From: Nitrospirales bacterium
GTDB lineage: Bacteria > Nitrospirota > Nitrospiria > Nitrospirales > UBA8639
Assembly: GCA_965223295.1 (NCBI GenBank)
Contig: CBDCWC010000003.1
Span: forward strand, 1,216,001-1,280,000
Length of the DNA: 64,000 nucleotides
Reading direction: 5' to 3'
Shown: piece after piece, positions 1 through 64,000 of the stretch
Numbering within the stretch: position 1 is the first letter of the stretch
How the letters are laid out: every line of letters starts with the position of its first letter
Notes under the pieces: model-generated
Told to the model about the DNA's origin: nothing
What the model saw: the letters and a program-made list of their open reading frames with translations, nothing else
Database searches by the model: none
Translations under genes and position numbers: made by a program

Positions 1-217
1 TACCGCGAATAAAAAAATTCAACTGCTCAAGCCAGCGGTGCTGATTGGCGATGTGCATACACCCACATTTGCGATGGAAGAAGGAGTGTATTTCCAGGGG
101 GAATGTGATATGGGTGCAGCGCCTAACCTCGATATGGAGTTGGATGATCGAGTCATAGGCAGTGGGGAAACAACATCGTCGTCTCCCAAGATAGAAACGG
201 AATCTTTGAGTTTCTAA
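1..217 (+). CDS. Bactofilin / polymer-forming cytoskeletal protein, 3' end (partial)
   Basis: Frame from base 2 reads TANKKIQLLKPAVLIGDVHTPTFAMEEGVYFQGECDM..., a typical bactofilin C-terminus; TAA 215-217 overlaps the mnmA ATG. Confidence 0.75.
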   Translation, partial: TANKKIQLLKPAVLIGDVHTPTFAMEEGVYFQGECDMGAAPNLDMELDDRVIGSGETTSSSPKIETESLSF

Positions 218-1377
218 TGACCAATTCGAAAGCTCCGAAAGTTGTTGTGGGCATGAGTGGTGGTGTAGACAGTTCTGTTGCAGCCAAACGACTGTCGGAA
301 CAGGGTTATGAGGTTCTTGGCGTCACCCTCAAAGTGTGGGAAGAAGAGGATGAGACGACTGCTTCCAAGCGCTGGCAGGAACGCGGCTGTTGTAAAGTTG
401 GTATCGCCAAGCATGTGGCGGAACTCTTGGGCATCTCACATCAGGTCATTGACACTCGTGAATCATTTCAGCAGGGCGTTATCAATGATTTTATTGGCGG
501 ATATCTTCAGGGCACCACGCCCAATCCCTGTGTTCGATGTAATGAACGGGTGAAATTCGGGGGGTTGTTCCAGGTGGCCCAGGAACTCGGGGCCGAATAT
601 ATTGCCACTGGTCATTATGCAAGCATTCAACGTGATGAATCGGGTCAGTATTTTCTCGGCTGCGGCCGAGATTCGAAAAAAGATCAATCTTATTTTTTGT
701 ATCGTATTCCTGCCAAATGGCTTCCGAAGATGTTGTTGCCCTTAGGGACTATGGAAAAGCCGCAAGTCTGGGCTGAGGCCGAAGCAATGGGACTTCCGGT
801 AGATGAATTGAAGGAAAGCCAAGAAATATGTTTTGTTACTCAAGGCGACTACCGGGAATTCCTTAAAGAACATGCTCCGCAGGCTTCTCAGCCAGGTAGT
901 TTTATTGATGTTGAGGGTCGTGAACTTGGGCAGCATGAAGGTGTGGCCTTTTATACTCCAGGCCAACGTAAAGGTTTAGGAATAGCAACTGGAAACCGAA
1001 TGTATGTGCAGCGTGTGGTGCCTGATCTTAATTTAGTGGTCTTGGGTCCTCCTGAAAATCTGGATAGCAGAATTTGCCAAGTCGCGGATCTGAATATCTT
1101 TTCCTATGACAGCTTACGTGAAGGTCAACGACTCGCGGTAAAATTTCGATATGGATCTCCGCCCGTGCCTGCAACTGTATCCTGGGAGAACGAACATTCC
1201 GTAAAGGTCACATTTGACACGTCGGTCAGGGCGCTCAGCCCAGGCCAGTCAGCAGTCTTTTATGATGGAGAACGTGTTGTAGGTGGAGGCATTATTCAAG
1301 CCTCCAAAACAGTTGCGAACACTTCCTCCCCCGGTGTTCAATCTGTCGGCCTTTCGCCCCTTCCTTCGTCAATCTGA
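217..1377 (+). CDS. mnmA: tRNA 2-thiouridylase MnmA
   Basis: SGGVDS PP-loop, PNPCVRCN (CxxC form), KDQSYFL, SQEICF, PGQSAVFY. Confidence 0.97.
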   Translation: MTNSKAPKVVVGMSGGVDSSVAAKRLSEQGYEVLGVTLKVWEEEDETTASKRWQERGCCKVGIAKHVAELLGISHQVIDTRESFQQGVINDFIGGYLQGTTPNPCVRCNERVKFGGLFQVAQELGAEYIATGHYASIQRDESGQYFLGCGRDSKKDQSYFLYRIPAKWLPKMLLPLGTMEKPQVWAEAEAMGLPVDELKESQEICFVTQGDYREFLKEHAPQASQPGSFIDVEGRELGQHEGVAFYTPGQRKGLGIATGNRMYVQRVVPDLNLVVLGPPENLDSRICQVADLNIFSYDSLREGQRLAVKFRYGSPPVPATVSWENEHSVKVTFDTSVRALSPGQSAVFYDGERVVGGGIIQASKTVANTSSPGVQSVGLSPLPSSI

Positions 1378-1393
1378 ACGATCCAGAAAAATC

Positions 1394-1761
1394 CCAACAG
1401 TTGAATAATGGGCACCTCTAAAGACAGATGATTTTTTCTGAGGGCAAGGAAGCGGCGCGCGGAAAACCGCAGTGTATCTGGAAATACATGAGGATTTGAG
1501 CACGCCACTGACGCCGCTATCGGGAAAAAGGACAGTTTTTAGAGATGTCCTAATGATGATATCAACGGCCACATTTCGTCTCTGTGACGTCACATGTATG
1601 TCAGAGGCCTCGGGGCTGTTCAAAAAAGTCCGTCCAGCAAGGCCGCAGCCATTTTTGCGCGCAGAGCGTCCTGGCAGTACGTGAGCATGGAAAAATGGAG
1701 ACCTGCCTGCGCGAAGCCGCGACGGCAGGCAACGCCGCTGGCGGCTTTTTTCAACAGACCC
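1394..1761 (+). mobile_element. MITE family A copy 1 (degenerate left end; interrupted by a family B MITE and a small palindrome)
   Basis: After removing the inserts it aligns with 16988-17177: gttgaataatgatgatat...ctgttcaaaaa...cagcaaggccgcagcc...ttttcaacagaccc. Confidence 0.8.
1410..1550 (+). mobile_element. MITE family B copy 1 (141 bp)
   Basis: 16-bp imperfect terminal inverted repeats (TIRs) GGGCACCTCTAAAGAC / GTTTTTAGAGATGTCC; TAAT on both sides (1406-1409, 1551-1554); close reverse-complement match to 50936-51076. Confidence 0.9.
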
Positions 1762-1778
1762 CCTTTAGGTCTTTTCTG

Positions 1779-1807
1779 TTGACAGGGTATAGCACCCATG
1801 CTAGGTT
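1779..1807 (+). promoter_or_regulatory. Putative sigma70 promoter for the atp F1 cluster
   Basis: TTGACA-17 bp-TAGGTT with TGn extension. Confidence 0.55.
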
Positions 1808-1868
1808 TATACGCTTGACACACGCCATTTTCCACTCAATATATGGCTGCCTGGATTCTCTGTAAACC

Positions 1869-2408
1869 GTGAATCAAAGTACAATCGGGCGCCGGTATGC
1901 ATCGGCGCTTTTCCAATTGCTCGAGAAATCGAGCGTCGAACCCGCACGAAATGCCTTAGCGGCCTTAGCCCAAGGCTTACTGGATACCCCTGCCTTAAAA
2001 CATGTCCTGGCCTCACCAGTTTTTAAATACGAAGAAAAGCAAGTGGTCTTGGAGGAGTTATGTCAGCGCATCCAGGCTCCTCCCGTGATGCAAGATTTTC
2101 TCAACCAGCTATTAAAAAATAACCGCGCTGTTTTACTCCCGGAAATTTCTCAAGCGTTTGCGGATTTAGCTGATGAGCAAAAGGGTGTCCAACAAGTTCA
2201 GGTCAGCTCTGCCAAGCCTTTGGATCAATCAGAACAAGGCAATGTTACACGCCAGCTAACCGATACGCTTGGACGAGCAGTCGATGTGGTCTTTGAAGTC
2301 CAATCGGATCTCATTGCTGGGTTAAAAATTCACATAGGCAGTCAAGTCTTTGATAATACTGTGCTGGGACGATTAAACAGCATGCAGGATCAGTTGACGA
2401 AGGGGTAA
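1869..2408 (+). CDS. atpH: F1 ATP synthase delta subunit
   Basis: RRYASALF N-terminus, LIAGLKIHIG..VFDNT; first gene before alpha. Confidence 0.93.
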   Translation: MNQSTIGRRYASALFQLLEKSSVEPARNALAALAQGLLDTPALKHVLASPVFKYEEKQVVLEELCQRIQAPPVMQDFLNQLLKNNRAVLLPEISQAFADLADEQKGVQQVQVSSAKPLDQSEQGNVTRQLTDTLGRAVDVVFEVQSDLIAGLKIHIGSQVFDNTVLGRLNSMQDQLTKG

Positions 2409-2411
2409 TCC

Positions 2412-3923
2412 ATGCAGATCAAAGCCGAAGAAATTAGCTCGATCATTAAGGAAAAAATTAAGGGGTTTGACCAACGAGTCGATGTCAAGGAGATGGGTTA
2501 TGTCATCCAAGTGGGTGATAATATTGCCAAAGTTTACGGCCTAGAAGGTGCAATGGCTGGAGAGTTGCTGGAATTCCCCGGCGGGGTTTTTGGAGTCGCG
2601 CTCAACCTGGAAGAAGATAGTGTTGGGGCCGTCTTGCTCGGAGAAGATGTCGGCATTTGCGAAGGTGATTCTGTTAAACGAACGGGTCGTATTGCTGAAG
2701 TCCCAGTGGGTGAACCCATGGTCGGTCGGGTTGTCGATGCGATTGGGATGCCCCTTGATGGGAAAGGCCCGATTAATTCAACCGAGACTCGACTCATTGA
2801 AATCAGGGCGCCTGGCGTTGTGGAGCGACAATCAGTCGGCGAGCCTTTGCAAACGGGGCTGAAAGCCATCGACGCCATGATTCCGGTAGGCCGCGGTCAA
2901 CGGGAGTTGATTATTGGAGACCGCCAAACAGGGAAAACCGCTATTGCGGTTGATACGATCATTAATCAAAAAGGCCTGGATGTCTATTGTTTTTATGTCG
3001 CTGTGGGGCAAAAACGCTCGACGGTCGCCCGCGTGGTCAAAACGTTAGAAGATCATGGGGCCATGGAATATACCACGGTCATTTCAGCCACGGCCAGTGA
3101 TTCCGCATCCCTGCAGTTCTTTGCACCCTATGCCGGTGTCACCATGGCCGAATATTTTCGTGATAGTGGCAAACATGCCTTGATTGTCTATGATGACTTG
3201 TCCAAACATGCGACAGCCTATCGGCAGCTTTCTCTCCTTCTTCGCCGTCCGCCTGGACGTGAAGCGTATCCCGGTGATGTGTTCTTTTTGCATTCTCGGC
3301 TCTTAGAGCGGGCGGCAAAAATGAGTGATGAAAAAGGTGCTGGGAGCTTAACCGCCTTACCAATTATTGAGACGCAAGCGGGAGACGTCTCAGCGTATAT
3401 TCCTACTAACGTTATTTCGATTACTGATGGGCAGATCTTTTTGGCTGCTGACCTGTTCTATTCCGGTATTCGACCGGCTATTAATGTGGGCTTATCGGTC
3501 TCACGTGTCGGAGGGTCAGCGCAAATTAAAACCATGAAACAAGTTGCCGGTACCTTGAGGCTCGATTTGGCCCAATATCGAGAAATGGCAGCATTTGCCC
3601 AATTTGGGAGTGATTTAGATAAGGCTACGCAAGCACAATTGGCGCGAGGTGAACGGATGGTGGAATTGCTTAAACAAGAGCAATACAAGCCACTGCCAGT
3701 CGCTGACCAAGTCATCTCCATTTTTGCTGGAGTCAATGGATTCCTTGACAATGTGCCGGTTAATAAAATTAAAGAGTTTGAGCAAGAGCTCTTGGGGTAC
3801 GTGAAAACAAAATATTCGCAAATCCGTGATGACGTCAAATCCAAAAAGAAGATCGATGACGAATTCGGTGGTCAACTAAAACAGATCATCACTGAGTTTA
3901 AGAAATCTAAAGGCTACGACTAA
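2412..3923 (+). CDS. atpA: F1 ATP synthase alpha subunit
   Basis: GDRQTGKT Walker [15 protein letters not shown]. Confidence 0.99.
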
Positions 3924-3943
3924 CATCCTCAAGAAGTTTCTTT

Positions 3944-6341
<2,398 letters not shown>

Positions 6342-6342
<1 letters not shown>

Positions 6343-6797
6343 TGGCTAATTCTGGAACCGTTGTGTCAGCCGGAAAAATTCTCCTGGAGGTGGTCACACC
6401 TGATCATCCTCTGTTGAGCCAAGAAGTTGATTATGTTTCAGCTCCTGGCAGTGAAGGTGATTTTGGTGTCCTCCCAGGTCATTGTCATTTTCTGACTACC
6501 CTTCGTATTGGCGAATTGGAATACCGGATTGGTGAAAAGTCAGAGTTTATGTCTGTGCTCTGGGGATTTGCCGAAGTGACGCCGACGAAAGTCACGATTC
6601 TGGCTGAAATCGCGGAAAAAGCCGAAGATATTAACGTGGAACGTGCGGAAGAAGCTGTTCGGAAAGCTGAAGAACGTGTAGAACGAGGAGGCTTACCTTC
6701 GGAAGTTGAAGAAGCCCGCGTGAGTTTAGAAAAAGCCCGCCTCCGGAAAAAAATTGCGGATCGTCACCGCCAAAAAGGTGGAGCCAGACTTTCTTAG
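6342..6797 (+). CDS. atpC: F1 ATP synthase epsilon subunit
   Basis: LEVVTPD, GDFGVLPGH, helical C-terminus. Confidence 0.96.
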
Positions 6798-6836
6798 TTT
6801 CGCAACGCCAACCTTTTCCTTTCTCTCTAATACTCC

Positions 6837-7805
6837 ATGCCGCATGTTGAGACGCGGACGGAATTTACGGTTACCGCTGGTGAATCCCCCAAACGGTTGG
6901 ATCACTTTTTAGCCAATCGAGATCCCTATTATTCCCGCACGGTTCTTCAGCGACTAATCGAAGATGGGCACATTACCGTTGATGGGCAGACAGTCAAGCC
7001 CAGTCATAAGGTAAAACCCGGCGAGCGAATTGTATTAGTCGTTCCCCGACCAGAGCCTCTTGATATTCAACCTGAACCCATTCCACTAGATGTTCTGCAT
7101 GAGGATGAAGCGCTGCTTGTCATCAACAAACAGACTGGCCTGGTTGTGCATCCAGCACCAGGTCATTGGACCGGAACAATGGTGAATGCCTTGTTACACC
7201 ACATGCAACGAGGGGAGGGGCATCTCTCGTCTATAGGTGGGAGAGAACGACCGGGGCTGGTGCATCGTTTGGATAAGGAAACTACGGGAGTCTTAGTAGT
7301 AGCCAAGACAGATCAGGCCCATCAACATTTGTCAGCACAATTTAAACAACATACGATCAGTCGTCTGTATGAAGCGCTGGTCTGGGGATCTCCAAAAACT
7401 CGGGAAGGCCGCATTGAAATCGCTATAGGGCGAGATACGAAAGACCGCAAGACCTTTTCTTCACGGACAACCAGACCCAAAGAATCTTTAACGTCTTATA
7501 AGATTATTGCTCGTTTTGGAAAACTTGCCGCCCATGTTGCACTCACTCCCGGAACAGGTCGAACACACCAACTCCGTGTGCATCTCAAAGCGATTGACTG
7601 TCCAATTCTAGGTGATCAAACATACGGGGGGAAAAAAGTCATGAAAATTGGTGGCATCGAAATACCCCGTGTTATGTTACATGCCAAAGTTCTTGGTATT
7701 GTCCATCCTCACACACAACAGTCTATGAAGTTTTCGGCACCGCTTCCAGAAGACATGGAACGTGTGCGTGAAGAGCTAACCAATCAGAGGGTTGGAAAGT
7801 CTTGA
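6837..7805 (+). CDS. rluD: RluA/RluD family pseudouridine synthase with S4 domain
   Basis: VHRLDKETTG catalytic motif, TGRTHQLRVH, N-terminal RLDHFL S4 domain. Confidence 0.9.
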   Translation: MPHVETRTEFTVTAGESPKRLDHFLANRDPYYSRTVLQRLIEDGHITVDGQTVKPSHKVKPGERIVLVVPRPEPLDIQPEPIPLDVLHEDEALLVINKQTGLVVHPAPGHWTGTMVNALLHHMQRGEGHLSSIGGRERPGLVHRLDKETTGVLVVAKTDQAHQHLSAQFKQHTISRLYEALVWGSPKTREGRIEIAIGRDTKDRKTFSSRTTRPKESLTSYKIIARFGKLAAHVALTPGTGRTHQLRVHLKAIDCPILGDQTYGGKKVMKIGGIEIPRVMLHAKVLGIVHPHTQQSMKFSAPLPEDMERVREELTNQRVGKS

Positions 7806-7839
7806 CAGGCAACCCCATGTTTGAACTAGATTCAAAGCC

Positions 7840-8280
7840 ATGAGTAAGAAGGAAACCCTTCAACCTGGACAGGTCGTCGATACCTTAGGAGAATTGATTT
7901 CCAGTCTGAGCGCCTTTGCCAAAAAAATACCCGCGGCATCGCGAATGGCTTTGCCTGGAGGAGTTAAGCCTACAGAAGAAGCTGTTGAAGCATATGAAGA
8001 TGTGGTCTACCGTTTTCGTGACCGCGCGGGGGCAACCTATAAACCGCTCCCCCCCCTTTTTGTGGAATCGCTTGAAGCCTTTGAAGCGGGGAAGGTGTTT
8101 GATGCGGTCCCGCCGTTGTTGCAGTCTGTCGAACAGCTAGTGGATCTTCATAATCAAGACATCATCAAATTTAGCCCAGAGCAGCAACAGCGTATGCGGG
8201 ATTATCATCGTCGCTTAGAAAAGATTGTCCCAGAAGCCACCCAATCCGAAGTGGATCTGCCCACCCCAGATTCCTACTAG
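7840..8280 (+). CDS. Hypothetical helical protein
   Basis: 146-aa ORF with protein-like composition; TAGATT -10-like hexamer 7 nt upstream of ATG. Confidence 0.7.
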   Translation: MSKKETLQPGQVVDTLGELISSLSAFAKKIPAASRMALPGGVKPTEEAVEAYEDVVYRFRDRAGATYKPLPPLFVESLEAFEAGKVFDAVPPLLQSVEQLVDLHNQDIIKFSPEQQQRMRDYHRRLEKIVPEATQSEVDLPTPDSY

Positions 8281-8337
8281 GATATTAAAGAGTCAGCCTA
8301 GAGGGGGGTAGGCAGGGGTTGCTTAGGAGAAGGTGGC

Positions 8338-8652
8338 TTAGTTCCAAGTTTCTTTGGGAAATTCTTCAAGGTTTTCGCTAGAAATCCTTCGGCGTTCTAC
8401 GAAAGGATTGTTTAGTACTCTCCAGGTTCCACCTTTATTTTGCAAACCTTGTTCAATCAGAGCAAGCCGTCGGATGCTCTCATTGTCTATGAGCGAAACC
8501 AGACTCAGGTCTAGAAGAAACGTCTTAAATCCAAGACGATGCGAGTGAAGCACCGACAAGGCCAATTCTTTTGCTGCCCCTTCGTGAAAATGCCCTCGTA
8601 CATGGAGAACGATAGTGTCTGGAGCTAACTGTTCTGTCTGGATCATGGTCAA
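8338..8652 (-). CDS. STAS-domain (anti-sigma factor antagonist-like) protein
   Basis: IVLHVRGHF...FLLDLSLVSLIDNESI; AGGAGG RBS. Confidence 0.7.
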   Translation of the reverse strand: MTMIQTEQLAPDTIVLHVRGHFHEGAAKELALSVLHSHRLGFKTFLLDLSLVSLIDNESIRRLALIEQGLQNKGGTWRVLNNPFVERRRISSENLEEFPKETWN

Positions 8653-9007
8653 CCTCCTTTCTACAAAGGCTTGGCTATTGCGGCCTTAAAGAGAGTAAAC
8701 CCTAATAAAGCGTTTCATACCATTACCCGGATGAGGGGACTGTTCCCCATTATTTGGCAACAATCTCTAATAACGGAAGAGTGGCGCCATCAAGAGAAAT
8801 TCGAGGGAAACGAAATCTGATGGAGGTATCAGAAGGGGCACGGGGTACCAAACAAGGTATGTCCTTAGAGTCAAACTGCCGACGATCCTTCGATCGAGAC
8901 CCCTTCTCTTTGATTGTTTCAAATTTGACGGGTCTTAGGATAGAACGGTATAACGGGTTCAACTTTTCTAAAGCGTTTTCCTAAAAAGGGTCAGTAATTG
9001 ATGATGT

Positions 9008-9084
9008 GCGCCCGTAGCTCAACTGGATAGAGTATTGGACTTCGGATCCAAGGGTTACAGGTTCGAATCCTGTCGGGCGCACCA
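9008..9084 (+). tRNA. tRNA-Arg, anticodon UCG
   Basis: Acceptor GCGCCCG/CGGGCGC+ACCA, D arm GCTC/GAGT, anticodon arm TTGGA-CT TCG GA-TCCAA, T arm ACAGG-TTCGAAT-CCTGT. Confidence 0.97.
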
Positions 9085-9399
9085 TTTTTCTGGTTGACTG
9101 ATACTAAGACATTAGTCAATCTTGTTGTCGCTAAACTAAAACATATCCTCTACACCTGAAATCACCTAGTAGCCTGATGGGGAACTGCCTCAGCACCCCT
9201 TTTTTCGATTTCAAATAGCTTCTTTGTTTCCAGTCAAACAGGTTCTTTTAATAGACGAAATGTGGGGGCACTATTCTAGTAAGGATAGGAATGCGAGCTA
9301 GGAATCAAGGAAAATTCGCGAGTAGTGCCGATTGAATTCAGTAGGCTTGAATCTTTTCTCTACTTACGAATAGGGAGGAATTGGTGCTAAGGTTAGTCG

Positions 9400-10002
9400 A
9401 TGGATGAATGTTGCAAGGTCACCACCGTTTCGGAACGGCAGCGTGATGTTGTTCGAGCCGTGCTCTGGATTAACGTCAGCATGTTTCTTCTGGAAGCGAT
9501 AGCCGGTCTTCTCAGCCATTCGACCGCCCTTCTAGCCGATTCAGTTGACATGTTGGGCGATGCCCTTGTCTATGGGTTTAGTCTGTATGTGATTGGACGG
9601 GGTTCGGTGTGGCTAGGGCGCGCTGCTGTGCTCAAAGGTGTCATGATGGGCGTATTTGGTATGGGTGTGCTGGCGCACGTGGTTTTCAAGACTGTGTATG
9701 GCTTCGTACCAATGGCCGGGATGATGGGCGTGGTAGGCGCAATGGCACTCGCTGCCAACCTCATTTGTCTCATGCTCCTTTGGCAGCACCGAGGCGATGA
9801 TATCAACATGCGGTCCGCATGGATGTGTTCTCGCAATGATGTCATTGGCAATGCGGGCGTGCTTGTTGCGGCTCTTATGGTCTACCTCTCCGACTCCCCC
9901 TGGCCAGATATTGTGATTGGGCTCTTGATCGCCACTCTTTTCGTTCGGTCTGCGATTGCCATCATCCGTGAAGCCTCAAGAGAGTGTTCATCTGCAATCT
10001 GA
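9400..10002 (+). CDS. Cation diffusion facilitator (Co/Zn/Cd efflux) transmembrane protein lacking the C-terminal domain
   Basis: STALLADSVDMLGD, DINMRSAWMCSRNDVIGN, WPDIVIG; N-terminal CC. Confidence 0.88.
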   Translation: MDECCKVTTVSERQRDVVRAVLWINVSMFLLEAIAGLLSHSTALLADSVDMLGDALVYGFSLYVIGRGSVWLGRAAVLKGVMMGVFGMGVLAHVVFKTVYGFVPMAGMMGVVGAMALAANLICLMLLWQHRGDDINMRSAWMCSRNDVIGNAGVLVAALMVYLSDSPWPDIVIGLLIATLFVRSAIAIIREASRECSSAI

Positions 10003-10046
10003 ACTTTTTATCTTCATTATTCAACACACTCTCTTAGGAAGGATAA

Positions 10047-10829
10047 ATGCTCGTGAGCTCTATTTTTCGGCATAGTGCCCTTTATGTGATTCTGATCAGT
10101 ATGGGCTGTAGTATTGCAAGTTGTCTGACAGTTCCCAGGGTCAAAACGCCTCTCTTTGAAGGATCACAAGGGGCCATTGCTTTACAAGTCTTTGCCGAGC
10201 CAGAGAAAAGGGCTCAACACCCCGTTGCCCTGGAACCTCACATCATACGTGGGGTGCTCGAGGGCCTGTATGTTCAAGATACCCAAAGTCTACTTGAATC
10301 AGCACTGACCAACAACAATTCTCCGATACAGGCTTTCACGGAAACAGAAATTCAGTTCTTAGTCCCACACGTGATTGATGGATTGGCAAAAGCGACCTCA
10401 GAAGAAGAGGTTGTCTTTCGAATACATACACGTCATCCCCAGAATACACTATATACAACCGGCGCTCTGTATTATGCAGATGAGACTCTCCATGTCATCG
10501 TTCATGGATATCATGAGGCCTCTAAAAGACCTCCATTACTTTCTAGACCGTCTAACTCATTTAGCCGTCCCAAAATGTGGAATATGTCATTTCAACCAAT
10601 TGGGGCCTTGACCAGCGATTACCTGGATGCCACTTCCCAGACATCCTTCCCCTTTCACTTTGCGATCCATCTTCCTACGTTGGCAAAGTCGATGGAGCGT
10701 AATGCCCAAACCGTTTCTCCTGCATCCTCGTCCATTCATGAAGAATTAGAAGGGTTGCGTGAATCCCTCCAACAACAACACCAACAACTGGAACACCTCG
10801 AAGACCAACTGCAAACAGGCAGTCCCTAA
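10047..10829 (+). CDS. Hypothetical lipoprotein with C-terminal coiled coil
   Basis: Hydrophobic N-terminus with lipobox-like IASC; AGGA RBS. Confidence 0.7.
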   Translation: MLVSSIFRHSALYVILISMGCSIASCLTVPRVKTPLFEGSQGAIALQVFAEPEKRAQHPVALEPHIIRGVLEGLYVQDTQSLLESALTNNNSPIQAFTETEIQFLVPHVIDGLAKATSEEEVVFRIHTRHPQNTLYTTGALYYADETLHVIVHGYHEASKRPPLLSRPSNSFSRPKMWNMSFQPIGALTSDYLDATSQTSFPFHFAIHLPTLAKSMERNAQTVSPASSSIHEELEGLRESLQQQHQQLEHLEDQLQTGSP

Positions 10830-10911
10830 AGCTCCAAGAATGAACATGCAGAGCTACACTACGTCCCTCTAATCCGCCTCATCTAGGTTGTATTTGCTGC
10901 TACCAAAAAGT

Positions 10912-11790
10912 TTATTTCGAGATAGGGTGAAACACTAGCCGACGTAGCCATTGTCCCAGAGCTATGAGGCCTAGAAAGACACAAGCCAACAACGAATCAG
11001 TGGCACCAGTAGGCCAATCCATGAAAAACGATACAAGAAATCCAATGAGCGCAATTCCAGCTCCCAAGAATCCTCCCAGAAGCGGGACAAGAAAGAACCT
11101 TTTGGCGAGTCGGATGGCTATCATCGTGGGGAGGAGCAGGAAGGCAAACGTAAGTAAAGGTCCGACCATTAGTACTCCTAACGAAATGGCGAATCCTACC
11201 AGGCCATACAAAAGGATATCCCATACCCAGAGCCGTTTGCCCAGGGACAAGGCCAGATCCCGATCGACGGAGACTAATAACAACTCCCTGCGAAAAAGAG
11301 TAATCAGCAGGACAATGGCCGTATAGGCTGACAGAAGGATGGCCATGTCCATATCGGAAATAGCGATGATTTGTCCTCGCAAAAGTGTGACGATGCCTAC
11401 CTCTGGAACCCGCTCTGATGCCAGTAACAGAATGGTTACCGCTCCAGCAAAAACGTATACTGTTCCTATCCGGCCTTCTACCATCTCATGGCCCCGTCGT
11501 TCCAGCGTCGCAAGAAGCAACAAGGTTCCCGTGGTCACAATCGTTGAACCAAAGAGGGCGAGGAGAAAATCACTATGAGTCGGTTGTTGTTGATGATAGG
11601 TCAAATGCCAAAACACTGCTGCGGCAATTCCACCGGTCGACAATTGGGGAAGGGTTACCCCCAAGAACACCATCCTTCTACAATACATGAAGACCCCAAT
11701 GAGCGGCAGAACGATCCCCGTGACAATTCCTCCGTACAAGGCATTCCGTAAAACATAGGATGGATGAAGAATGGTGAAGAGTTCTTCCAT
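10912..11790 (-). CDS. znuB: Metal (Zn/Mn) ABC transporter permease
   Basis: Multi-TM, RRMVFLG, ELLLVSVDRDLA, VGPLL; clustered with ATPase and binding protein. Confidence 0.85.
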   Translation of the reverse strand: MEELFTILHPSYVLRNALYGGIVTGIVLPLIGVFMYCRRMVFLGVTLPQLSTGGIAAAVFWHLTYHQQQPTHSDFLLALFGSTIVTTGTLLLLATLERRGHEMVEGRIGTVYVFAGAVTILLLASERVPEVGIVTLLRGQIIAISDMDMAILLSAYTAIVLLITLFRRELLLVSVDRDLALSLGKRLWVWDILLYGLVGFAISLGVLMVGPLLTFAFLLLPTMIAIRLAKRFFLVPLLGGFLGAGIALIGFLVSFFMDWPTGATDSLLACVFLGLIALGQWLRRLVFHPISK

Positions 11791-11829
11791 ACACTTTAGA
11801 TATCTGGCAACAACCTTCTCTTAATCACT

Positions 11830-12507
11830 TCAGGCATAATGTTCTACTGGCTGTGTTTGCACGGTCCGATACCCAATCTCGATGACATCCTGCACAACTT
11901 GAAGAAGTTCTGGAATAAAATGATCCGCCCATAACAAGGTAATCCCTGTATCAGATTTCAACTTGACTAGTAACCGCAACATGGTTTGGACCGTCTTTTT
12001 GTCGAGGCTTGCCAAGGGTTCATCCAACACCAGAACCGCAGGGTCACTGGCCAAGGCTCTGGCGATTAACGTGCGCTGTTGTTGACCCCCTGATAATTCT
12101 GAGTACCGCTTCCGTTCTAAGTCCCCAATTTCTACTTCTTGTACCGCCCAATCGATTTTGTCCCGCTCGACCCTTCCCAACCGTTGCCAAGGTTTGATGT
12201 TTCCATATGTCCCCATCTGAATTACCTCTCCAACGGTCAAGGGTAGCAGTCCATTTAACGCCGCTCGTTGCGGGACGTATCCGACACGCAGAGAATTATT
12301 TTCCTCAGAAGTTTGACGATACAGCCTGCCTTCTATTGGGGAGAGGATCCCCGCAATCGTTTTAAGAAAAGCCGTTTTCCCAGAACCATTTGGGCCTAAA
12401 ACGGCATACGAGTCTCCTGGAAAAATCTCAAGAGAAACCTTCTCCAAGATCGGAAGGCCCTGATACCCAATCGTCACATTTTCGAGTGAGATAAGGGGAG
12501 TTGGCAT
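11830..12507 (-). CDS. znuC: Metal ABC transporter ATP-binding protein
   Basis: GPNGSGKT, GYVPQR, LSGGQQQR, LDEP. Confidence 0.9.
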   Translation of the reverse strand: MPTPLISLENVTIGYQGLPILEKVSLEIFPGDSYAVLGPNGSGKTAFLKTIAGILSPIEGRLYRQTSEENNSLRVGYVPQRAALNGLLPLTVGEVIQMGTYGNIKPWQRLGRVERDKIDWAVQEVEIGDLERKRYSELSGGQQQRTLIARALASDPAVLVLDEPLASLDKKTVQTMLRLLVKLKSDTGITLLWADHFIPELLQVVQDVIEIGYRTVQTQPVEHYA

Positions 12508-12525
12508 TGGGAAATTACGAGGAGA

Positions 12526-13461
12526 TTAAGGAATGCTGAGTGCATTCAGCATAGAATGAAGATTAAATTCAATCAGTTTTTCATAGGTGTCAATTCCTGG
12601 ATTTCCCCCGACCATAATAAGAAATTTTGCGACCGTGGATCCAGTTTGGTCGGCCACCCAATTTGGAAGTCGTTCGGGATAATGCGGTTCGCGCAACACC
12701 AGGCCAACCTTCTGTTCCTTCATTCGATCCACTAACCAGACCAAATGCCCTTGAGTCGGTTCAATTCCCGGTTTAATTTCAATTTGAGCGACTTCCTGTA
12801 ATCCAAATCGTTCCGCAAAATAAATCGTATCTTGATGGTAAGAGACAAACTTTACTCCACGGAGTGGTTTGGCAAGTTGTTGCCACTCAATGAGCTTCTT
12901 GTCCAGATGCGCATGAAATTTTTGTACATTGGCTTGAAAATGAGGTTCCCCCACAGGAAAAGCCTTTGACAGTCCATCAGCAATCGTCTGTGCCATGACC
13001 TTGGCGTAGACTGGATCAAGGTTAAAATGTGGATTTCCGAGTGGATGAACATCACCCTCACGCCGAAGTAATGATTTGGGAACCTGCTTGGGGTTGATGT
13101 TCCAGGCGCAATTAATCAATCCTTCATTTCCGGGAAGAATTTTAGGGTTTCTGGCTACATCAACTAACGCCGGTAACCAGGAATGTTCGGCGTCCAGTCC
13201 CAATATCACCAGAACATCGGCTCGATTCAGTTTTGGGACAAAACTCGGTTTGATCGGCACCCCATGTGGATCTTCCACGCCTTTGGCCAAGCTCTCCACC
13301 GACACAAACTTTCCTCCGATCCTGGCGGTAAAGTCCGCCAGATCGGGGATAGAAGTCACAACCTGAATTTTCCCTCCTTCATCAAGATTCGGGCGTTCAG
13401 CCATCCCGAGTGAGCAGCCCAGGAGGAACAACAAAAGAAGGTTCTTGAATCTCTCTCTCAT
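12526..13461 (-). CDS. znuA: Zn/Mn (cluster A-I) substrate-binding protein
   Basis: Signal peptide, DPH, GNPHFNLDP and SYH metal ligands; metal identity not provable from sequence. Confidence 0.85.
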   Translation of the reverse strand: MRERFKNLLLLFLLGCSLGMAERPNLDEGGKIQVVTSIPDLADFTARIGGKFVSVESLAKGVEDPHGVPIKPSFVPKLNRADVLVILGLDAEHSWLPALVDVARNPKILPGNEGLINCAWNINPKQVPKSLLRREGDVHPLGNPHFNLDPVYAKVMAQTIADGLSKAFPVGEPHFQANVQKFHAHLDKKLIEWQQLAKPLRGVKFVSYHQDTIYFAERFGLQEVAQIEIKPGIEPTQGHLVWLVDRMKEQKVGLVLREPHYPERLPNWVADQTGSTVAKFLIMVGGNPGIDTYEKLIEFNLHSMLNALSIP

Positions 13462-13518
13462 GATGTGTACTTATGGGAATGTTGAAATTTTCATGATTCA
13501 ACACGACTCCTATCGAAA

Positions 13519-15240
13519 TTACTCTCTTTCCGTAAACCCGTGTTGATGACTGCCGATGACCACCTGCCATTGCAGCAACACTTGATTTTGTGGATCAAAG
13601 GTATTGCCGTAGCGGCTATGATTATATTGCAACACCAAACGGTGAAACTCGCTTGGATAGTACGTGATATAGGGGGAGTATGTCACAGCAGACGTTCGAC
13701 TTCCTGAGGTGTTGACTGTACTGCCCGGGTTCCCCGTTTTAGGATTGGTGACCAGGGCAGGTTCGCTCGGCATTTGGTGATAATCAAACCGGAAACCCGG
13801 ACGCCATTGTTTGTTCAACCGATATTCGACGTACGCATAGCCCCCCCAAGCCCCGCGAGATTTCGTGTTTCCAAAAATACTCCGGCGACCTTGTCCATAG
13901 TCATAAAGGATTTCCCCGTGAAACGAAAGACTTTGCCGTAACCCCCTTCCCAAAGGATACCAGCGATAGTGAAAATCCACATTAAAGGTGCGCCGATCAA
14001 TCGGATCGTCTTCATCCACGGCCAGGAATGCCAGTTCACTCGCCTCTGGCACTCGGGATTGCGGGGTGTAGAGAAATGAGAATCCTAATTCTACATTGTG
14101 ATCATCCGTGAGATCTTTATACGTACGCAGCGAACCAAAGAGAGTACTTCCCTGAATCACTTGGGTTCGAATATTACTCAATGGGCCTTCCCCCACGAAC
14201 CCAAAATTAAACCCATATCCAGCGGTCAGCGCTAAATACGTATCCGTCGGTGCCAGCCATGATAGCTCTATCCCGTCCGTTCGATTTCCATTGCCCATAT
14301 ACAAGGCTAAGGTTGGAGGAATATCAATTTGGGGTAAATCATGAGCATGCCGTCGCCCTAAATACCCCCAATCCGCAAAAAACCGACCTCCGCGTATGGA
14401 CAGGTTATAAGGCAAAGAAGTCGTCTGTATGGCCGCCTCTTCGATCTCGAAAACCGCTTTTCCGAATTCTTCTGATCCGCGAGAATTCACCCCTTCGGCA
14501 TGCCCGGAGGCAATTAAATAGGCTCTGGCAAATGGATCGACATCTGCAGCCGCAAACAATTCGATCGTTCGAAGTGCAGAAGAAAAACCAGCAGGGAGTT
14601 TGGTTCCGATTTCTCCACCTGCATCGTCTCCATCGCCATCGACAAATCGCATGCGGCGTTGGGTATAGCCCCCTATCGTTTCAAACACAACCCCAAATGC
14701 TGGATTAAAACGATTTAGAATTTGTTGACGGCGGAGAATGCCCTTTTCTCTTGGTGTTTCTCCAATGTCCAGAACTGGAGGTACGTCCATCGGCATACCC
14801 CCTGCTCGATTGTATATATCCTTGGGCTTGGCAGAAGACTTCGCTCCAGGAAATCGATTCTCTAACGAAGGTCCGTGTGTTGAAGTTTCAGTTTCGGCAG
14901 GAGGATCCTGGAGAGGCCGTACATCCATCGGCATACCCCCTGTGCGATCAAGTAAATCTTTGGGCTTTGAAGATGATTTTGCCCCTGGGTATCGATTCTC
15001 TAACGAAGTCCCCTGTGAGGAACTTTCAGATTCATCTTGGGATGCGGCAGCTGCCAAGCGTACATCCTGAGATACATGCATTCGATGAATGTCTTCCCTA
15101 TAGCTATGTAATCCTTTGGAATTCTCGTATATGCTCGCAGCCCATGTTTCTGTTGAAATAAAAAATAGGATAGAAACGAGCAATAGGCCGAGCATTCTAA
15201 CCCCTAGAAATAGGGAAAATGTCTTTCTTATACGAAACAT
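13519..15240 (-). CDS. Outer-membrane beta-barrel/porin-like protein of the metal uptake operon
   Basis: Signal peptide, amphipathic beta strands, RRHAHD motif, C-terminal VIGSHQHGF; GGAGGG RBS. Confidence 0.7.
   Translation of the reverse strand: MFRIRKTFSLFLGVRMLGLLLVSILFFISTETWAASIYENSKGLHSYREDIHRMHVSQDVRLAAAASQDESESSSQGTSLENRYPGAKSSSKPKDLLDRTGGMPMDVRPLQDPPAETETSTHGPSLENRFPGAKSSAKPKDIYNRAGGMPMDVPPVLDIGETPREKGILRRQQILNRFNPAFGVVFETIGGYTQRRMRFVDGDGDDAGGEIGTKLPAGFSSALRTIELFAAADVDPFARAYLIASGHAEGVNSRGSEEFGKAVFEIEEAAIQTTSLPYNLSIRGGRFFADWGYLGRRHAHDLPQIDIPPTLALYMGNGNRTDGIELSWLAPTDTYLALTAGYGFNFGFVGEGPLSNIRTQVIQGSTLFGSLRTYKDLTDDHNVELGFSFLYTPQSRVPEASELAFLAVDEDDPIDRRTFNVDFHYRWYPLGRGLRQSLSFHGEILYDYGQGRRSIFGNTKSRGAWGGYAYVEYRLNKQWRPGFRFDYHQMPSEPALVTNPKTGNPGSTVNTSGSRTSAVTYSPYITYYPSEFHRLVLQYNHSRYGNTFDPQNQVLLQWQVVIGSHQHGFTERE
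14783..15006 (-). repeat. Intragenic tandem repeat, 138-bp (46 aa) period
   Basis: SLENRYPGAKSSSKPKDLLDRTGGMPMDV versus SLENRFPGAKSSAKPKDIYNRAGGMPMDV. Confidence 0.9.
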
Positions 15241-15246
15241 AGTCTA

Positions 15247-15375
15247 CCCTCCAAATTTTCTTAAATTTTTCCCTTTTGGGGATTTGGGGGAACAGGGCCA
15301 AAAGGTCACCATTCTCCAACAGGCCAAAAAAGAAATTGGTAAATAGAAATGTTTAAGAAGAATTAAGCGAGGGGA
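15247..15375 (-). promoter_or_regulatory. Predicted mRNA stem sequestering the porin-gene SD
   Basis: mRNA 5' arm CCCUC..AAUU-C-UUCUUAAA-CA-UUUC is complementary to 3' arm GAAA-AA-UUUAAGAA-AAUU..GGAGGG. Confidence 0.6.
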
Positions 15376-15686
15376 GGCGCTCGTGATCCATCTACACGAA
15401 GGCTTAAGGAAGATACCCATGACCGATGAGGATGGTAAGAAAAATCTTTTAGTTCACAAGTGAGACCGGACTTGTAAGAATCCTGAACATAGGATCCCCC
15501 AATGTGGTGCTCTACCCAGGTACAGAGGTCATGTTCGGCATGTTCATGTCCATCATGGTCAATTTCAGAAAACAGATGATGAACTTCAAGGGCCAACCCG
15601 AAGGGGACAGAGAAAAGGAGCACTCCACTAAGCAGGAGCAGAACTAAGAAGGTGAGTCGAAGTCGGGAAGAGCTTGTATCAGTCAT
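15363..15686 (-). CDS. His-rich exported leader peptide with C-terminal RAPP motif (DUF2946/CruR-like)
   Basis: Hydrophobic N-terminus, EVHHLFSEIDHDGHEHAEHDLCTWVEHH, ends SRAPPLA*. Confidence 0.8.
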   Translation of the reverse strand: MTDTSSSRLRLTFLVLLLLSGVLLFSVPFGLALEVHHLFSEIDHDGHEHAEHDLCTWVEHHIGGSYVQDSYKSGLTCELKDFSYHPHRSWVSSLSLRVDGSRAPPLA

Positions 15687-15719
15687 GGCTTGATTGGCCT
15701 TTTCAGAACCCGGAAGCGC

Positions 15720-15748
15720 AATTTAACAGGGAGAAAAGATGTAGTCAA
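15720..15748 (-). promoter_or_regulatory. Sigma70 promoter of the metal uptake operon
   Basis: Minus strand TTGACT-17 bp-TAAATT with TGn. Confidence 0.6.
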
Positions 15749-15753
15749 TGGAA

Positions 15754-15772
15754 ATTGCAAATAATTTGCAAT
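15754..15772. promoter_or_regulatory. Fur-family (Zur-like) operator
   Basis: Perfect 9-1-9 palindrome ATTGCAAAT-A-ATTTGCAAT next to the -35. Confidence 0.7.
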
Positions 15773-15923
15773 ATGAGATTGTCTTCTTCCTTAACGTTGT
15801 TCCTCGTTCACTCTAGGGCGACAATTTTGATTGTATCCCTGTCCTTCCTCGTTCAAATACATCCGGATTTTGGAACGCGCCATATCGGCTGAATACATAG
15901 AACGTCAATTCATCGCTTTATTA

Positions 15924-15946
15924 TGGCGGCTTTTTTCAACAGAGCC
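15924..15946 (+). repeat. Solo right end of MITE family A
   Basis: TGGCGGCTTTTTTCAACAGAGCC matches family A right ends. Confidence 0.6.
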
Positions 15947-16041
15947 AGTAATTTTCGACATCAGATGCTGCTTCAAAATCTGATGCCTATTTAGTTTTTG
16001 GCGATTTTCGGTTAACCTGTCCTATCTCTTAGGCCCGTCTC

Positions 16042-16863
16042 ATGGTTCAAGGTTGTAAAAACGCAGGGAGGGTACTGATGACAACTCGCTCTATGTTCTT
16101 TCTATTGCTGGTGTTCATAGCATTTCCTTACAGCCTCGAAGCCAAGATTCAGAGTAAAGTTGTTTCCTACTCCCTTGGGGACAACGCATATGAGGGATTT
16201 CTGGCATGGGATGACTCCGTGAGGGACAAAAGACCCGGCATTTTGGTTGTCCATGAATGGTGGGGCTTGAATGACTATGCCCGATCCCGTGCCGAGCAAC
16301 TAGCTGAAATGGGATATGTGGCATTTGCAGTGGATATGTACGGAAAAGGGAAAGTCACCGCACATTCTGAGAAAGCGAGCGAGTGGGCCAAATTGACGAC
16401 CAGCAAAGTAGACGAATGGTTTGGAAGAGCGCAAAAAGGTTTAAAGATACTTCAGGCTGATGAGAGGGTGGATCCCACCCGTTTAGCGGCTATTGGCTAT
16501 TGCTTTGGCGGGGCGACAGTCATGCAGCTGGTCTATGGCGGTGCTCCTGTTAAAGGGGTTGTGAGTTTCCATGGCTCGTTGCCCCTTCCGCCCAATTCTC
16601 CGAAGGTTACTGATGTCGTCAAGGTATTGATTGCCCATGGCAACTCCGATCCTTTTATTTCTTCAGAGCATATTGGCAAATTTCAAACGGCTCTCAATAC
16701 AGCAGGGATTGATTGGCAGATGATTGTCTATGGTGGAGCCCAACATAGTTTTACGAATCCCTCAGCTGATCAATACGGGTTGAAAGGGGCGAGGTATCAC
16801 AGGCAAGCTGATCTAAGATCCTGGATGCATATGAAACAATTTTTTGATGAACTGTTTCACTGA
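16042..16863 (+). CDS. Dienelactone hydrolase family protein (exported; true start probably 16078 or later)
   Basis: HEWWGLN, GYCFGG nucleophile motif, HG..D, HSFTNP. Confidence 0.93.
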   Translation: MVQGCKNAGRVLMTTRSMFFLLLVFIAFPYSLEAKIQSKVVSYSLGDNAYEGFLAWDDSVRDKRPGILVVHEWWGLNDYARSRAEQLAEMGYVAFAVDMYGKGKVTAHSEKASEWAKLTTSKVDEWFGRAQKGLKILQADERVDPTRLAAIGYCFGGATVMQLVYGGAPVKGVVSFHGSLPLPPNSPKVTDVVKVLIAHGNSDPFISSEHIGKFQTALNTAGIDWQMIVYGGAQHSFTNPSADQYGLKGARYHRQADLRSWMHMKQFFDELFH

Positions 16864-16987
16864 TTTCATTCCCATTCCATAACTGCCTAGAATAAATACT
16901 CGCCTCCATAGCTTTCCCCACTGTTCGTAGTCTCGTAATTCATTTGTTTCGATCTGATCTTTGAAGAGTTTAGGGGATCGTCCCTAT

Positions 16988-17177
16988 GGGACTGTTGAAT
17001 AATGATGATATTAACGGCCAAGTTTCGGCTCTGTGACGTCACATGTCAGTGGCTTCAGGTCTGTTCAAAAATGTCGTCCAGCAAGGCCGCAGCCATTTTT
17101 GTGCGCGGAGCGTATCGGTAATACGTGAGCACGGAAAACAGGCGAGAACGCCGCTGGCGGCTTTTTTCAACAAACCC
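16988..17177 (+). mobile_element. MITE family A copy 2 (190 bp)
   Basis: Ends GGGACTGTTGAA / TTCAACAAACCC; flanks CCTAT/TCTAT. Confidence 0.85.
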
Positions 17178-17249
17178 TCTATAGAAAAAACTTGTTCCTT
17201 TCCTATTCACCCCTCAAGTCGTCTGCCTGCCTGTCCGATGAATGTCTGT

Positions 17250-17714
17250 ATGAGACCAAAAGGTAGTGCAAAAAAATTAGAAGCAAGACGACGGCTAGCT
17301 GCGAGTATGCTGGCCAAAGGTCGAGGCATTCGTGAAGTGGCAAGAAAAATCGGCGCCGCACCATCTTCTGTGAAACGATGGAAGGATGCATTAGAAGAGG
17401 GTGGAAAAAATGCGTTGAAATCGAAACCCCACACGGGTCGTCCATCACGTCTTTCGGCTGCGCAACGCCAATCGCTTCTCAAAATTCTTCAACAAGGGCC
17501 ACGGGCTGCCAATGTTCGGGCTGATCAATGGACATGCCGGCGTGTGGGTACCGTAATTCGACGGTGTTTCGGCGTAAAATATCACCCGGACCATGTCAGC
17601 CGAATTTTGCGGGCCTTAGGTTGGAAGTATAAAGGGAAAAACAGCGTGCCTGCCAAGAGAAAGCCAATGCCAGGTCATGCTCAGTGGTCTAGCCTTTCAC
17701 GGCGTCACCGCTAG
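17250..17714 (+). mobile_element. IS630-family transposase N-terminal (HTH) fragment, no DDE domain
   Basis: MRPKGS..LEARRRLA, SSVKRW, GRPSRLS, WTCRRV, FGVKYHPDHVSRILRALGW. Confidence 0.8.
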
Positions 17715-17851
17715 CATTTCTTTCGCGTCGTTTGTCTGCTGTTCTCTCGAAGTGAACCTTGTGGTTCCGGCTTGAAGCTTGGACGAGGCCAGCTCTTCGT
17801 TGGCGATAAGTTTTTTCCCAAAACCGCCCTCTCCTCTCAAAAATCCAACAT

Positions 17852-18042
17852 GGGACTGTTCAATAATTCAATTTCAAGTTACGAAAACATGTTCAGTGCA
17901 GTGGAGACTTCGATGCCAGGGGAATGGTCAAAAAAGTCCGTTCAGCAAGGCCGCAGCCCTTTTTGCGCGCGGAGCGTACTGGTATTACATGAGCAACGGA
18001 AAAAGGGCAAGAACGCCGCTGGCGGCTTTTTTCAACATTCCC
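17852..18042 (+). mobile_element. MITE family A copy 3 (191 bp)
   Basis: Ends GGGACTGTTCAA / TTCAACATTCCC; exact 5-bp TSD AACAT. Confidence 0.88.
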
Positions 18043-18075
18043 AACATGTGTCAATCAAGAATGGGTTGATGTCTC

Positions 18076-18543
18076 TTAGTTGAGGGAAATAGTTGAATGT
18101 GGGTTGAAACGAATGGTTGGAACCGTGACGACGTTCAAAAACGAGCCTAAGCTTGTGATGGCCTTGGCAAATGTTTCAGAATCGACGGGTTTAGTCAAAT
18201 AGAAATTACATCCAATGGCATGGCACGTTTCCACTTCTTGTGGATTATCGGTCGTGGAGAGCATTAGTACAGGCACCCTTTTTAGTACCTCATGCCCTTT
18301 CAACACCCGCAACACTTCGATGCCGTTGACCCGGGGAAGATTAATATCAAGAAGCAAAAGGAATCGGTTCCCCATTTTACTTTGCTGTAACTGACTCGTT
18401 CCTAGTAAATAGTCTAGAGTTTCTTGCCCATCTCTTAAACGATGACAAGCTTTCTCTAAGCCGGCCCGGCGAAGATTTTTTTCAATGAGTGCTGCGTGCC
18501 CGTCATCATCCTCCGCGATAAGAACTGTCGTTTCAGGATTCAT
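18076..18543 (-). CDS. Single-domain response regulator (Rcp1-like)
   Basis: AEDD, LLDINLP, MLST, YLTKP; start MNPETT with GGAGG RBS. Confidence 0.9.
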   Translation of the reverse strand: MNPETTVLIAEDDDGHAALIEKNLRRAGLEKACHRLRDGQETLDYLLGTSQLQQSKMGNRFLLLLDINLPRVNGIEVLRVLKGHEVLKRVPVLMLSTTDNPQEVETCHAIGCNFYLTKPVDSETFAKAITSLGSFLNVVTVPTIRFNPHSTISLN

Positions 18544-19363
18544 GTTGTCCTCCCTCCTCAACTTCAACCGCTCGTGGAAAGTAGACATGGAAGGTCGTGC
18601 CCTTCCCTGGTAAAGATTCAACTTCAATCTTGCCCTGATGTCGATCAATAATCCGCTGCACGATCGCTAATCCCAACCCTTCTCCTTTTTCTTGTTGGGG
18701 CCCGAGCCGGTGAAACACCTGAAAAATTCGTGCATGGTGTTCAGGTGGAATTCCGATGCCATTGTCGGTAATCGCAAACTCGGACCAGCCATCCACGGTC
18801 TTTCCTTGAATCGAAATTTCTCCAGGTCGTTCCGGATCTAAATATTTTTGAGCATTATCTATGAGATTCGAAAACACTTGGGTCACAAGAACCTCATCAC
18901 CTATGCAGTCTGGGAGGTCTCCAATATGTACCGCGACCCCCTTGTGTTTCAATTGATACTCTAAAGAGGACACGATGCTCATCATCAAATGATTCATGGC
19001 TAACCGTTCCCATTGAATATCCATTTGCCCTAGCCGAATAAATCGGAGAATTCCCGAAGTCACGGTATTGACACTGTCCGCTCCCGCTCGAATAAATCGT
19101 ACGGCCTCTGGAATATCCTGCTTGACCAACGGATCAATACTTTCACGGACAGCCTCCGAGAGGGCCTCTTCCTCAAACAATGTTTTTAGGCGATCACAGG
19201 CCATGGTGAGTTCTTGACAAAAACCTTGAATGGTCACAATGGGCGCGCGAAGGTCATGAGAAATCACATGCATGAGCGTTTCCATATCCTGAGATAGGAC
19301 CTCTTGGGTTTCATCTGCTTGTTGAGAGAGGAGCGGTTTATCAGTCGGCCTCGGTGTCTCCAT
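18533..19363 (-). CDS. Soluble histidine kinase without input domain
   Basis: SHDLRAP H-box, NLIDNA, DNGIGI, GEGLGL. Confidence 0.92.
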   Translation of the reverse strand: METPRPTDKPLLSQQADETQEVLSQDMETLMHVISHDLRAPIVTIQGFCQELTMACDRLKTLFEEEALSEAVRESIDPLVKQDIPEAVRFIRAGADSVNTVTSGILRFIRLGQMDIQWERLAMNHLMMSIVSSLEYQLKHKGVAVHIGDLPDCIGDEVLVTQVFSNLIDNAQKYLDPERPGEISIQGKTVDGWSEFAITDNGIGIPPEHHARIFQVFHRLGPQQEKGEGLGLAIVQRIIDRHQGKIEVESLPGKGTTFHVYFPRAVEVEEGGQHES

Positions 19364-19810
19364 ACAATCCGCATTCCTTTCAATCAGCTACTAATACGAT
19401 CCTTCTGTTGTTCAAGTCGGACCGAGCACTACCGAAACTAGAGGAAGCTTTTCTCCCCTGCTAAGCACCATCTACTCTCAATCACGACAACAACGGGTTT
19501 AGATCAAAAGAGTGAAAAATGGCCACTCTCTTAATGTAATCCTTCAGAGCTTGAGATGCTGGAACGTCACGCGTATCTGTAATCAATAAAAAAACGGCCT
19601 GATGGATGCCCACCTTCAAGTAATGGAGGACATTGCGGCGTTAAGAAGATGAAAACGGAAAGAAGATATGAAAAAACATGATAGAAAAAGAGGATGCGAG
19701 AAAAAGTAAAAGTATGAATTGGGTCATTCATCGACTTATTGGTTGAATCTGATGAATCCTGAATGATTTGTTGTGATTATACAACATTTGAAAGCCATTT
19801 TCATAAAAGA

Positions 19811-21952
19811 CTATTTGACCAATAAGCCACCATATTGGACAAAAAATGGAACAAAGACTAATGATAAGATTGCCGAGAGTTTGATCAAAATATTGAGCGA
19901 AGGGCCGGAAGTGTCCTTGAGTGGATCACCCACGGTATCCCCAACCACGGCGGCTTTATGCGTTTCGGTCCCTTTCCCACCAAGATTTCCCTTCTCAATA
20001 TATTTCTTGGCATTGTCCCATGCCCCACCACTGTTAGAGGAAGAAATGGCAATGACCCCGCCTGCGACAAGGGATCCAGCCAGTACCCCCGCTACGGCTT
20101 GAATACCAAAGAGGAATCCTGCAACCAACGGGGTTCCCATGATCAAGACTCCTGGAGCAATCATTTCCTTGAGCGCCGCTTTTGTGGAAATAGCCACACA
20201 TTGCTCATAATCAGCTTCGGCTTTACCTTCCATCAGTCCGGGAATCGTCCGGAACTGACGCCGGACTTCCTCGATCATCTCATAGGCCGCAGATCCAACA
20301 GATTTCATCGTCATGGCCGAAAAGTATGACGGCAAAACCGCTCCGATAAAGAGACTTGTAAAGACTAAGGGATCAAGCAAATTAATGGTCCCTAGCAGAT
20401 CAAATTCTGGGCCATTTTGTTCTTTGAGCAACAAGTCAGCTCGGGTGAGAAAGGCGGCAAAAAGCGCCAGAGAGGTGAGAATCGCTGCACCGATTGCGAA
20501 CCCTTTCCCGATTGCTGCGGTCGTATTGCCTGCGGCATCCAACACGTCAGTCCGCTGACGGACATGTTCTGGCATCCCGGCCATTTCGGCAATGCCTCCC
20601 GCATTATCGGAAACCGGTCCATAGGCATCGATCGTCAACGCGATCACAAGCGTTCCCAACATGCCCAATGACGCGATCGCCACGCCATACATCCCTGCCA
20701 GCATCCAGGGAATATAGATGGCAAGACCAATAGCCAGATAAGGCCCGACAGCACTTTGATAGCCAAGTGCTAGTCCAAAAATGATATTGGTGGCGGAGCC
20801 TGTCTCACAGGATTTCGCCACTTCTCGGACGGGTCCATAATCGTGAGAGGTATAGTACTCCGTCATCAATCCCACGACGAGTCCAGCGATCAAACCAGTC
20901 AGAAAGCAGAAATATACTCCAAGATCGGTGTAAGCCTCACCCCCAATTTCAAACGTATCCGGAAGCATCCATTTCGTCACAAACAACATCACCACTGCCA
21001 TCAAGACACTGGAAATAATCAACATCTTTTTCAACGCCGGACCCACCTGATCCTCAGAGTCGACCTTAATCATCATCAAGGTCAGTAGACTCACAGGAAT
21101 CCCAATTGCAGAAATGAGTATGGGATACAACAACGCATCGACCATGCCAGAAAAGGCCACTGCGCTAATCACCATAGCAGCACAGGTACTTTCAGCACAG
21201 GACCCGAATAAATCAGCTCCCATTCCGGCCACGTCACCCACATTGTCACCCACATTATCCGCAATGACGGCAGGGTTTCGTGGGTCATCTTCTGGAATCC
21301 CCGCTTCCACTTTGCCCACTAAATCAGCTCCGACGTCTGCAGCCTTTGTGAAAATCCCTCCACCCACACGTGCGAACAAGGCGATAGATGACCCGCCCAG
21401 ACCAAATCCCGCAATGACTTCCATCAAAACATGTGTGGGAAGTTGTTCCGGCATGATGCTCGACAACACCAAATAAATCAGAAGCAATCCCAAAGCTGCC
21501 AAACCCACCAAGGCAAAGCCCATCACGGATCCCGAATGTAAGGCAACATTAAACGCTGTTGAAAGTGATTGATTCGCGGAGACTGTCGTTCGCACATTGC
21601 CCTGGGTCGCGATCTTCATGCCGATAAAACCGGAGGCAATCGAAATAATGGCTCCAAAAATAAAGGCAATGGCAGTGTAGAACCCTTCATTCACATAATC
21701 TGTGTGGTGGTCGTCAATGAGCAACGCAATAATTGCCGCAAAGACTGCCATGAAGATGGCCATAATCTTATATTCCTGTTTCAGGAATGCCATCGCCCCA
21801 CTTGCAATCGCCGCATGAATTTTCGCTAAACGTTGCTTGGTGTCTGTATCTTCGACACCCATGTCAATGGGAATCTTGTTGACTGATGAAGAATAATAAA
21901 ATGCCACGACCAATCCCAGAAGCGAGAGGGCCAGAGTAATTGTTACTGCCAT
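19811..21952 (-). CDS. hppA: Membrane-bound cation-translocating pyrophosphatase, K+-dependent type
   Basis: [40 protein letters not shown]. Confidence 0.97.
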
Positions 21953-22251
21953 ATTGAATACATCTCCATTGAGCTTAAGTGGGGGAAGAAATAAAAGATT
22001 GGACTGATTATTGTTATCAACAATGGAACAAGAAGTTGCGACATGACATATCTGCGCGTCTCATTTCTTCAGAAATAAAGAAACATACCGTACTTGTCTA
22101 TTCACAAGGTTCAATCAGACGAGCCTGGGGATAATACTGAGATGGATTGTCCGAAACTGGCTAGATAAAATAAGAACTCCGCATAATGAATGTTACATGT
22201 AGTGTTGTACGTACACAGACTACCCTAAATGTTGAAAATGAAGAGGGTTGT

Positions 22252-22280
22252 ATTCTAACTTTCTGCAGTAGAACATGCAA
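22252..22280 (-). promoter_or_regulatory. Putative sigma70 promoter ~300 nt upstream of hppA
   Basis: TTGCAT-17 bp-TAGAAT on the minus strand. Confidence 0.45.
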
Positions 22281-22430
22281 GGTAAAAACCCTAATATCAA
22301 AAGTTTAATTTTTTTGTTACCGGCACCAATTTTTAAACGACCTAATCAATTACCTCGCGGACTCAGTGATTCGATAGACTGCGTCTGGATCAGGAGGTGA
22401 GACAAAGGAGCAGGTGATAGTAGGCCTATC

Positions 22431-22617
22431 GGGAGTGTTGAATAACACAACACATAAGAGGCAAACTTGCTTATGATCATATAGGATGTCAACAGCTTCG
22501 GGGCGGTTCAAAAAAGTCCGCTCGCCTGTGCGAAGCCGCTTCGGCGAAGCCAAGTCCAGAAAGGCCGCAGCCATCTAAATAGCGAGAACGCCGCTGCTGG
22601 CTTTCTTCAAAAGCCCC
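22431..22617 (+). mobile_element. MITE family A copy 4 (internal deletion plus inserted palindrome)
   Basis: GGGAGTGTTGAATAA ... GGGCGGTTCAAAAAAGTCCG ... AAGGCCGCAGCCAT ... TTCAAAAGCCCC. Confidence 0.8.
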
Positions 22618-22743
22618 ATACTGCTTTTAGATGTGCAGAGAACCTGCTTAAGGGCAAGTGTATAAAGAGTTGAAGGAGGCAGCAGAATCAAATGATTACC
22701 AACTAAATTATTGAACTAGGGGTGGGAGAGGAGACTCGGAAAC

Positions 22744-22911
22744 TTATGGTGTGCCCTTTAACCGATTTTTGACCATGACGGTTCCGAGGTTGGGTAAACG
22801 GGAGGTTCGCCGATGTTCAAACCAGCCAAAGACAAAGACTCCTAGTACTAAAACGGTCCCAAGCGCTAGCGTTGTGGAGTCATTCGCGAGAAAAACTTCT
22901 ATAGGGGTCAT
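22744..22911 (-). CDS. Small single-TM membrane protein (55 aa, absent from the ORF track)
   Basis: MTPIEVFLANDSTTLALGTVLVLGVFVFGWFEHRR...; AAGGA RBS. Confidence 0.55.
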   Translation of the reverse strand: MTPIEVFLANDSTTLALGTVLVLGVFVFGWFEHRRTSRLPNLGTVMVKNRLKGTP

Positions 22912-23105
22912 GTTTTCAGTTCCTTCTATCCCTCTATTTTCGGGCAGTTGCTCAATATCTTTACTTTTTCTTCTCGAATAAGGAAGTATTCCTCAGCACT
23001 AAATTTTTATACTTAATTAAATATATGTAATTCTAGTAAAAGAAAGCCGTCTTTTTAACGACAAACCGACTTTCTTGTCAATGGAGGCTGTCAGTATAAT
23101 GAGCC

Positions 23106-23591
23106 ATGAAAGTAACTACACTTTACTGCCCTAAATTGCTGCATTTGATGGGTATCCTGTTGGTGAGCAGTTTACTATGCCTCGGGTCCGCCTCTCCACT
23201 ATGGAGTGCTACAACAACCAGTCTTACGCCAACTCCAAACTTGGAGGCTCTAGAGGTTGTGATTGATATCCGTTCTCGAGAATTTCGGCCACAGACCACG
23301 GAGATTCGAGTTGGGGGAAAAACCCGTTTGGTGTTAAAAAACTTAGACACTGAACTTCATGCCTTTGTTCCCGTGGGATTATTCAGCGAGTCTCATGTGA
23401 CTGTCACCGGCAATGGGGCACCACAGTTTGCGAAAGAAGGTTTTGTGCGGGTTCTGCTTCCGACGCGAGGACAGACCGAAATCGAATTTACGCCCATACG
23501 TCCTGGAACCTACCCGTATTTCTGCGATTTACCAGGCCATGTGATGCGAGGTACTATCGTGGTGCGTGAGAAATTGCCTATGGTAGAGTGA
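23106..23591 (+). CDS. Exported cupredoxin-domain protein
   Basis: Signal peptide; ELHAF and YFCDLPGHVMRG type-1 Cu ligands. Confidence 0.85.
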   Translation: MKVTTLYCPKLLHLMGILLVSSLLCLGSASPLWSATTTSLTPTPNLEALEVVIDIRSREFRPQTTEIRVGGKTRLVLKNLDTELHAFVPVGLFSESHVTVTGNGAPQFAKEGFVRVLLPTRGQTEIEFTPIRPGTYPYFCDLPGHVMRGTIVVREKLPMVE

Positions 23592-23683
23592 GAGCTTTGG
23601 TTCTGGGGTTCATAACCCCTTAAGTTTTAAGTTACATACACATTTACTAAATATGTTTTATTTACCCTGTTTGTGAGGAGGAG

Positions 23684-25441
23684 TTGGGTTCCATGAGTAC
23701 AGTTTTTCGTCAACACATCGCGATAGATACCCCCAAAAGCAGAGGCAGAAAAGGCCCTGTTTCTAAAAGACCAATGTCTAGAACTACCGCTATATGCATG
23801 GTCATTGTTTTGGGCTGCTTTTACATATCACCCATTTGTTCATGGCCTAGTAGAGCCTATGCCAGTCCCTCTGAAGCCTCACTGACTACGATACGTGAAT
23901 TTGCGCAGGCCGTCAGTCAAGGTGACCGGGTGGCCGCAGGCCAACGTGATTTTGTGTGTCTGTTGAAAATGGCGCAGCAGCAATTGTTTGTCGACGGAAA
24001 TTTTCCTGATGCTCTGAGCCCCATTTATGAATGGTGTGCACAGCGTCGGATAACTGCGCATGAACAGGTTGTGGATCAACACGATCGAAGTTTAGATAAT
24101 ATTTGGCCTGGCCCTGGGAAATTAATCGACTTCGGAGACTTTCAACGATTTTATATTGCGGAAACCAGAAATGAACAACTAGCCCCATCCTTTTTTGTGA
24201 TGGATGAGATCGCCAGGCAGGAGCCTGATCAGCCTTTTACTATTGAAGCAGGGGAATCCGGCACATTACCTCATGCCTCCTTCCCTTCCGCTGATGAGAG
24301 CACAGTCCAAGCCGCGCCAACGACCTATATCATTACCACTATCTCCTATCCCAACCCGCTCACCGCTCCAATTTCTAATGGCCCTGGCGTAAAAGATTGG
24401 GCGACTCCGTATAAAAAAGTCCAGCGTGTGATCCAATCTGTCGAAGTGAAATGGGTTATCCTTTCGGATCTGAAATCACTAGGGTTTCCGATTGATCAAG
24501 CCATCCTTGATCTTCCATTAGAAGGCCCACATGGGACAACGATACCTTTTGTGGTGGATGCCGGAGGCTATGTTCCCCATTCCACGAAATGGTTTGGTCC
24601 GAATGATCAAACTGAAACGGCAGTGGCTGGTATCAAACAGGCACAGGCTGCTTCAAATTCCTTCGATGCCCTCATGCAACTCAACCGGCTTTTGATGATT
24701 GCACCTGGCAATAAAGAGGTCTTGAGAGTCTTTGCCAATCAACTGTACCAGGGACTGTTAAGCTATGGGAGTCGCCTGAATAGCATTCCTATCGGAGATG
24801 ATCGCCTCTCTCAACGATTCAATGAATTGTATTGGACTGTCCAATCGCAAACCGATCGTTTTGATTTGTCGTTGGGTATGGAAATTGGCGGAAAATCTGA
24901 GCCGATGCCGGCCGATTACTTGTATCGAATGATTCCCGTCATGGAAGCGTTGGCCTCCCTTGAACCGGGAGACTTTGAAAATCGCATGCATCTCATTTCA
25001 ACCTACCGATGGAATAATGACCAACGAGCCGCGCTGTCGGCTCCACAAGAATTGTTGGCAGAAGTCCCAGCAGAACAAAAAGAAATGCGTGCAGAAGTCT
25101 TATTAGAGTTAGCGTGGGCTCGAATCGGCAAAGTGGCGTGGAACCGACATTACGATGATCCTGATATTCGCAAAGGCTATGATGCCGCCAAGCGTGCGTT
25201 TGATCTCACGGAAGACCCTCTGAATAAATTTACGGCTGCTTATGCAATGGCCTATAGCCTAGCCTTTCATGTCCCACGCGACAATCAAGCCATGCTGGAT
25301 CTGCTGCAACAAGCCAAAGAATGGTACCAGAAAATTCCAGGAGCCAACTCTCAAAGCTGGGCATATATGTTGGAAAATGACACGCTTAAGGGTATAGTCC
25401 AAACCGATCCAACCTTCAAAGCATTATTGGCTGCACGATAA
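23684..25441 (+). CDS. Hypothetical exported protein with helical-repeat (TPR-like) C-terminus
   Basis: 585-aa ORF with hydrophobic N-terminal segment; GAGGAG RBS. Confidence 0.7.
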   Translation: MGSMSTVFRQHIAIDTPKSRGRKGPVSKRPMSRTTAICMVIVLGCFYISPICSWPSRAYASPSEASLTTIREFAQAVSQGDRVAAGQRDFVCLLKMAQQQLFVDGNFPDALSPIYEWCAQRRITAHEQVVDQHDRSLDNIWPGPGKLIDFGDFQRFYIAETRNEQLAPSFFVMDEIARQEPDQPFTIEAGESGTLPHASFPSADESTVQAAPTTYIITTISYPNPLTAPISNGPGVKDWATPYKKVQRVIQSVEVKWVILSDLKSLGFPIDQAILDLPLEGPHGTTIPFVVDAGGYVPHSTKWFGPNDQTETAVAGIKQAQAASNSFDALMQLNRLLMIAPGNKEVLRVFANQLYQGLLSYGSRLNSIPIGDDRLSQRFNELYWTVQSQTDRFDLSLGMEIGGKSEPMPADYLYRMIPVMEALASLEPGDFENRMHLISTYRWNNDQRAALSAPQELLAEVPAEQKEMRAEVLLELAWARIGKVAWNRHYDDPDIRKGYDAAKRAFDLTEDPLNKFTAAYAMAYSLAFHVPRDNQAMLDLLQQAKEWYQKIPGANSQSWAYMLENDTLKGIVQTDPTFKALLAAR

Positions 25442-25598
25442 AGGGATGACAGAATTACAGAAAATTCTTAAAAGGTGAAACGTAAGGTGTTGCGAGGAAC
25501 GATCTACATGTATTGATTCGTGTCCTCGCGCCTTGCTGTTCATGGTTCGACCGTCAGTCTTTCCCGCCCGTTTGTATCTTGACCCTGTCCACTAAATC

Positions 25599-26984
25599 AT
25601 GGAATTAGATTTTCGTAAAAATCCTCACATTCTCAGTAACATGTTGGATGTCATGGCTGACGGCGTCTTTACCGTGGATGCCAAAGGTCTCATTGTTGCG
25701 TGGAGTACGGGGGCTGCGCGGATTACTGGTTTTTCCAGCGATGATGTGATTGGAAAATCCTGTCATATTTTAGAAGGGAAAAATTGTAAGGGGTTTCAAG
25801 TATTAGCAGACTTTTTGGACAATCCGACTCCCTATCCTTGGGGTATTTGCAATCAAGAATGTAAAGTCTTGGGCAAAGACGGGAGAGAACTCTACCTCTA
25901 TGGCAATGTTTCCATTCTCAGAGATGGACAAGGCAATGTGGCAGGTGCCGTGGGGACCTTTACCGATCTCACGGCATTCATTCTGAATAATCAAAAGATT
26001 GCTGTTCTCGAAGAACAAACGAAATCGCGTGAAGCTTTTCAGCAGCTCATTGGCAAAAGTCCTGCGATGCAGGAAGTCTTTCGTCGATTACGTCTGTCCG
26101 CACAAAGTGATGTGACGGTCCTCCTCACAGGAGAATCCGGCACCGGTAAAGAATTAGCCGCCCGCGCTATCCATGCACTCAGTGGACGTAAGGATAAGCC
26201 GTTTTTTGCGATTAATTGCTCTGCGATTCCTGAAACCTTATTGGAAAGTGAGTTGTTTGGCCATGTGAAAGGCGCATTTACGGGCGCGATTCGAGACAAG
26301 ATTGGTGTCTTTCAAGCCACGGAAGGCGGTACCTTATTTCTAGATGAGATTGGGGACACTAGTCCCCTACTCCAACTTAAGTTACTGCGCGTTCTTCAGG
26401 AGAATGAAATTCGGAGGGTGGGGGATGACCGAGCCATCAAGGTGGATGTCCGTTTGATCACAGCCACTAATCGCAATTTACAAATCCTGATGACTGAAGG
26501 AACCTTGCGAGAAGACTTCTACTACCGTATTCATGTCTTTGAAATTACTCTACCGCCTCTACGGGAGCGTCGCGCGGATATTCCACTCCTCGTCAATCAT
26601 TTCATGAAGAATAATGCTACAATCTTTCAACGTGACATTACCGAAGTCGCACAAGATGCTTTAAAACGGCTTCAAGAATATCACTGGCCCGGAAATGTTC
26701 GAGAACTCAAGAATGCCATTGAACATGCCTTTGTGACTGTGGCTGATAATTGCATCACTCTTTGGGATTTGCCTCCGGAAGTTCAACGTCCTTCATTAAA
26801 GACCTCTTCCCCATCCAAACCTTTTGGGTCGCCTCTGGACCCGGCTGAGGAAAATCGGATTCGAGAAGCCCTTCAGCAAACACAAGGCAACAAGACCGAA
26901 GCAGCCAAGCTTCTGGGGATGAGCCGGGTCACTCTGTGGAAGAAACTCAAACACCTTTCCCTCGAATCCCCTGCCTCAGCGTAG
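25599..26984 (+). CDS. PAS-domain sigma54-dependent activator (bEBP) with Fis-type HTH
   Basis: N-terminal [52 protein letters not shown]. Confidence 0.96.
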
Positions 26985-27008
26985 CGGCAAACTGTCCGCA
27001 TATCATAT

Positions 27009-27047
27009 TGTTAATATGTTAAGTTAACGGTTAACAATTTCTGTTAA
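27009..27047. promoter_or_regulatory. Candidate bEBP upstream activating sequence (UAS) 1
   Basis: GTTAAC-G-GTTAAC (27023-27035) plus further TGTTAA half sites. Confidence 0.65.
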
Positions 27048-27101
27048 ATTATTTCCCTTTGTGCTGAAACATTCTCTTGCAAAAACCATCATAAAAATTC
27101 A

Positions 27102-27114
27102 TAAATATTTGATT
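27102..27114 (-). promoter_or_regulatory. IHF-like site between UAS and sigma54 promoter
   Basis: Minus strand AATCAA-ATAT-TTA matches WATCAANNNNTTR. Confidence 0.5.
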
Positions 27115-27152
27115 TATTTAATATTTATAGATTTTGTTATAGTATATGGTAA

Positions 27153-27168
27153 TGGCATAGACGTTGCT
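27153..27168 (+). promoter_or_regulatory. Sigma54 promoter 1
   Basis: TGGCATAGACGTTGCT, GG-N10-GC. Confidence 0.85.
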
Positions 27169-27203
27169 TTATATAGTCGGTGAGGAAAATGGAGGAGAAT
27201 GTT

Positions 27204-27788
27204 ATGAGCACCACATTACTTGATCATGAGCAACAATCTGAGCAGCCAACTGTTCAGGGTGAGTACCTGAAAAGTGATCCGTTGTATATCGATGTCCGAA
27301 CACCTCAAGAATTTGAAGGTGTGCATATACCGGGCGCACGAAATATTCCTTTACCTGATTTACATTTATATGTAGATGAGTTGCGAGCCCTTGCACAACA
27401 ACGCCCTATTATCTTGGTATGCCGCACACAGAATCGAGTGAAGATTGCTCGAGACTATTTGACCAACAATGGTCTAAAAAATTGTGAAATTTTGGAGGGC
27501 GGAATCACCGCTTGGGTTGATCAAGGTAAGCCTGTCATCACAGGGCAACAGGGTATCTCATTGGAAGGGCAAGTTCGGGCTATAGCAGGCGGATTGATCT
27601 TACTCGGTGTTGCGTTAGGTTTCACGGTGCATAACGGATTCTTTCTTCTCCCTGCCATGGTAGGGGCAGGACTGCTTCACGCCGGATTAACGGATTCATG
27701 TTTAATGGGCATGCTCCTTTCCAAGCTACCCAGAAACCGAATCCGGAATTCCCCCTCCACCAATGGAAAGAAAGGAGCTTCACCATGA
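27204..27788 (+). CDS. Membrane rhodanese + DUF2892 (YgaP-like) sulfurtransferase
   Basis: DVRTPQEF, HIPGA, CRTQNR loop, LEGGITAW, SLEGQVR..AGL..C; GGAGGAG RBS. Confidence 0.9.
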   Translation: MSTTLLDHEQQSEQPTVQGEYLKSDPLYIDVRTPQEFEGVHIPGARNIPLPDLHLYVDELRALAQQRPIILVCRTQNRVKIARDYLTNNGLKNCEILEGGITAWVDQGKPVITGQQGISLEGQVRAIAGGLILLGVALGFTVHNGFFLLPAMVGAGLLHAGLTDSCLMGMLLSKLPRNRIRNSPSTNGKKGASP

Positions 27789-28006
27789 ATTGTCCACGAT
27801 GCGAAGGCTTATTGTTGAGCGACCAAACCTACAATGCAGATGAGGCGCTCTATGTTTTGTCAATTTGGCGCTGTCTCAACTGTGGAGAAACATTTGACTC
27901 CATGATTTTACAAAATCGAATCGATCAAAAAGAGAAGGGGATGCCGGAACGTTCTAAGTCTACTAATTGGGTAGACCACAGAAACCCACTGGCTATCACT
28001 CGCTAG
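27785..28006 (+). CDS. Small zinc-ribbon protein (MNCPRCxGL...CxNCG)
   Basis: Two CxxC pairs; ATGA overlap with the upstream stop; AGGAG RBS. Confidence 0.8.
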   Translation: MNCPRCEGLLLSDQTYNADEALYVLSIWRCLNCGETFDSMILQNRIDQKEKGMPERSKSTNWVDHRNPLAITR

Positions 28007-28082
28007 AAGACCTATAATTTTTCTCTGTCCGTCATCAAGAATTCGGACATGTCCATCACACATTCATAACAAGGAGGTCGCA

Positions 28083-28595
28083 ATGCATCGTTCAGTCCGT
28101 TCCCTATTATTCGTCGGAGCTTTAAGCTTTCTCGCAATGGGGTGTATGACCACTCCAGCCATGAGTGAAGGAGGAGGCCCAGCTCATGGATATGACATTC
28201 ATGTGCAAGCCCCCCACATGATGCCCGACGGGACACCCGGAGGTCCATTCCACCATTATTGCAAGGGGATTAATGACAAGATTCTCCAATGTCTCTTGTT
28301 TGAATCCACGGATGCCAATGCTCCGCTGGTTGCCATCGAATACTTCGTGGCTAAAGATCTTTCACGAAAACTTCCAGTTATTCAATGGCATCGGTTCTTC
28401 CATGATCATGAAGTAGAAATTGCCACGGGACGCGTACAGATTTTGGACATCGATGATCCCGAAAAAGTGAAGGCTATTGCTGAAGCTGCCGGTAAAACCG
28501 ATGGGGTGATTTATCATCTTTGGCAAAAAGGGAAAGAATTCCCAGATGGGACCGTGACCTACCCTCAATCACTTGGACATTCGTTTCCCCAATAA
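28083..28595 (+). CDS. DUF1264/OBAP-like lipoprotein
   Basis: Lipobox AMGC, HHYC...QCLLF...IEY...WH..HDHEVE. Confidence 0.75.
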   Translation: MHRSVRSLLFVGALSFLAMGCMTTPAMSEGGGPAHGYDIHVQAPHMMPDGTPGGPFHHYCKGINDKILQCLLFESTDANAPLVAIEYFVAKDLSRKLPVIQWHRFFHDHEVEIATGRVQILDIDDPEKVKAIAEAAGKTDGVIYHLWQKGKEFPDGTVTYPQSLGHSFPQ

Positions 28596-28664
28596 TCTGA
28601 ATAACAGCTCATCTAGGAGCGGGGGATCAACCAGATTCCCCGTTCATCTCAAAGGATAGACAGC

Positions 28665-29120
28665 ATGGAGAGCAGGCCAACACATACAACGATAGTACTG
28701 TTCGGATTCATCCTGTGGGCTGGGAGTACGTTATCCGTTTCTTTTGCCGCAGACCCCGCCGTCCTTAAACCTCGAGTACCGAACACGGAAATAGAGGAAG
28801 CGCGAACCTGGGTAAACCCCTTTCCTGCCACGCCTGAAAATATTGAGCAGGGCAAGCTCATTTTTCACGGAAAAGCCTTTTGCGTAACTTGCCACGGAAG
28901 AGATGGGAAGGGGCTGGGAAATATCCCTGGCCTGCGAGGAAAGCTGCCTCGGAATTTTACAGACAAAGCCTGGCAAGAAGCCAGAACGGATGGTGAGTTA
29001 CTTTGGATTTTAAAAAACGGTAGTCCGGGCACTGATATGGCTTCATTCATTCCACTAGTATTGACCGAAGAAGAAGCCTGGCATGTCTTGCTGTATGTCC
29101 GATCATTTGGAAAGTACTAG
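28665..29120 (+). CDS. Monoheme cytochrome c
   Basis: Signal peptide, CVTCH, TDGEL.WI..G.PGT.M. Confidence 0.92.
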   Translation: MESRPTHTTIVLFGFILWAGSTLSVSFAADPAVLKPRVPNTEIEEARTWVNPFPATPENIEQGKLIFHGKAFCVTCHGRDGKGLGNIPGLRGKLPRNFTDKAWQEARTDGELLWILKNGSPGTDMASFIPLVLTEEEAWHVLLYVRSFGKY

Positions 29121-29157
29121 AGCAACAACGAAGAGTGGAGTATTGGAAGACGGAACT

Positions 29158-29567
29158 ATGGAGCGATATCCAACAACCAACTTCCTGCGGACCTTATCAA
29201 GGATTGGGTTTGTCATTCTAGTCTAGTTTATGTCTTGTTTGCTGTCCTCTCTCCGGCCATCGCTTCATTACCGGGACTTCGAATTACTATACAGACCTTT
29301 TCCCCCCACTTTTCTCCTACATTAGCCAAGATAGTAACTGGCACCACAGTTTCCTGGGAAAACCCTACCAGCACCCTTCATTCCATTACCCATGATGGAT
29401 GTCAGAAGATGGAAAAATGTGCGTTTGATTCAGGACCCCTTGGCCCCAATCGCACCTTTTCTATAGATGCACTACCACCCGGCCAGTATCCTTACCATTG
29501 CTCGTTTCATCCCATTATGCGCGGGGCTCTTGTTGTCCTTGAGTCTGATAGTAGTCATGAAACCTAA
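29158..29567 (+). pseudogene. Plastocyanin/amicyanin-like cupredoxin, frameshifted in its signal peptide
   Basis: HSIT and YHCSFHPIMRG ligands; tandem TCTAG-TCTAG (29217-29226) breaks the frame from ATG 29158; residual ORF 29235-29567. Confidence 0.7.
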
Positions 29568-29734
29568 CTGAACGAGCTTCGACCCGTTAAATGGAATGGA
29601 TGAATTCTGAAGTTCCCGTACGGGCATTCCACCACTAGCCACCTGTGTTCCTGAAATTCGAGTCTCCGTTTGTGATGGGTCAGCCAAATACTTTCCTATT
29701 CTTTATGCATGAACATTCATGCGGATGACCCAAT

Positions 29735-29751
29735 GCGTTAACAGTTAACGC
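29735..29751. promoter_or_regulatory. Candidate bEBP UAS 2
   Basis: Perfect palindrome GCGTTAAC-A-GTTAACGC. Confidence 0.65.
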
Positions 29752-29843
29752 GTGAACTTAACAGGCTTATCAAACCCACTCTCTGCGTTCAAAAATATTT
29801 TGATAAACAATTGAAATATAATAATTTTCATATTATTTATTGT

Positions 29844-29859
29844 TGGTATTTGTCTTGCT
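29844..29859 (+). promoter_or_regulatory. Sigma54 promoter 2
   Basis: TGGTATTTGTCTTGCT, GG-N10-GC. Confidence 0.75.
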
Positions 29860-29926
29860 AAATACTAAGAGAAATAGAGGAATACACGTTCAATACTTCA
29901 CTTCTAAAAATTTAAGGAGAAGAGTT

Positions 29927-30328
29927 ATGGAAGAAACAAATGGACGAGTCATGGTGGTGGATGATGAAGCTGATGTTCGAAAGGTTGCCACAATGTGTTT
30001 GGAAAAAGCTGGCTACCAAGTCATTGAAGCCGAAGACGGAGAACAAGCCATACAGGAAATTAAGCAAGGGGACAATCCTGTGATGTTGGATGTCATTATC
30101 ACAGACATTAATATGCCTAAAGTGAACGGCTTAGAAGCCATTGAATTCTTTCAACAAGAATGGCCTCATGTGCCGTTGATTGTGATGACAGGATATCCAA
30201 ACCTGGAGACCGCAAAAGAGTTAATGAAACGAGGGTTAGTGGACTATTTGGTCAAACCCGTGGATAGAGAAAAGTTGATAGCGGCTGTGGAAAAAGGCAT
30301 GGGTCAAAGAGAACTGAGTAGTTTTTAG
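29927..30328 (+). CDS. Single-domain response regulator
   Basis: VVDDE, ITDINMP, MTG, YLVKP; AAGGAG RBS. Confidence 0.93.
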   Translation: MEETNGRVMVVDDEADVRKVATMCLEKAGYQVIEAEDGEQAIQEIKQGDNPVMLDVIITDINMPKVNGLEAIEFFQQEWPHVPLIVMTGYPNLETAKELMKRGLVDYLVKPVDREKLIAAVEKGMGQRELSSF

Positions 30329-30349
30329 TTAGGCCAATTCAATGATAAG

Positions 30350-30388
30350 CGGTCCCTCGTCCATCTAAATTTCATTGGACGGGGGACC
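30350..30388 (+). terminator. Stem-loop between response regulator and kinase
   Basis: GGTCCCTCGTCCA...TGGACGGGGGACC followed by TGTTTTT. Confidence 0.55.
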
Positions 30389-32009
30389 TGTTTTTGAATA
30401 TCCTCAAACAATCGGTGGGAAAGGTCAGATGGGAGTGATTGGTGGAGATGTGCCCATGGCAATGAAGATTTCTAGAGTGACTCAGCCTCAGACTATTAAC
30501 GACTTAATTTTAGATGCGGCAGACGAAGGAATTTTTGGCCTTGATTTAGAAGGCAAACATACTTTTGTGAATCCGGCTGCCGCACGCATTCTTGGGTTTG
30601 ACGCAAACGAGTTACTGGGTCAACCCAGCCATGCCCTCTGGCATCATACTAAAGACAATGGGGATCCCTATCCGGCTGAAGAATGTCCTATTTACGGCGC
30701 GTATAAAGATGGAAAGATTCATCATGGAGATAATGAAGTGTTTTGGCGAAAAGACGGGACATCATTTCCCGCTCAATACTCAAGTCGCCCAATCTTTGAC
30801 GAGGGGAATAGACTCATTGGAGCGGTCGTCACGTTCAGAGATATTTCGGTACGTCGTGAGGCGGAATGGACGATTGCAGAACTTCGACGCCAAAATGACT
30901 ATGTGCTGAATTCGGCGGGAGAAGGCATTTTTGGGTTAGACCTGGAAGGCCGTCATACATTTGTGAATCCCTCTGCGGCAAAATTGTTAGGGTATGAAAT
31001 TTCTGAACTGCTTGGTCAACCCAGCCATTCTCTGTGGCACCATACCAAAGGCAATGGGAAGCCCTACCCCAAGGAAGAATGTCCAATCTATGGAGCATAT
31101 AAGGATGGGCTGGTTCATGTTGGAGAGGATGAACTGTTCTGGCGTAAAGATGGCTCAAGTTTTATTGCGCAATATTGCAGTACGCCTATGCGAAACAGTG
31201 ATGGAGAGCTGATTGGTGCCGTGGTGACCTTTCAGGATATGACGGAACGAAAACGCCTTGCTGCTCAATTGCTGGAAGCGGCCAAAATAGCGGAAGTGAC
31301 GAGAGTGCTGGGCAATGTGGGTCACGACATTAAAAATATGTTGATGCCCGTGTTGACGGGAACGAGTCTGCTGGAAGATGAGTTAAAAGATCTTTTCACA
31401 TGTCTTACTAAATCAGGCATGACCGACGGCAAGAAAATTGAAGAGACCTGTGCGGAGCTGACCCAAATGATCAAGCAGAATGGACAACGTATTCAAGATC
31501 GGGTCAGGGAAATTGCCGATGCCGTAAAAGGTGTCATCAGTGAACCGCATTTCGTGACATGTCAGGTTTCACCAATTGTTGAAGGGGTCATGAAATCACT
31601 GCAAGTTTCAGCCAAAGAAAAAGGCGTGACATTGCTCTCCAAAGACTTGGAATATCTTCCATCTCTTGAAGCCGATGGGAAACGCCTCTTTACCGCTCTC
31701 TTTAATCTCATTGGCAATGCCATTCCAGAAGTCCCCAAAGGAGGCTCGGTGACGGTGACGGGTTCTGCCAATGGAACAAAGGACATGCTTGAACTGATTG
31801 TCGCGGATACTGGAAACGGTATGCCTCCGGAAGTACGAGAGCGGCTCTTCACCAAAAATGCCATTAGCACCAAAGCGGGAGGAACTGGACTCGGAACGAA
31901 AATTGTGAAAGATGCCATTGATGCACACAACGGAACTATTCGGGTAGAGAGCACTCAAGGAGTCGGGACATCGTTTTATCTCCGCCTTCCTATTCATCAG
32001 AATTCTTAG
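30375..32009 (+). CDS. Cytoplasmic PAS-PAS histidine kinase (true start probably downstream)
   Basis: Two near-identical PAS domains (EGIFGLDLEG.HTFVNP...ECPIYGAYKDG), GHDIKN, NLIGNA, DTGNGM, GTGLG. Confidence 0.92.
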   Translation: MDGGPVFEYPQTIGGKGQMGVIGGDVPMAMKISRVTQPQTINDLILDAADEGIFGLDLEGKHTFVNPAAARILGFDANELLGQPSHALWHHTKDNGDPYPAEECPIYGAYKDGKIHHGDNEVFWRKDGTSFPAQYSSRPIFDEGNRLIGAVVTFRDISVRREAEWTIAELRRQNDYVLNSAGEGIFGLDLEGRHTFVNPSAAKLLGYEISELLGQPSHSLWHHTKGNGKPYPKEECPIYGAYKDGLVHVGEDELFWRKDGSSFIAQYCSTPMRNSDGELIGAVVTFQDMTERKRLAAQLLEAAKIAEVTRVLGNVGHDIKNMLMPVLTGTSLLEDELKDLFTCLTKSGMTDGKKIEETCAELTQMIKQNGQRIQDRVREIADAVKGVISEPHFVTCQVSPIVEGVMKSLQVSAKEKGVTLLSKDLEYLPSLEADGKRLFTALFNLIGNAIPEVPKGGSVTVTGSANGTKDMLELIVADTGNGMPPEVRERLFTKNAISTKAGGTGLGTKIVKDAIDAHNGTIRVESTQGVGTSFYLRLPIHQNS

Positions 32010-32219
32010 ATCAAAGCTCAATCCCTCAATTCACAACTCATCGGCACGGATTCAGCAGGCCTAATGCTCAAGTTCAGAGTATTTGGCTAACAGCGGGACT
32101 TCTCGAAAAGGCGTATTTTATTAAGTAGATACACCCAATCTCAATGAATTTAGGAAAGGCATGTGGTAGAATTTTTTTGTAAGAGTTATTGGGCATGTAG
32201 TCATTAACAGGAGAATCCT

Positions 32220-32624
32220 ATGACAGGGCTATCTCTTCTGGCATTATCAACTTGGCTTGTCTTTTCTTCCGTCCAAATATCTAACTCGGCCCTCCACTCG
32301 TTGCCTGTAGAACCGAATGAAGAGACCCGCATTGACGAAATCTATGACCAGGAATCCCGGCTCTTTCTGTCTTTGTATTCTTTAAAGGGAAATGGAGAGA
32401 TTGATTATGTCACGGGTCGAACAGTTGAAGGCCACATCCGAAGTACCTATGGCAATCCCGTATATTATCTGCCGGAACATCCTATATTCTATTGGTGGAA
32501 TCACACCATGTTTAACGATCCTCAACTTGATGGGGTGAATGGCAACGAGTTAGTTTACAAGGAAGAAACAGATTTCGATGTCAGCCGCTACAAACCCTGC
32601 CTCTTCAACGGTCAACCCTGTTGA
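32220..32624 (+). CDS. Hypothetical exported protein
   Basis: Signal-like N-terminus, terminal Cys pair, AGGAG RBS. Confidence 0.65.
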   Translation: MTGLSLLALSTWLVFSSVQISNSALHSLPVEPNEETRIDEIYDQESRLFLSLYSLKGNGEIDYVTGRTVEGHIRSTYGNPVYYLPEHPIFYWWNHTMFNDPQLDGVNGNELVYKEETDFDVSRYKPCLFNGQPC

Positions 32625-32676
32625 TTGTGTTGTAAGTCAGTCGAACCGATCGCAATTTCCCCAAGTTTTATATCTT

Positions 32677-32866
32677 GGGAGTGTTGAATAATGACGATAT
32701 CAAGAGTCATATTTTGCCAAGAAGCTGAGGGCGATCAAAAGGTTCGCGGCGGTTCAAAAAGGCTTTCCAGCAAGGCCGCAGCCATTTTTGCGCGCGGAGC
32801 GTACTGCCAGTAGGTGAGCACGGAAAAATGGCGAGAACGCTGCTGGCAGCTTTTTTCAACAGCCCC
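32677..32866 (+). mobile_element. MITE family A copy 5 (190 bp)
   Basis: Ends GGGAGTGTTGAA / TTCAACAGCCCC; exact 5-bp TSD ATCTT. Confidence 0.9.
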
Positions 32867-32894
32867 ATCTTCGAAAGGTTTTTGGGTGAGATTC

Positions 32895-32930
32895 GGGTAG
32901 GCCGATGAGAAACTTCTCATCGGCCTACCC
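32895..32930. terminator. Perfect hairpin between convergent genes
   Basis: GGGTAGGCCGATGAGAA-AC-TTCTCATCGGCCTACCC. Confidence 0.6.
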
Positions 32931-32961
32931 ATTAGGTTAGCCCAATTCGGAAGAATCGTGG

Positions 32962-34554
32962 TTATTCTAGATCGGATGGGTCGTTGAACAAAACAGGCAA
33001 CGCGATGTTGCCATGCCCGTTTTGAGGAAAATCTGGTGCGTTGCGGTTCCCCGGATTCAGATTCGATGCCGTATCGTCCGGGGGAAAGAGTACCAGAGTT
33101 TGAAGAAATTCTATAACTTGTCGCTGTCTGCTATCTGACAACCGTGCAAAAGCGTTGCGGGAAGCCTGGGCTTCTCCTCCATGTCGCAGGATCACGTTCT
33201 TGAGGTTAATGCTACGTCCATCGTGGCCATAAGGTGCGGAGGTCCCTACTCCCCATAATGGTTCGGTCATAAATTCCTTTGTCAGTGTGCCGTCAAAATT
33301 TCGCTCCCAAAAATTAGGCCCTAAATCATGCCGTTTGAAGTCCGCAAAAATATTCTTGACCACGAAAGCCTGTCCTTGTGGTGTTTTCAGAGGAGGGTTA
33401 CCACTGTTTGGCACAGTATCCGCAAGTGCTGTGGCCGTTGCGAAAAGCCTATTAAAGATTCCTTTATTGGCATTGAATCGGGTTTCGACATCAGCGACAC
33501 GACGGTCATGATCGATAGTAAGATTTCGCTTATGACAGCTGGTACATTGAATTTTTCTCATAATATCTAAGCCAGCTCTTGCACGATCGGATATCTGATA
33601 TCGACCAGGCTTGAAGTAGTTCAATAGATAAAATTCCATGTGATCCACGATGCTGACAGGAATTTCGTTAGCGACGCGGTCTAAATCAGGATCATCACTT
33701 ACGCTGGTTGCCGGAGGAGCTTCAATGTCGTCGATCGATCCATCTAACACCATCCCCGAAGGTGTCACGACGCGTTCTTCAGCTACGGCACGGGCTAAAT
33801 CTGGATCAAAGGCTTCGAGTCCCATTTCGGCGTTAAATGCTCCAACGACAAATTCACGAATAGAAATTGTGCTGCCCTCATGAAAAAAGGGACGAACACG
33901 TAAGTCTGCATTAACACCCTGGACTTGAGAAGTGTCGACTGATCCATCAGGAAGCGCCTTAATTCTGCCATAGGCAATCCCCTTGCTTCTTAAGTTTCTT
34001 CTGACATTCTTCCCCGTAGCTGCGGCTTCTTGTATGGCCGCGTCTCGAATGCTACGCAGCTCTTGAGTAATCTCATCGCCCAGCATCTCAACTAACCCTA
34101 AGCCAAACAAATGTGGGGCATCACGACTATCGGGACGTGTGAACACATCCCCTCCAAAACCGGCTGATCCCCGAGGTCTTCCATGACAGGCTGCACAACT
34201 ATCGGCCAGCCCGGCGCCATGTGAACCATCGGCTTCGATATTACCGACACCGTCATTGGTTCGTGGGCCTTGTCCTTGCGCGACGGTAAACTTGCGTTGA
34301 AAAATATTACGGCCCCGACGAATGGAACGAAACGGATCACGGTTAATAATATACAGCGAGGAGCCAGGGGTTGAAATATCACCCCGCCCCGCTCCAATTT
34401 GGTCAGCATAAGATTTCTTAATCCCTGCATTTGCAGAATTAGGTGTTTGCGTGACATCTGTTTCTTGCGAAAACCCTGCGCTGGGGCATATAAGACATCC
34501 GGCGACGAATAAGAATGTGCAGGCCAAAGGCCTAGACAAAGTTGATAGAACCAT
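32962..34554 (-). CDS. Di-heme oxidoreductase (DHOR / thiol oxidoreductase-like) family protein
   Basis: Signal peptide, CAACH and CTSCH, PHLFGLG, DFKRHDLG, T.PLWGVG..APYGHDGR, HGGEA. Confidence 0.85.
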   Translation of the reverse strand: MVLSTLSRPLACTFLFVAGCLICPSAGFSQETDVTQTPNSANAGIKKSYADQIGAGRGDISTPGSSLYIINRDPFRSIRRGRNIFQRKFTVAQGQGPRTNDGVGNIEADGSHGAGLADSCAACHGRPRGSAGFGGDVFTRPDSRDAPHLFGLGLVEMLGDEITQELRSIRDAAIQEAAATGKNVRRNLRSKGIAYGRIKALPDGSVDTSQVQGVNADLRVRPFFHEGSTISIREFVVGAFNAEMGLEAFDPDLARAVAEERVVTPSGMVLDGSIDDIEAPPATSVSDDPDLDRVANEIPVSIVDHMEFYLLNYFKPGRYQISDRARAGLDIMRKIQCTSCHKRNLTIDHDRRVADVETRFNANKGIFNRLFATATALADTVPNSGNPPLKTPQGQAFVVKNIFADFKRHDLGPNFWERNFDGTLTKEFMTEPLWGVGTSAPYGHDGRSINLKNVILRHGGEAQASRNAFARLSDSRQRQVIEFLQTLVLFPPDDTASNLNPGNRNAPDFPQNGHGNIALPVLFNDPSDLE

Positions 34555-34735
34555 GAAATGCCTCCCTTCTATATGAACGAACGAAAAAATAAGATGGAAT
34601 GAAAATCGGAGGGGGTATCCCGTCTTGCTTGTCTTCGACAAAAAATAAAGGAGTTACCTCAAGGAAGAAATTTCAGCTTTTAGGGGGAGGGAACTTTTTC
34701 GAAGCGGAAACTATAGCCACCATGTGTAGTCAAAA

Positions 34736-34759
34736 CCATACCCCAAATTGAGGGTATGG
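34736..34759. promoter_or_regulatory. Palindromic operator candidate upstream of the DHOR gene
   Basis: CCATACCC-N8-GGGTATGG. Confidence 0.4.
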
Positions 34760-34937
34760 CCTATAAAGTGTTCCTTTAAATGTTAAGGATAATGTTCATG
34801 TTGTTAACTTTATGTGTTAATTAAAGAAATATATTACTATTAATACACTTTTTTCTAACTTTAATTGTTAAATAAGATAACCCGTTGTTAGATGTATTTT
34901 TTTTCAATCAAATATAAAAAAATCTCGTGATACCATT

Positions 34938-34953
34938 TGGTTCAAACTTTGCT
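34938..34953 (+). promoter_or_regulatory. Sigma54 promoter 3
   Basis: TGGTTCAAACTTTGCT, GG-N10-GC; several TGTTAA half sites at 34781-34870. Confidence 0.65.
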
Positions 34954-35142
34954 TTCCCGTTTCATTGCGAAGTTGTGAGCTAGAGTTCTCAGTTTCTTTA
35001 TGCAAGAACCATCTCTTTTTTTGAAAAGAAAGTTTCCACATGAAGCAGGAGACAATTGTTATGGAGATTGTCGAGTTCTACTGTTGATGTTTATTCAGAA
35101 GATTGTTTCATTTGCATTCCAGACAAAAAGAAACTACCCAGC

Positions 35143-36798
35143 ATGTCTATAAAAATTGTAATTGTAGGTGGAGTGGCTGGAGGAGCCAGTGCTGCAGCGA
35201 AGGCCCGCCGAACGAACGAAACGGCGGACATTACCATTTTTGAAAAAGGCCCTTATGTGTCCTTTGCCAACTGCGGGCTTCCCTACTATGTTGGAGAAAC
35301 AATCCAAGATCGGGATGACCTGTTGCTGCAAACTCCAGAGCGATTTTGGAAACGATTTCGAGTTCAAGCCCACGTCTTACACGAGGTCCTAAAAATTGAC
35401 CGGGTGACAAAGCAGGTCACTGTAAAAGATGTCCTTTCACAAGAAGTGACATCCTACCCCTATGACAAATTAATTCTGGCTCCAGGAGCTGGAGCAATTG
35501 TGCCAAAGATTCCTGGCATTCATGCCAAGAATATTTTTTCCGTCAAAACTGTTCCTGACTCCGATAGGATTAAATCGTTTCTTCAGCAACATCCATCTCA
35601 TAAGGCACTTGTCATTGGTGGTGGCTTTATCGGACTGGAAACGGCCGAAGCTTTGGCGAATCGAGGGCTAGCGGTGACCATCGTCGAGAAAGCGCCACAC
35701 ATTCTCCCCCCTTTTGATTCAGACATGGCAAGGCTCGTTGCCCATCACATAGAAGAGAAGGGTATTAGAATCATCACAGGCGACGGGATTGCAGGATTTC
35801 ATCAAGGTGCGGAGTTTGCCCAAGAAGCTGAATTGGAAAGTGGAAGACGCTTACCTATGGATTTAGCCATCCTTTCAATAGGCGTTCGTCCAGAACTAAA
35901 ACTTGCACGGGAGGCCGGCCTGGAGATTGGTGCGTCGGGAGGAATTGCCGTCAATGCGCGACAGCAAACATCTGATCCTGATATTTATGCGGCAGGGGAT
36001 GCTGTTGAAACCACTCATTTGATTACAGGGAGGCAAACACGCATTCCCTTAGCCGGACCAGCGAATAAACAAGGAAGAGTCGCGGGCGCGAACGCTGCGG
36101 GAGGAGATTTGCAATTTGATGGTGCACTAGGCACCGCTATCGTTGAAACAATGGGTATCACCGCTGCCAAAACAGGTTTGACTGGTCAGGAAGCCGAAAC
36201 CCATGGATTACAGTATTTCGTTTCGGTGACCCATCCACTGGATCACGCTGGATACTATCCTGGTGCAGAGGCCCTCCACATGAAATTGGTGGTGGAAGAG
36301 CAAACCGGAAAACTGTTGGGTGCCCAAATTGTTGGTGAACAGGGAGTGGACAAACGGATTGATGTATTGGCCACGGCGTTACATGCCAAGATGAGAGTCC
36401 AGGATTTGGAACAACTGGATTTGGCCTATGCCCCACAATTTAATTCTGCCAAGGGACCAGTCATCATGGCAGGGTTTGTGGCAGCCAATACGTTACGAGG
36501 GGAAGTGAAGACCATCACCGGGGAAGAATTGAATAAGAGACTCAAAGTAAACGCAGCTCTTCAATTATTAGATGTCCGAACTTCAGGCGAATATCAACAA
36601 ACCCACCTACCTCAAGCCCGCCTGGTTCCCGTGGATGACCTCAGAGACCATCTCCTCGATCTAGATCCCGCCCAAGAAACTGTCGTCTATTGCCGCGTCG
36701 GACTACGTGGCTATCTTGCCGCTCGCATTCTCCTCCAACATGGGTTTACGAACGTCTCGAATCTCACCGGTGGAATCCTCAGTTATTCACCCACCTAG
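35143..36798 (+). CDS. CoA-disulfide/persulfide reductase with C-terminal rhodanese (CoADR-RHD/Npsr-like)
   Basis: GGVAGG, SFANCGLPY, GGGFIG, YAPQF, rhodanese CRVGLR. Confidence 0.93.
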   Translation: MSIKIVIVGGVAGGASAAAKARRTNETADITIFEKGPYVSFANCGLPYYVGETIQDRDDLLLQTPERFWKRFRVQAHVLHEVLKIDRVTKQVTVKDVLSQEVTSYPYDKLILAPGAGAIVPKIPGIHAKNIFSVKTVPDSDRIKSFLQQHPSHKALVIGGGFIGLETAEALANRGLAVTIVEKAPHILPPFDSDMARLVAHHIEEKGIRIITGDGIAGFHQGAEFAQEAELESGRRLPMDLAILSIGVRPELKLAREAGLEIGASGGIAVNARQQTSDPDIYAAGDAVETTHLITGRQTRIPLAGPANKQGRVAGANAAGGDLQFDGALGTAIVETMGITAAKTGLTGQEAETHGLQYFVSVTHPLDHAGYYPGAEALHMKLVVEEQTGKLLGAQIVGEQGVDKRIDVLATALHAKMRVQDLEQLDLAYAPQFNSAKGPVIMAGFVAANTLRGEVKTITGEELNKRLKVNAALQLLDVRTSGEYQQTHLPQARLVPVDDLRDHLLDLDPAQETVVYCRVGLRGYLAARILLQHGFTNVSNLTGGILSYSPT

Positions 36799-36870
36799 AA
36801 GTTTCAATTGTTTGTTTGACTGATTCAACTCCAAAGAATCCATTTAAGGGTTTGGGGAAATCAGTTAGGC

Positions 36871-36900
36871 TAACCGTTAAGCTATGCTTAACGGTTAACG
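36871..36900. promoter_or_regulatory. Candidate bEBP UAS 4
   Basis: Inverted repeat TAACCGTTAAGC-TAT-GCTTAACGGTTA overlapping CTTAAC-G-GTTAAC. Confidence 0.65.
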
Positions 36901-37007
36901 TTTCCGCTTTAACAATTCTCTTGTGGTACGGACCTGTGTCTTTGGCTCTTATTCTACAACTCGTTGTTTTTGTAAAGAAAAGCGACTCTCGTTCAGAGAT
37001 TTTTTCA

Positions 37008-37023
37008 TGGCATTGCGCTTGCG
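37008..37023 (+). promoter_or_regulatory. Sigma54 promoter 4
   Basis: TGGCATTGCGCTTGCG, GG-N10-GC. Confidence 0.8.
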
Positions 37024-37072
37024 TATACGTATGGTGTGATTAAGGTTAATTATCAATAGGGAGGAAAGGGCC

Positions 37073-37279
37073 ATGTGTAAAAATGTTGGTAGCACAGAAA
37101 AAGGCATTCGCTTGATTTTGGGAGGTTTGTTGGTAATCGCGGCCATGTTTCTCCAGTTACCGACATGGGGAACGGCTATATTAGGTGTGGTTGGAGCGAT
37201 CTCTGTACTAACGGGAACAGTGGGATACTGTCCAGTTTGGAGCATATTTGGCATTAACACCTGTGGCGTCGAAGAGTGA
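37073..37279 (+). CDS. DUF2892 (YgaP-like TM domain) small membrane protein
   Basis: KNVG..EK.IR, two TM helices, GYCPVW..FGINTC. Confidence 0.88.
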   Translation: MCKNVGSTEKGIRLILGGLLVIAAMFLQLPTWGTAILGVVGAISVLTGTVGYCPVWSIFGINTCGVEE

Positions 37280-37518
37280 GGGCAATCTGACAGTGCCGAT
37301 CAAAAAACCAAACATATAATGTAATTGCGATATATGATGTGATACAGCTTTTACTCGTATTCAGGTATTTTTACCCTCTACCCGCATACCATACACAAGG
37401 CCCCTCACAGCTTTGTCTCCTTGGGTGGAAGGCATCCACAATATGCTTTCAGAAATTTCATTGGTGTTACAACAAAGATAGGTTTTTCATATATAGGGTT
37501 ATGAATGGAGGATTCACA

Positions 37519-38949
37519 ATGAAGAGAGTATTCCGATTATTCATGTGTTCTCACGAAAGGGCTGGAGGTCTGCTTCTGGCTTTTTGCCTTTTCTTTTTCC
37601 CTGGCTTCTCTCAGGTCTTTGCTGCTGATGCTCAAGAAGCTGAGTCATTGGTAAACAATACTTGCTCGACGTGCCATAAATTTGAAGGGAAGGAGGAGAG
37701 CCGGTTCAACTTAAAAGCCCCGGATTTGATGTGGGGTGGGAGCAAGTATCAGCGGGATTGGCTTATTCGTTGGCTTACCGGGAAAGAGCCATTGTTGTAC
37801 GTGAAAAATTATCGCTGGGATCTCAAACAGGACCCGGATCCCCATATGACCGTGACGGAGGCACAAGCTAATTCCATTGCCGATTATTTCGAAAAAAATC
37901 TCATCGACTCTCGAGTCACTGTTGGTGCATTTGATCTCTCCAAGGTGACAAAACGCGATGCCGAAGTTGGAGCGGTTATTTATAAGGCCCATGCCTGCAT
38001 CGGCTGCCACACCATTGAAGAAAATGGGCAACTCGTCGGTGGACCACAAAGCGCCAATTTAGCGGATTCCGGAAATCGATATGACAAGGACTGGTTGTTC
38101 CGATTTGGGATCAACCCCCAAGATTTCACTCCACATAGCGGAGAATTTTTGGCTGATGCCACAGAACCGCAACTAAGAAGTGTGATTGGATATCTCATGA
38201 CGCTGGGTGTTAAAGATTTTCAATACTACGAACCCTGGACCAGTCCTGAGTTTGCCAATGCCAGTGTGGCGAGAGGCACCGTCATCTATAAAGAATATTG
38301 CTCACAATGTCATGGCGCGGAGGGGAAAGGCGATGGTCCGGCGGCATCGGGTTTGAGTCCCAAGCCTGCCGTTCACGCCAACATTCCTTTCGAAAAGCTA
38401 CCAATGGAGTACCTCTATAATGTCATTAACCACGGTGGACCAAGCGTGGGCAAGTCAGCCAATATGCCCTATTGGGGACTGACCATTGGACAACAAGGCG
38501 TGGCAGATGTGATTGCTTATCTTAAAGCAACATTCAAAGGCGGTACTGAAGTGGCAAAGGCCACTGGAGGAACTGGCCCTTCAGGTGTCTGCCCGCAACC
38601 ACGAAAGACTAAACGTGCGCCTGGGAAATTCCGCAACATGGAAAACCCTCTTCCACAGAATGCTGAGAACATCAAGGCCGGAGAAACCTTATATCAACAA
38701 ACTGCAAAACCGCTAGCTTGCATGAACTGTCATGGCGCACACGGAGACGGGGAAGGACCGATGGGGGCTGCGTTGGATCCTCGTCCACGAAATTTCACCT
38801 GTGCGGAAACCATGAAAGATATTTCTGATGGTCAAATGTTCTGGATCATCAAAAACGGATCAGTTGGAACTGGGATGATGGCTTTTTCAGGAATGCCAGA
38901 CAATCAAATTTGGCAATTGGTTCAGTATATCCGAACCTTAGCCAGATGA
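37519..38949 (+). CDS. Tetraheme multi-domain cytochrome c
   Basis: CSTCH, CIGCH, CSQCH, CMNCH; signal peptide; GGAGG RBS. Confidence 0.9.
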   Translation: MKRVFRLFMCSHERAGGLLLAFCLFFFPGFSQVFAADAQEAESLVNNTCSTCHKFEGKEESRFNLKAPDLMWGGSKYQRDWLIRWLTGKEPLLYVKNYRWDLKQDPDPHMTVTEAQANSIADYFEKNLIDSRVTVGAFDLSKVTKRDAEVGAVIYKAHACIGCHTIEENGQLVGGPQSANLADSGNRYDKDWLFRFGINPQDFTPHSGEFLADATEPQLRSVIGYLMTLGVKDFQYYEPWTSPEFANASVARGTVIYKEYCSQCHGAEGKGDGPAASGLSPKPAVHANIPFEKLPMEYLYNVINHGGPSVGKSANMPYWGLTIGQQGVADVIAYLKATFKGGTEVAKATGGTGPSGVCPQPRKTKRAPGKFRNMENPLPQNAENIKAGETLYQQTAKPLACMNCHGAHGDGEGPMGAALDPRPRNFTCAETMKDISDGQMFWIIKNGSVGTGMMAFSGMPDNQIWQLVQYIRTLAR

Positions 38950-38998
38950 GGGTTCCTTTTTCATGGCAATGTCACTATTGGTGGAAGGTTTCAGAGTT

Positions 38999-39036
38999 CC
39001 TTCTCCCTTGAGGGAGAAGGTTAGGATGAGGGTGAA
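38999..39036. repeat. REP-like palindrome
   Basis: CCTTCTCCC-TTGA-GGGAGAAGG-TTAGGATGAGGG. Confidence 0.55.
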
Positions 39037-39156
39037 GACTTCAGCAGCTAGTGAAAATAGAATAGTGACTTAGTTACTTGATAAGCTTCTACCCTCACTC
39101 AGGGTCTGAGTCGAAAGTGAAAATACTATTACTATATTACTAAGCTTAAGGAACCC

Positions 39157-40386
39157 ATGGCTTCAAATGGATTGACTCGGCGGCGGTTTCTTCAAGCGTT
39201 GCTCATTGCAGGTGGGCTCACAGCATCGGGGAAATCGCTGGTTCGGGCTGTACCAACTCCTAGCATCACCTTGCCGTTTGAGAGAGGAAAGCGACCTCTG
39301 GTGGCTTTCCCTGAAAAACGGCCGTTGATGGTTATGACCACACGACCGCCGCAACTCGAAACACCATTTTCTCTTTTCAATGAAGGTATTTTTACTCCCA
39401 ATGACGCGTTCTTTGTCCGCTGGCATTTGGCCAATATCCCTACCACGATTGACTCGAAAACATTTCGTGTAACGATAAGAGGACGAGTCAAGAAACCTGT
39501 ATCTTTTAGCCTTAAGGATTTACAAGAAAAATTTGAGCCGATAGAAATTGCAGCAGTTTGCCAATGTGCAGGAAATAGCCGAGGGTTTTCTGACCCTCAG
39601 GTTGCTGGAGGACAATGGGGCCATGGAGCTATGGGGAATGCTCTGTGGAGGGGAGTGCGGTTGCGCGACTTATTGGAACAAGCCCAATTAGAAAATGATG
39701 CCAAACATATTCGGTTCGACGGCATGGATCGTCCAGTGGCCAATGCCACACCGGATTTTCTGAAGTCACTGCCCCTTGATGCTGCGACTGCAGACCAGGT
39801 GTTGGTGGCTTATTCTATGAATGGCGAGCCTCTTCCAATGCTCAATGGTTTTCCTCTGAGGTTGGTCGTGCCTGGATGGTATGCCAGCTATTGGGTCAAG
39901 ATGGTGAATGATATCGAAGTGCTCAATGACGAAGATCGAAATTTCTGGATGAACCCAGCCTATCGAATCCCCGACAATGCCTGCGGTTGTGTAGAGCCCG
40001 GCGAAAAAGCTGTAGCAACTACTCCACTTTCCACTATGAAGGTACGATCCTTTATTACAAATGTAGTCAGTGGGGAAAATATATCCAGTGGGTCTGGTGT
40101 GCCGATTAAAGGCATTGCGTTTGATCAAGGGTATGGAATCGATCGAGTATTATTTTCTTCAGATGGGGGGCGACATTGGAAAGCCGCGAGATTGGGAAAA
40201 GATTTTGGAGATTTCTCTTTTCGTCAGTGGGAAACTCAGGTGTTTTTGAAGCCTGGGCAGTCCTATCAATTGCAGTCGTTAGCGATCAATCGCATAGGAG
40301 AATCTCAACAGCTTCATCCCAAATGGAATCCCAGTGGTTATTTGCGTAATGCGGTGGAAACAGTTCATGTTTCAACCCAAGACTAA
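39157..40386 (+). CDS. sorA: Sulfite dehydrogenase molybdopterin subunit (SorA-like)
   Basis: Tat motif TRRRFL, FFVRWH, CQCAGNSR, MNGEPLP..NGFPLRLVVPGWY. Confidence 0.9.
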   Translation: MASNGLTRRRFLQALLIAGGLTASGKSLVRAVPTPSITLPFERGKRPLVAFPEKRPLMVMTTRPPQLETPFSLFNEGIFTPNDAFFVRWHLANIPTTIDSKTFRVTIRGRVKKPVSFSLKDLQEKFEPIEIAAVCQCAGNSRGFSDPQVAGGQWGHGAMGNALWRGVRLRDLLEQAQLENDAKHIRFDGMDRPVANATPDFLKSLPLDAATADQVLVAYSMNGEPLPMLNGFPLRLVVPGWYASYWVKMVNDIEVLNDEDRNFWMNPAYRIPDNACGCVEPGEKAVATTPLSTMKVRSFITNVVSGENISSGSGVPIKGIAFDQGYGIDRVLFSSDGGRHWKAARLGKDFGDFSFRQWETQVFLKPGQSYQLQSLAINRIGESQQLHPKWNPSGYLRNAVETVHVSTQD

Positions 40387-41065
40387 CCTTCTGATGATAC
40401 GGTTGCTCACCTGTGCTTTCCTTATTATAGACCTAGGCCTCAGCAGTTTCATGTCGACCTCTTTTTCAGAAGAATTTCACCCAGCATCCTCATCGATTGT
40501 CTTGCCGACAGATCCCTTTTCCTTTCAACCAGGTTCTGGTCAAGAGATCGCCAATACGTACTGCGTAATTTGTCACTCTGCCGATTATATTTACACCCAG
40601 CCTTCTCACTCACAGGAAGAATGGACCAAGATCATCAAAAAAATGCAGCACACCTTCGGCTGTCCGATTCCTGACGATTCAAGGACTCCGTTGGCGCAGT
40701 ATTTGGTACAACAGAATGACATCATGCCTTTTAGGATGAAGTCCAACATTTCTCAGACGCCAGCTCCTTCAATTGGGATAAGAAATGGGAATCCATTCGA
40801 TGGCAAATCAATCTATACCACCAATTGCATCAATTGCCACGGAACTGACGGATATGGTGATGGCCCTATTGGGCAGCAATTAATCCCGCCTGCGGCTAAT
40901 TTGACCGTGGTAGGGAAGAAGTCAGACCAAGAACTTCTCCGAATTATCCGAAACGGGCGTCCCGGCACAGCCATGCCTCCTTGGAAAGGGAGCTTATCTG
41001 ATCAAGACATTGTTGATGTCTTATCTTATGTGAGAACTTTTTCTCAAGAGTTTCCTCAACGCTAA
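40334..41065 (+). CDS. sorB: SorB-like cytochrome c fused to a second cytochrome c domain (true start probably downstream)
   Basis: CVICHSADYI.TQP...W...KM...FG.PI, then CINCH...G.PGTAMP. Confidence 0.82.
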   Translation: MVICVMRWKQFMFQPKTNLLMIRLLTCAFLIIDLGLSSFMSTSFSEEFHPASSSIVLPTDPFSFQPGSGQEIANTYCVICHSADYIYTQPSHSQEEWTKIIKKMQHTFGCPIPDDSRTPLAQYLVQQNDIMPFRMKSNISQTPAPSIGIRNGNPFDGKSIYTTNCINCHGTDGYGDGPIGQQLIPPAANLTVVGKKSDQELLRIIRNGRPGTAMPPWKGSLSDQDIVDVLSYVRTFSQEFPQR

Positions 41066-41243
41066 AACTATCCATCATTAAGAATGTTTTCCTTCATATG
41101 AGGAGCATCTCGCTTACTCAGAGACCCCTCGTTATCTTGTATATTTTCGCCTGACTTGTGTCCTCAGTAATTTTCCCCATACAATATAAGTAGGTAACCC
41201 CCTCCTCAAACTTTATATTTTCTCAGTCCAGGAGGTAATAATT

Positions 41244-41489
41244 ATGGCAAACACCTATTCAATATTGATTGTAGGAGTTGCAATGCTGGGTTTGACCGCT
41301 TGTGGGAGCACAGGGGGCAATGTCGGACTTGGCGTGTTGGGAGGTGCGGCGGCAAGTGCCGGAGGATACGAATTGCATTTGAAAAATCAGAAGGAGCAGG
41401 TGGAAGAAGACTTTAAAGATGGTAAGATAGATGAGAATGATCGAGATATCCGGCTCAGTCAAATCAAACGTGACTCGCTTCTCCAGTAA
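41244..41489 (+). CDS. Small lipoprotein with glycine-zipper-like segment
   Basis: Lipobox LTAC, GLGVLGGAAASAGG; AGGAGG RBS. Confidence 0.8.
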   Translation: MANTYSILIVGVAMLGLTACGSTGGNVGLGVLGGAAASAGGYELHLKNQKEQVEEDFKDGKIDENDRDIRLSQIKRDSLLQ

Positions 41490-41530
41490 ACTCCCAACAC
41501 AACGGAATATTTTTTAACTACTCGTGTTTA

Positions 41531-41565
41531 CGGAAGAACAGGGATACAATATCCCTGTTCTTCCG
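41531..41565. terminator. Hairpin after the lipoprotein gene
   Basis: CGGAAGAACAGGGATA-CAA-TATCCCTGTTCTTCCG. Confidence 0.6.
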
Positions 41566-41724
41566 AAAAAAAGTATTTCTCCAGAACCGCTTCTATATTA
41601 TTCAGAGACCCGACACGGATGATTTCTTCACGTCGTGAAAATCTCACCCAGCCTTGAACAACTTCCCCAACGAAACCTGTAGTCTTTCTTTTTTACACCC
41701 AAAAATCGGATTCCTTTTTTTCTA

Positions 41725-42513
41725 ATGGACGTGTATTTATTACTGGCCCTGTTGTCAGGTGGAGTAGTCGGGCTCCTGCTCGGAGCGACGGGTGGAGGCG
41801 GGTCCTTAGTAGCCATACCCTTGTTAGTCTATGTCGTAGGAATTCCTGTCCAAAAGGCGAGCGCGATGTCGTTAATTGTGGTGGGCTATTCCGCTTTGTT
41901 TGGAGCGTGGCAGGAAAACCGTTTCAAACGAGTTCACATCCCTGCAGCCCTTGTGTTTAGTTTGACTGGAGTCTTTGGTGCATGGATTGGCGCGCAAGGG
42001 CATCAACTGGTTTCTGAAACCATTGTACTATTTTTGTTCGGTAATTTATTGCTCTTTATGAGCGTATGGACCTTTTGGCAACAACAAAATGATGAGAGTC
42101 AGCATACGATGTCAGGATGTGCCAAACATTTTTCCTGGCCTTGTGCATTTAGGGCATCTGCAATTGGATGGGGCGTAGGATTACTCACTGGATTTTTTGG
42201 AATAGGAGGAGGGTTTCTTATTGTTCCAGCTCTCATGATCCTTTTAGAGTTTCCCATACGACTTGCAATCGGTACGTCATTTTTGATTATCGCCCTTATT
42301 TCGATAGGTGGGGTATTCGGACATTTGCATTTAGCCTCGTTGGATTGGCTCTTAACGGGGTTAGTGTTAATTGGAAGTGTCCTGGGGTTAGTCTTTGGGT
42401 CCAGAGTAACACGGTCTATTCCCTCTCATCATTTGAGACGATGCATTGCGATTCTGATTGGTGCCATCGGATTTGGGTTAATCCTCGATAATGGCTGGCA
42501 TCTTATCTTTTAA
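41725..42513 (+). CDS. TauE/SafE family sulfite/sulfur-compound exporter
   Basis: GATGGGGS..AIP and GFFGIGGGFLIVP repeats, AIGTS. Confidence 0.92.
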   Translation: MDVYLLLALLSGGVVGLLLGATGGGGSLVAIPLLVYVVGIPVQKASAMSLIVVGYSALFGAWQENRFKRVHIPAALVFSLTGVFGAWIGAQGHQLVSETIVLFLFGNLLLFMSVWTFWQQQNDESQHTMSGCAKHFSWPCAFRASAIGWGVGLLTGFFGIGGGFLIVPALMILLEFPIRLAIGTSFLIIALISIGGVFGHLHLASLDWLLTGLVLIGSVLGLVFGSRVTRSIPSHHLRRCIAILIGAIGFGLILDNGWHLIF

Positions 42514-42734
42514 GACACGAAGCCTATGGTCACGAAAAGATAGCGGCTTCTCTCAATGAGCTTGCCAGGTTTCAGCCTGGCAGTGGAGACCCTTTTGCCG
42601 AAATCCGGCAACTCTCAGGAACGCCAATACTGGATGATTGGAGCCATAAAGGTGAGATAAAAATATAGGAAGTCAAATGGAAGACGTATATTGGTGGATT
42701 TTGCAAGATTCGAATCGATGGCCCGGCAAAAAAA

Positions 42735-43805
42735 TTATGAAGGAATTTTTTCGTCTTGGACGGGTCGAAATAACAACATGACATCGCCTGCTTCCAGTTG
42801 TTGCCCGTCTTGAAATTCCCAGGGCGATAAAGTGGAGCCATGTCGATAGACTCTGAGTAACACGTCTGGCTGTAAATCTTTAGCGGTTTTTCCCACATCG
42901 TCTCCTTCCACCGTTCGCTCGATGATATTGACGTGTCCACCAGCCGTCAGAAAATCCTCTAAATAATCGGCCAAGTATTTTTGATCGACTGCAGCGGCTA
43001 ACATATATCCCCCATAGGTGGCGGGTGAAATAATGGTTTGCGCGCCTCCTTGGCGGAAGAGTTTGACATTTTCTTCTTCCTTCGCACTCACAATCACTCG
43101 ACATTCAGTATTGAGATTTCGAACCGTTAATAGAATGAGCGCGTTCGTATCATCCCGGCCGGAGGCAATAATAATGGCTTTGGCTGCTCTCAAGAATGCG
43201 CCATGTTGTAAGAGCCCTTCTTGAGTCGCATCGCCTTTAAGAGCGACCACTCCTAATTCGACAGCCGTTCGCACTCGCTCGTCTCGGGGATCAATGACAA
43301 CGATATGTTCAGGATCAGTTCCTTTTGCGAGTAATTCTTTGACCGCCGAATAGCCAGTGTGGCCAAAGCCACAGACCACCACATGCTGGTTCAGATTTGA
43401 TTGAAGTTTTGCCATGCGAAATACCTCAGTAAATTTTCGAAGTGCGAGTTGATACGCTGTGCCTAAGAAAATGATCCAAATAAAAATTCTGACCGGTGTC
43501 ACCACCAGGGCATCAATCATTCTAGCCCGAGGTGTCACCGGGACAATGTCTCCGTACCCAACAGTGGTGACGGTTACCATCGTGAAATACACGACATCGG
43601 TGAACGACATGTGGTCATCGCTGTGATCTTTTAGTCCCTCACGATCGAGCCATAGAAGTCCGATCAACATGCCAAACAGGAAAAAGACCATCCCCAGTCT
43701 GATCAACAAGGTACGAATGGGGTCCAGATCCGAGGGCACGTAGACCACCCGCCTTAAGAAAAGTGAGGACTTCGGGGTCGATTTGGTTTTAAAAGGAAAG
43801 GCCAT
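42735..43805 (-). CDS. Potassium channel with RCK/TrkA-N domain
   Basis: TVGYGD selectivity filter, CGFGHTG, GDAT. Confidence 0.93.
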   Translation of the reverse strand: MAFPFKTKSTPKSSLFLRRVVYVPSDLDPIRTLLIRLGMVFFLFGMLIGLLWLDREGLKDHSDDHMSFTDVVYFTMVTVTTVGYGDIVPVTPRARMIDALVVTPVRIFIWIIFLGTAYQLALRKFTEVFRMAKLQSNLNQHVVVCGFGHTGYSAVKELLAKGTDPEHIVVIDPRDERVRTAVELGVVALKGDATQEGLLQHGAFLRAAKAIIIASGRDDTNALILLTVRNLNTECRVIVSAKEEENVKLFRQGGAQTIISPATYGGYMLAAAVDQKYLADYLEDFLTAGGHVNIIERTVEGDDVGKTAKDLQPDVLLRVYRHGSTLSPWEFQDGQQLEAGDVMLLFRPVQDEKIPS

Positions 43806-43825
43806 GAAGTTTTTTGTTGTGAAAA

Positions 43826-45640
43826 CTACCCACTGAGTGGCCAGAATATGACGAGCAGAGGAAGCGATACCGCAAGAATTAATATTTCTAGTGGTAATCC
43901 CATCCTCCAATAATCTCCAAATCGATAGCCGCCAGGCCCCATGACTAGTAAATTATTTTGATGGCCAATAGGCGTCAGAAATGCGCAAGAGGCGCCAATG
44001 GCCACAGCCATGAGAAAGGGGTCGGGGTTGACGCCAAGGTTTTGGGCAACTGCGAAACTAAATGGGGCCATGACCACAGCGGTGGCTGCATTGTTCATGA
44101 CATCAGATAACAACATGGTGAACACCATGATCAGGCCGAGCAGGAGTATCGGGGAGTAGTCAGTTAGGACATTCACCAGAAATTGAGCTAAAACCGTTGT
44201 AGCCCCACTGTGTTCTAATGCTCCGCCGATGGGAATCATGGCGCCAAGTAACACGAGCACAGGCCAATCAATTGTTTGATACACATCTCGAGGAGAGACA
44301 ACAGTCAGGAGCACCATGCCTAACGCCGCACAGATCAAAGCAATCGGTAACGACACAAATCCCATGATGGCACTAGCCAGAGCTACACCAAAGAGTCCTC
44401 CGGCCAGCCAAGCTTGGCCGGATTTCATCAGCTGAATGCCTCGTTCAGCTAAGGGTAAGCATCCGAGAGAGCCGATGACTTCTAATACGACATCTTTTTC
44501 GCCTTGAAGAAGTAGCACGTCACCAGCCTTGAAGCGAAATTCTTTGAGCCGTCCGCGATACGGTGTTCCCTGTCGTGACACACCTAACAACGAAACGCCG
44601 AAACGGCTTCGGAGTTTTAACGTACCGGCTAATCTTCCCACGAGCCAAGAACGGTCAGGAGGCACGACGGCTTCCAACAATACCTCATCCTTTATGACTG
44701 GAGACTTTTTAGCCGGTTCGGATTCAAGCATCTCCTCTTTGGCCTGGGTTCCCGTTAATTCAAGACCTAATGCCGAGACAAATTTTTTGATGCCTTGAGG
44801 CCCTGCCTCCAGGACTAACACATCTCCGACTTGAATGTGCTCACGCCAGGCTGCCCCTCGAATAGATTGCTCCGCTCGAATGAGCCCAATAATTAAAGCA
44901 TCAGAATCTTCCGTTGCGGATTCCAATTCGGAAAGGGATTTCCCGATGGCTTTAGAATTCTCTGGAACTTTGACTTCGGTAAGATATTCCTGGATGTGGA
45001 ATAAGTCCTGTGGGGCATTTTGGGATCGCCGAGCAAGAGGAATAAGATGCCAGCCAATCAATGCGACAAAGATAATTCCGGCGACCGCGACCACTCCGCC
45101 GACAGGAGAAAAATCAAACATCCCAAATGGCTGTCCGGTTATTTCCGCACGGTAGTTGGCCACGATGATATTAGGTGGAGTGCCAATTAACGTCGCCATC
45201 CCACCAAGTATGGTTCCAAAGGCCAGAGGCATCAGAATGACGGCAGGAGAACGTTTTGCTTCAACAGACGATTGAATGGCGACGGGCATGAGCAAGGCTA
45301 AGGCTCCGACGTTGTTCATGATGGTGGAAAGCATCCCACCAACTCCTGCTAAACCGACAATATGTAACGTTGGTGAGGAAGTTGCCCCTTTGATAGAGCG
45401 GGTGAAAATTTCTACTGCTCCTGTATTACTCAGGCCGCGGCTAATAATCAACACTGCCGCCACGGTTACCACGGCAGGATGACCAAATCCTAAAAACGCT
45501 TCATCAGAAGGGACATATCCCAAAATGACAGTCGTTAATAAGCCAGCGAGCGCCACCAGGTCATAGCGCCATCGCTCCCAGACAAACAATACGACCAAAA
45601 TGCCAAGAAGGCTTATGAGAAAAATTTGGTCAGCATTCAT
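43826..45640 (-). CDS. SLC13/CitMHS-like permease with TrkA-C domains
   Basis: MNNVGA, TLIGTPPNI, AFLTPIGHQNNLLVMGPGGY. Confidence 0.93.
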   Translation of the reverse strand: MNADQIFLISLLGILVVLFVWERWRYDLVALAGLLTTVILGYVPSDEAFLGFGHPAVVTVAAVLIISRGLSNTGAVEIFTRSIKGATSSPTLHIVGLAGVGGMLSTIMNNVGALALLMPVAIQSSVEAKRSPAVILMPLAFGTILGGMATLIGTPPNIIVANYRAEITGQPFGMFDFSPVGGVVAVAGIIFVALIGWHLIPLARRSQNAPQDLFHIQEYLTEVKVPENSKAIGKSLSELESATEDSDALIIGLIRAEQSIRGAAWREHIQVGDVLVLEAGPQGIKKFVSALGLELTGTQAKEEMLESEPAKKSPVIKDEVLLEAVVPPDRSWLVGRLAGTLKLRSRFGVSLLGVSRQGTPYRGRLKEFRFKAGDVLLLQGEKDVVLEVIGSLGCLPLAERGIQLMKSGQAWLAGGLFGVALASAIMGFVSLPIALICAALGMVLLTVVSPRDVYQTIDWPVLVLLGAMIPIGGALEHSGATTVLAQFLVNVLTDYSPILLLGLIMVFTMLLSDVMNNAATAVVMAPFSFAVAQNLGVNPDPFLMAVAIGASCAFLTPIGHQNNLLVMGPGGYRFGDYWRMGLPLEILILAVSLPLLVIFWPLSG

Positions 45641-46019
45641 ATAGGAGGGAAATATTGAATAATTCAATCTGCGGGGGTGATTCTAGAGAGACGAGACTGG
45701 AAAAGGTGACTCTTGCCACAACATTGAGAGTCATCACATCGGTGATTTAACCAGGTTGCCGACGTAAATTCAAACAGCGATGTTCTTCGATTGGGCGTGA
45801 AAAAGGAAAACGGGAGGGGGCATGCTTGTGGAATCGAATCTGAGCAGCCGTCCTGACGGTTATCTGGCTCGTCTAAGAAATGTCAAAAATGCCAAGAGCA
45901 TCATCATATTTTTGACACCTTTCGTGAATCTGATGTCACGAGGTCATTGTTCCTCACAGGACAGGCTTGACTCCCAAAGAAATTGTTCTTTGGGAGACCT
46001 GATGTGGAGGATACGGGTG

Positions 46020-46247
46020 TTAGGCCGTTAATCGAGCAACCGGAGTCCGCGGCGCCCGTCGAAGCCGTTTCCGGAACGGGATCACTTGAGCCTGTACTGG
46101 AGTCGTTCGATGACGATTAATGACCGGATCTGTTAGATTCCCGCACATGACGCATCGGTAGGCTCGAATCCAGAGCTCTCCCATGCCTCCTTTTACATCC
46201 AGGCAATCATCAACCACCATCAATCCGTTGCAACGTGCACAATTCAT
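46020..46247 (-). CDS. Small zinc-ribbon protein (MNCARCNGLMV...CVMCGN)
   Basis: Two CxxC pairs; AGGAGGG RBS; paralogue of 27785-28006. Confidence 0.82.
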   Translation of the reverse strand: MNCARCNGLMVVDDCLDVKGGMGELWIRAYRCVMCGNLTDPVINRHRTTPVQAQVIPFRKRLRRAPRTPVARLTA

Positions 46248-46302
46248 AACTCTCCCTCCTTTGAAAGCCTCCTGCTTCCCATGATCTCCATAGGCGAGTG
46301 TG

Positions 46303-46318
46303 TGCATCATGTATGCCC
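46303..46318 (-). promoter_or_regulatory. Possible sigma54 promoter of the zinc-ribbon gene
   Basis: Minus strand GGGCATACATGATGCA, GG-N10-GC. Confidence 0.5.
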
Positions 46319-47029
46319 AGAACCTGTGGGCATTAAAAAAACAGCTAAAGTATGAGGTGTGTATGACTGCGGAAAATGAAGAGGGGAAACAATCTACCTA
46401 TATGAATTTTTGGAGTCTACAACATTTTGTAGGAAAAAAAAAGAGCAGACGCTTATTTTGTGTATAACATAAAAATAAAATTTTTTTCTACTTTCTGACA
46501 AATAGAAAGGCACATACCAAAAAATCTTTTTTTTGGGACTCTTGATAATGCCATGAGTCATAGAAGGATTGTAGAGAACTTTGTCAGACCCGTTAATATT
46601 TTGACAACACTGGACCTTTCAATTTCTGGAATAATTCTCTGAGGGGAAAGGACCAATCTCTCTGGTACTTTTTCTGATTTCCTAGTAGCTGGGTAAAAAC
46701 ATTCTGAAAAATTTTCTGATAGGGAAGGTGATCAGAAGGAATAGAAAATTGTGGAGACCATGTTGGAGCAGTCCATGTCTTCATGTCTTGACCTGTTCCT
46801 GAAATACTTGTTGAGGGGGAGAAGTCATGATTGGATCAGTATTCCTGAAAAAGAAAACCCACAAAATCGGTAAAAGTCTGAAATGTTTGTGAGAATCAAT
46901 TCTTGAAGGTTGTCAGTCTAACCCTGACAACTTTCCCATTGACTCCTAACTTGAGTGGATAAAAATAGGACAAAATAGTAGTTCGACAGGAAAGAAAACA
47001 GGGTGAGAACGCGCATGGCTTATCTTATC

Positions 47030-47220
47030 GGGGCTGTTGAAAAAAGCTGCCAGCAGCGTTCTCGCCCTTTTTCCGTGCTCACGTCATGCCAGGACGCTCC
47101 GCGCGCAACAATGGATGCGGCCTTGCTGGACAGCCTTTTTTGAACCGCCCCGAACCTTTTGATCGCCCTCGGCTTCTTGGCGAAATATGACTCTTGATAT
47201 CATCATTATTCAACAATCTC
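47030..47220 (-). mobile_element. MITE family A copy 6 (191 bp, inverted)
   Basis: Close reverse-complement match to copy 5; exact 5-bp TSD TTATC. Confidence 0.9.
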
Positions 47221-47251
47221 TTATCCTGAACGGTAGGGCATTTGTATTAAA

Positions 47252-48367
47252 CTAAGAGATCGGATGAAACCCAGGGCCACGAGGTAATCCATCAGTTTTG
47301 AACATCAGCACATCAAAAGCGCTTCCTAAACGGGTACGGCTAGTTAACATATCAACTTCCTGTTGTCTGGATACCGAATCCTTACCTGTCCCGACATAAC
47401 CCTGAATCCCGAGGTTTGTCAGCCAAGTCCCTTGTGGTTGCCAGCCTGCTAACTCCATCCCTACAGATGCCGCGTCAGAAATGACAGCGGTAAAATCGAT
47501 ATCCGAAGTCATATCTTGTTGCCCTACCGCAAAAAACGGATCATGAATTTGTCGTTGTTGATAATAGTAGCGCATCCTTCCGTTTCGATGATGATATGAA
47601 TAAAGATTTGACGCTTTGTCACCATAGTCCACAAAAATGATATATCCAGGCTTTGTGACACGGGCAAGATCCTGGAGAAACGGCTGAAATTCTAAACAGA
47701 TTTCTGCGAGGTGCCCTCGCCCCAAACAAATTTGTTCGTCTTGCAAACGGTCAAGTAATTTTGATGTGGAGACCTTACCAGGTTGTTCACAAAATTCTTC
47801 ATTGTCATCAAGGTCCACAAATATTTCACAGATTTGGTCATTTTGTATTCCCATCACACGGTGGACGGGAAAAGCATCCAGGATTTCATTGCCAAACACA
47901 ACGGTTTTTCCCGGCTTGAGTTCTTCCAAGGTTGCGATGGACCTCAACCCCCTCTCTGCTTGTTTGGCTCGCAACCCAGAACTCGTTTCAAGAATCACAT
48001 ATTCGTGAGAATCAGTTAGGAACAAGGAGATTTGTGATCCCAACTGTCCGGTTCCTCCTCCAAGCTCTAGTATTCGAAGCGGACTTCCCAGAGTTTTAGC
48101 TGCTTCATGAATGGCCTGAGCTACAGCAAATGCGAAGGCCGGGAATTTGGCATTAGTGTCAAACGGACCTATAGAACTACTGATGGAAGGCGCCAATGTA
48201 TAAAATCCGTGCGTTTCATGAAAAAGTGCAGCGGCCATAAAATCGCGAAAGGTCATCGGACCCTTTGCACGAATTCTGTCCTTTAACAATCTGGCGAGTT
48301 CAGTATCTAGGCGTTGCAAGATAAAATCCTGCCGACAAGAGTCGTGAGACCGAAAAGCTTTCGACAA
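47252..48367 (-). CDS. MidA/NDUFAF7-like SAM-dependent methyltransferase
   Basis: GPMTFRDFM, ELGGGTG, GNEILDAFPV, DYG, QDMTSDIDF. Confidence 0.88.
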   Translation of the reverse strand: MSKAFRSHDSCRQDFILQRLDTELARLLKDRIRAKGPMTFRDFMAAALFHETHGFYTLAPSISSSIGPFDTNAKFPAFAFAVAQAIHEAAKTLGSPLRILELGGGTGQLGSQISLFLTDSHEYVILETSSGLRAKQAERGLRSIATLEELKPGKTVVFGNEILDAFPVHRVMGIQNDQICEIFVDLDDNEEFCEQPGKVSTSKLLDRLQDEQICLGRGHLAEICLEFQPFLQDLARVTKPGYIIFVDYGDKASNLYSYHHRNGRMRYYYQQRQIHDPFFAVGQQDMTSDIDFTAVISDAASVGMELAGWQPQGTWLTNLGIQGYVGTGKDSVSRQQEVDMLTSRTRLGSAFDVLMFKTDGLPRGPGFHPIS

Positions 48368-48421
48368 ATAGTAGCGGAAAAAAGGAGAATCGAAAGTTTA
48401 TGAATGTGTAGAAAAAGAGAT

Positions 48422-48452
48422 AAAAAAAGGGTGCCTTCTAGGCACCCTTTTT
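48422..48452. terminator. Intrinsic terminator (bidirectional form)
   Basis: AAAAAAAGGGTGCC-TTCTA-GGCACCCTTTTT. Confidence 0.8.
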
Positions 48453-48476
48453 CTCAAACCCGAACGAATGGTCGTC

Positions 48477-48827
48477 TTAGTTAATAACTGTTGAGGTAGC
48501 TCCTGCCGGATTAATGGGAACTTTGTTCATGGTATCGGTTTCGGGCAACCGACCAGCACCCATGGATTTTTTAATCCGTGCACGGTTTGGATCACTGACT
48601 TTATTCATGGCTGCGTCAGCCCCATAGCTCTGAGCTTCCTGAAGAGTCTTTGTTCCTACAGCGTTCGTCTGGCCGGGATCATTGGCCGTGGCTTGGCCGG
48701 TCGCCGGAGACTTGCCTTGAGCCGGATAACCGGGATGCTTGGGTAGCAAACCTGGGTTGGCGAATGCCATGGATACCGCAAAACAGCTGGCGCCCACCGT
48801 TCCAAGAATAATTCCAATTGCTTTCAT
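48477..48827 (-). CDS. Hypothetical secreted protein
   Basis: Signal peptide ending AFA-NP; AAGGAG RBS; own promoter and terminator. Confidence 0.8.
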   Translation of the reverse strand: MKAIGIILGTVGASCFAVSMAFANPGLLPKHPGYPAQGKSPATGQATANDPGQTNAVGTKTLQEAQSYGADAAMNKVSDPNRARIKKSMGAGRLPETDTMNKVPINPAGATSTVIN

Positions 48828-48919
48828 AAGACCGCTCCTTTGTTAGTTATAACGGGTTAACAATAGAAAAGGGTCACAATTTGGTATATGTGATCTTCAA
48901 TTTTCACTGGGAGAGCGGA

Positions 48920-48948
48920 ATCTTAGGCAGATTGGGCGGTGGTGTCAA
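48920..48948 (-). promoter_or_regulatory. Sigma70 promoter
   Basis: TTGACA-17 bp-TAAGAT. Confidence 0.7.
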
Positions 48949-48988
48949 GCCTATAAGCAGAAATGACTAAGAATATGGCCGTTTGCCC

Positions 48989-50806
48989 TTATGAATCATT
49001 CCCACTCGTGCGGCGGGCCGGACGGCGGGATCGATAAGGCGTCCGGGGTTTCGGAGCTGGCATTAAGATTGTGACAGTGGTGCCCTTGTCCGGTTCACTC
49101 GCTATCCGAATTTGCCCCTGATGTTCTTCCACCACTTTTTTCACAGTGGCTAAACCCAATCCGGTTCCTGAACGCTTGGTGGTGAAATATGGCTCAAATA
49201 CTTTATCCACAAGTTCTGGCGGAATAGGCACCCCGTCATTGGCAATCACTATCTGGAGTTCAGGTTTTCGGGCACGAGTCAGCATGACATCCACGCGCAA
49301 ATGACCACCGGGAGACATGGCTTCGATGGCATTCTTAAAAATACAAAGAAACACATGCTTCATTTTTATTTCGTCCCACCGAACTTGGGCCAACCGGGCG
49401 GGGACTTTTTTGACGACTTCAATACGATTAACGCGCAAATCAGTAGACACTAACGACAACGCGTCATCCAATAAATCCTGAACCCGGCACATTTTTCGAT
49501 CAAGCTCCAACGGTTTGGCAAAATCCAAAATTTCATTCAACACCGTCTCCATCCTGATCATATCCCGCATGGCATTTTCCACACGAGTTTGGGAATCAAA
49601 GTCCAGTTCTGAATCGGTGGTAATTTCTTCTAGTTGTGCTCGAATAAACCCAATGGGTTCTCGAACTTCCGTGGCTAGAAACGAACTGACTTCTTGAAGG
49701 GCCACCCGTCGTTCTTCCCGGCGGACATCTCCTGTTGGATTCACTGGCGCGGATTTGCCTTTGGCTTTTGGCCGATCTGTCTGAACAGGAACGGATTCCA
49801 ATACCGACAAATGACAGGAGGGATCTTCGAATAGCTCCACGAGTTTGGCCGTCACAGGCTCAAGACTTTTGGGATCACTTCCATTATGGTCAAACTGGTT
49901 AGGATTTTTTGAGGCTAACATGACCGTGCCTGCCACGCGGCCTCTCACAAAAAATGGGATAACAATGGTGGAAGAAAATTTATCTTTGTAGATTTGTTTG
50001 TAGTCGTGAAAGCGGCCCTGAGTTGATGCGAGATTATTATCACTCCTGGCCTTTCGATGACGGACTGACCAACCCGATGCTGAATCATCTAAAGAAAGTT
50101 GTTGCCCTGGACTCAAATCACGTTTTTGGGTTCCCATGACCCCAAGTACCTCCAGAGAAGCGGCGAGTGGGTCATAAATTGTCACCCATCCCCGGTCGAA
50201 GGAAATTCCGCCATTCACTTCCGCCAAAATATTCGCAATCCGTTCCTGCACATCTGCATTCGTATAGGTTCGAGTGACCGCCACAGGCTCTTTGCTATCT
50301 GGAAGCCCGAGTGGTTCGTTTCCGACAACGGGAGTGCCCAAAATCAAAGAAGAGCCAAAGAGTCCGGCTTTTTTCAACTCTCCAGTAATAAAATTGACAT
50401 TAGTGGTGAGAGTCGTTTTCTCTCGTTTCGTCAACGCCACATTTTCCCGTCTGGCAAGAACCAATGTCCCGTAGACTCGTCCGCCAAATTTTAAAGGAAG
50501 TGCCAGAGCGACTTTACTGCCAGGCGTAATCATTCTGAGACGAAGAACATTATTTAGCTCAGGCCCTCCAGAAGCATTCCTGGGGCTGACTCCTTTTAAT
50601 TCTTCCACCGACAAGGCACGGAGAATGGCTCGAATCTCTCGCAGGGAGAACCCGCGGGAGACTTGTTCAACCAAAGGTCCCCCTTCCAGGGTCATGATGG
50701 CAATCAACGCGGCTTCCATCCCAACTTCGTTAATCGCAGAAGTCAGAATTTTTTGGAGCGTACTCTGTTGTTTTGTTGCCAAAGTCGATTCAAGACGGTC
50801 GGACAT
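48989..50806 (-). CDS. GAF-GAF histidine-kinase-like protein lacking the phospho-His
   Basis: GAF-like segments, LATEVREP H-box, KNAIEA, NDG.PI, FEPYFTTK, GTGLGL. Confidence 0.85.
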   Translation of the reverse strand: MSDRLESTLATKQQSTLQKILTSAINEVGMEAALIAIMTLEGGPLVEQVSRGFSLREIRAILRALSVEELKGVSPRNASGGPELNNVLRLRMITPGSKVALALPLKFGGRVYGTLVLARRENVALTKREKTTLTTNVNFITGELKKAGLFGSSLILGTPVVGNEPLGLPDSKEPVAVTRTYTNADVQERIANILAEVNGGISFDRGWVTIYDPLAASLEVLGVMGTQKRDLSPGQQLSLDDSASGWSVRHRKARSDNNLASTQGRFHDYKQIYKDKFSSTIVIPFFVRGRVAGTVMLASKNPNQFDHNGSDPKSLEPVTAKLVELFEDPSCHLSVLESVPVQTDRPKAKGKSAPVNPTGDVRREERRVALQEVSSFLATEVREPIGFIRAQLEEITTDSELDFDSQTRVENAMRDMIRMETVLNEILDFAKPLELDRKMCRVQDLLDDALSLVSTDLRVNRIEVVKKVPARLAQVRWDEIKMKHVFLCIFKNAIEAMSPGGHLRVDVMLTRARKPELQIVIANDGVPIPPELVDKVFEPYFTTKRSGTGLGLATVKKVVEEHQGQIRIASEPDKGTTVTILMPAPKPRTPYRSRRPARRTSGNDS

Positions 50807-50935
50807 GCAAACAATTCCTCTCTATTCGCGCAAGATATTTAGACTGTGTAATCTTTCAAAAAGAGCAAAAAGGGTTCATTCTCTTGTTGAGCCGTTCGGA
50901 AAGCTTTGAGGAGAGAGAAAAGTATTCCTTCATTA

Positions 50936-51076
50936 GGGCATCCCTAAAAACTGTCCTTTTCCCCGATGGCAGCGTCAGCGTCGTGCTCAAATCCTCATGT
51001 ATTGGCCCATACACTCCGGTTTTCTGCGCGCCGCTTCCTTGCCCTCAGAAAAAATCATCAGTTTTTAGAGGTGCCC
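50936..51076 (-). mobile_element. MITE family B copy 2 (141 bp)
   Basis: TIRs GGGCATCCCTAAAAACT / AGTTTTTAGAGGTGCCC; ATTA on both sides. Confidence 0.9.
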
Positions 51077-51077
51077 A

Positions 51078-51479
51078 TTAATTAATGTGTCGGATTTTAC
51101 GACCTGACGGGGAGCGACTCACCATTTCAATTTGGCCTTGTTCCGAAATCCAAATGTTCAGGATGGAACTCACAATACTAATGATGATTGCACCACCCAC
51201 AGCTGGCCAGAATCCGGACACCAGAAAGCCTTTTACCAGGCCTGAAACCATATAGAGTAAGAAGGCGTTGATAAAGACCATGAAGAGCCCCAAGGTGACC
51301 AAAATAAATGGAGCAGACAACAGGTATAAAATGGGACGAATAATCGCATTTAAAAACGACAGGATGATGACAGCTACCACTCCGGACCCCAGACTCATGA
51401 TTTCAATTCCCGAAACGATTTGGCTTGCCAACAACACCGCGAATCCAGTGATCCCGCATCTGATCAGAAATCCCCTCAT
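51078..51479 (-). CDS. YvlD/DUF360 phage-holin-like 4-TM membrane protein
   Basis: LNAIIRPIL..LS.P....TLGLF...INA, V.GFW.A..GAIIISI. Confidence 0.88.
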   Translation of the reverse strand: MRGFLIRCGITGFAVLLASQIVSGIEIMSLGSGVVAVIILSFLNAIIRPILYLLSAPFILVTLGLFMVFINAFLLYMVSGLVKGFLVSGFWPAVGGAIIISIVSSILNIWISEQGQIEMVSRSPSGRKIRHIN

Positions 51480-51768
51480 GTTCCCATCATACCGAGCTCG
51501 TGGGCATGGGCTCAAGCGATCTCAACACGGAAGCTTGAATCTCAACAGACATTTGGATGGTCGAGGGCTCTAGTTTGGACTACAGAGCCTTTCGTCTTTC
51601 TCACCCATTTTCGCACGGGGGAGTCCAAACACAAGCGCTAGACAGAATCTAGGACTTTGCAGAAATAAAAGAGACAGATAACTCACGCACATGCATATTG
51701 CCAGACAGGAAGATGATTGTTCGTCGTTGTTTGGGCGGAGAGAATCATATAAATCCTAAAAAAACATG

Positions 51769-52755
51769 TCAGGCATATTCATGTTCTCGAAACCACTTGA
51801 TCGCTTTTTCAAGGGCTGTCATCACGGGTGTTTGCGGAAGGCCGAGCTCCTTTTGAGATTTGGAGCAATCATAATGCATACGATACTTCGCCATCCGCAC
51901 CCCTTCCAAGGGAATTCGCGGCGGTGCATGGGTGACGAAATCTGCAATCCATGTGTTAATGTGAGCTAAAGGCATGACCACATTCCAGGGTAACCGAACA
52001 CGTGGTGTGGGGATACCAGTTAATTGACTTAACATCTGACAGACCTCCCGAAGCATCAGGTTCTGATTCCCAAGAATATACCGCTCACCAATTCTGCCCT
52101 GCTCCATGGCTCGAACATGCCCCACCGCTACGTCGTCAACATCGACTAAATTCATCCCTGTATCCATATAGGCCAACATCCGTCCTTTCATAAAATCCAC
52201 AATAATTTTTCCGGTTGGCGTCGGTTTCACATCCCTGGCTCCTACGGGAGCGGTGGGATTGACAATGACTACCGGCAATCCATTTTTGGCCATGTTCAGA
52301 ACTTCTTGCTCTGCCAGAAATTTTGACCGTTTATAGTCTCCAGACAGTTGAGTCTCAGAAGGAAATAATCCTTCATGACCGACTCCCCCATCATTGGGCA
52401 AACCAATTGCTCCAATCGTACTGGTATACACCATACGTTCAACGCCCACTTCTTCGGCTGCACGAAAGAGATGTTTGGTCCCTTCCACGTTTACTTGATA
52501 GAAGATAGAAGGATCTTGAGCCCACAGAGCATAATGGGCCGCCACATGATACAGGCCTTGGCATCCAGTCAGAGCCTTTGTTAACGACGCAGGATCTTGC
52601 AAATCCCCTTCAACGGCTTCGATCGGTAGACCTTCTAAATTATTTCGATTGCTTGTCGCGCGAACGAGTACCCTGACATCATCACCTTTAGCGATGACAG
52701 CACGAGTCACCGCAGCGCCAATGAACCCTGAAGAGCCGGTAATAAGAACTTTCAT
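51769..52755 (-). CDS. hpnA: Hopanoid-associated NAD-dependent epimerase/dehydratase
   Basis: TGSSGFIG, HVAAHYALW, YKRSK, DVKPTPTG. Confidence 0.88.
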   Translation of the reverse strand: MKVLITGSSGFIGAAVTRAVIAKGDDVRVLVRATSNRNNLEGLPIEAVEGDLQDPASLTKALTGCQGLYHVAAHYALWAQDPSIFYQVNVEGTKHLFRAAEEVGVERMVYTSTIGAIGLPNDGGVGHEGLFPSETQLSGDYKRSKFLAEQEVLNMAKNGLPVVIVNPTAPVGARDVKPTPTGKIIVDFMKGRMLAYMDTGMNLVDVDDVAVGHVRAMEQGRIGERYILGNQNLMLREVCQMLSQLTGIPTPRVRLPWNVVMPLAHINTWIADFVTHAPPRIPLEGVRMAKYRMHYDCSKSQKELGLPQTPVMTALEKAIKWFREHEYA

Positions 52756-52848
52756 ATGATGAGCGGATGAGATCTCAGACTAGAGAGCCAGGTTGCCATT
52801 GAACAAATGAATGGCAAAAAACAGAGAAGTTCAGAAGGTGAAATCAGC

Positions 52849-53739
52849 CTAATTTCGTCGCGACATAATATAGGAGGCAATATGTCGTAAGGGGTCAGCT
52901 TGATGATCAAATATTTGGAGTTGGTTGATGGCCCGTTCAACACATTCCTCACCTAGTTTTCGAGCGCCATCAATGCCGAAAAATGAAGGATAGGTTTGTT
53001 TCCCTCGCTTTTCATCAGTCCCGGCATCCTTGCCCAATTCCTCGCGCGTCCCGACCATATTCAGCACATCATCTGCGATTTGAAAAGCCAATCCGATATT
53101 TTCCGCATAGCCAGTCAAAGACGCCAATTGGGTGGAAGACGCTCCCCCGACAATTCCACCAATACGAACAGCGGCTCGAATCAATTGTCCTGTTTTATGG
53201 GAATGAATTTTTTGTAGGTGTTTAAGATCCACCTCTTGATTTTCAGCTTGAATATCCATCACCTGTCCGCCCACCATCCCTTGATGTCCTGAGCCATAGG
53301 CCAATTCTCGAACAATCTCGAGTTGTTGGCTCGGCGTGAAACCATTGGTGTCTTTATTTTGGCTGCACAGTTCAAACGCCATGGTGAGTAAGCCATCCCC
53401 TGCCAAAATCGCCATCCCATCTCCGTACACTTTATGATTCGTCAGGCGACCTCGTCGATAGTCATCATTATCCATGGCAGGCAAATCATCATGAATCAGA
53501 GAATAGGTGTGGACAAATTCCAAGGATGCCGCAAATGGCAGTACGGCATCGTGGTGATACCCCAGAGCTTGGGCTGCCGCGATGGTCAATATAGGACGAA
53601 CCCGTTTACCTCCGGCCAAGAGGCTATACCGCATGGATTCGTAAAGTTGTTGGGGGTCACACAATGTCTCGGGGAGGCTCTGCTCCAAGAAACGGTCTAC
53701 CCGCTCACGTTGTTGTTCTAAATACTGATGAATGTCCAC
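52849..53739 (-). CDS. ispA: Farnesyl/geranylgeranyl diphosphate synthase
   Basis: GGKRVRP, HDDLPAMDNDDYRRG, KTG, FQIADD. Confidence 0.93.
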   Translation of the reverse strand: MDIHQYLEQQRERVDRFLEQSLPETLCDPQQLYESMRYSLLAGGKRVRPILTIAAAQALGYHHDAVLPFAASLEFVHTYSLIHDDLPAMDNDDYRRGRLTNHKVYGDGMAILAGDGLLTMAFELCSQNKDTNGFTPSQQLEIVRELAYGSGHQGMVGGQVMDIQAENQEVDLKHLQKIHSHKTGQLIRAAVRIGGIVGGASSTQLASLTGYAENIGLAFQIADDVLNMVGTREELGKDAGTDEKRGKQTYPSFFGIDGARKLGEECVERAINQLQIFDHQADPLRHIASYIMSRRN

Positions 53740-53911
53740 AGAAGAGTGAAAAGAGATGAAAAAAGGCTAGGAAATCGTTGAAGACCCTATCAAAAGAATT
53801 TTTTGTGGTCAAACAGTGAGAGTGATCAATGGTGAAGCGGAAAATGAAAGACAACATGAAGAGAGCAGTACAATTGTCAGACTATCGTCCCTTCATACTA
53901 TCTGTTACATA

Positions 53912-53942
53912 GTCATTCCCGCCGGTAGTCAGCGGGAATCCA
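53912..53942. repeat. Short REP/RPE-like palindrome
   Basis: GTCATTCCCGC-N9-GCGGGAATCCA. Confidence 0.55.
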
Positions 53943-54124
53943 TCTTGATTCTCCAAGATGAAGCACATTTCGTCAGGACAATGCTCCAATGTTGCCGGGC
54001 CGAGAACTGGCATTGCCAAAAACTACAGTGTTACGAAGGGTCAAGCGAAAAACTCTTTGAACAAATCCGTTACCAGCACTACTTATTTGTTTTCAACAAC
54101 CCCATCTCAGTATACTGTCCCTCT

Positions 54125-54412
54125 ATGAGCATTCGAAACCAAGCAGGAGAATGGGAGCCGTTGCTCCTTGGAATAGAACCTGAGTCTTGTGGAGTCTGCG
54201 GGAAAGGTCTCTATCGAAACTTTACGATGTTGCGGGGAGGATGGTCTCGATGCAGTCTGTGTGAACGCTTTGTGCATTACAGTTGTCTAGCCAGCGGAAA
54301 AATTTCGTATCTCAAACGTCGCCCGCGAGTTTGCCAAGACTGTGACTCGACCGTGCCAACTTCTGCTTCCGGCAATCCTACCTCAGTCGCGGCATCTGAA
54401 AACCAATCATGA
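54125..54412 (+). CDS. Small C4HC3 (PHD-finger-like) zinc-binding protein
   Basis: C-x2-C-x17-C-x2-C-x4-H-x2-C-x15-C-x2-C; TATACT 8 nt upstream of ATG. Confidence 0.72.
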   Translation: MSIRNQAGEWEPLLLGIEPESCGVCGKGLYRNFTMLRGGWSRCSLCERFVHYSCLASGKISYLKRRPRVCQDCDSTVPTSASGNPTSVAASENQS

Positions 54413-54741
54413 ACAATTCTGAATTGTCTGTCCCACAACCCATGGGATCAAACAAATTTTCCACCCTTTTTCTCTACTACATACTCTCGCCCCTACTCTG
54501 TGCCTTTAGTGGGTTTCACCTGACCAGTTATCTGCTGGTTGGGTTGTACACGTGGCCTCGGACGAGTCGAACGATTGTGCTCACCATAGGCACGATCATT
54601 TTTGTCTATGAATTTATCTATAAGAGCCAGCTTCCAAAATTTGCATCGGGTAAATGTTGGTCTCAAGGCAAATGTGTTCTCTATACCTCAGTGATTCCTT
54701 TTCTGTGTGGGATCGCTTTATTCTTCGTGGCATTGGCCTAA
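54409..54741 (+). CDS. Small multi-TM membrane protein
   Basis: ATGA overlap with the preceding gene; hydrophobic segments. Confidence 0.68.
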   Translation: MNNSELSVPQPMGSNKFSTLFLYYILSPLLCAFSGFHLTSYLLVGLYTWPRTSRTIVLTIGTIIFVYEFIYKSQLPKFASGKCWSQGKCVLYTSVIPFLCGIALFFVALA

Positions 54742-54814
54742 GTGCAGACTAGACACTGCTGCTTTCAGGGAGAAGCAGTTATCCCTTTATTATTTTTGCA
54801 GGGAGGACACGTAG

Positions 54815-54994
54815 ATGAAAAACGTGGAATTAACTGTTGATGGGACGATCTTGACGATTAAGGTCGATCTCACCAAGGATTTTGGTCCTTCCTCATCGGG
54901 GAAAACCACCATAATTGCTTCGACAGAGGGAAATGTTTCCATTCCCAACCGGGAAGAAAAAATTGGACTGAATATTTACAAGAAAAAATCCTAG
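54815..54994 (+). CDS. Small hypothetical protein (59 aa, absent from the ORF track)
   Basis: [40 protein letters not shown]...; GGGAGG RBS. Confidence 0.85.
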
Positions 54995-57510
54995 GCCCCT
55001 TGGTGAGATTGACATTCCTCCGATAATACTTGCCCCGTCCTTGAGTCCTTGACTCCCATCACAGTTTCAGGAGTTCCTTCGGCCACAATTTTTCCGCCTT
55101 GGTCTCCACCCTCGGGTCCCAAATCAATAAGCCAATCAGCATTCCGTATCACGTCAGTATTGTGTTCTATGACCAAGACGGTATTGCCAGCCTCTACCAA
55201 TCGGTCCAGTACATCGAGTAGTCGCTGAATGTCCACAAAATGTAGGCCCGTGGTGGGTTCATCTAGGATATAGAGTGTTCGTCCAGTCGGGCGTTTGGAC
55301 AACTCTTTGGAAAGTTTAATACGCTGCGCTTCACCGCCTGATAAGGTCGTGGCTGATTGCCCGAGCTTGATATAATGAAGCCCAACGTCAGAAAGAGTTT
55401 GCAGTCGGGCCCGAATAGGGGGAATATTGATAAAAAATTCTAACGCTTCAGCGACGGTCATATTCAACACTTCGGCAATGGTTTGCCCTTTGTACCTCAC
55501 ATCTAAGGTTTCCCGGTTATATCGATGCCCCGCACAGGCTTCGCAGGTCACATAAATATCCGGCAGGAAATGCATTTCAATTTTGATTAATCCGTCACCC
55601 TGACATGCTTCGCATCGTCCGCCTTTGACATTAAAGCTGTACCGCCCCGGTTTATAGCCCCTGACGCGCGACTCTGGTAACTGAGCAAACACGTCACGAA
55701 TAAAACTAAAGAGCCCGGTGTAGGTGGCAGGATTTGAACGCGGGGTTCGTCCGATTGGTGATTGATCAATATCAATGAGTTTATCGATGTGTTGAAGCCC
55801 CTTTATGGTTCGGCATCCTTCAAAGACCGGTTTTTTTTGTGCAAACCCTTTTCCTAACGATCGAAACAACACATCGATCACGAGAGTACTTTTTCCTGAC
55901 CCCGATACACCTGTGACACATGTCAGCACTCCTAATGGGATACTGACGGTGACATTTTGCAGATTGTGTTTATTGGCTCCAATCACCGACAACACAGCTC
56001 TTGCCTGTCGTGCACGTTGAGGAAGAGAAATGCAACGAGTCCCATTTAGATATTGGCCTGTCAGTGATTCTCGATGGGCCATAATGACCGAGGGAGGACC
56101 ATGAGCCACGAGCTCTCCACCTTCCACTCCAGCCCCTGGCCCCAGGTCCAGCACATAGTCAGCGGCTCTCATTGTCTCAGCATCATGCTCGACCACCACG
56201 ATGGTATTGCCCATGTCTCGTAACCGGAGAAGGGTCTGCAACAACCGCTGATGATCACGTTGGTGTAACCCAATACTTGGTTCATCTAAAATGTAGAGTA
56301 CGCCGACAAGTCCCGACCCGATTTGTGTGGCCAATCGGATCCGTTGGCCTTCCCCGCCGGAAAGTGTGGCGGAGGGACGATTTAATGTCAGGTAGCTCAA
56401 CCCCACATTGTCCAAAAATTCCAGTCGCTCCCGAATTTCCTTCAGCACACGCTGGCCAATTAACTGTTCCCGTTCAGTGAGCGTCAGGCCAATAAGAAAA
56501 TCCAAAATCTTTCTGACAGACAACTGAGTAATGTCTGCTATTGACTGCCCGCCAATTTTTATGGATAAACTTTCTTGTTTGAGTCGCCCCCCTCTGCACA
56601 GATCACAGGGGGTTTCAAACGTCCACTCTTCTTTGTCAGGATATCCCGCCGCTTCATATCCGATGCCATCGCAGGCAGGGCATGCTCCATGTGGACTGTT
56701 AAAAGAAAACACCCTGGGTGTAATTTCTGAATAGCTGACTCCACATTGAATACAGGCGAGTTGTTCGCTATACAGGCGCACCTGTTCATCTTCCGTCAGC
56801 ACACCCACCAGCCCTTGGGTCATCTTGAGCGTCGTTTCCACGGATTCGGCTAACCGCCTTGCTACTCCGGTCTCGGCTTTGACGATGAGACGGTCGATGA
56901 TAATCTCGATGGTATGTTTTCGCTGCTTATGAAGACTGATCGATTCGCTGAGATCACGAAGAACTCCATCAATACGAGCTCGGATAAATCCAGCTTTTCG
57001 TGCTGCCAGTAATTCTTTTCGATATTCACCTTTTCGTCCACGGACAATAGGGGCAAGAATTTGGATCTTGGATCCCTGTGGAAGTCCAAGAATCGCATCC
57101 ACGATTTGTTGAACCGTTTGAGCCGAAATAGGGTTGCCGCATGCATAACAAAAAGGGTGTCCAATTCTGGCAAATAGCAATCGAAAGTAATCATAAACTT
57201 CGGTCACAGTTCCGACAGTTGAACGAGGATTGTGGCTGGTTGTTTTTTGTTCAATAGAAATGGCTGGAGAAAGTCCTTCAATGGCGTCGACATCCGGTTT
57301 CGTCATTTGTTCAAGAAACTGCCGGGCATAGGCCGACAGCGATTCCACGTATCGTCGCTGCCCTTCGGCGTAAATGGTGTCGAAGGCTAAAGAAGATTTG
57401 CCCGACCCACTTAATCCCGTAATAACGATGAGTTGATCGCGGGGAATAACGAGATCTAAATTTTTAAGGTTGTGCTGGCGTGCGCCCTTAATGACAATAG
57501 CATTCTGCAT
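54991..57510 (-). CDS. uvrA: Excinuclease ABC subunit A
   Basis: [23 protein letters not shown], two LSGGE signatures, zinc fingers. Confidence 0.97.
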
Positions 57511-57693
57511 GGACGGCGATTATATCATAAGAGATATCAGGGCCCAGGCCCTGGGGAACAAATCAGAATTGACCCTCCAATGAAGGGTCGGATACAATCT
57601 TTTTGTATCGTTATTTCAAAAAATAAATAAAAAATTCTTTCACTATCATTTCATCCCCCCTATTTTATCTCCCTTTATATCAAGAGGAATTTC

Positions 57694-58251
57694 ATGAAGA
57701 ATGTTAAACGCATTTGTCTGTGGTCAGGGGTGATCCTTGCGTTGTCTCTCCTGGTAGATGGTCCGTCTCTCTGGGCTGCAAAATATGAATTGACTCGAAA
57801 TAGTATCGAAAACGTCAAGGATGTGGATGCCAAGGATATATCCCTGTATCGTGTCAAGTTAGGGGATCCGGAAATACAAGCCGTGGAGTCATTGGTTGAA
57901 CAACGGTTGCCAGGGGTACGAGCTGAGCAAGAAGGGACCTTTATTTTGTTGTGGGATAAAGAAAATCCCACTGGTGCTATGGCTGGAGTTCGCATTATAG
58001 ATGGCAAAGTGGATCTGATTTTCATTAATAATCGATTTGGCCATAAGGTTCGCGGCATCTTTCGACATGTTTTGGGAGCTTCAACTTTGAAGGAAATACG
58101 TGATCTTTTGGGTCCCGAAGATTTTCCAAACGAAACCCTGATGGGGGCCAAACTTTTATATGAGCAAAAGGGATTTCTTGTGAATTTTCTCGATCGACAG
58201 GTAAATGTTGAATTTTGTTTGGGTTGCCAAGATCTCTTTTCGGGATTCTAG
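57694..58251 (+). CDS. Hypothetical exported protein
   Basis: Signal peptide, GAGG RBS, TTGACC-18-TACAAT upstream. Confidence 0.72.
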   Translation: MKNVKRICLWSGVILALSLLVDGPSLWAAKYELTRNSIENVKDVDAKDISLYRVKLGDPEIQAVESLVEQRLPGVRAEQEGTFILLWDKENPTGAMAGVRIIDGKVDLIFINNRFGHKVRGIFRHVLGASTLKEIRDLLGPEDFPNETLMGAKLLYEQKGFLVNFLDRQVNVEFCLGCQDLFSGF

Positions 58252-58390
58252 GTTCCAACGCCAAGTTCTCGATCTCATTTCGGTAGCATTTCTCTTTCGT
58301 GGTTCTTCTCTCCAACAAGGGGAGGGCTCCCTTTGTTCTCGCCTATATCGTTGACCATTTCTGCGAGTATTTCTTAAAGACCATCGGTCC

Positions 58391-59404
58391 ATGGAAGATC
58401 GCATACTCTCCACTCATAGTCTCGAAGAAGAACAGAGCCTTGAAGGAACGCTTCGCCCACAGCAGTTGGCCGAGTATATTGGTCAGGCACGTATGAAGGA
58501 ATCACTTCGTGTCTGCATTGATGCTGCACTTGGACGTGGTGAAGCATTAGACCACGCTATTTTTTATGGTCCACCAGGATTAGGGAAAACCACGATTGCT
58601 CATATTATTGCCAAAGAAATGGGCGGGACCATCCGGTCGACTTCGGGTTTGGTTTTGACTCATGCAGGAGATCTTGCTGCGATATTGTCGAACCTTCAAC
58701 CACGAGATGTCTTATTCATTGATGAAATTCATCGCTTGCCTCCTGCTGCTGAGGAAGCTCTCTATCCTGCGATGGAGGATTATCAAATTGATTTAGTCAT
58801 TGGGCAAGGTCCTTCCCTGCGCACCATGAAGCTAGACCTCCCCTCATTTACTCTCATTGGAGCTACGACTCGTGCTGGTGCGCTCACCTCTCCTCTTCGA
58901 GAACGCTTTGGATTAGTCTATCGCTTAGATTTTTACCAACCGGAAGAATTACAAGTGATCATTGCTCGATCGGCAGGTTTATTGAATGTGCAGATCGACG
59001 ATGAGGCCGCCGGCGAAATTGCGAGAAGGGCTCGTGGCACCCCCCGTATTGCCAATCGTCTCATCAAACGGGTTCGGGATTTTGCGGAAGTGAAAGCGCA
59101 AGGGCACATCACCAAATCTGTAGCACAAGAAGCCTTACAATGGTTGGGAGTGGATCAAGCAGGATTTGACGAAATGGATCGAAAAATTTTATTAACTATC
59201 ATCGAAAAATTTAAAGGTGGTCCAGTGGGCATCGAGGCTTTGGCGGCTTCCGTCCAGGAAGAAAAGTCTACGTTAGAAGATGTGCATGAACCTTATCTTC
59301 TTCAGGCAGGATATCTTGACCGGACAGCCCGGGGACGTCAAATTACTCAAAAAGCCTTACAACATTTCGGGAAAAGCTCTGACCTGTTTCCCATCCATCT
59401 CTAA
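58391..59404 (+). CDS. ruvB: Holliday junction branch migration ATPase RuvB
   Basis: [41 protein letters not shown]. Confidence 0.98.
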
Positions 59405-59539
59405 AAGATTTTCGTTTCTCTGAGAACTCTTGCCTTCTCTCTTCCTTCACGAGACGTTTCCCCTCCATTTGGCCTATTGAGGCAGTAAGAATTTCCAGTA
59501 TACAGTAGAAATGTTCTCAAACATTCCATTCAGTTAAAG

Positions 59540-60022
59540 TTGCTCATGAACCGTTCTCTCCTCAACCACAATTCTTCAAGATATCTTAAACGTGAAAGTT
59601 TATTGCTATGGAGATTTTCTTGCCAGATGACCTTGATGATACTTCTAGGTTTCCTGTTCTTCATCCAACCAGTTCATGCTGCCGAATCATCTATGAGTAT
59701 TGTGGACACATGGGTGGAAGATGGATACCTGTTTCATGTGGTGTTTGAAGGGCAACCTGCGAATGCTAGTTGTGAGTTAGAAGGGGAAGGCCTTATCGAA
59801 TTTGAAGTCGCATTCGATGCGCAGACTACCAGTGGATTCAACTCGGTCTTTGGAGTTGCGGTCTGGTATCCAACTTCACATTCGTATAGTGTCATTGAAA
59901 CAGCTGGTAAAGCTATCGGCCCGCAAGCCTTGTGTACGGAATTTTCTCCCTGTCATATTCAAGAAGTTAATATTGTCAAAACGTGGTGTCCAGTCACAGA
60001 TGGTCCGTTGTTTTCCCAATAA
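59540..60022 (+). CDS. Hypothetical exported protein (start uncertain)
   Basis: Signal-like segment ending VHA-AE; four Cys in the mature part. Confidence 0.6.
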   Translation: MLMNRSLLNHNSSRYLKRESLLLWRFSCQMTLMILLGFLFFIQPVHAAESSMSIVDTWVEDGYLFHVVFEGQPANASCELEGEGLIEFEVAFDAQTTSGFNSVFGVAVWYPTSHSYSVIETAGKAIGPQALCTEFSPCHIQEVNIVKTWCPVTDGPLFSQ

Positions 60023-60060
60023 TATCGTGTTCGTCAAATAGGACTCTAAGTATCTGCACT

Positions 60061-61233
60061 TCACCCTACCTTTTCTCGCTTCAACGTTTGTAACCGTTCA
60101 CAGGCCACATCTAAAGCTTCATCTGTTTTAGCAAAACTGAAACGAATATAGGAGGCCCCCTTCTCTCCTTCAAAAAAGGCTTCCCCTGGGACCCCGGCCA
60201 CCCCCGTCTTTTCTAAGATAAACATGGCCCGTTCTTTGCCGGTTCGACCTGGTACATGACTCACATCGGCTAACACATAATACGCCCCTTGAGGAATTGA
60301 AGGAGCCAGGCCGACATTTTGTAAGACTGCACAAAACAGGTCACGTTTATGCTGAAACGATTGTTGTAATTGATCATAAAATTCAGACTTTAATGTCCGA
60401 ATGCCCAGAGCCACGCCATATTGCAGGGGCGCTGGCGCACAGACATAGACCAGATCATTCATGGCCCCGATCATCGCGGTCCACCTTGGAGCGGCAACAG
60501 CATGACCAATCCTCCAACCTGTAATGCTAAAAGTTTTCGAATATCCAGAAATGGTAATAGTTCGGTCAGCCAAAGCAGGTAGAGCAGCCATACTCATATG
60601 CGATCTATTCTCATAGACAAAATATTCATAGATCTCATCGGTAAAGATAAACAGATCATGATGTTTGGCGATATCCCCAATGGCTTGAAGTTCCTCAAGG
60701 GAAAATATTTTTCCTGATGGATTGGCTGGTGTATTCACGACAATGACTTTGGTGCGGGGAGTGATGGCTTGTTCTAGGTCGTCTATTGACAGACTCCAAT
60801 CTCCCCCTTTCAATGAGACGACCTTGGGAACGGCGTCAACTGCGAGGATTGTACTGACATGATAGCCATAATAGGGTTCGAACAGAACGACTTCATCTCC
60901 TGGTTGGAGCAGTGCCATACAGACACAATGAAACGCTCCGGTAGCTCCTGCACTCACAGTGATGTCGGTTTCGGGATTGGCCGTGATGTGATTGAATGTT
61001 TTTAGGCGTTGAGCCAGTGCCTGCCGCAGTTCGGCGAGCCCATCAAAACGGGTATAGGTATTGAAGCCCCGATCCATTGCCTGTTTCGCGGCTTCAAGCA
61101 CCGGCGAAGGAACTCCAGTGTCGCACACGCCTTGAGCCATGTTGATTCCCTGCTGTTGAGTGCATGCCAATGTCATAGCTCGAATCTCAGATTGCACGAG
61201 TCCAGCTAATCGCTGATTTTCATGACGCGTCAT
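60061..61233 (-). CDS. PLP-dependent class I/II aminotransferase
   Basis: NTPANPSG, DEIY, SGYSKTFSITGWRIG. Confidence 0.95.
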   Translation of the reverse strand: MTRHENQRLAGLVQSEIRAMTLACTQQQGINMAQGVCDTGVPSPVLEAAKQAMDRGFNTYTRFDGLAELRQALAQRLKTFNHITANPETDITVSAGATGAFHCVCMALLQPGDEVVLFEPYYGYHVSTILAVDAVPKVVSLKGGDWSLSIDDLEQAITPRTKVIVVNTPANPSGKIFSLEELQAIGDIAKHHDLFIFTDEIYEYFVYENRSHMSMAALPALADRTITISGYSKTFSITGWRIGHAVAAPRWTAMIGAMNDLVYVCAPAPLQYGVALGIRTLKSEFYDQLQQSFQHKRDLFCAVLQNVGLAPSIPQGAYYVLADVSHVPGRTGKERAMFILEKTGVAGVPGEAFFEGEKGASYIRFSFAKTDEALDVACERLQTLKREKVG

Positions 61234-61347
61234 TTTCCTACCCTCTGTTGTCTTTCCTTGCTGCGAAAAGTTCTGTTGCCGTACACTGAACTATTACTAA
61301 TATAACGTTCATCCTATCGTTAATCCTCACAAGAAGGCGAGACAATC

Positions 61348-62256
61348 TTGTTCACAACCAGTAAAACGTTCATCTTTGTATCACTCACAAGTTTGTTTGC
61401 CTGCTTAGGAAGCGTGTTTATGAACCTAGAGTCGGCATGGGGAAGTATGGAGCCAGCACCTCCCGCTGTGGATTCTCATCTGCAAGGAATTGCCAATTTC
61501 GCCGAACCTTCGCCGATGGTCGAAATTTCAGAAGGCTGGTTTTTGATGGGGACGAACCGAGAAGATGGCACTCGTCACACGTTTGAAAAACACTATGATA
61601 ATACTGAGTTCCCGCGGCGTCGAATTTGGTTGGATGCCTATCAAATTGATCAATACGAAGTCTCACTTGGAGAATTCTTATCGTTTTTGCAAACGCAGGA
61701 TCGAACGATTTCCACTGAGTTACGAAATCTTATCTGGCATCTCATTAGTGTACACTTCATCCCAGATCAAGCTCTTGCCCCTTGGCCAGCTCTGTACGTG
61801 ACCTGGGAAGAAGCTCAGGATTTTTGTCTTCATTACGACAAACGCCTTCCTTCCGAAGCCGAGTGGGAAAAAGCTGCGAGGGGAACAACAGGAAATATTT
61901 TTCCTTGGGGCGAAAAAACCCCATCAGATACTATTGCTGTTTTTGGAGCGTATCATGTGCATGAGATTCCTTTGGTTGCTAACGTGGATAGCTTTCCAGA
62001 AGGGAAAAGCGAATGGGGAGTCTATCATTTGGCGGGAAACATTGCCGAATGGGTGCATGATTGGTTAGGACCAGACTACTATCCCATCATGCCGAAGCGA
62101 AATCCACCCGGACCTAAAGCAGGCCGCTATAAATCTGTGCGAGGAGGATCGTGGAAGAGTCTTCCGGTCATGCTTCGTGCCGCAACGCGTGGTGGAGCCT
62201 ATCCAGAAGAGCGATCACCCAATATCGGCTTCCGCTGCGCTAAATCTCTGCAATGA
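61348..62256 (+). CDS. Formylglycine-generating-enzyme (SUMF1/EgtB/PvdO) domain protein
   Basis: FLMG, RLPSEAEWEKAARG, AGNIAEWV, RGGSW, IGFRCA. Confidence 0.92.
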   Translation: MFTTSKTFIFVSLTSLFACLGSVFMNLESAWGSMEPAPPAVDSHLQGIANFAEPSPMVEISEGWFLMGTNREDGTRHTFEKHYDNTEFPRRRIWLDAYQIDQYEVSLGEFLSFLQTQDRTISTELRNLIWHLISVHFIPDQALAPWPALYVTWEEAQDFCLHYDKRLPSEAEWEKAARGTTGNIFPWGEKTPSDTIAVFGAYHVHEIPLVANVDSFPEGKSEWGVYHLAGNIAEWVHDWLGPDYYPIMPKRNPPGPKAGRYKSVRGGSWKSLPVMLRAATRGGAYPEERSPNIGFRCAKSLQ

Positions 62257-62426
62257 GTTGAATGCAGAGAAATAAAATGAAAATGGGTTTTAAAAATGAC
62301 TAAGGAAGAAAATACTTACGGAGAACTAGATGTTGAAGTAAGACAGGAGTCTTCTGTACTGATGAGATAGGGTTGGCACTCATAGGATTTTGTTTGACAG
62401 CTCTCGTACAGCTCGCACGAGCTAGT

Positions 62427-63050
62427 TCAGGATTTCCCCCATAACTGTTCGAGTCGTTTTGCGCGGCCGCAGTTCCATTTATAATACTTGTAACGGATAG
62501 GATTTTTACTATAAAAATCTTGATGATACTCTTCCGCGCTATAAAATGCTGAAGCAGGAGAAATTTCGGTTACAATGGGTTCCGGAAAGGTCTTGGAGCG
62601 TTCAATGATTTGTTTAGATTGATCAATCAAACGTTTTTGGTTTTCATCATGATAGAAAATTGCGGTACGATATTGGTTGCCGTGATCACAAAATTGTGCA
62701 TTGGGTGTCGTGGGGTCCACATTTTTCCAAAAGACGGCGAGCAGTTCTTCATATGTGACTTTATCGGGATCATAGATAAGTTCGATTGATTCCGTATGGC
62801 CGGTTCTCCCGGCAGAAACTTGTTCATACGTCGGATTTTCCACTTGCCCACCCGTATACCCAGAGACAACGGAAATCACTCCATCGACTTTTTCAAACAC
62901 TTCTTCCATGCACCAAAAACATCCTCCAGCAAACGTGGCCTTGGCTTCCTGAGAGTCAGGAGTATTAGCCCTTGCCTCCGAAGATTCAATAACATTGCTT
63001 GTGAACAATAGAGCGACCCCCAAACAGACCATAATCTGTATCTTCCTCAT
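62427..63050 (-). CDS. msrA: Exported peptide methionine sulfoxide reductase A
   Basis: GGCFWC, SGYTGG, QYRTAIF, AEEYHQDFY; signal peptide. Confidence 0.96.
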   Translation of the reverse strand: MRKIQIMVCLGVALLFTSNVIESSEARANTPDSQEAKATFAGGCFWCMEEVFEKVDGVISVVSGYTGGQVENPTYEQVSAGRTGHTESIELIYDPDKVTYEELLAVFWKNVDPTTPNAQFCDHGNQYRTAIFYHDENQKRLIDQSKQIIERSKTFPEPIVTEISPASAFYSAEEYHQDFYSKNPIRYKYYKWNCGRAKRLEQLWGKS

Positions 63051-64000
63051 TGATCTCCCCCAATGTTTCCTTTAAGTTTTTAGTCTTAGAAAGTACATCC
63101 TTTTCTCTAGACTACCAATAAAACGCCTTATACTGCAGTATTGAAAGTCTGAAAAATATTACGGATGCCCACTTGAATTCAAATAAAAAGGAAAGGACAA
63201 TCCGCGAAATGTTCTCGGTTGGTAAGGCAAACGAATATTTTCAGAAAACAGAAACTTTCATTTCTAGTCATATGCGTGAATGTTGCAAAAACAATACAGG
63301 TGATCGGTTCGCTGTGTCATTGTTGAAAGCATTCCTGCCTTTTACAACACCATATGGATAAAACACTATTCTTGAATTGAAGGAAAGGTTCCTTCAAAAA
63401 CAATATGTTGCGTTTCTAATGGGAAGGCAAACCAAACCCAAGTAGGTAAAAATTTCACCTTCTAAAGGTGGCATTCCTGTTGCTTATGGGTCAAAGCGGG
63501 AAGAAAAAAACTTTATAGTTGTCATTCACAATTGGAGAGACAGGCCATGGTGCGGACTGCTTTCTCTCTCTGTATGGGACTATGCTTGGTCCCCATCTTG
63601 ACTACTGCCGTTTTGGCCCAAGATGTGAAATCTCTTGCAATCCGGCTTGGACTCAAGACCACCAACTCGGTGGTTTGCCAAGCAGGAAATACTTTGGTGC
63701 GTCTCTCGCCGAGATTTCCCTTTCAGAAGCTCCAATGCGCCAGTTTTGGAAAGCCTTCGCAGTCTAAAAGATTCAATTTTTCCCGGAAGCACGAAGCGTT
63801 TTCTCTTCAGAATATTCGGAATATGTCATCTTGGGGTCTTCAGGGTGGGAGCCGATTGTTTCAAGCTGCCAATACGATTCCACTTCTCTCAGATGCTTTG
63901 TCCGCTGGAATTGAGATGGTATATCGCGATCCGTTTTTGATGAGTTATTCCAATCATTCACGAATGAACCAAATGGGAGCTCACATGTTTCTGAAAGGCT

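Follow-up and report, generated by a model that had tools for sequence, protein, structure and literature searches.

The window, the whole 64,000-nucleotide stretch of Nitrospirales DNA that was analysed (contig CBDCWC010000003.1, positions 1,216,001 to 1,280,000), carries on its reverse strand an open reading frame of 107 amino acids (15363..15686, including the stop codon), identified from the reading frame and its homologues and referred to here as the leader. Behind it on the same strand, and separated from it by a 122-nt intergenic region (15241..15362), are genes for a 573-residue, porin-like outer-membrane beta-barrel (13519..15240; BBP2/OmpL-like, 24.5 bits against a cut-off of 26.2), a ZnuA-family substrate-binding protein of the Zn type (12526..13461; PF01297, 151.7 bits), an ABC ATPase (11830..12507; ABC_tran, 95.9 bits) and an ABC-3 permease (10912..11790; ABC-3, 103.2 bits), so that the porin and ABC uptake operon of the original prediction is indeed found behind the leader. 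The models nearest to the ATPase and the permease are AztA and AztB, both below cut-off, and all NCBIfam equivalogs likewise fall under their cut-offs for the ABC transporter proteins. The three proteins nevertheless supply the components that define a ZnuA-family (cluster A-I) zinc ABC importer, namely a PF01297 protein with three His residues, an ABC-3 permease and an ATPase. The best solved relative of the binding protein is the zinc-specific Synechocystis ZnuA (2ov1/1pq4), with whose His residues its DPH, NPH and YH motifs align; we take these three His to be the zinc ligands of the Synechocystis protein. The metal sensed by the leader would thus probably be zinc, and it is the Zn-type binding protein alone that narrows the choice in this way.

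The N-terminus of the leader peptide consists, in all aligned members, of basic residues, about 22 hydrophobic residues and a small-x-Ala motif. The hydrophobic, putative export segment spans residues 11-33 (15588..15656, reverse strand), ends in small-x-Ala before LE[VI]HH and falls inside a helix predicted for residues 4-45 in an AlphaFold2 model; by its sequence the signal may be cleaved. Residues 34-61 (15504..15587, reverse strand) form the putative His/Asp/Cys sensor segment, in which four positions (H37, H49, D53, C55) never vary and W57 hardly does, and the leader contains the exact His/Cys cluster HHLFSEIDHDGHEHAEHDLCTWVEHH. The sensor segment is predicted to be a helix-turn-helix (first helix to residue 45, second 50-62), the model placing the ligands on two helices that are followed by low-confidence coil. 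This coil (pLDDT about 50-55) corresponds to a linker of 40 residues (62-101; 15384..15503, reverse strand), variable in sequence and fixed in length as judged from the Cys-to-Arg gap, and it leads to the presumed stall site R102-A-P-P105 (codons CGA GCG CCT CCC; 15372..15383, reverse strand), of which R, P and P are invariant. The original description of the reading frame, with its hydrophobic N-terminus, His/Cys cluster and 40-residue linker, is accurate in these respects and needs amendment in two others. The RAPP-type ending is present but SRAPP is not the very C-terminus, since Leu-Ala and a TAA stop follow, and the supposedly single Cys is single with regard to conservation (C55), the peptide having a second, unconserved Cys (C77) in the linker.

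Neither the window nor the rest of the genome holds a second copy of the leader family. The same genome encodes two sister RAPP leaders with CxxxC, as in CutF. Six-frame translation of the genome gives 26,533 ORFs, of which 9 carry a C-terminal R[AG]PP (ORFs of at most 250 residues, motif within the last 12), compared with 1-8 for scrambled motifs, and R[AG]PP is therefore not in excess: the motif alone is no more than chance, and it is the conservation, with invariant R, P and P and a fixed spacer, that exceeds it.

This conservation was traced through 20 close homologues, 25 loci and 87 cluster representatives. Of 401 genomes sampled from the phylum, 98 carry the family, and every one of these belongs to a single order, the Nitrospirales. 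In 53 diverse members, the only invariant positions besides Met1 are H37, H49, D53, C55, R102, P104 and P105, with W57 close to invariant, and the Cys lies in a D-[LI]-C-x-W context, followed four positions later by Glu or Gln. The Cys-to-Arg gap measures 46 residues in 48 representatives and 47 in 13, that is, in 61 of the 62 (out of 87) that have both motifs, the other 25 mostly appearing cut or frameshifted; it is also 46 or 47 in all 23 intact locus copies. The endings of these 62 are RAPP (39), RGPP (19) and RPPP (4), with no other variant, and a tail of two residues follows the motif in 35 of them. R, P, P and the spacer length are kept although relatives are just 18-79% identical to the window peptide. 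The homologue comparison put forward with the original prediction therefore comes out in its favour for the His cluster (H37 and H49), for the linker length and for the RAPP-type ending. It does so also for position, as the leader stands about 90-135 nt before a gene for a porin, a ZnuA or a TonB-dependent receptor.

Of these contexts, the porin is the most frequent: 15 of the 25 related loci have it directly behind the leader, one more has a transposase gene in between, and the porin-ZnuABC arrangement is found in 16 loci. In one locus (L010) the ZnuA gene comes right behind the leader cassette, and a TonB-dependent receptor with a TonB_C protein follows in five complete and two cut loci. The receptors of this second context match no substrate-specific model, the matches being to generic TonB models and far below cut-offs. 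Whichever of the three downstream gene types follows, the leader is the first gene, and the unit that precedes them in all loci is a cassette made up of the palindrome, the promoter, the leader itself and a spacer of 91-134 nt.

The palindrome of the cassette is perfect in the window (TTGCAAAT-N-ATTTGCAA; 15755..15771), where it is the sole match to its pattern, and may be the operator of a Fur-family repressor. With up to two mismatches it precedes each of the 27 leader copies examined and occurs at four sites of the leader's own genome, compared with none for a control pattern. One of the genomic sites is 50 nt before a FUR-family gene, which is not typed as Zur, all NCBIfam models falling below their cut-offs; the two sites with two mismatches lie inside long ORFs and were therefore treated as chance rather than as operators. 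A consensus scan predicts a sigma-70-type promoter (TTGACT-17-TAAATT, preceded by TG; 15720..15748, reverse strand), and in related loci a TTGAC[AT] box was seen by eye 4-6 nt past the palindrome. The candidate operator sits shortly before the predicted -35 box instead of over the promoter, which counts against the operator-gated scheme proposed below. Because an operator of the Fur-family type is also present, it is plausible that the leader acts as a second layer atop Fur/Zur-type control.

The intergenic region between leader and porin comprises, by composition and consensus folding, a G-poor pyrimidine tract, a conserved hairpin, GGAGGG and the porin ATG. Its first 40 nt contain 2 G only (background 9.8 +/- 3.1), and the hairpin is recovered, with three compensatory pairs, in the consensus fold of seven close loci. 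From -80 to +40 around the leader stop, C exceeds G by a mean of 14.3% (n = 22, minimum 6.7), compared with -1.1 +/- 9.1 at 138 other ORF ends, a statistic that overstates the case because Pro codons account for part of the excess and the loci are relatives of one another. Rho is present in the genome (685.9 bits). The pyrimidine tract, however, is predicted to be partly paired in the conserved hairpin and is in this respect ill-suited to serve as an unstructured Rho site within the spacer. An intrinsic terminator was also considered, in the form of a weak hairpin of five pairs over the RAPP codons, and was dropped because inspection by eye showed that the stem is not retained in related loci.

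No secretion or insertion component, as would be expected behind a monitor of Sec or YidC, lies downstream of the leader, where porin and metal ABC genes are found instead; we take ApdA to be one of the RAPP-ended arrest peptides with such a monitoring function. ApdP and SecM, as described, resemble the leader in having a C-terminal R-A/G-P-P stall behind an export signal, with release by pulling force proposed, and differ from it in that they monitor the secretion machinery and precede sec or yidC genes (PMC7897499, PMC10951233, PMC10987492), whereas the leader precedes metal-uptake genes and carries a conserved set of metal ligands. Stalling at RAPP and RGPP is known (PMC12992588; PMC9426467), the two are described as the strongest arrest motifs reported, and upstream ORFs with these motifs before TonB-dependent receptors and metal genes constitute a published class (PMC12992588). 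The original statement that nothing of this kind had been described is consequently too strong, all the more so as at least 19 rows of the supplementary RAPP list of PMC12992588, given as 'hypothetical protein' and all before TonB-dependent receptors, belong to the leader family, with the pattern ALEIHH...DHDGHEHS..DLCQW...SRAPP. The main text of that paper does not contain the word 'zinc', and the His/Cys site, spacer, operator and porin-ZnuABC context of the family are not described in it.

The closest parallel is with CruR (Bp2923) of Bordetella pertussis, the prototype of DUF2946 (PF11162). According to PMC9426467, CruR is likewise encoded by a small gene at the head of a metal-uptake operon and shares with the leader an N-terminal export signal, a metal motif, a fixed spacer (45 residues in CruR, 46-47 in the leader), RAPP 2-3 residues before the stop, a poorly structured chain by prediction, and a long intergenic region with an excess of C over G that is followed by an outer-membrane importer. 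The 45 residues between CXXC and RAPP are kept within 1-2 residues among CruR proteins, and changes to this spacing impaired regulation (PMC9426467). The leader has no CXXC and no second conserved Cys, as the original prediction of a variant lacking this pair had it, and possesses one invariant Cys with an invariant His, His and Asp in its place. Its operon comprises a porin and a Zn-type ZnuABC, or a receptor and a TonB protein, compared with the receptor and PepSY protein described for CruR, and it is preceded by a Fur-family-type operator; the family, known from sequence alone, is found in Nitrospirales, whereas the CruR type is described mostly from Proteobacteria.

Membership of DUF2946 was rejected on the Pfam scores: the leader family stays under the gathering score of 23.7 bits, the window peptide matches no Pfam family at E <= 0.1, its genome contains no PF11162 match at E <= 10, and none of 151 genomes of the order has one above cut-off (best score 20.7 bits). 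Sub-threshold DUF2946 matches of 10.9-17.5 bits that reach the end of the profile were obtained for 8 of 26 diverse members, and a DUF2946-bearing cluster is among the language-model neighbours of the leader (score 0.95).

With these likenesses in mind, we judge it fairly probable that the 107-residue ORF serves as a CruR-type regulatory leader, a nascent-chain metal sensor read by ribosome arrest, with Rho terminating transcription after release. Transcription would start from the promoter guarded by the Fur-family-type operator, and the N-terminal signal would bring the nascent chain to the Sec translocon. Translation would then be arrested at R-A-P-P, with Pro104 in the P site and Pro105 in the A site, and at this point the His/Asp/Cys hairpin (H37, H49, D53, C55), 46 residues behind the Arg, would be outside both the exit tunnel and the translocon. 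When metal is lacking, the stall would last, and the stalled and queued ribosomes would shield the C-rich end of the leader, so that Rho would be unable to load and RNA polymerase would continue into porin-znuABC. Binding of metal, most likely zinc, would fold the hairpin, which would tug the chain and release the stall; the ribosome would terminate two codons on, Rho would end transcription in the intergenic region of about 120 nt, and uptake would be turned off. The stalling, its polarity and the periplasmic site of sensing in this scheme are modelled on CruR and CutF.

The same sensor and stall could alternatively have a translational read-out, as in SecM or CutF, in which the RAPP codons CGA GCG CCU CCC pair with the porin GGAGG and AUG and a parked ribosome frees the start. 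CutF itself is described as melting a stem-loop over the ribosome-binding site (bioRxiv 10.1101/2025.02.05.636593), and in both the minimum-free-energy fold of the window and the seven-locus consensus GAGCA/CCUCC is paired with the AUG region and GGAGG, with an average of 5.4 base pairs between start region and footprint region in the ensembles of 22 loci; moreover, 16 of 23 leaders use CCU for the first Pro, compared with 31% CCU usage in the long ORFs of the window. We consider this read-out unlikely nonetheless. In partition-function folding of the 22 loci with the footprint of the stalled ribosome masked, the porin start site was not unmasked (accessibility 0.40 free, 0.38 masked and 0.42 with a control mask), a gain being seen in some loci only. 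The pairing between RAPP codons and start shows no covariation because the paired columns are invariant, any strong Shine-Dalgarno sequence is complementary to CCUCC, and the fold of the whole region is unremarkable (z-score -1.12). The signal may, rather doubtfully, be something other than zinc, either copper or a different metal that His and Cys can bind, or a stress on secretion or the envelope, given that Cu, Ni and Co are likewise bound by His plus Cys, that model matches indicate no substrate for the receptors of the second context, that the Fur-family regulator is below all NCBIfam cut-offs, and that CruR and CutF, the two characterised relatives, are described as sensing copper. A ZnuA-family protein with the three aligned His of the Zn pattern is, on the other hand, encoded in the operon of this genome and of 15 related loci. 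We know of no copper-specific member of the ZnuA transporter family. The presence in the same genome of two other RAPP leaders with CxxxC, a copper-type motif, also speaks against this reading and suggests, by sequence, a division of labour between these and the His/Cys leader.

Uptake operons often include small accessory proteins that bind metal, and the leader, exported by its sequence and with a conserved His/Asp/Cys site, could be a stable, working component of the envelope, for instance a metal chaperone, membrane-anchored or periplasmic, that serves the porin/ABC system, with a RAPP ending of no regulatory role. This is highly improbable. About 45 of the 107 residues are unconserved, low-confidence coil of fixed length; apart from the His/Asp/Cys site, invariance is confined to R-x-P-P, which most members carry 2-5 residues ahead of the stop; and one and the same gene serves three downstream gene types, first every time. 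CruR, with the same layout, escaped detection at the protein level and is described as probably short-lived (PMC9426467).

CutF of Rhodobacter capsulatus, a DUF2946 member, likewise senses metal as an exported nascent chain and has a Pro-rich stall near its C-terminus; sensing on the periplasmic side during co-translational export has been proposed for it, and it is described as stalling with copper bound (bioRxiv 10.1101/2025.02.05.636593). If the leader had this polarity, metal would induce or prolong the stall and the stall would turn the downstream genes on in response to metal excess, and the PPP run of the RPPP subgroup does resemble that reported for CutF. CutF, however, turns on a detoxifying oxidase by melting a stem-loop upon copper binding (bioRxiv 10.1101/2025.02.05.636593), whereas the genes behind the leader are for uptake (porin, Zn-type ZnuABC, TonB receptor and TonB protein), where induction by metal would amount to positive feedback, and a Fur-family-type operator before the promoter suits induction by scarcity. 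Release of CutF is proposed to proceed via disulfides among its four Cys, compared with one conserved Cys in the leader family, which also lacks CXXXC and whose start region stayed closed under footprint masking. A metal-induced stall is improbable on these grounds.

Returning to the leader as a CruR-type sensor, its combination with the candidate operator would, tentatively, constitute a two-compartment zinc switch of the Nitrospirales, in which a cytoplasmic Fur-family repressor acts at the promoter and a 46-residue ruler holds the His2-Asp-Cys site of the exported, still nascent peptide just outside the translocon at the moment of arrest, where it would detect periplasmic zinc. If true, the leader would be the first arrest peptide to sense zinc instead of copper, and operator, promoter and leader would form a portable cassette that the lineage has set before a porin, an ABC importer and a TonB receptor. 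Several cultured Nitrospira appear to have the receptor-linked form, by the locus tags in the PMC12992588 list, and experiments are therefore feasible; the strict spacer of 46 or 47 residues provides a ready test of whether a stall is released when a ligand induces folding just beyond the translocon. Metal-sensing ribosome arrest has been demonstrated for copper alone (CruR, CutF), and the leader family, which has a different ligand set, precedes a zinc-type importer and is almost universal among nitrite oxidisers of a major group, would carry the principle beyond copper to a further metal and would show how periplasmic and cytoplasmic metal status may combine at one operon.

The leader ORF (window 15363-15686, minus strand) encodes a 107-residue peptide in which basic residues and then a hydrophobic stretch (residues 8-33) are followed by a His/Cys cluster (residues 36-61; HHLFSEIDHDGHEHAEHDLCTWVEHH), a linker of 40 residues between the cluster and Arg 102, and the ending R102-A-P-P105, behind which come Leu-Ala and the stop codon. 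This arrangement of ORF, cluster, linker and RAPP motif is that of the original prediction, which had, however, placed RAPP at the very end of the peptide and named a single cysteine, that of the cluster; a second one, C77, is found in the linker and is unconserved. After a spacer of 122 nt (minus strand), the leader is followed by the genes of a 573-residue beta-barrel protein (BBP2/OmpL-like at 24.5 bits, slightly under the cut-off), a ZnuA-family binding protein (PF01297, 151.7 bits), an ABC ATPase and an ABC-3 permease. The nearest NCBIfam models of the ABC proteins are those of the zinc AztC/A/B set, all of which score under their cut-offs, and among proteins of solved structure the binding protein is closest to the zinc-specific ZnuA of Synechocystis. 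The window protein has histidines aligned with all three His residues that we take to be the zinc ligands of the Synechocystis protein.

The N-terminal region of the porin contains, upstream of the barrel, two copies of a unit of about 30 residues (window 14779-15006, minus strand), seen in translation as SLENR[YF]PGAKSS.KPKD...GGMPMDV.P and lying 46 residues apart. On the plus strand, a cation-efflux (CDF) gene and an unknown gene encoding 260 residues (window 9400-10829) are convergent to the uptake operon, a position kept in many related loci, and a 223-residue ORF near the operon (window 17043-17714) carries the transposase-type helix-turn-helix domains HTH_32, HTH_29 and HTH_33.

Taken alone, the C-terminal R[AG]PP motif is not beyond chance, being present in the last 12 residues of 9 short ORFs versus 1-8 for scrambled motifs (26,533 six-frame ORFs of the source genome); its conservation within the family is. 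A word-based search returned 20 homologues at 52-80% identity, SRAPP being present in 19 of 21 aligned sequences (TRGPP in one, a diverged end in one), and 87 clusters reached E <= 0.001 when 1.84 billion cluster representatives were searched with a profile. Among 53 diverse members, aligned at 18-79% identity to the window peptide, invariance is limited, apart from Met1, to H37, H49, D53, C55, R102, P104 and P105, with W57 nearly invariant. Between clades the linker is essentially without conserved sequence and unchanged in length: all 23 intact locus copies have either 46 residues between Cys and Arg (SR[AG]PP endings and most PRAPP endings) or 47 (PRPPP endings). Of the 87 representatives, 62 contain C-x-W and, further on, R[AGP]PP, the gap being 46 residues in 48 of these, 47 in 13 and 94 in one; the remaining 25 are mostly records that look cut, chimeric or frameshifted. 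The 62 end in RAPP (39), RGPP (19) or RPPP (4), and 35 of them have a tail of two residues behind the motif. The original prediction looked to homologues for a conserved His cluster, linker length and RAPP, and all three are borne out, by invariant H37 and H49, by a gap of 46 or 47 residues in 61 of the 62 representatives, and by invariant R102, P104 and P105 in RAPP, RGPP or RPPP. The approximately 10 residues preceding the Arg are conserved within clades in a clade-specific pattern, as expected of residues located in the exit tunnel. CruR of Bordetella pertussis follows the same spacer logic, with a CXXC-to-RAPP distance of 45 residues that varies by no more than 1-2, and altering it impaired regulation (PMC9426467).

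The family is confined to one order in the phylum sample, with matches in 98 of 401 genomes, all in three families (20 of 39 plus the source genome, 75 of 76, and 2 of 2), and no match in any genome sampled from the other families; the source genome has one copy. A scan of one genome per species yielded 25 loci, 24 of them labelled Nitrospirales or Nitrospirota. The remaining one (L012) is a 2.7-kb contig binned as Gammaproteobacteria with a leader of the receptor-linked clade described below, and this label is probably a binning error, since the leader resembles the Nitrospirales copies.

No Pfam or NCBIfam model matched the window peptide, and the model of DUF2946, of which CruR is the prototype, found nothing in the source genome even at E <= 10; its best score across 151 genomes of the order was 20.7 bits, none exceeding the cut-off of 23.7 bits, and several of the top sub-threshold places coincide with places found by the family profile. 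Of 26 diverse members, 8 match DUF2946 below the threshold (10.9-17.5 bits), in each case up to the final position of the profile, and the neighbours given by a protein-language-model search include, at score 0.95, a cluster 16% of whose members belong to DUF2946. Outside the window, the source genome encodes two sister leaders (L048:4074-4418, plus strand; L049:4895-5197, minus strand), both of which combine a signal peptide and a stretch rich in His with L-C-[TS]-W-x-C (CxxxC) and SRAPP, at 41-48 residues from Cys to Arg; in a profile comparison, their relation to the window leader family has probabilities of 87% and 89%. One is found behind TPR-TonB-ExbB-ExbD genes, with two unknown ORFs and a cytochrome P460 gene downstream of it, and the other precedes the genes of a Phenol_MetA_deg-type outer-membrane barrel, a CarboxypepD_reg protein and a PhoD phosphatase. 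We regard the family as a distant branch of the CruR/CutF superfamily, rich in His and with a single Cys, rather than as a Pfam member.

A perfect palindrome, TTGCAAAT-N-ATTTGCAA (window 15755-15771), is a candidate operator, and a predicted promoter (TTGACT-17-TAAATT, minus strand) starts six bases after it. With up to two mismatches, the palindrome precedes every one of the 27 leader copies, and a TTGAC[AT] box follows it after 4-6 nt each time; all 56 matches on both strands of the loci (573,564 positions) are such leader-upstream sites. The source genome has four sites versus none for a control pattern, the two weakest falling within long ORFs. The best other site (L028:2578-2594, 1 mismatch, outside the window) is followed by TATAAT and, 50 nt on, by a FUR-family gene (L028:2644-3066; 94.6 bits) that a MerC-family membrane protein gene overlaps (L028:2644-3559 for the pair). 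The genome has three Fur-family genes, and for this one every NCBIfam subtype model scored under its cut-off. The 7-1-7 layout presumably resembles Fur-family boxes, and this FUR-family gene probably encodes an autoregulated repressor of the regulon. A Fur-family-type operator thus precedes the leader and zinc-type uptake genes follow it; given the palindrome and promoter, a transcriptional metal switch very probably acts on the operon alongside the leader.

The position before uptake genes, for which the original prediction named the porin in homologues, recurs in two contexts. The order leader-porin-ZnuA-ATPase-permease was found in 16 loci (tblastn with the window proteins), and a second leader clade, ending mostly in SRGPP plus five residues, precedes an 806-827-residue TonB-dependent receptor and a small TonB_C protein (complete in L011, L015, L017, L018 and L023, cut in L012 and L014). 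With downstream starts as predicted, the spacer is 116-134 nt in 21 of 22 loci and 91 nt in one. In the genome of the closest relative, an IS1595/ISXO2-type transposase gene (L001:6469-7425, plus strand) lies between leader and porin, an insertion that uncouples the two. In another locus, a second complete leader copy (L010:8699-9028, plus strand; ending PRPPPSS) lies between porin and ZnuA and has its own palindrome and promoter, so that the cassette would control the two operon halves separately. A frameshifted leader precedes a broken receptor gene (L025:5944-6288), and two loci retain only truncated leader remnants (L020:5478-5798 and L021:5857-6135), still behind the palindrome and now adjoining the CDF gene.

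In the structure model (mean pLDDT 70.7), a long helix spans the hydrophobic segment and continues into the first of the His residues; after a turn, a second helix carries D53, C55 and W57, followed by low-confidence coil. When Pro104 occupies the P site, a distance of 49 residues separates C55 from the peptidyl-transferase centre. At general tunnel and translocon lengths, the hairpin then lies just past the translocon, a position that supports, rather than proves, sensing on the periplasmic side. Sensing on that side is likewise argued for CutF of Rhodobacter capsulatus (bioRxiv 10.1101/2025.02.05.636593). Metal binding would release the stall, a polarity suggested by the function of the downstream genes and by CruR, whereas the opposite polarity of the CutF type would mean positive feedback on uptake.

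As to the read-out, Rho is present in the source genome, and the stretch from 80 nt before the leader's end to 40 nt into the spacer shows a mean C-minus-G excess of +14.3% (n=22, minimum 6.7) versus -1.1 +/- 9.1 for 138 other ORF ends, 8.7% of which reach 14.3, a comparison in which independence is overstated as the loci are kin. The first 40 nt past the leader stop contain 2 G, against a background of 9.8 +/- 3.1. A translational read-out, in which the stalled ribosome would unmask the porin start site, is kept as a rival, as the RAPP codons pair with GGAGG and AUG in both minimum-energy and consensus folds. These pairs, however, never vary, and masking the footprint of a stalled ribosome left the start region no more open across 22 loci (0.40 free versus 0.38 masked and 0.42 with a control mask). 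Because Rho and the C-over-G composition fit, while footprint masking brought no opening of the start region, we tentatively favour CruR-like Rho-dependent termination, at somewhat under an even chance.

With CruR and CutF, the principle of nascent-chain metal sensing is established for copper (PMC9426467; bioRxiv 10.1101/2025.02.05.636593). A 2025 survey reports an enrichment of RAPP/RGPP upstream ORFs ahead of TonB receptors and metal genes, and shows arrest of CruR in vitro (PMC12992588). Its supplementary RAPP list holds at least 19 members of the leader family, all entered as 'hypothetical protein' and located upstream of a TonB-dependent receptor, and among the rows listed some precede 'carbohydrate porin' and 'zinc-regulated' receptors; the word 'zinc' is absent from the main text. 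In full-text literature searches, no paper turned up that connects arrest peptides to zinc uptake, and none that connects Nitrospira to DUF2946, CruR or CutF beyond a phylum name in a figure legend.

Judged by its sequence, the leader is a real, strongly conserved, order-wide gene that carries every sequence hallmark of a metal-sensing arrest peptide. What the comparisons show is the anatomy of the family as a whole; stalling, metal, compartment and read-out are inferred. New in comparison with CruR and CutF are the different ligand set and the operon contexts, and the metal is probably other than the copper of those systems. With its fixed spacer and His2-Asp-Cys site, the leader allows the idea of a nascent-chain sensor to be tested directly for a non-copper metal.

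Follow-up and report, generated by a model that had tools for sequence, protein, structure and literature searches.

A Nitrospirales leader ORF with a C-terminal RAPP motif, and a predicted mRNA stem that may mask the SD of the porin-like gene behind it

The locus described here lies on a 64,000-nucleotide stretch of DNA from a Nitrospirales bacterium (the window) and raises the question of whether a ribosome arrested on the RAPP codons near the end of a leader ORF could open the ribosome binding site in front of the porin-like gene that follows. Nitrospirales include environmentally important nitrite oxidisers. Metal sensors that act as nascent chains (CruR, CutF) are a recent subject and, to our knowledge, work on them has dealt with copper in Proteobacteria only. 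An earlier sequence-only reading had proposed that the last leader codons and the bases after them pair with the porin SD, that a ribosome on RAPP would cover this arm and open the SD as in SecM/MifM control, and that the stem independently supports the arrest. We read the interval, jointly with the arrest and stem-opening model examined below, as the place where a regulatory leader ORF of this bacterium adjoins a porin-ZnuABC operon for metal uptake, and give that joint reading a little less than an even chance.

The features are listed in Table 1. The porin-like protein matched Pfam BBP2 with an E-value of 2e-05 and 24.5 bits, slightly below the 26.2 cut-off. Among the first 20 loci, 10 have a porin orthologue after the leader, and a TonB-dependent receptor domain (PF00593) was found in 9/14 of the proteins tested downstream of the leader in relatives. 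The palindrome ahead of the promoter-like site is a candidate metalloregulator operator; palindromes of the TGCAA-N5-TTGCA type occur upstream of the leader in 15 of the 19 relatives examined, with five sites in the genome. An Rfam scan of 13000-17000 at E <= 1 matched no family.

Table 1 Coordinates of the features at the leader-porin junction, in window numbering
Feature	Position	Strand	Basis or detail
Perfect palindrome TTGCAAAT-T-ATTTGCAA, just upstream of the promoter-like site	15771-15755	(-)	
Promoter-like site TTGACT-17-TAAATT	15748-15720	(-)	sequence pattern
Leader ORF, 107 aa (coordinates include the stop)	15363..15686	(-)	ORF list
RAPP codons CGA GCG CCU CCC (R102-P105)	15372..15383	(-)	fold coordinates
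5' (anti-SD) arm, predicted	15352..15376	(-)	MFE helices and pair probabilities
Alternative partner of the porin ribosome binding site, predicted	15336..15361	(-)	constrained folds; also a competitor in free folds
Internal hairpin between the arms, predicted	15268..15335	(-)	U-rich/purine-rich stem of 12 bp (15335-15324 against 15279-15268) and apical helices
3' arm, predicted	15244..15265	(-)	porin SD GGAGGG 15252-15247, 6 nt before ATG 15240-15238
Porin-like gene, outer-membrane beta-barrel, 573 aa	13519..15240	(-)	ATG 15240-15238
Rest of the operon after the porin	10912..13461	(-)	Pfam matches
ZnuA-type binding protein	13461-12526	(-)	Pfam ZnuA 3.5e-44
ABC ATPase	12507-11830	(-)	Pfam ABC_tran 4.2e-27
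ABC-3 permease	11790-10912	(-)	Pfam ABC-3 2.2e-29

The leader protein carries the motif ALE-V-HH...D-x-DGH-x-H...DLC-x-WV-x-HH and ends in ...GSRAPPLA*. Inspection of its N-terminus showed basic residues, a Leu-rich stretch of about 20 residues and an invariant Ala32 before LE(V/I)HH, a segment that appears signal-peptide-like. The family is Nitrospirales-wide and present in 52/61 related genomes, with R[AG]PP 2-6 residues ahead of the stop in 95/100 loci (2 residues in the window leader). The alignment of 20 loci showed that R102, P104, P105 and the His/Asp/Cys positions are invariant; the stretch from C55 to R102 was ungapped in all 20 sequences, with 46 residues between the two in the window protein, and the 35 residues between the metal motif and RAPP vary freely. 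A metagenome scan with the single leader protein as query found no relative; with the leader alignment as query it gave 43 loci, of best identity 44%, and R[AG]PP was again 2-6 residues ahead of the stop in 35 of the 36 evaluable new loci.

The leader protein had no Pfam match at all, and none to DUF2946 (PF11162) at E <= 0.1; across the leader family one of 20 members matched DUF2946, with an E-value of 5.9, and a six-frame search of the whole genome with the DUF2946 HMM gave no match at E <= 1. The one lead towards DUF2946 was an Atlas feature match (rank 25, score 0.95) to a cluster with DUF2946 in 16% of its members. In its features, the leader matches the known CruR/CutF and RAPP/RGPP arrest-peptide class. 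By analogy with ApdA/ApdP, as described in the available text of PMC10951233, the expected arrest would leave Pro104 (15377-15375) in the P site while Pro105 occupies the A site. A literature search found no paper joining Nitrospira with arrest peptides, and the Nitrospirales family with its porin-ZnuABC context is unnamed in the available portions of PMC7897499, PMC10951233 and PMC12992588.

We then folded the junction. In the MFE structure of 15420-15200(-), 15376..15369 CUCCCCUC pairs with 15251..15244 GAGGGUAG through 7 bp, a helix that covers five of the six SD bases with pair probabilities of 0.74-0.88, and 15364..15352 AAUUCUUCUUAAA pairs with 15265..15254 UUUAAGAAAAUU through 12 bp (0.75-0.89). 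The two complementary arms were thus located where the sequence-only reading had put them, 15376-15369/15364-15352 against 15265-15244 with the SD included, and the SD was confirmed at 15252-15247, 6 nt ahead of the ATG at 15240. The anti-SD arm is made of the last bases of the Pro codons, Leu106, Ala107, the stop codon UAA (15365-15363) and 11 nt of spacer. The internal hairpin (15335-15268) is modelled as bringing the two arms together; it was kept in the RNAalifold consensus of eight clade members, with double changes in 3/22 pairs. The stem as it had been drawn appears in this fold but not in that of the 176-nt segment proposed for it, whose MFE structure is different, so that the structure varies with context; the 176-nt fold had a z of -0.90, and 39/200 shuffles were equally stable. 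Masking itself was predicted throughout: the SD was mostly paired in all 40 fold windows, with a probability of being unpaired of 0.10-0.20 in the free mRNA. The probability that its partner is the anti-SD arm ranged from 0.03 to 0.90, reaching at least 0.5 in 29/40 fold windows; in the remaining ones the partner was 15347-15290. Alternative pairings join 15347-15336 to 15254-15243 (SD), 15353-15349 to the AUG and 15361-15354 to 15230-15222. An intrinsic terminator at 15382-15365, a weak 5-bp hairpin with a U/C tail, was considered and rejected; its stem is not kept, the codons of the relatives being different.

Such a stem could be functionless, just one among the many pairings of nearly equal energy that a pyrimidine-rich spacer can form with a purine-rich ribosome binding site. 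We consider this quite unlikely, with window controls that fall on both sides. Opening the ribosome binding site costs 11.6 kcal/mol, an ordinary value for the genome, where 28% of 130 control genes need as much or more (mean 9.9, sd 3.2); this cost, the z of -0.90 and the two competing partners agree with a stem of no function. SD occlusion is in itself common, 48 of the 172 GGAGG-led ORFs of the genome being as occluded as the porin. The arm-to-arm duplex was computed at -13.6 kcal/mol compared to non-cognate means of -13.4 and -13.0, and arms of relatives swapped into the window pair like the native one (0.76 vs 0.80). When the pairing was slid by +/-1 column in the clade alignment, 71-73% of cells were still paired, again in line with a stem of no function. 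Pairing with this specific partner is rare, which argues against a functionless stem: only 5/172 GGAGG-led ORFs pair the SD at >=0.8 with the same relative segment (mean 0.07), and when the last six leader codons were recoded synonymously, 9 of 150 variants reached the native pairing. The same recodings lower the opening cost by 0.9 kcal/mol on average, with 24/150 as high as the native sequence. The codon bias and the family-level excess over controls, given below, also speak against it.

Covariation among relatives, which had been suggested as a check, gave a divided answer. In the window's clade a double change was found in one of 15 anti-SD pairs (SD helix 0/5, second helix 1/10) among eight similar sequences, a number that could not grow because the metagenome loci are at most 44% identical. 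In the family, cognate duplexes were stronger than non-cognate ones (z -4.0); with GC stratification the z was -1.8 and -2.3. For the family tests, 14 exact duplicates were removed from the set of 100 loci, as were L072, L081 and L087 (unique loci without the C-terminal motif within 10 residues) and L065 (no downstream ORF); the 80-locus tests also omit L021, with an insertion between leader and porin, and L085, with a 300-nt spacer. Downstream start codons in the family loci were picked by a heuristic. In 56/80 loci and in 21/31 replicate loci the main partner of the SD lies between the R codon and 15 nt past the stop, and pairing between the leader 3' end and the SD is absent from 24/80. For 31 cluster representatives the pairing was 0.57, compared to 0.38 when the arm was shuffled and 0.45 when it was swapped (Wilcoxon p 0.005 and 0.03, respectively). 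Since the family clusters are related to one another, p-values at the family level overstate the evidence. A C/U-rich arm facing a purine-rich ribosome binding site makes these baselines high.

The sequence-only reading had taken the stem as independent support for the arrest. This does not hold, because a Pro-Pro motif gives CCUCC and a normal SD is GGAGG, so that only the codon bias is informative. The first Pro codon is CCU in 61/83 loci and in 33/35 of the metagenome replicate, giving CCUCC, against a CCU background of 0.30 among low-GC relatives and 0.11 among high-GC ones (binomial p 2e-4 and 5e-5 at the level of clusters). The second Pro codon shows no constraint at its third base (C 28, A 23, G 17, U 15). 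A biased first and a free second Pro codon point to selection on the RNA word CCUCC. The CCU preference could also be due to the arrest itself and not to an anti-SD role; in the available text of PMC10951233 the ApdA construct has the codons GCT CCT CCT and ApdP has GCG CCG CCA.

The effect of a stalled ribosome was computed by blocking a footprint of -15 to +14 around Pro104 (15377). The claim that this ribosome would cover the anti-SD arm is borne out for the SD-pairing helix (15376-15369) and for 15364-15363, but 15362-15352 lie beyond the footprint. The further claim that it would open the SD found little support in the window. The probability of the SD being unpaired rose only from 0.12-0.13 to 0.20-0.24 (0.12 to 0.20 at the lower values), that of the AUG fell from 0.65 to 0.02, i.e. 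it became more paired, and the opening cost went from 12.5 to 10.4 kcal/mol in one computation and from 11.6 to 10.8 in a second. The relief is small (0.8-2.1 kcal/mol) because the SD and the AUG are taken up again by 15347..15336, which lies outside the footprint, and by 15353..15349. In the family the mean opening cost (n = 80) decreased from 14.6 to 11.8 kcal/mol, a relief of 2.8; within the clade the effect was uneven: L003 and L023 had a large relief, and L005, L006 and L007 none or a reversed one.

A ribosome terminating at the leader stop lowered the opening cost at least as far as the stalled one, to 10.1 vs 10.4 kcal/mol in the window and to 11.2 vs 11.8 kcal/mol for the family mean. 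This is what plain translational coupling would give, in which finishing ribosomes briefly melt the stem, arrest is not regulated and RAPP is kept for some other reason. We find this explanation improbable, given that all 20 aligned sequences (20/20) keep R, P and P unchanged and equally far from the metal motif, across 35 freely varying residues, and that RAPP and RGPP are reported, in the available text of PMC12992588, to be strongly avoided in proteomes outside arrest peptides.

The scarce opening of the ribosome binding site in the window, together with non-cognate arms that pair as well as the native one, would also fit a real arrest-peptide sensor with another output. The stalled ribosome would then shield the transcript from Rho or decay in the 122-nt spacer, as in CruR-bfrG, and the pairing would be a side effect of Pro-Pro codons and SD. 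According to the available text of PMC9426467, CruR shares the signal peptide (putative in the window leader), the metal motif, a spacer of about 45 residues and RAPP about 3 residues before the stop, precedes an outer-membrane transporter across a 162-bp intergenic region, and acts through Rho. The conserved distance from leader to downstream gene, 81-135 nt in 77/82 loci, agrees with this. The composition of the spacer does not: an excess of C over G is missing (in the window, its first 60 nt contain 11 C and 9 G; family means of 16.2 C and 14.1 G; C >= 2G in 9/80 loci), and it is predicted to be structured and not rut-like. A search of the spacer for terminator-like sites gave none with a convincing U tract, and the CCU bias and the difference between cognate and non-cognate duplexes would stay unexplained. 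On balance we judge the Rho explanation unlikely.

A metal-sensing RAPP arrest leader that unmasks the porin SD via the stem is the reading that we prefer, tentatively and somewhat short of calling it probable. The leader family, its motif and spacing, the pairing and the codon bias were computed here in silico; the arrest, the sensed metal, the direction of the response and stem opening as the control of porin translation we infer along the following lines. The leader would be an exported 107-aa protein whose His/Asp/Cys metal-binding motif stands at a fixed 46 residues before RAPP, so that the motif would be just out of the translocon when the ribosome is at RAP|P. In free mRNA, the porin SD would be masked by pyrimidine-rich RNA, for which the Pro105-Leu106 codons together with the stop codon and the 11 nt after it are the preferred partner. 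A ribosome stopped at RAPP would cover this arm and make it easier for a 30S subunit to bind at the porin start; one terminating at UAA would do the same more briefly. Metal binding or folding of the exported motif might pull the chain and release the arrest, and at high metal the porin site would be masked again and uptake turned down. The conserved promoter palindrome would add transcriptional control.

A stronger version, which we hold to be rather doubtful, is that the six bases of the arresting prolines (CCU-CCN) double as the anti-SD, so that a nascent-chain metal sensor, the metal possibly being zinc given the ZnuABC context, switches the translation of outer-membrane uptake. If it were true, one short word would both stall the ribosome and mask the downstream start, and uptake would be switched at translation without a regulatory protein or an intergenic riboswitch; this would be the first RAPP-type leader with a demonstrable SD-masking output and the first nascent-chain sensor for a zinc-type uptake operon. 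The case would extend nascent-chain metal sensing to Nitrospirales, to a His-rich motif and to a porin-ZnuABC/TonB-receptor uptake regulon. The CCU bias offers a testable handle on whether RAPP leaders act through mRNA structure, with the caution that a Pro-Pro motif always resembles an anti-SD and such stems therefore need controls before they count as evidence.

The locus can be compared with several known systems, as these are described in the available portions of the cited sources. In SecM-secA and MifM-yidC2, an arrested ribosome near the end of the upstream ORF disrupts an SD-sequestering stem (PMC7897499); they sense translocation or insertion activity and not metal, use other arrest sequences (RAGP in SecM), and have stems with experimental support where ours is predicted. 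The likeness to SecM/MifM control that had been proposed thus stands for the architecture, which matches the experimentally studied SecM-secA and CutF-cutO switches; of the opening of the SD, little is predicted in the window. ApdA/ApdP and the small RAPP/RGPP uORFs also carry the motif near the C-terminus of a small secreted protein, upstream of TonB-dependent receptor or metal-homeostasis genes (PMC7897499, PMC10951233, PMC12992588); unlike here, the authors found no SD-sequestering hairpin for ApdA and ApdP (PMC7897499). CruR-bfrG of Bordetella pertussis (DUF2946) has a signal peptide, a metal motif that precedes RAPP by about 45 residues (46 in the window leader), RAPP 2-3 residues before the stop, a long spacer and an outer-membrane uptake protein downstream, with the same expected logic of metal switching uptake off; it differs in working by Rho-dependent termination and not SD masking, in its CXXC compared to the His-rich Nitrospirales motif, and in encoding RAPP by frequent codons where the Nitrospirales family prefers the rarer CCU (PMC9426467). 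The Pfam DUF2946 model, which covers CruR and CutF, has no match to the window leader. In CutF-cutO of Rhodobacter capsulatus (DUF2946), a small Sec-exported leader has a metal-binding motif and a C-terminal proline stalling motif, as is predicted here, and the cutO SD is shielded by an mRNA stem that opens when CutF stalls, the stalling being proposed to melt it (PMC9973294, bioRxiv 10.1101/2025.02.05.636593). CutF has CxxxC and PPP instead of a His/Asp/Cys motif and RAPP; its stem-loop is intergenic, whereas here the arrest and terminal codons are themselves part of the anti-SD arm, which is predicted to pair across about 100 nt with an inner hairpin in between; and its target is a Cu-induced copper oxidase, not a porin-ZnuABC uptake operon. 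With these differences, the locus in the window is a plausible further case of the known mechanism of arrest and SD masking.

The leader, the porin-like gene and the genes for a ZnuA-type binding protein, an ABC ATPase and an ABC-3 permease form one minus-strand operon. The porin-like protein exhibits, in its N-terminal part (~14690-15030, minus strand), two ~35-residue copies of SLENR-Y/F-PGAKSS-x-KPKD...GGMPMDV, split by a short linker and located ahead of the barrel. On the plus strand, two neighbouring ORFs at 17043-18083 have a common repeated peptide stretch, QQGRS-x-FCARSV..., and the one at 17043-17714 has a helix-turn-helix-like middle part, which we take to resemble insertion-sequence transposase N-termini.

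Features of the leader-porin region and helices of the clade consensus
Feature	Position	Strand	Detail
Leader ORF	15686-15363	minus	107 aa, ends ...VDGSRAPPLA*
R codon	15383-15381	minus	CGA
A codon	15380-15378	minus	GCG
First P codon	15377-15375	minus	CCU
Second P codon	15374-15372	minus	CCC
L codon	15371-15369	minus	CUC
A codon	15368-15366	minus	GCU
Stop	15365-15363	minus	UAA
Leader-porin spacer		minus	122 nt
Porin SD	15252-15247	minus	GGAGGG, 6 nt before ATG 15240
Beta-barrel porin-like gene	15240-13519	minus	573 aa; Pfam BBP2 E 2e-05, just under cut-off
ZnuA-type binding protein, ABC ATPase, ABC-3 permease		minus	rest of operon after porin
H1			Pro-Pro codons (CCUCC) to GGAGG
H2			leader's final codon, stop and following bases to segment immediately 5' of SD
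H3 and H4			inner hairpin

The MFE fold of 15420-15200 (-53.9 kcal/mol) showed that the complementarity of the leader end to the porin SD region is present where the sequence-only reading had put it. The anti-SD arm (Pro104 to just past the stop, 15376-15352) formed 7 bp between 15376..15369 and 15251..15244, taking in five of the six SD bases, and 12 bp between 15364..15352 and 15265..15254, with pair probabilities of 0.74-0.89; the loop between the arms was filled by an inner hairpin of 12 bp (15335-15324 with 15279-15268) together with its apical helices. The predicted stem is context-dependent. The 176-nt segment 15400-15225 gave another MFE fold, of unexceptional stability (z -0.90; 39 of 200 shuffles at least as stable). 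When the 5' and 3' ends were varied in 40 combinations, the SD-to-arm pairing probability ranged from 0.03 to 0.90, with at least 0.5 in 29. The SD was mostly paired in every one of these folds (unpaired probability 0.10-0.20), its other partner, when not the arm, lying within 15347-15290.

The same reading held that a ribosome stalled on RAPP would cover the arm and open the SD, as in SecM/MifM control. The stall was modelled with Pro104 in the P site, an equivalent of which was observed for ApdA and ApdP according to PMC10951233, and with footprint bases -15 to +14 barred from pairing. The SD unpaired probability increased only from 0.12 to 0.20, and the opening cost decreased from 12.5 to 10.4 kcal/mol (11.6 to 10.8 in a second construct). 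Being equilibrium predictions, these values take no account of kinetics, of helicase action by the ribosome or of queued ribosomes. The relief is small because the ribosome binding site re-pairs with other spacer segments: under blocking, 15254..15243 was taken up by 15347..15336, the AUG by 15353..15349, and 15230..15222 by 15361..15354. Within the window's clade, the effect was large in L003 (17.4 to 9.9 kcal/mol) and L023 (19.5 to 11.3) and nil or reversed in L005, L006 and L007; across the family (n=80), the mean was 14.6 kcal/mol without and 11.8 kcal/mol with blocking.

Three chance controls (genome ORFs, synonymous recodings and relatives' arms) were run in the same construct geometry. 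For 172 ORFs of this genome of at least 200 aa with GGAGG-N5-9-ATG, the mean probability of SD pairing to a 36-nt segment in the equivalent position was 0.07, compared to 0.80 in the window; 11 reached at least 0.5 and 5 at least 0.8. The specific long-range SD partner is thus unusual for this genome. A generic property accounts for it, namely that a CCUCC-containing, pyrimidine-rich leader end faces a purine-rich ribosome binding site. SD occlusion itself was frequent (control mean unpaired probability 0.27; 48/172 as occluded as the porin SD), and the opening cost over -18..+6 was 11.6 kcal/mol for the porin versus 9.9 ± 3.2 in 130 controls, 28% of which were at least as high. Among 150 synonymous RAPPLA variants sampled according to the codon usage of the genome, pairing averaged 0.18 compared to 0.80 for the native sequence, whose level was reached by nine; recoding shifted the opening cost by only 0.9 kcal/mol, and 24 variants were as high as native. 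Arms swapped in from family members paired at 0.76, on a par with the native 0.80, and a shuffled arm at 0.24, and the isolated arm duplex (-13.6 kcal/mol) equalled the non-cognate means (-13.4 and -13.0). That the pairing is non-functional is, in our estimate, quite improbable.

RNAalifold on eight clade sequences recovered four helices, H1-H4, with 91.1% of consensus cells paired versus 89.3 ± 0.7 for shuffled sequences (reached in 5/500). Covariation support for the stem is thin: none of the five H1 pairs covaried among these sequences, and one of ten did in H2, the window's own U-A versus C-G in four relatives. With the partner slid by one column, 71-73% of cells stayed paired, because the arms are of low complexity.

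At the family level, with downstream start codons picked by a heuristic, the main predicted partner of the SD core was the region between the R codon and stop+15 in 56/80 loci (PP codons 24, PP-to-stop 22, next 15 nt 9, R-A/G codons 1) and in 21/31 loci of the replicate set of new metagenome loci; 24 of the 80 had no SD-leader-end pairing. For 31 cluster representatives, the native arm gave 0.57 versus 0.38 for shuffled and 0.45 for GC-similar swapped arms (Wilcoxon p 0.005 and 0.03; family p-values overstate the evidence because clusters are related). Cognate arm/SD duplexes averaged -16.2 versus -14.2 kcal/mol for non-cognate ones (z -4.0), an advantage of z -1.8 and -2.3 after GC stratification (median p 0.047 and 0.014). 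The first Pro codon was CCU in 61/83 unique loci and 33/35 replicate loci, against a background in downstream ORFs of 0.30 (low-GC relatives) and 0.11 (high-GC relatives), and CCU was the majority codon in 12/16 and 8/15 clusters (binomial p 2e-4 and 5e-5). The second Pro codon showed no such constraint, its last base being C in 28, A in 23, G in 17 and U in 15. This bias might serve arrest itself instead of anti-SD pairing. In PMC10951233, the printed ApdA construct, from a high-GC actinomycete, encodes RAPP as CGC GCT CCT CCT and ApdP as CGC GCG CCG CCA; going by ApdA, the preference may extend beyond Nitrospirales. For neither ApdA nor ApdP did the authors find a hairpin that masks the SD (PMC7897499).

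Leader relatives were present in 52/61 related genomes, and their named sources are nearly all Nitrospirales or Nitrospira MAGs and isolates. Two of 80 genome loci, L043 and L072, belong to MAGs that carry the labels Gammaproteobacteria and Alphaproteobacteria, yet their leaders cluster with the Nitrospirales RGPP clade, which could be a binning artefact or transfer. Alignment of 20 loci showed that the invariant residues include A32-L33-E34, H36, H37, D43, D45-G46-H47, H49, D53-L54-C55, W57-V58, R102, P104 and P105. The ~35 residues that part the motif from R[AG]PP are freely variable but ungapped, and C55 to R102 is gapless in all 20 (46 residues between in the window protein). R[AG]PP was located 2-6 residues ahead of the stop in 95/100 loci (RAPP+2 59, RGPP+5 28, RAPP+3 4, RGPP+3 3, RAPP+6 1) and found in 35/36 evaluable new metagenome loci; two of the remaining loci, porin-linked L045 and L054, have RPPP+2. 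For their SDs, the predicted pairing to the leader end is 0.00 and 1.00, respectively. Downstream comes either a porin homologue or a TonB-dependent receptor (PF00593 in 9/14 tested), after a spacer of 81-135 nt in 77/82 loci. In the window-clade relative L021, an unrelated 309-aa ORF lies 171 nt after the leader and the usual SD context is absent, which looks like an insertion parting leader from porin. The Pfam DUF2946 model did not detect the family, and the sole lead from the Atlas feature search was a DUF2946-like cluster at rank 25.

We tentatively favour a nascent-chain metal sensor, in which a ribosome arrested at RAP|P, and to a smaller extent a terminating one, would expose the masked porin SD; metal-induced folding of the exported motif, or pulling on it, would then release the arrest and shut off uptake. 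Going by the alignment and by analogy with CruR the geometry would fit, motif residues 36-61 being placed 43-68 residues from the peptidyl-transferase centre at arrest. A terminating ribosome relieved the SD at least as much as the stalled one (opening cost 10.1 and 9.9 kcal/mol in two constructs). Plain translational coupling is an explanation that we consider quite improbable. A perfect palindrome, TTGCAAAT-T-ATTTGCAA (15755-15771, minus strand), lies just upstream of a promoter-like TTGACT-17-TAAATT (15748-15720). In 15/19 relatives examined, including the RGPP and TonB-receptor clade, a site of this TGCAA-N5-TTGCA type precedes the leader by 52-87 nt, with only five such sites in the genome. 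The palindrome could be the operator for a metal-responsive repressor, in which case control would be at two levels.

The architecture of the leader family is that of CruR and CutF. In CruR (PMC9426467), a signal peptide is followed by CXXC and, after 45 residues, by RAPP 3 residues before the stop; the leader is located upstream of a TonB-dependent transporter and works via Rho. A similar output through Rho or decay, the stem being incidental, appears unlikely here. The spacer is not rut-like. For CutF, PMC9973294 and bioRxiv 10.1101/2025.02.05.636593 describe stalling that melts a stem shielding the cutO SD. A wider class of small secreted RAPP/RGPP uORFs upstream of TonB-related and metal genes appears in PMC12992588, where 'Nitrospir' occurs solely within a list of phyla. 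In the library searched, no paper was listed that combines Nitrospira with arrest peptides, DUF2946, the RAPP motif or CruR; the supplementary uORF-family tables of the cited papers may include the leader family. The class is already known, and the leader is a new member with a distinct motif, host lineage and operon, with the possible twist that its arrest codons also act as the anti-SD.
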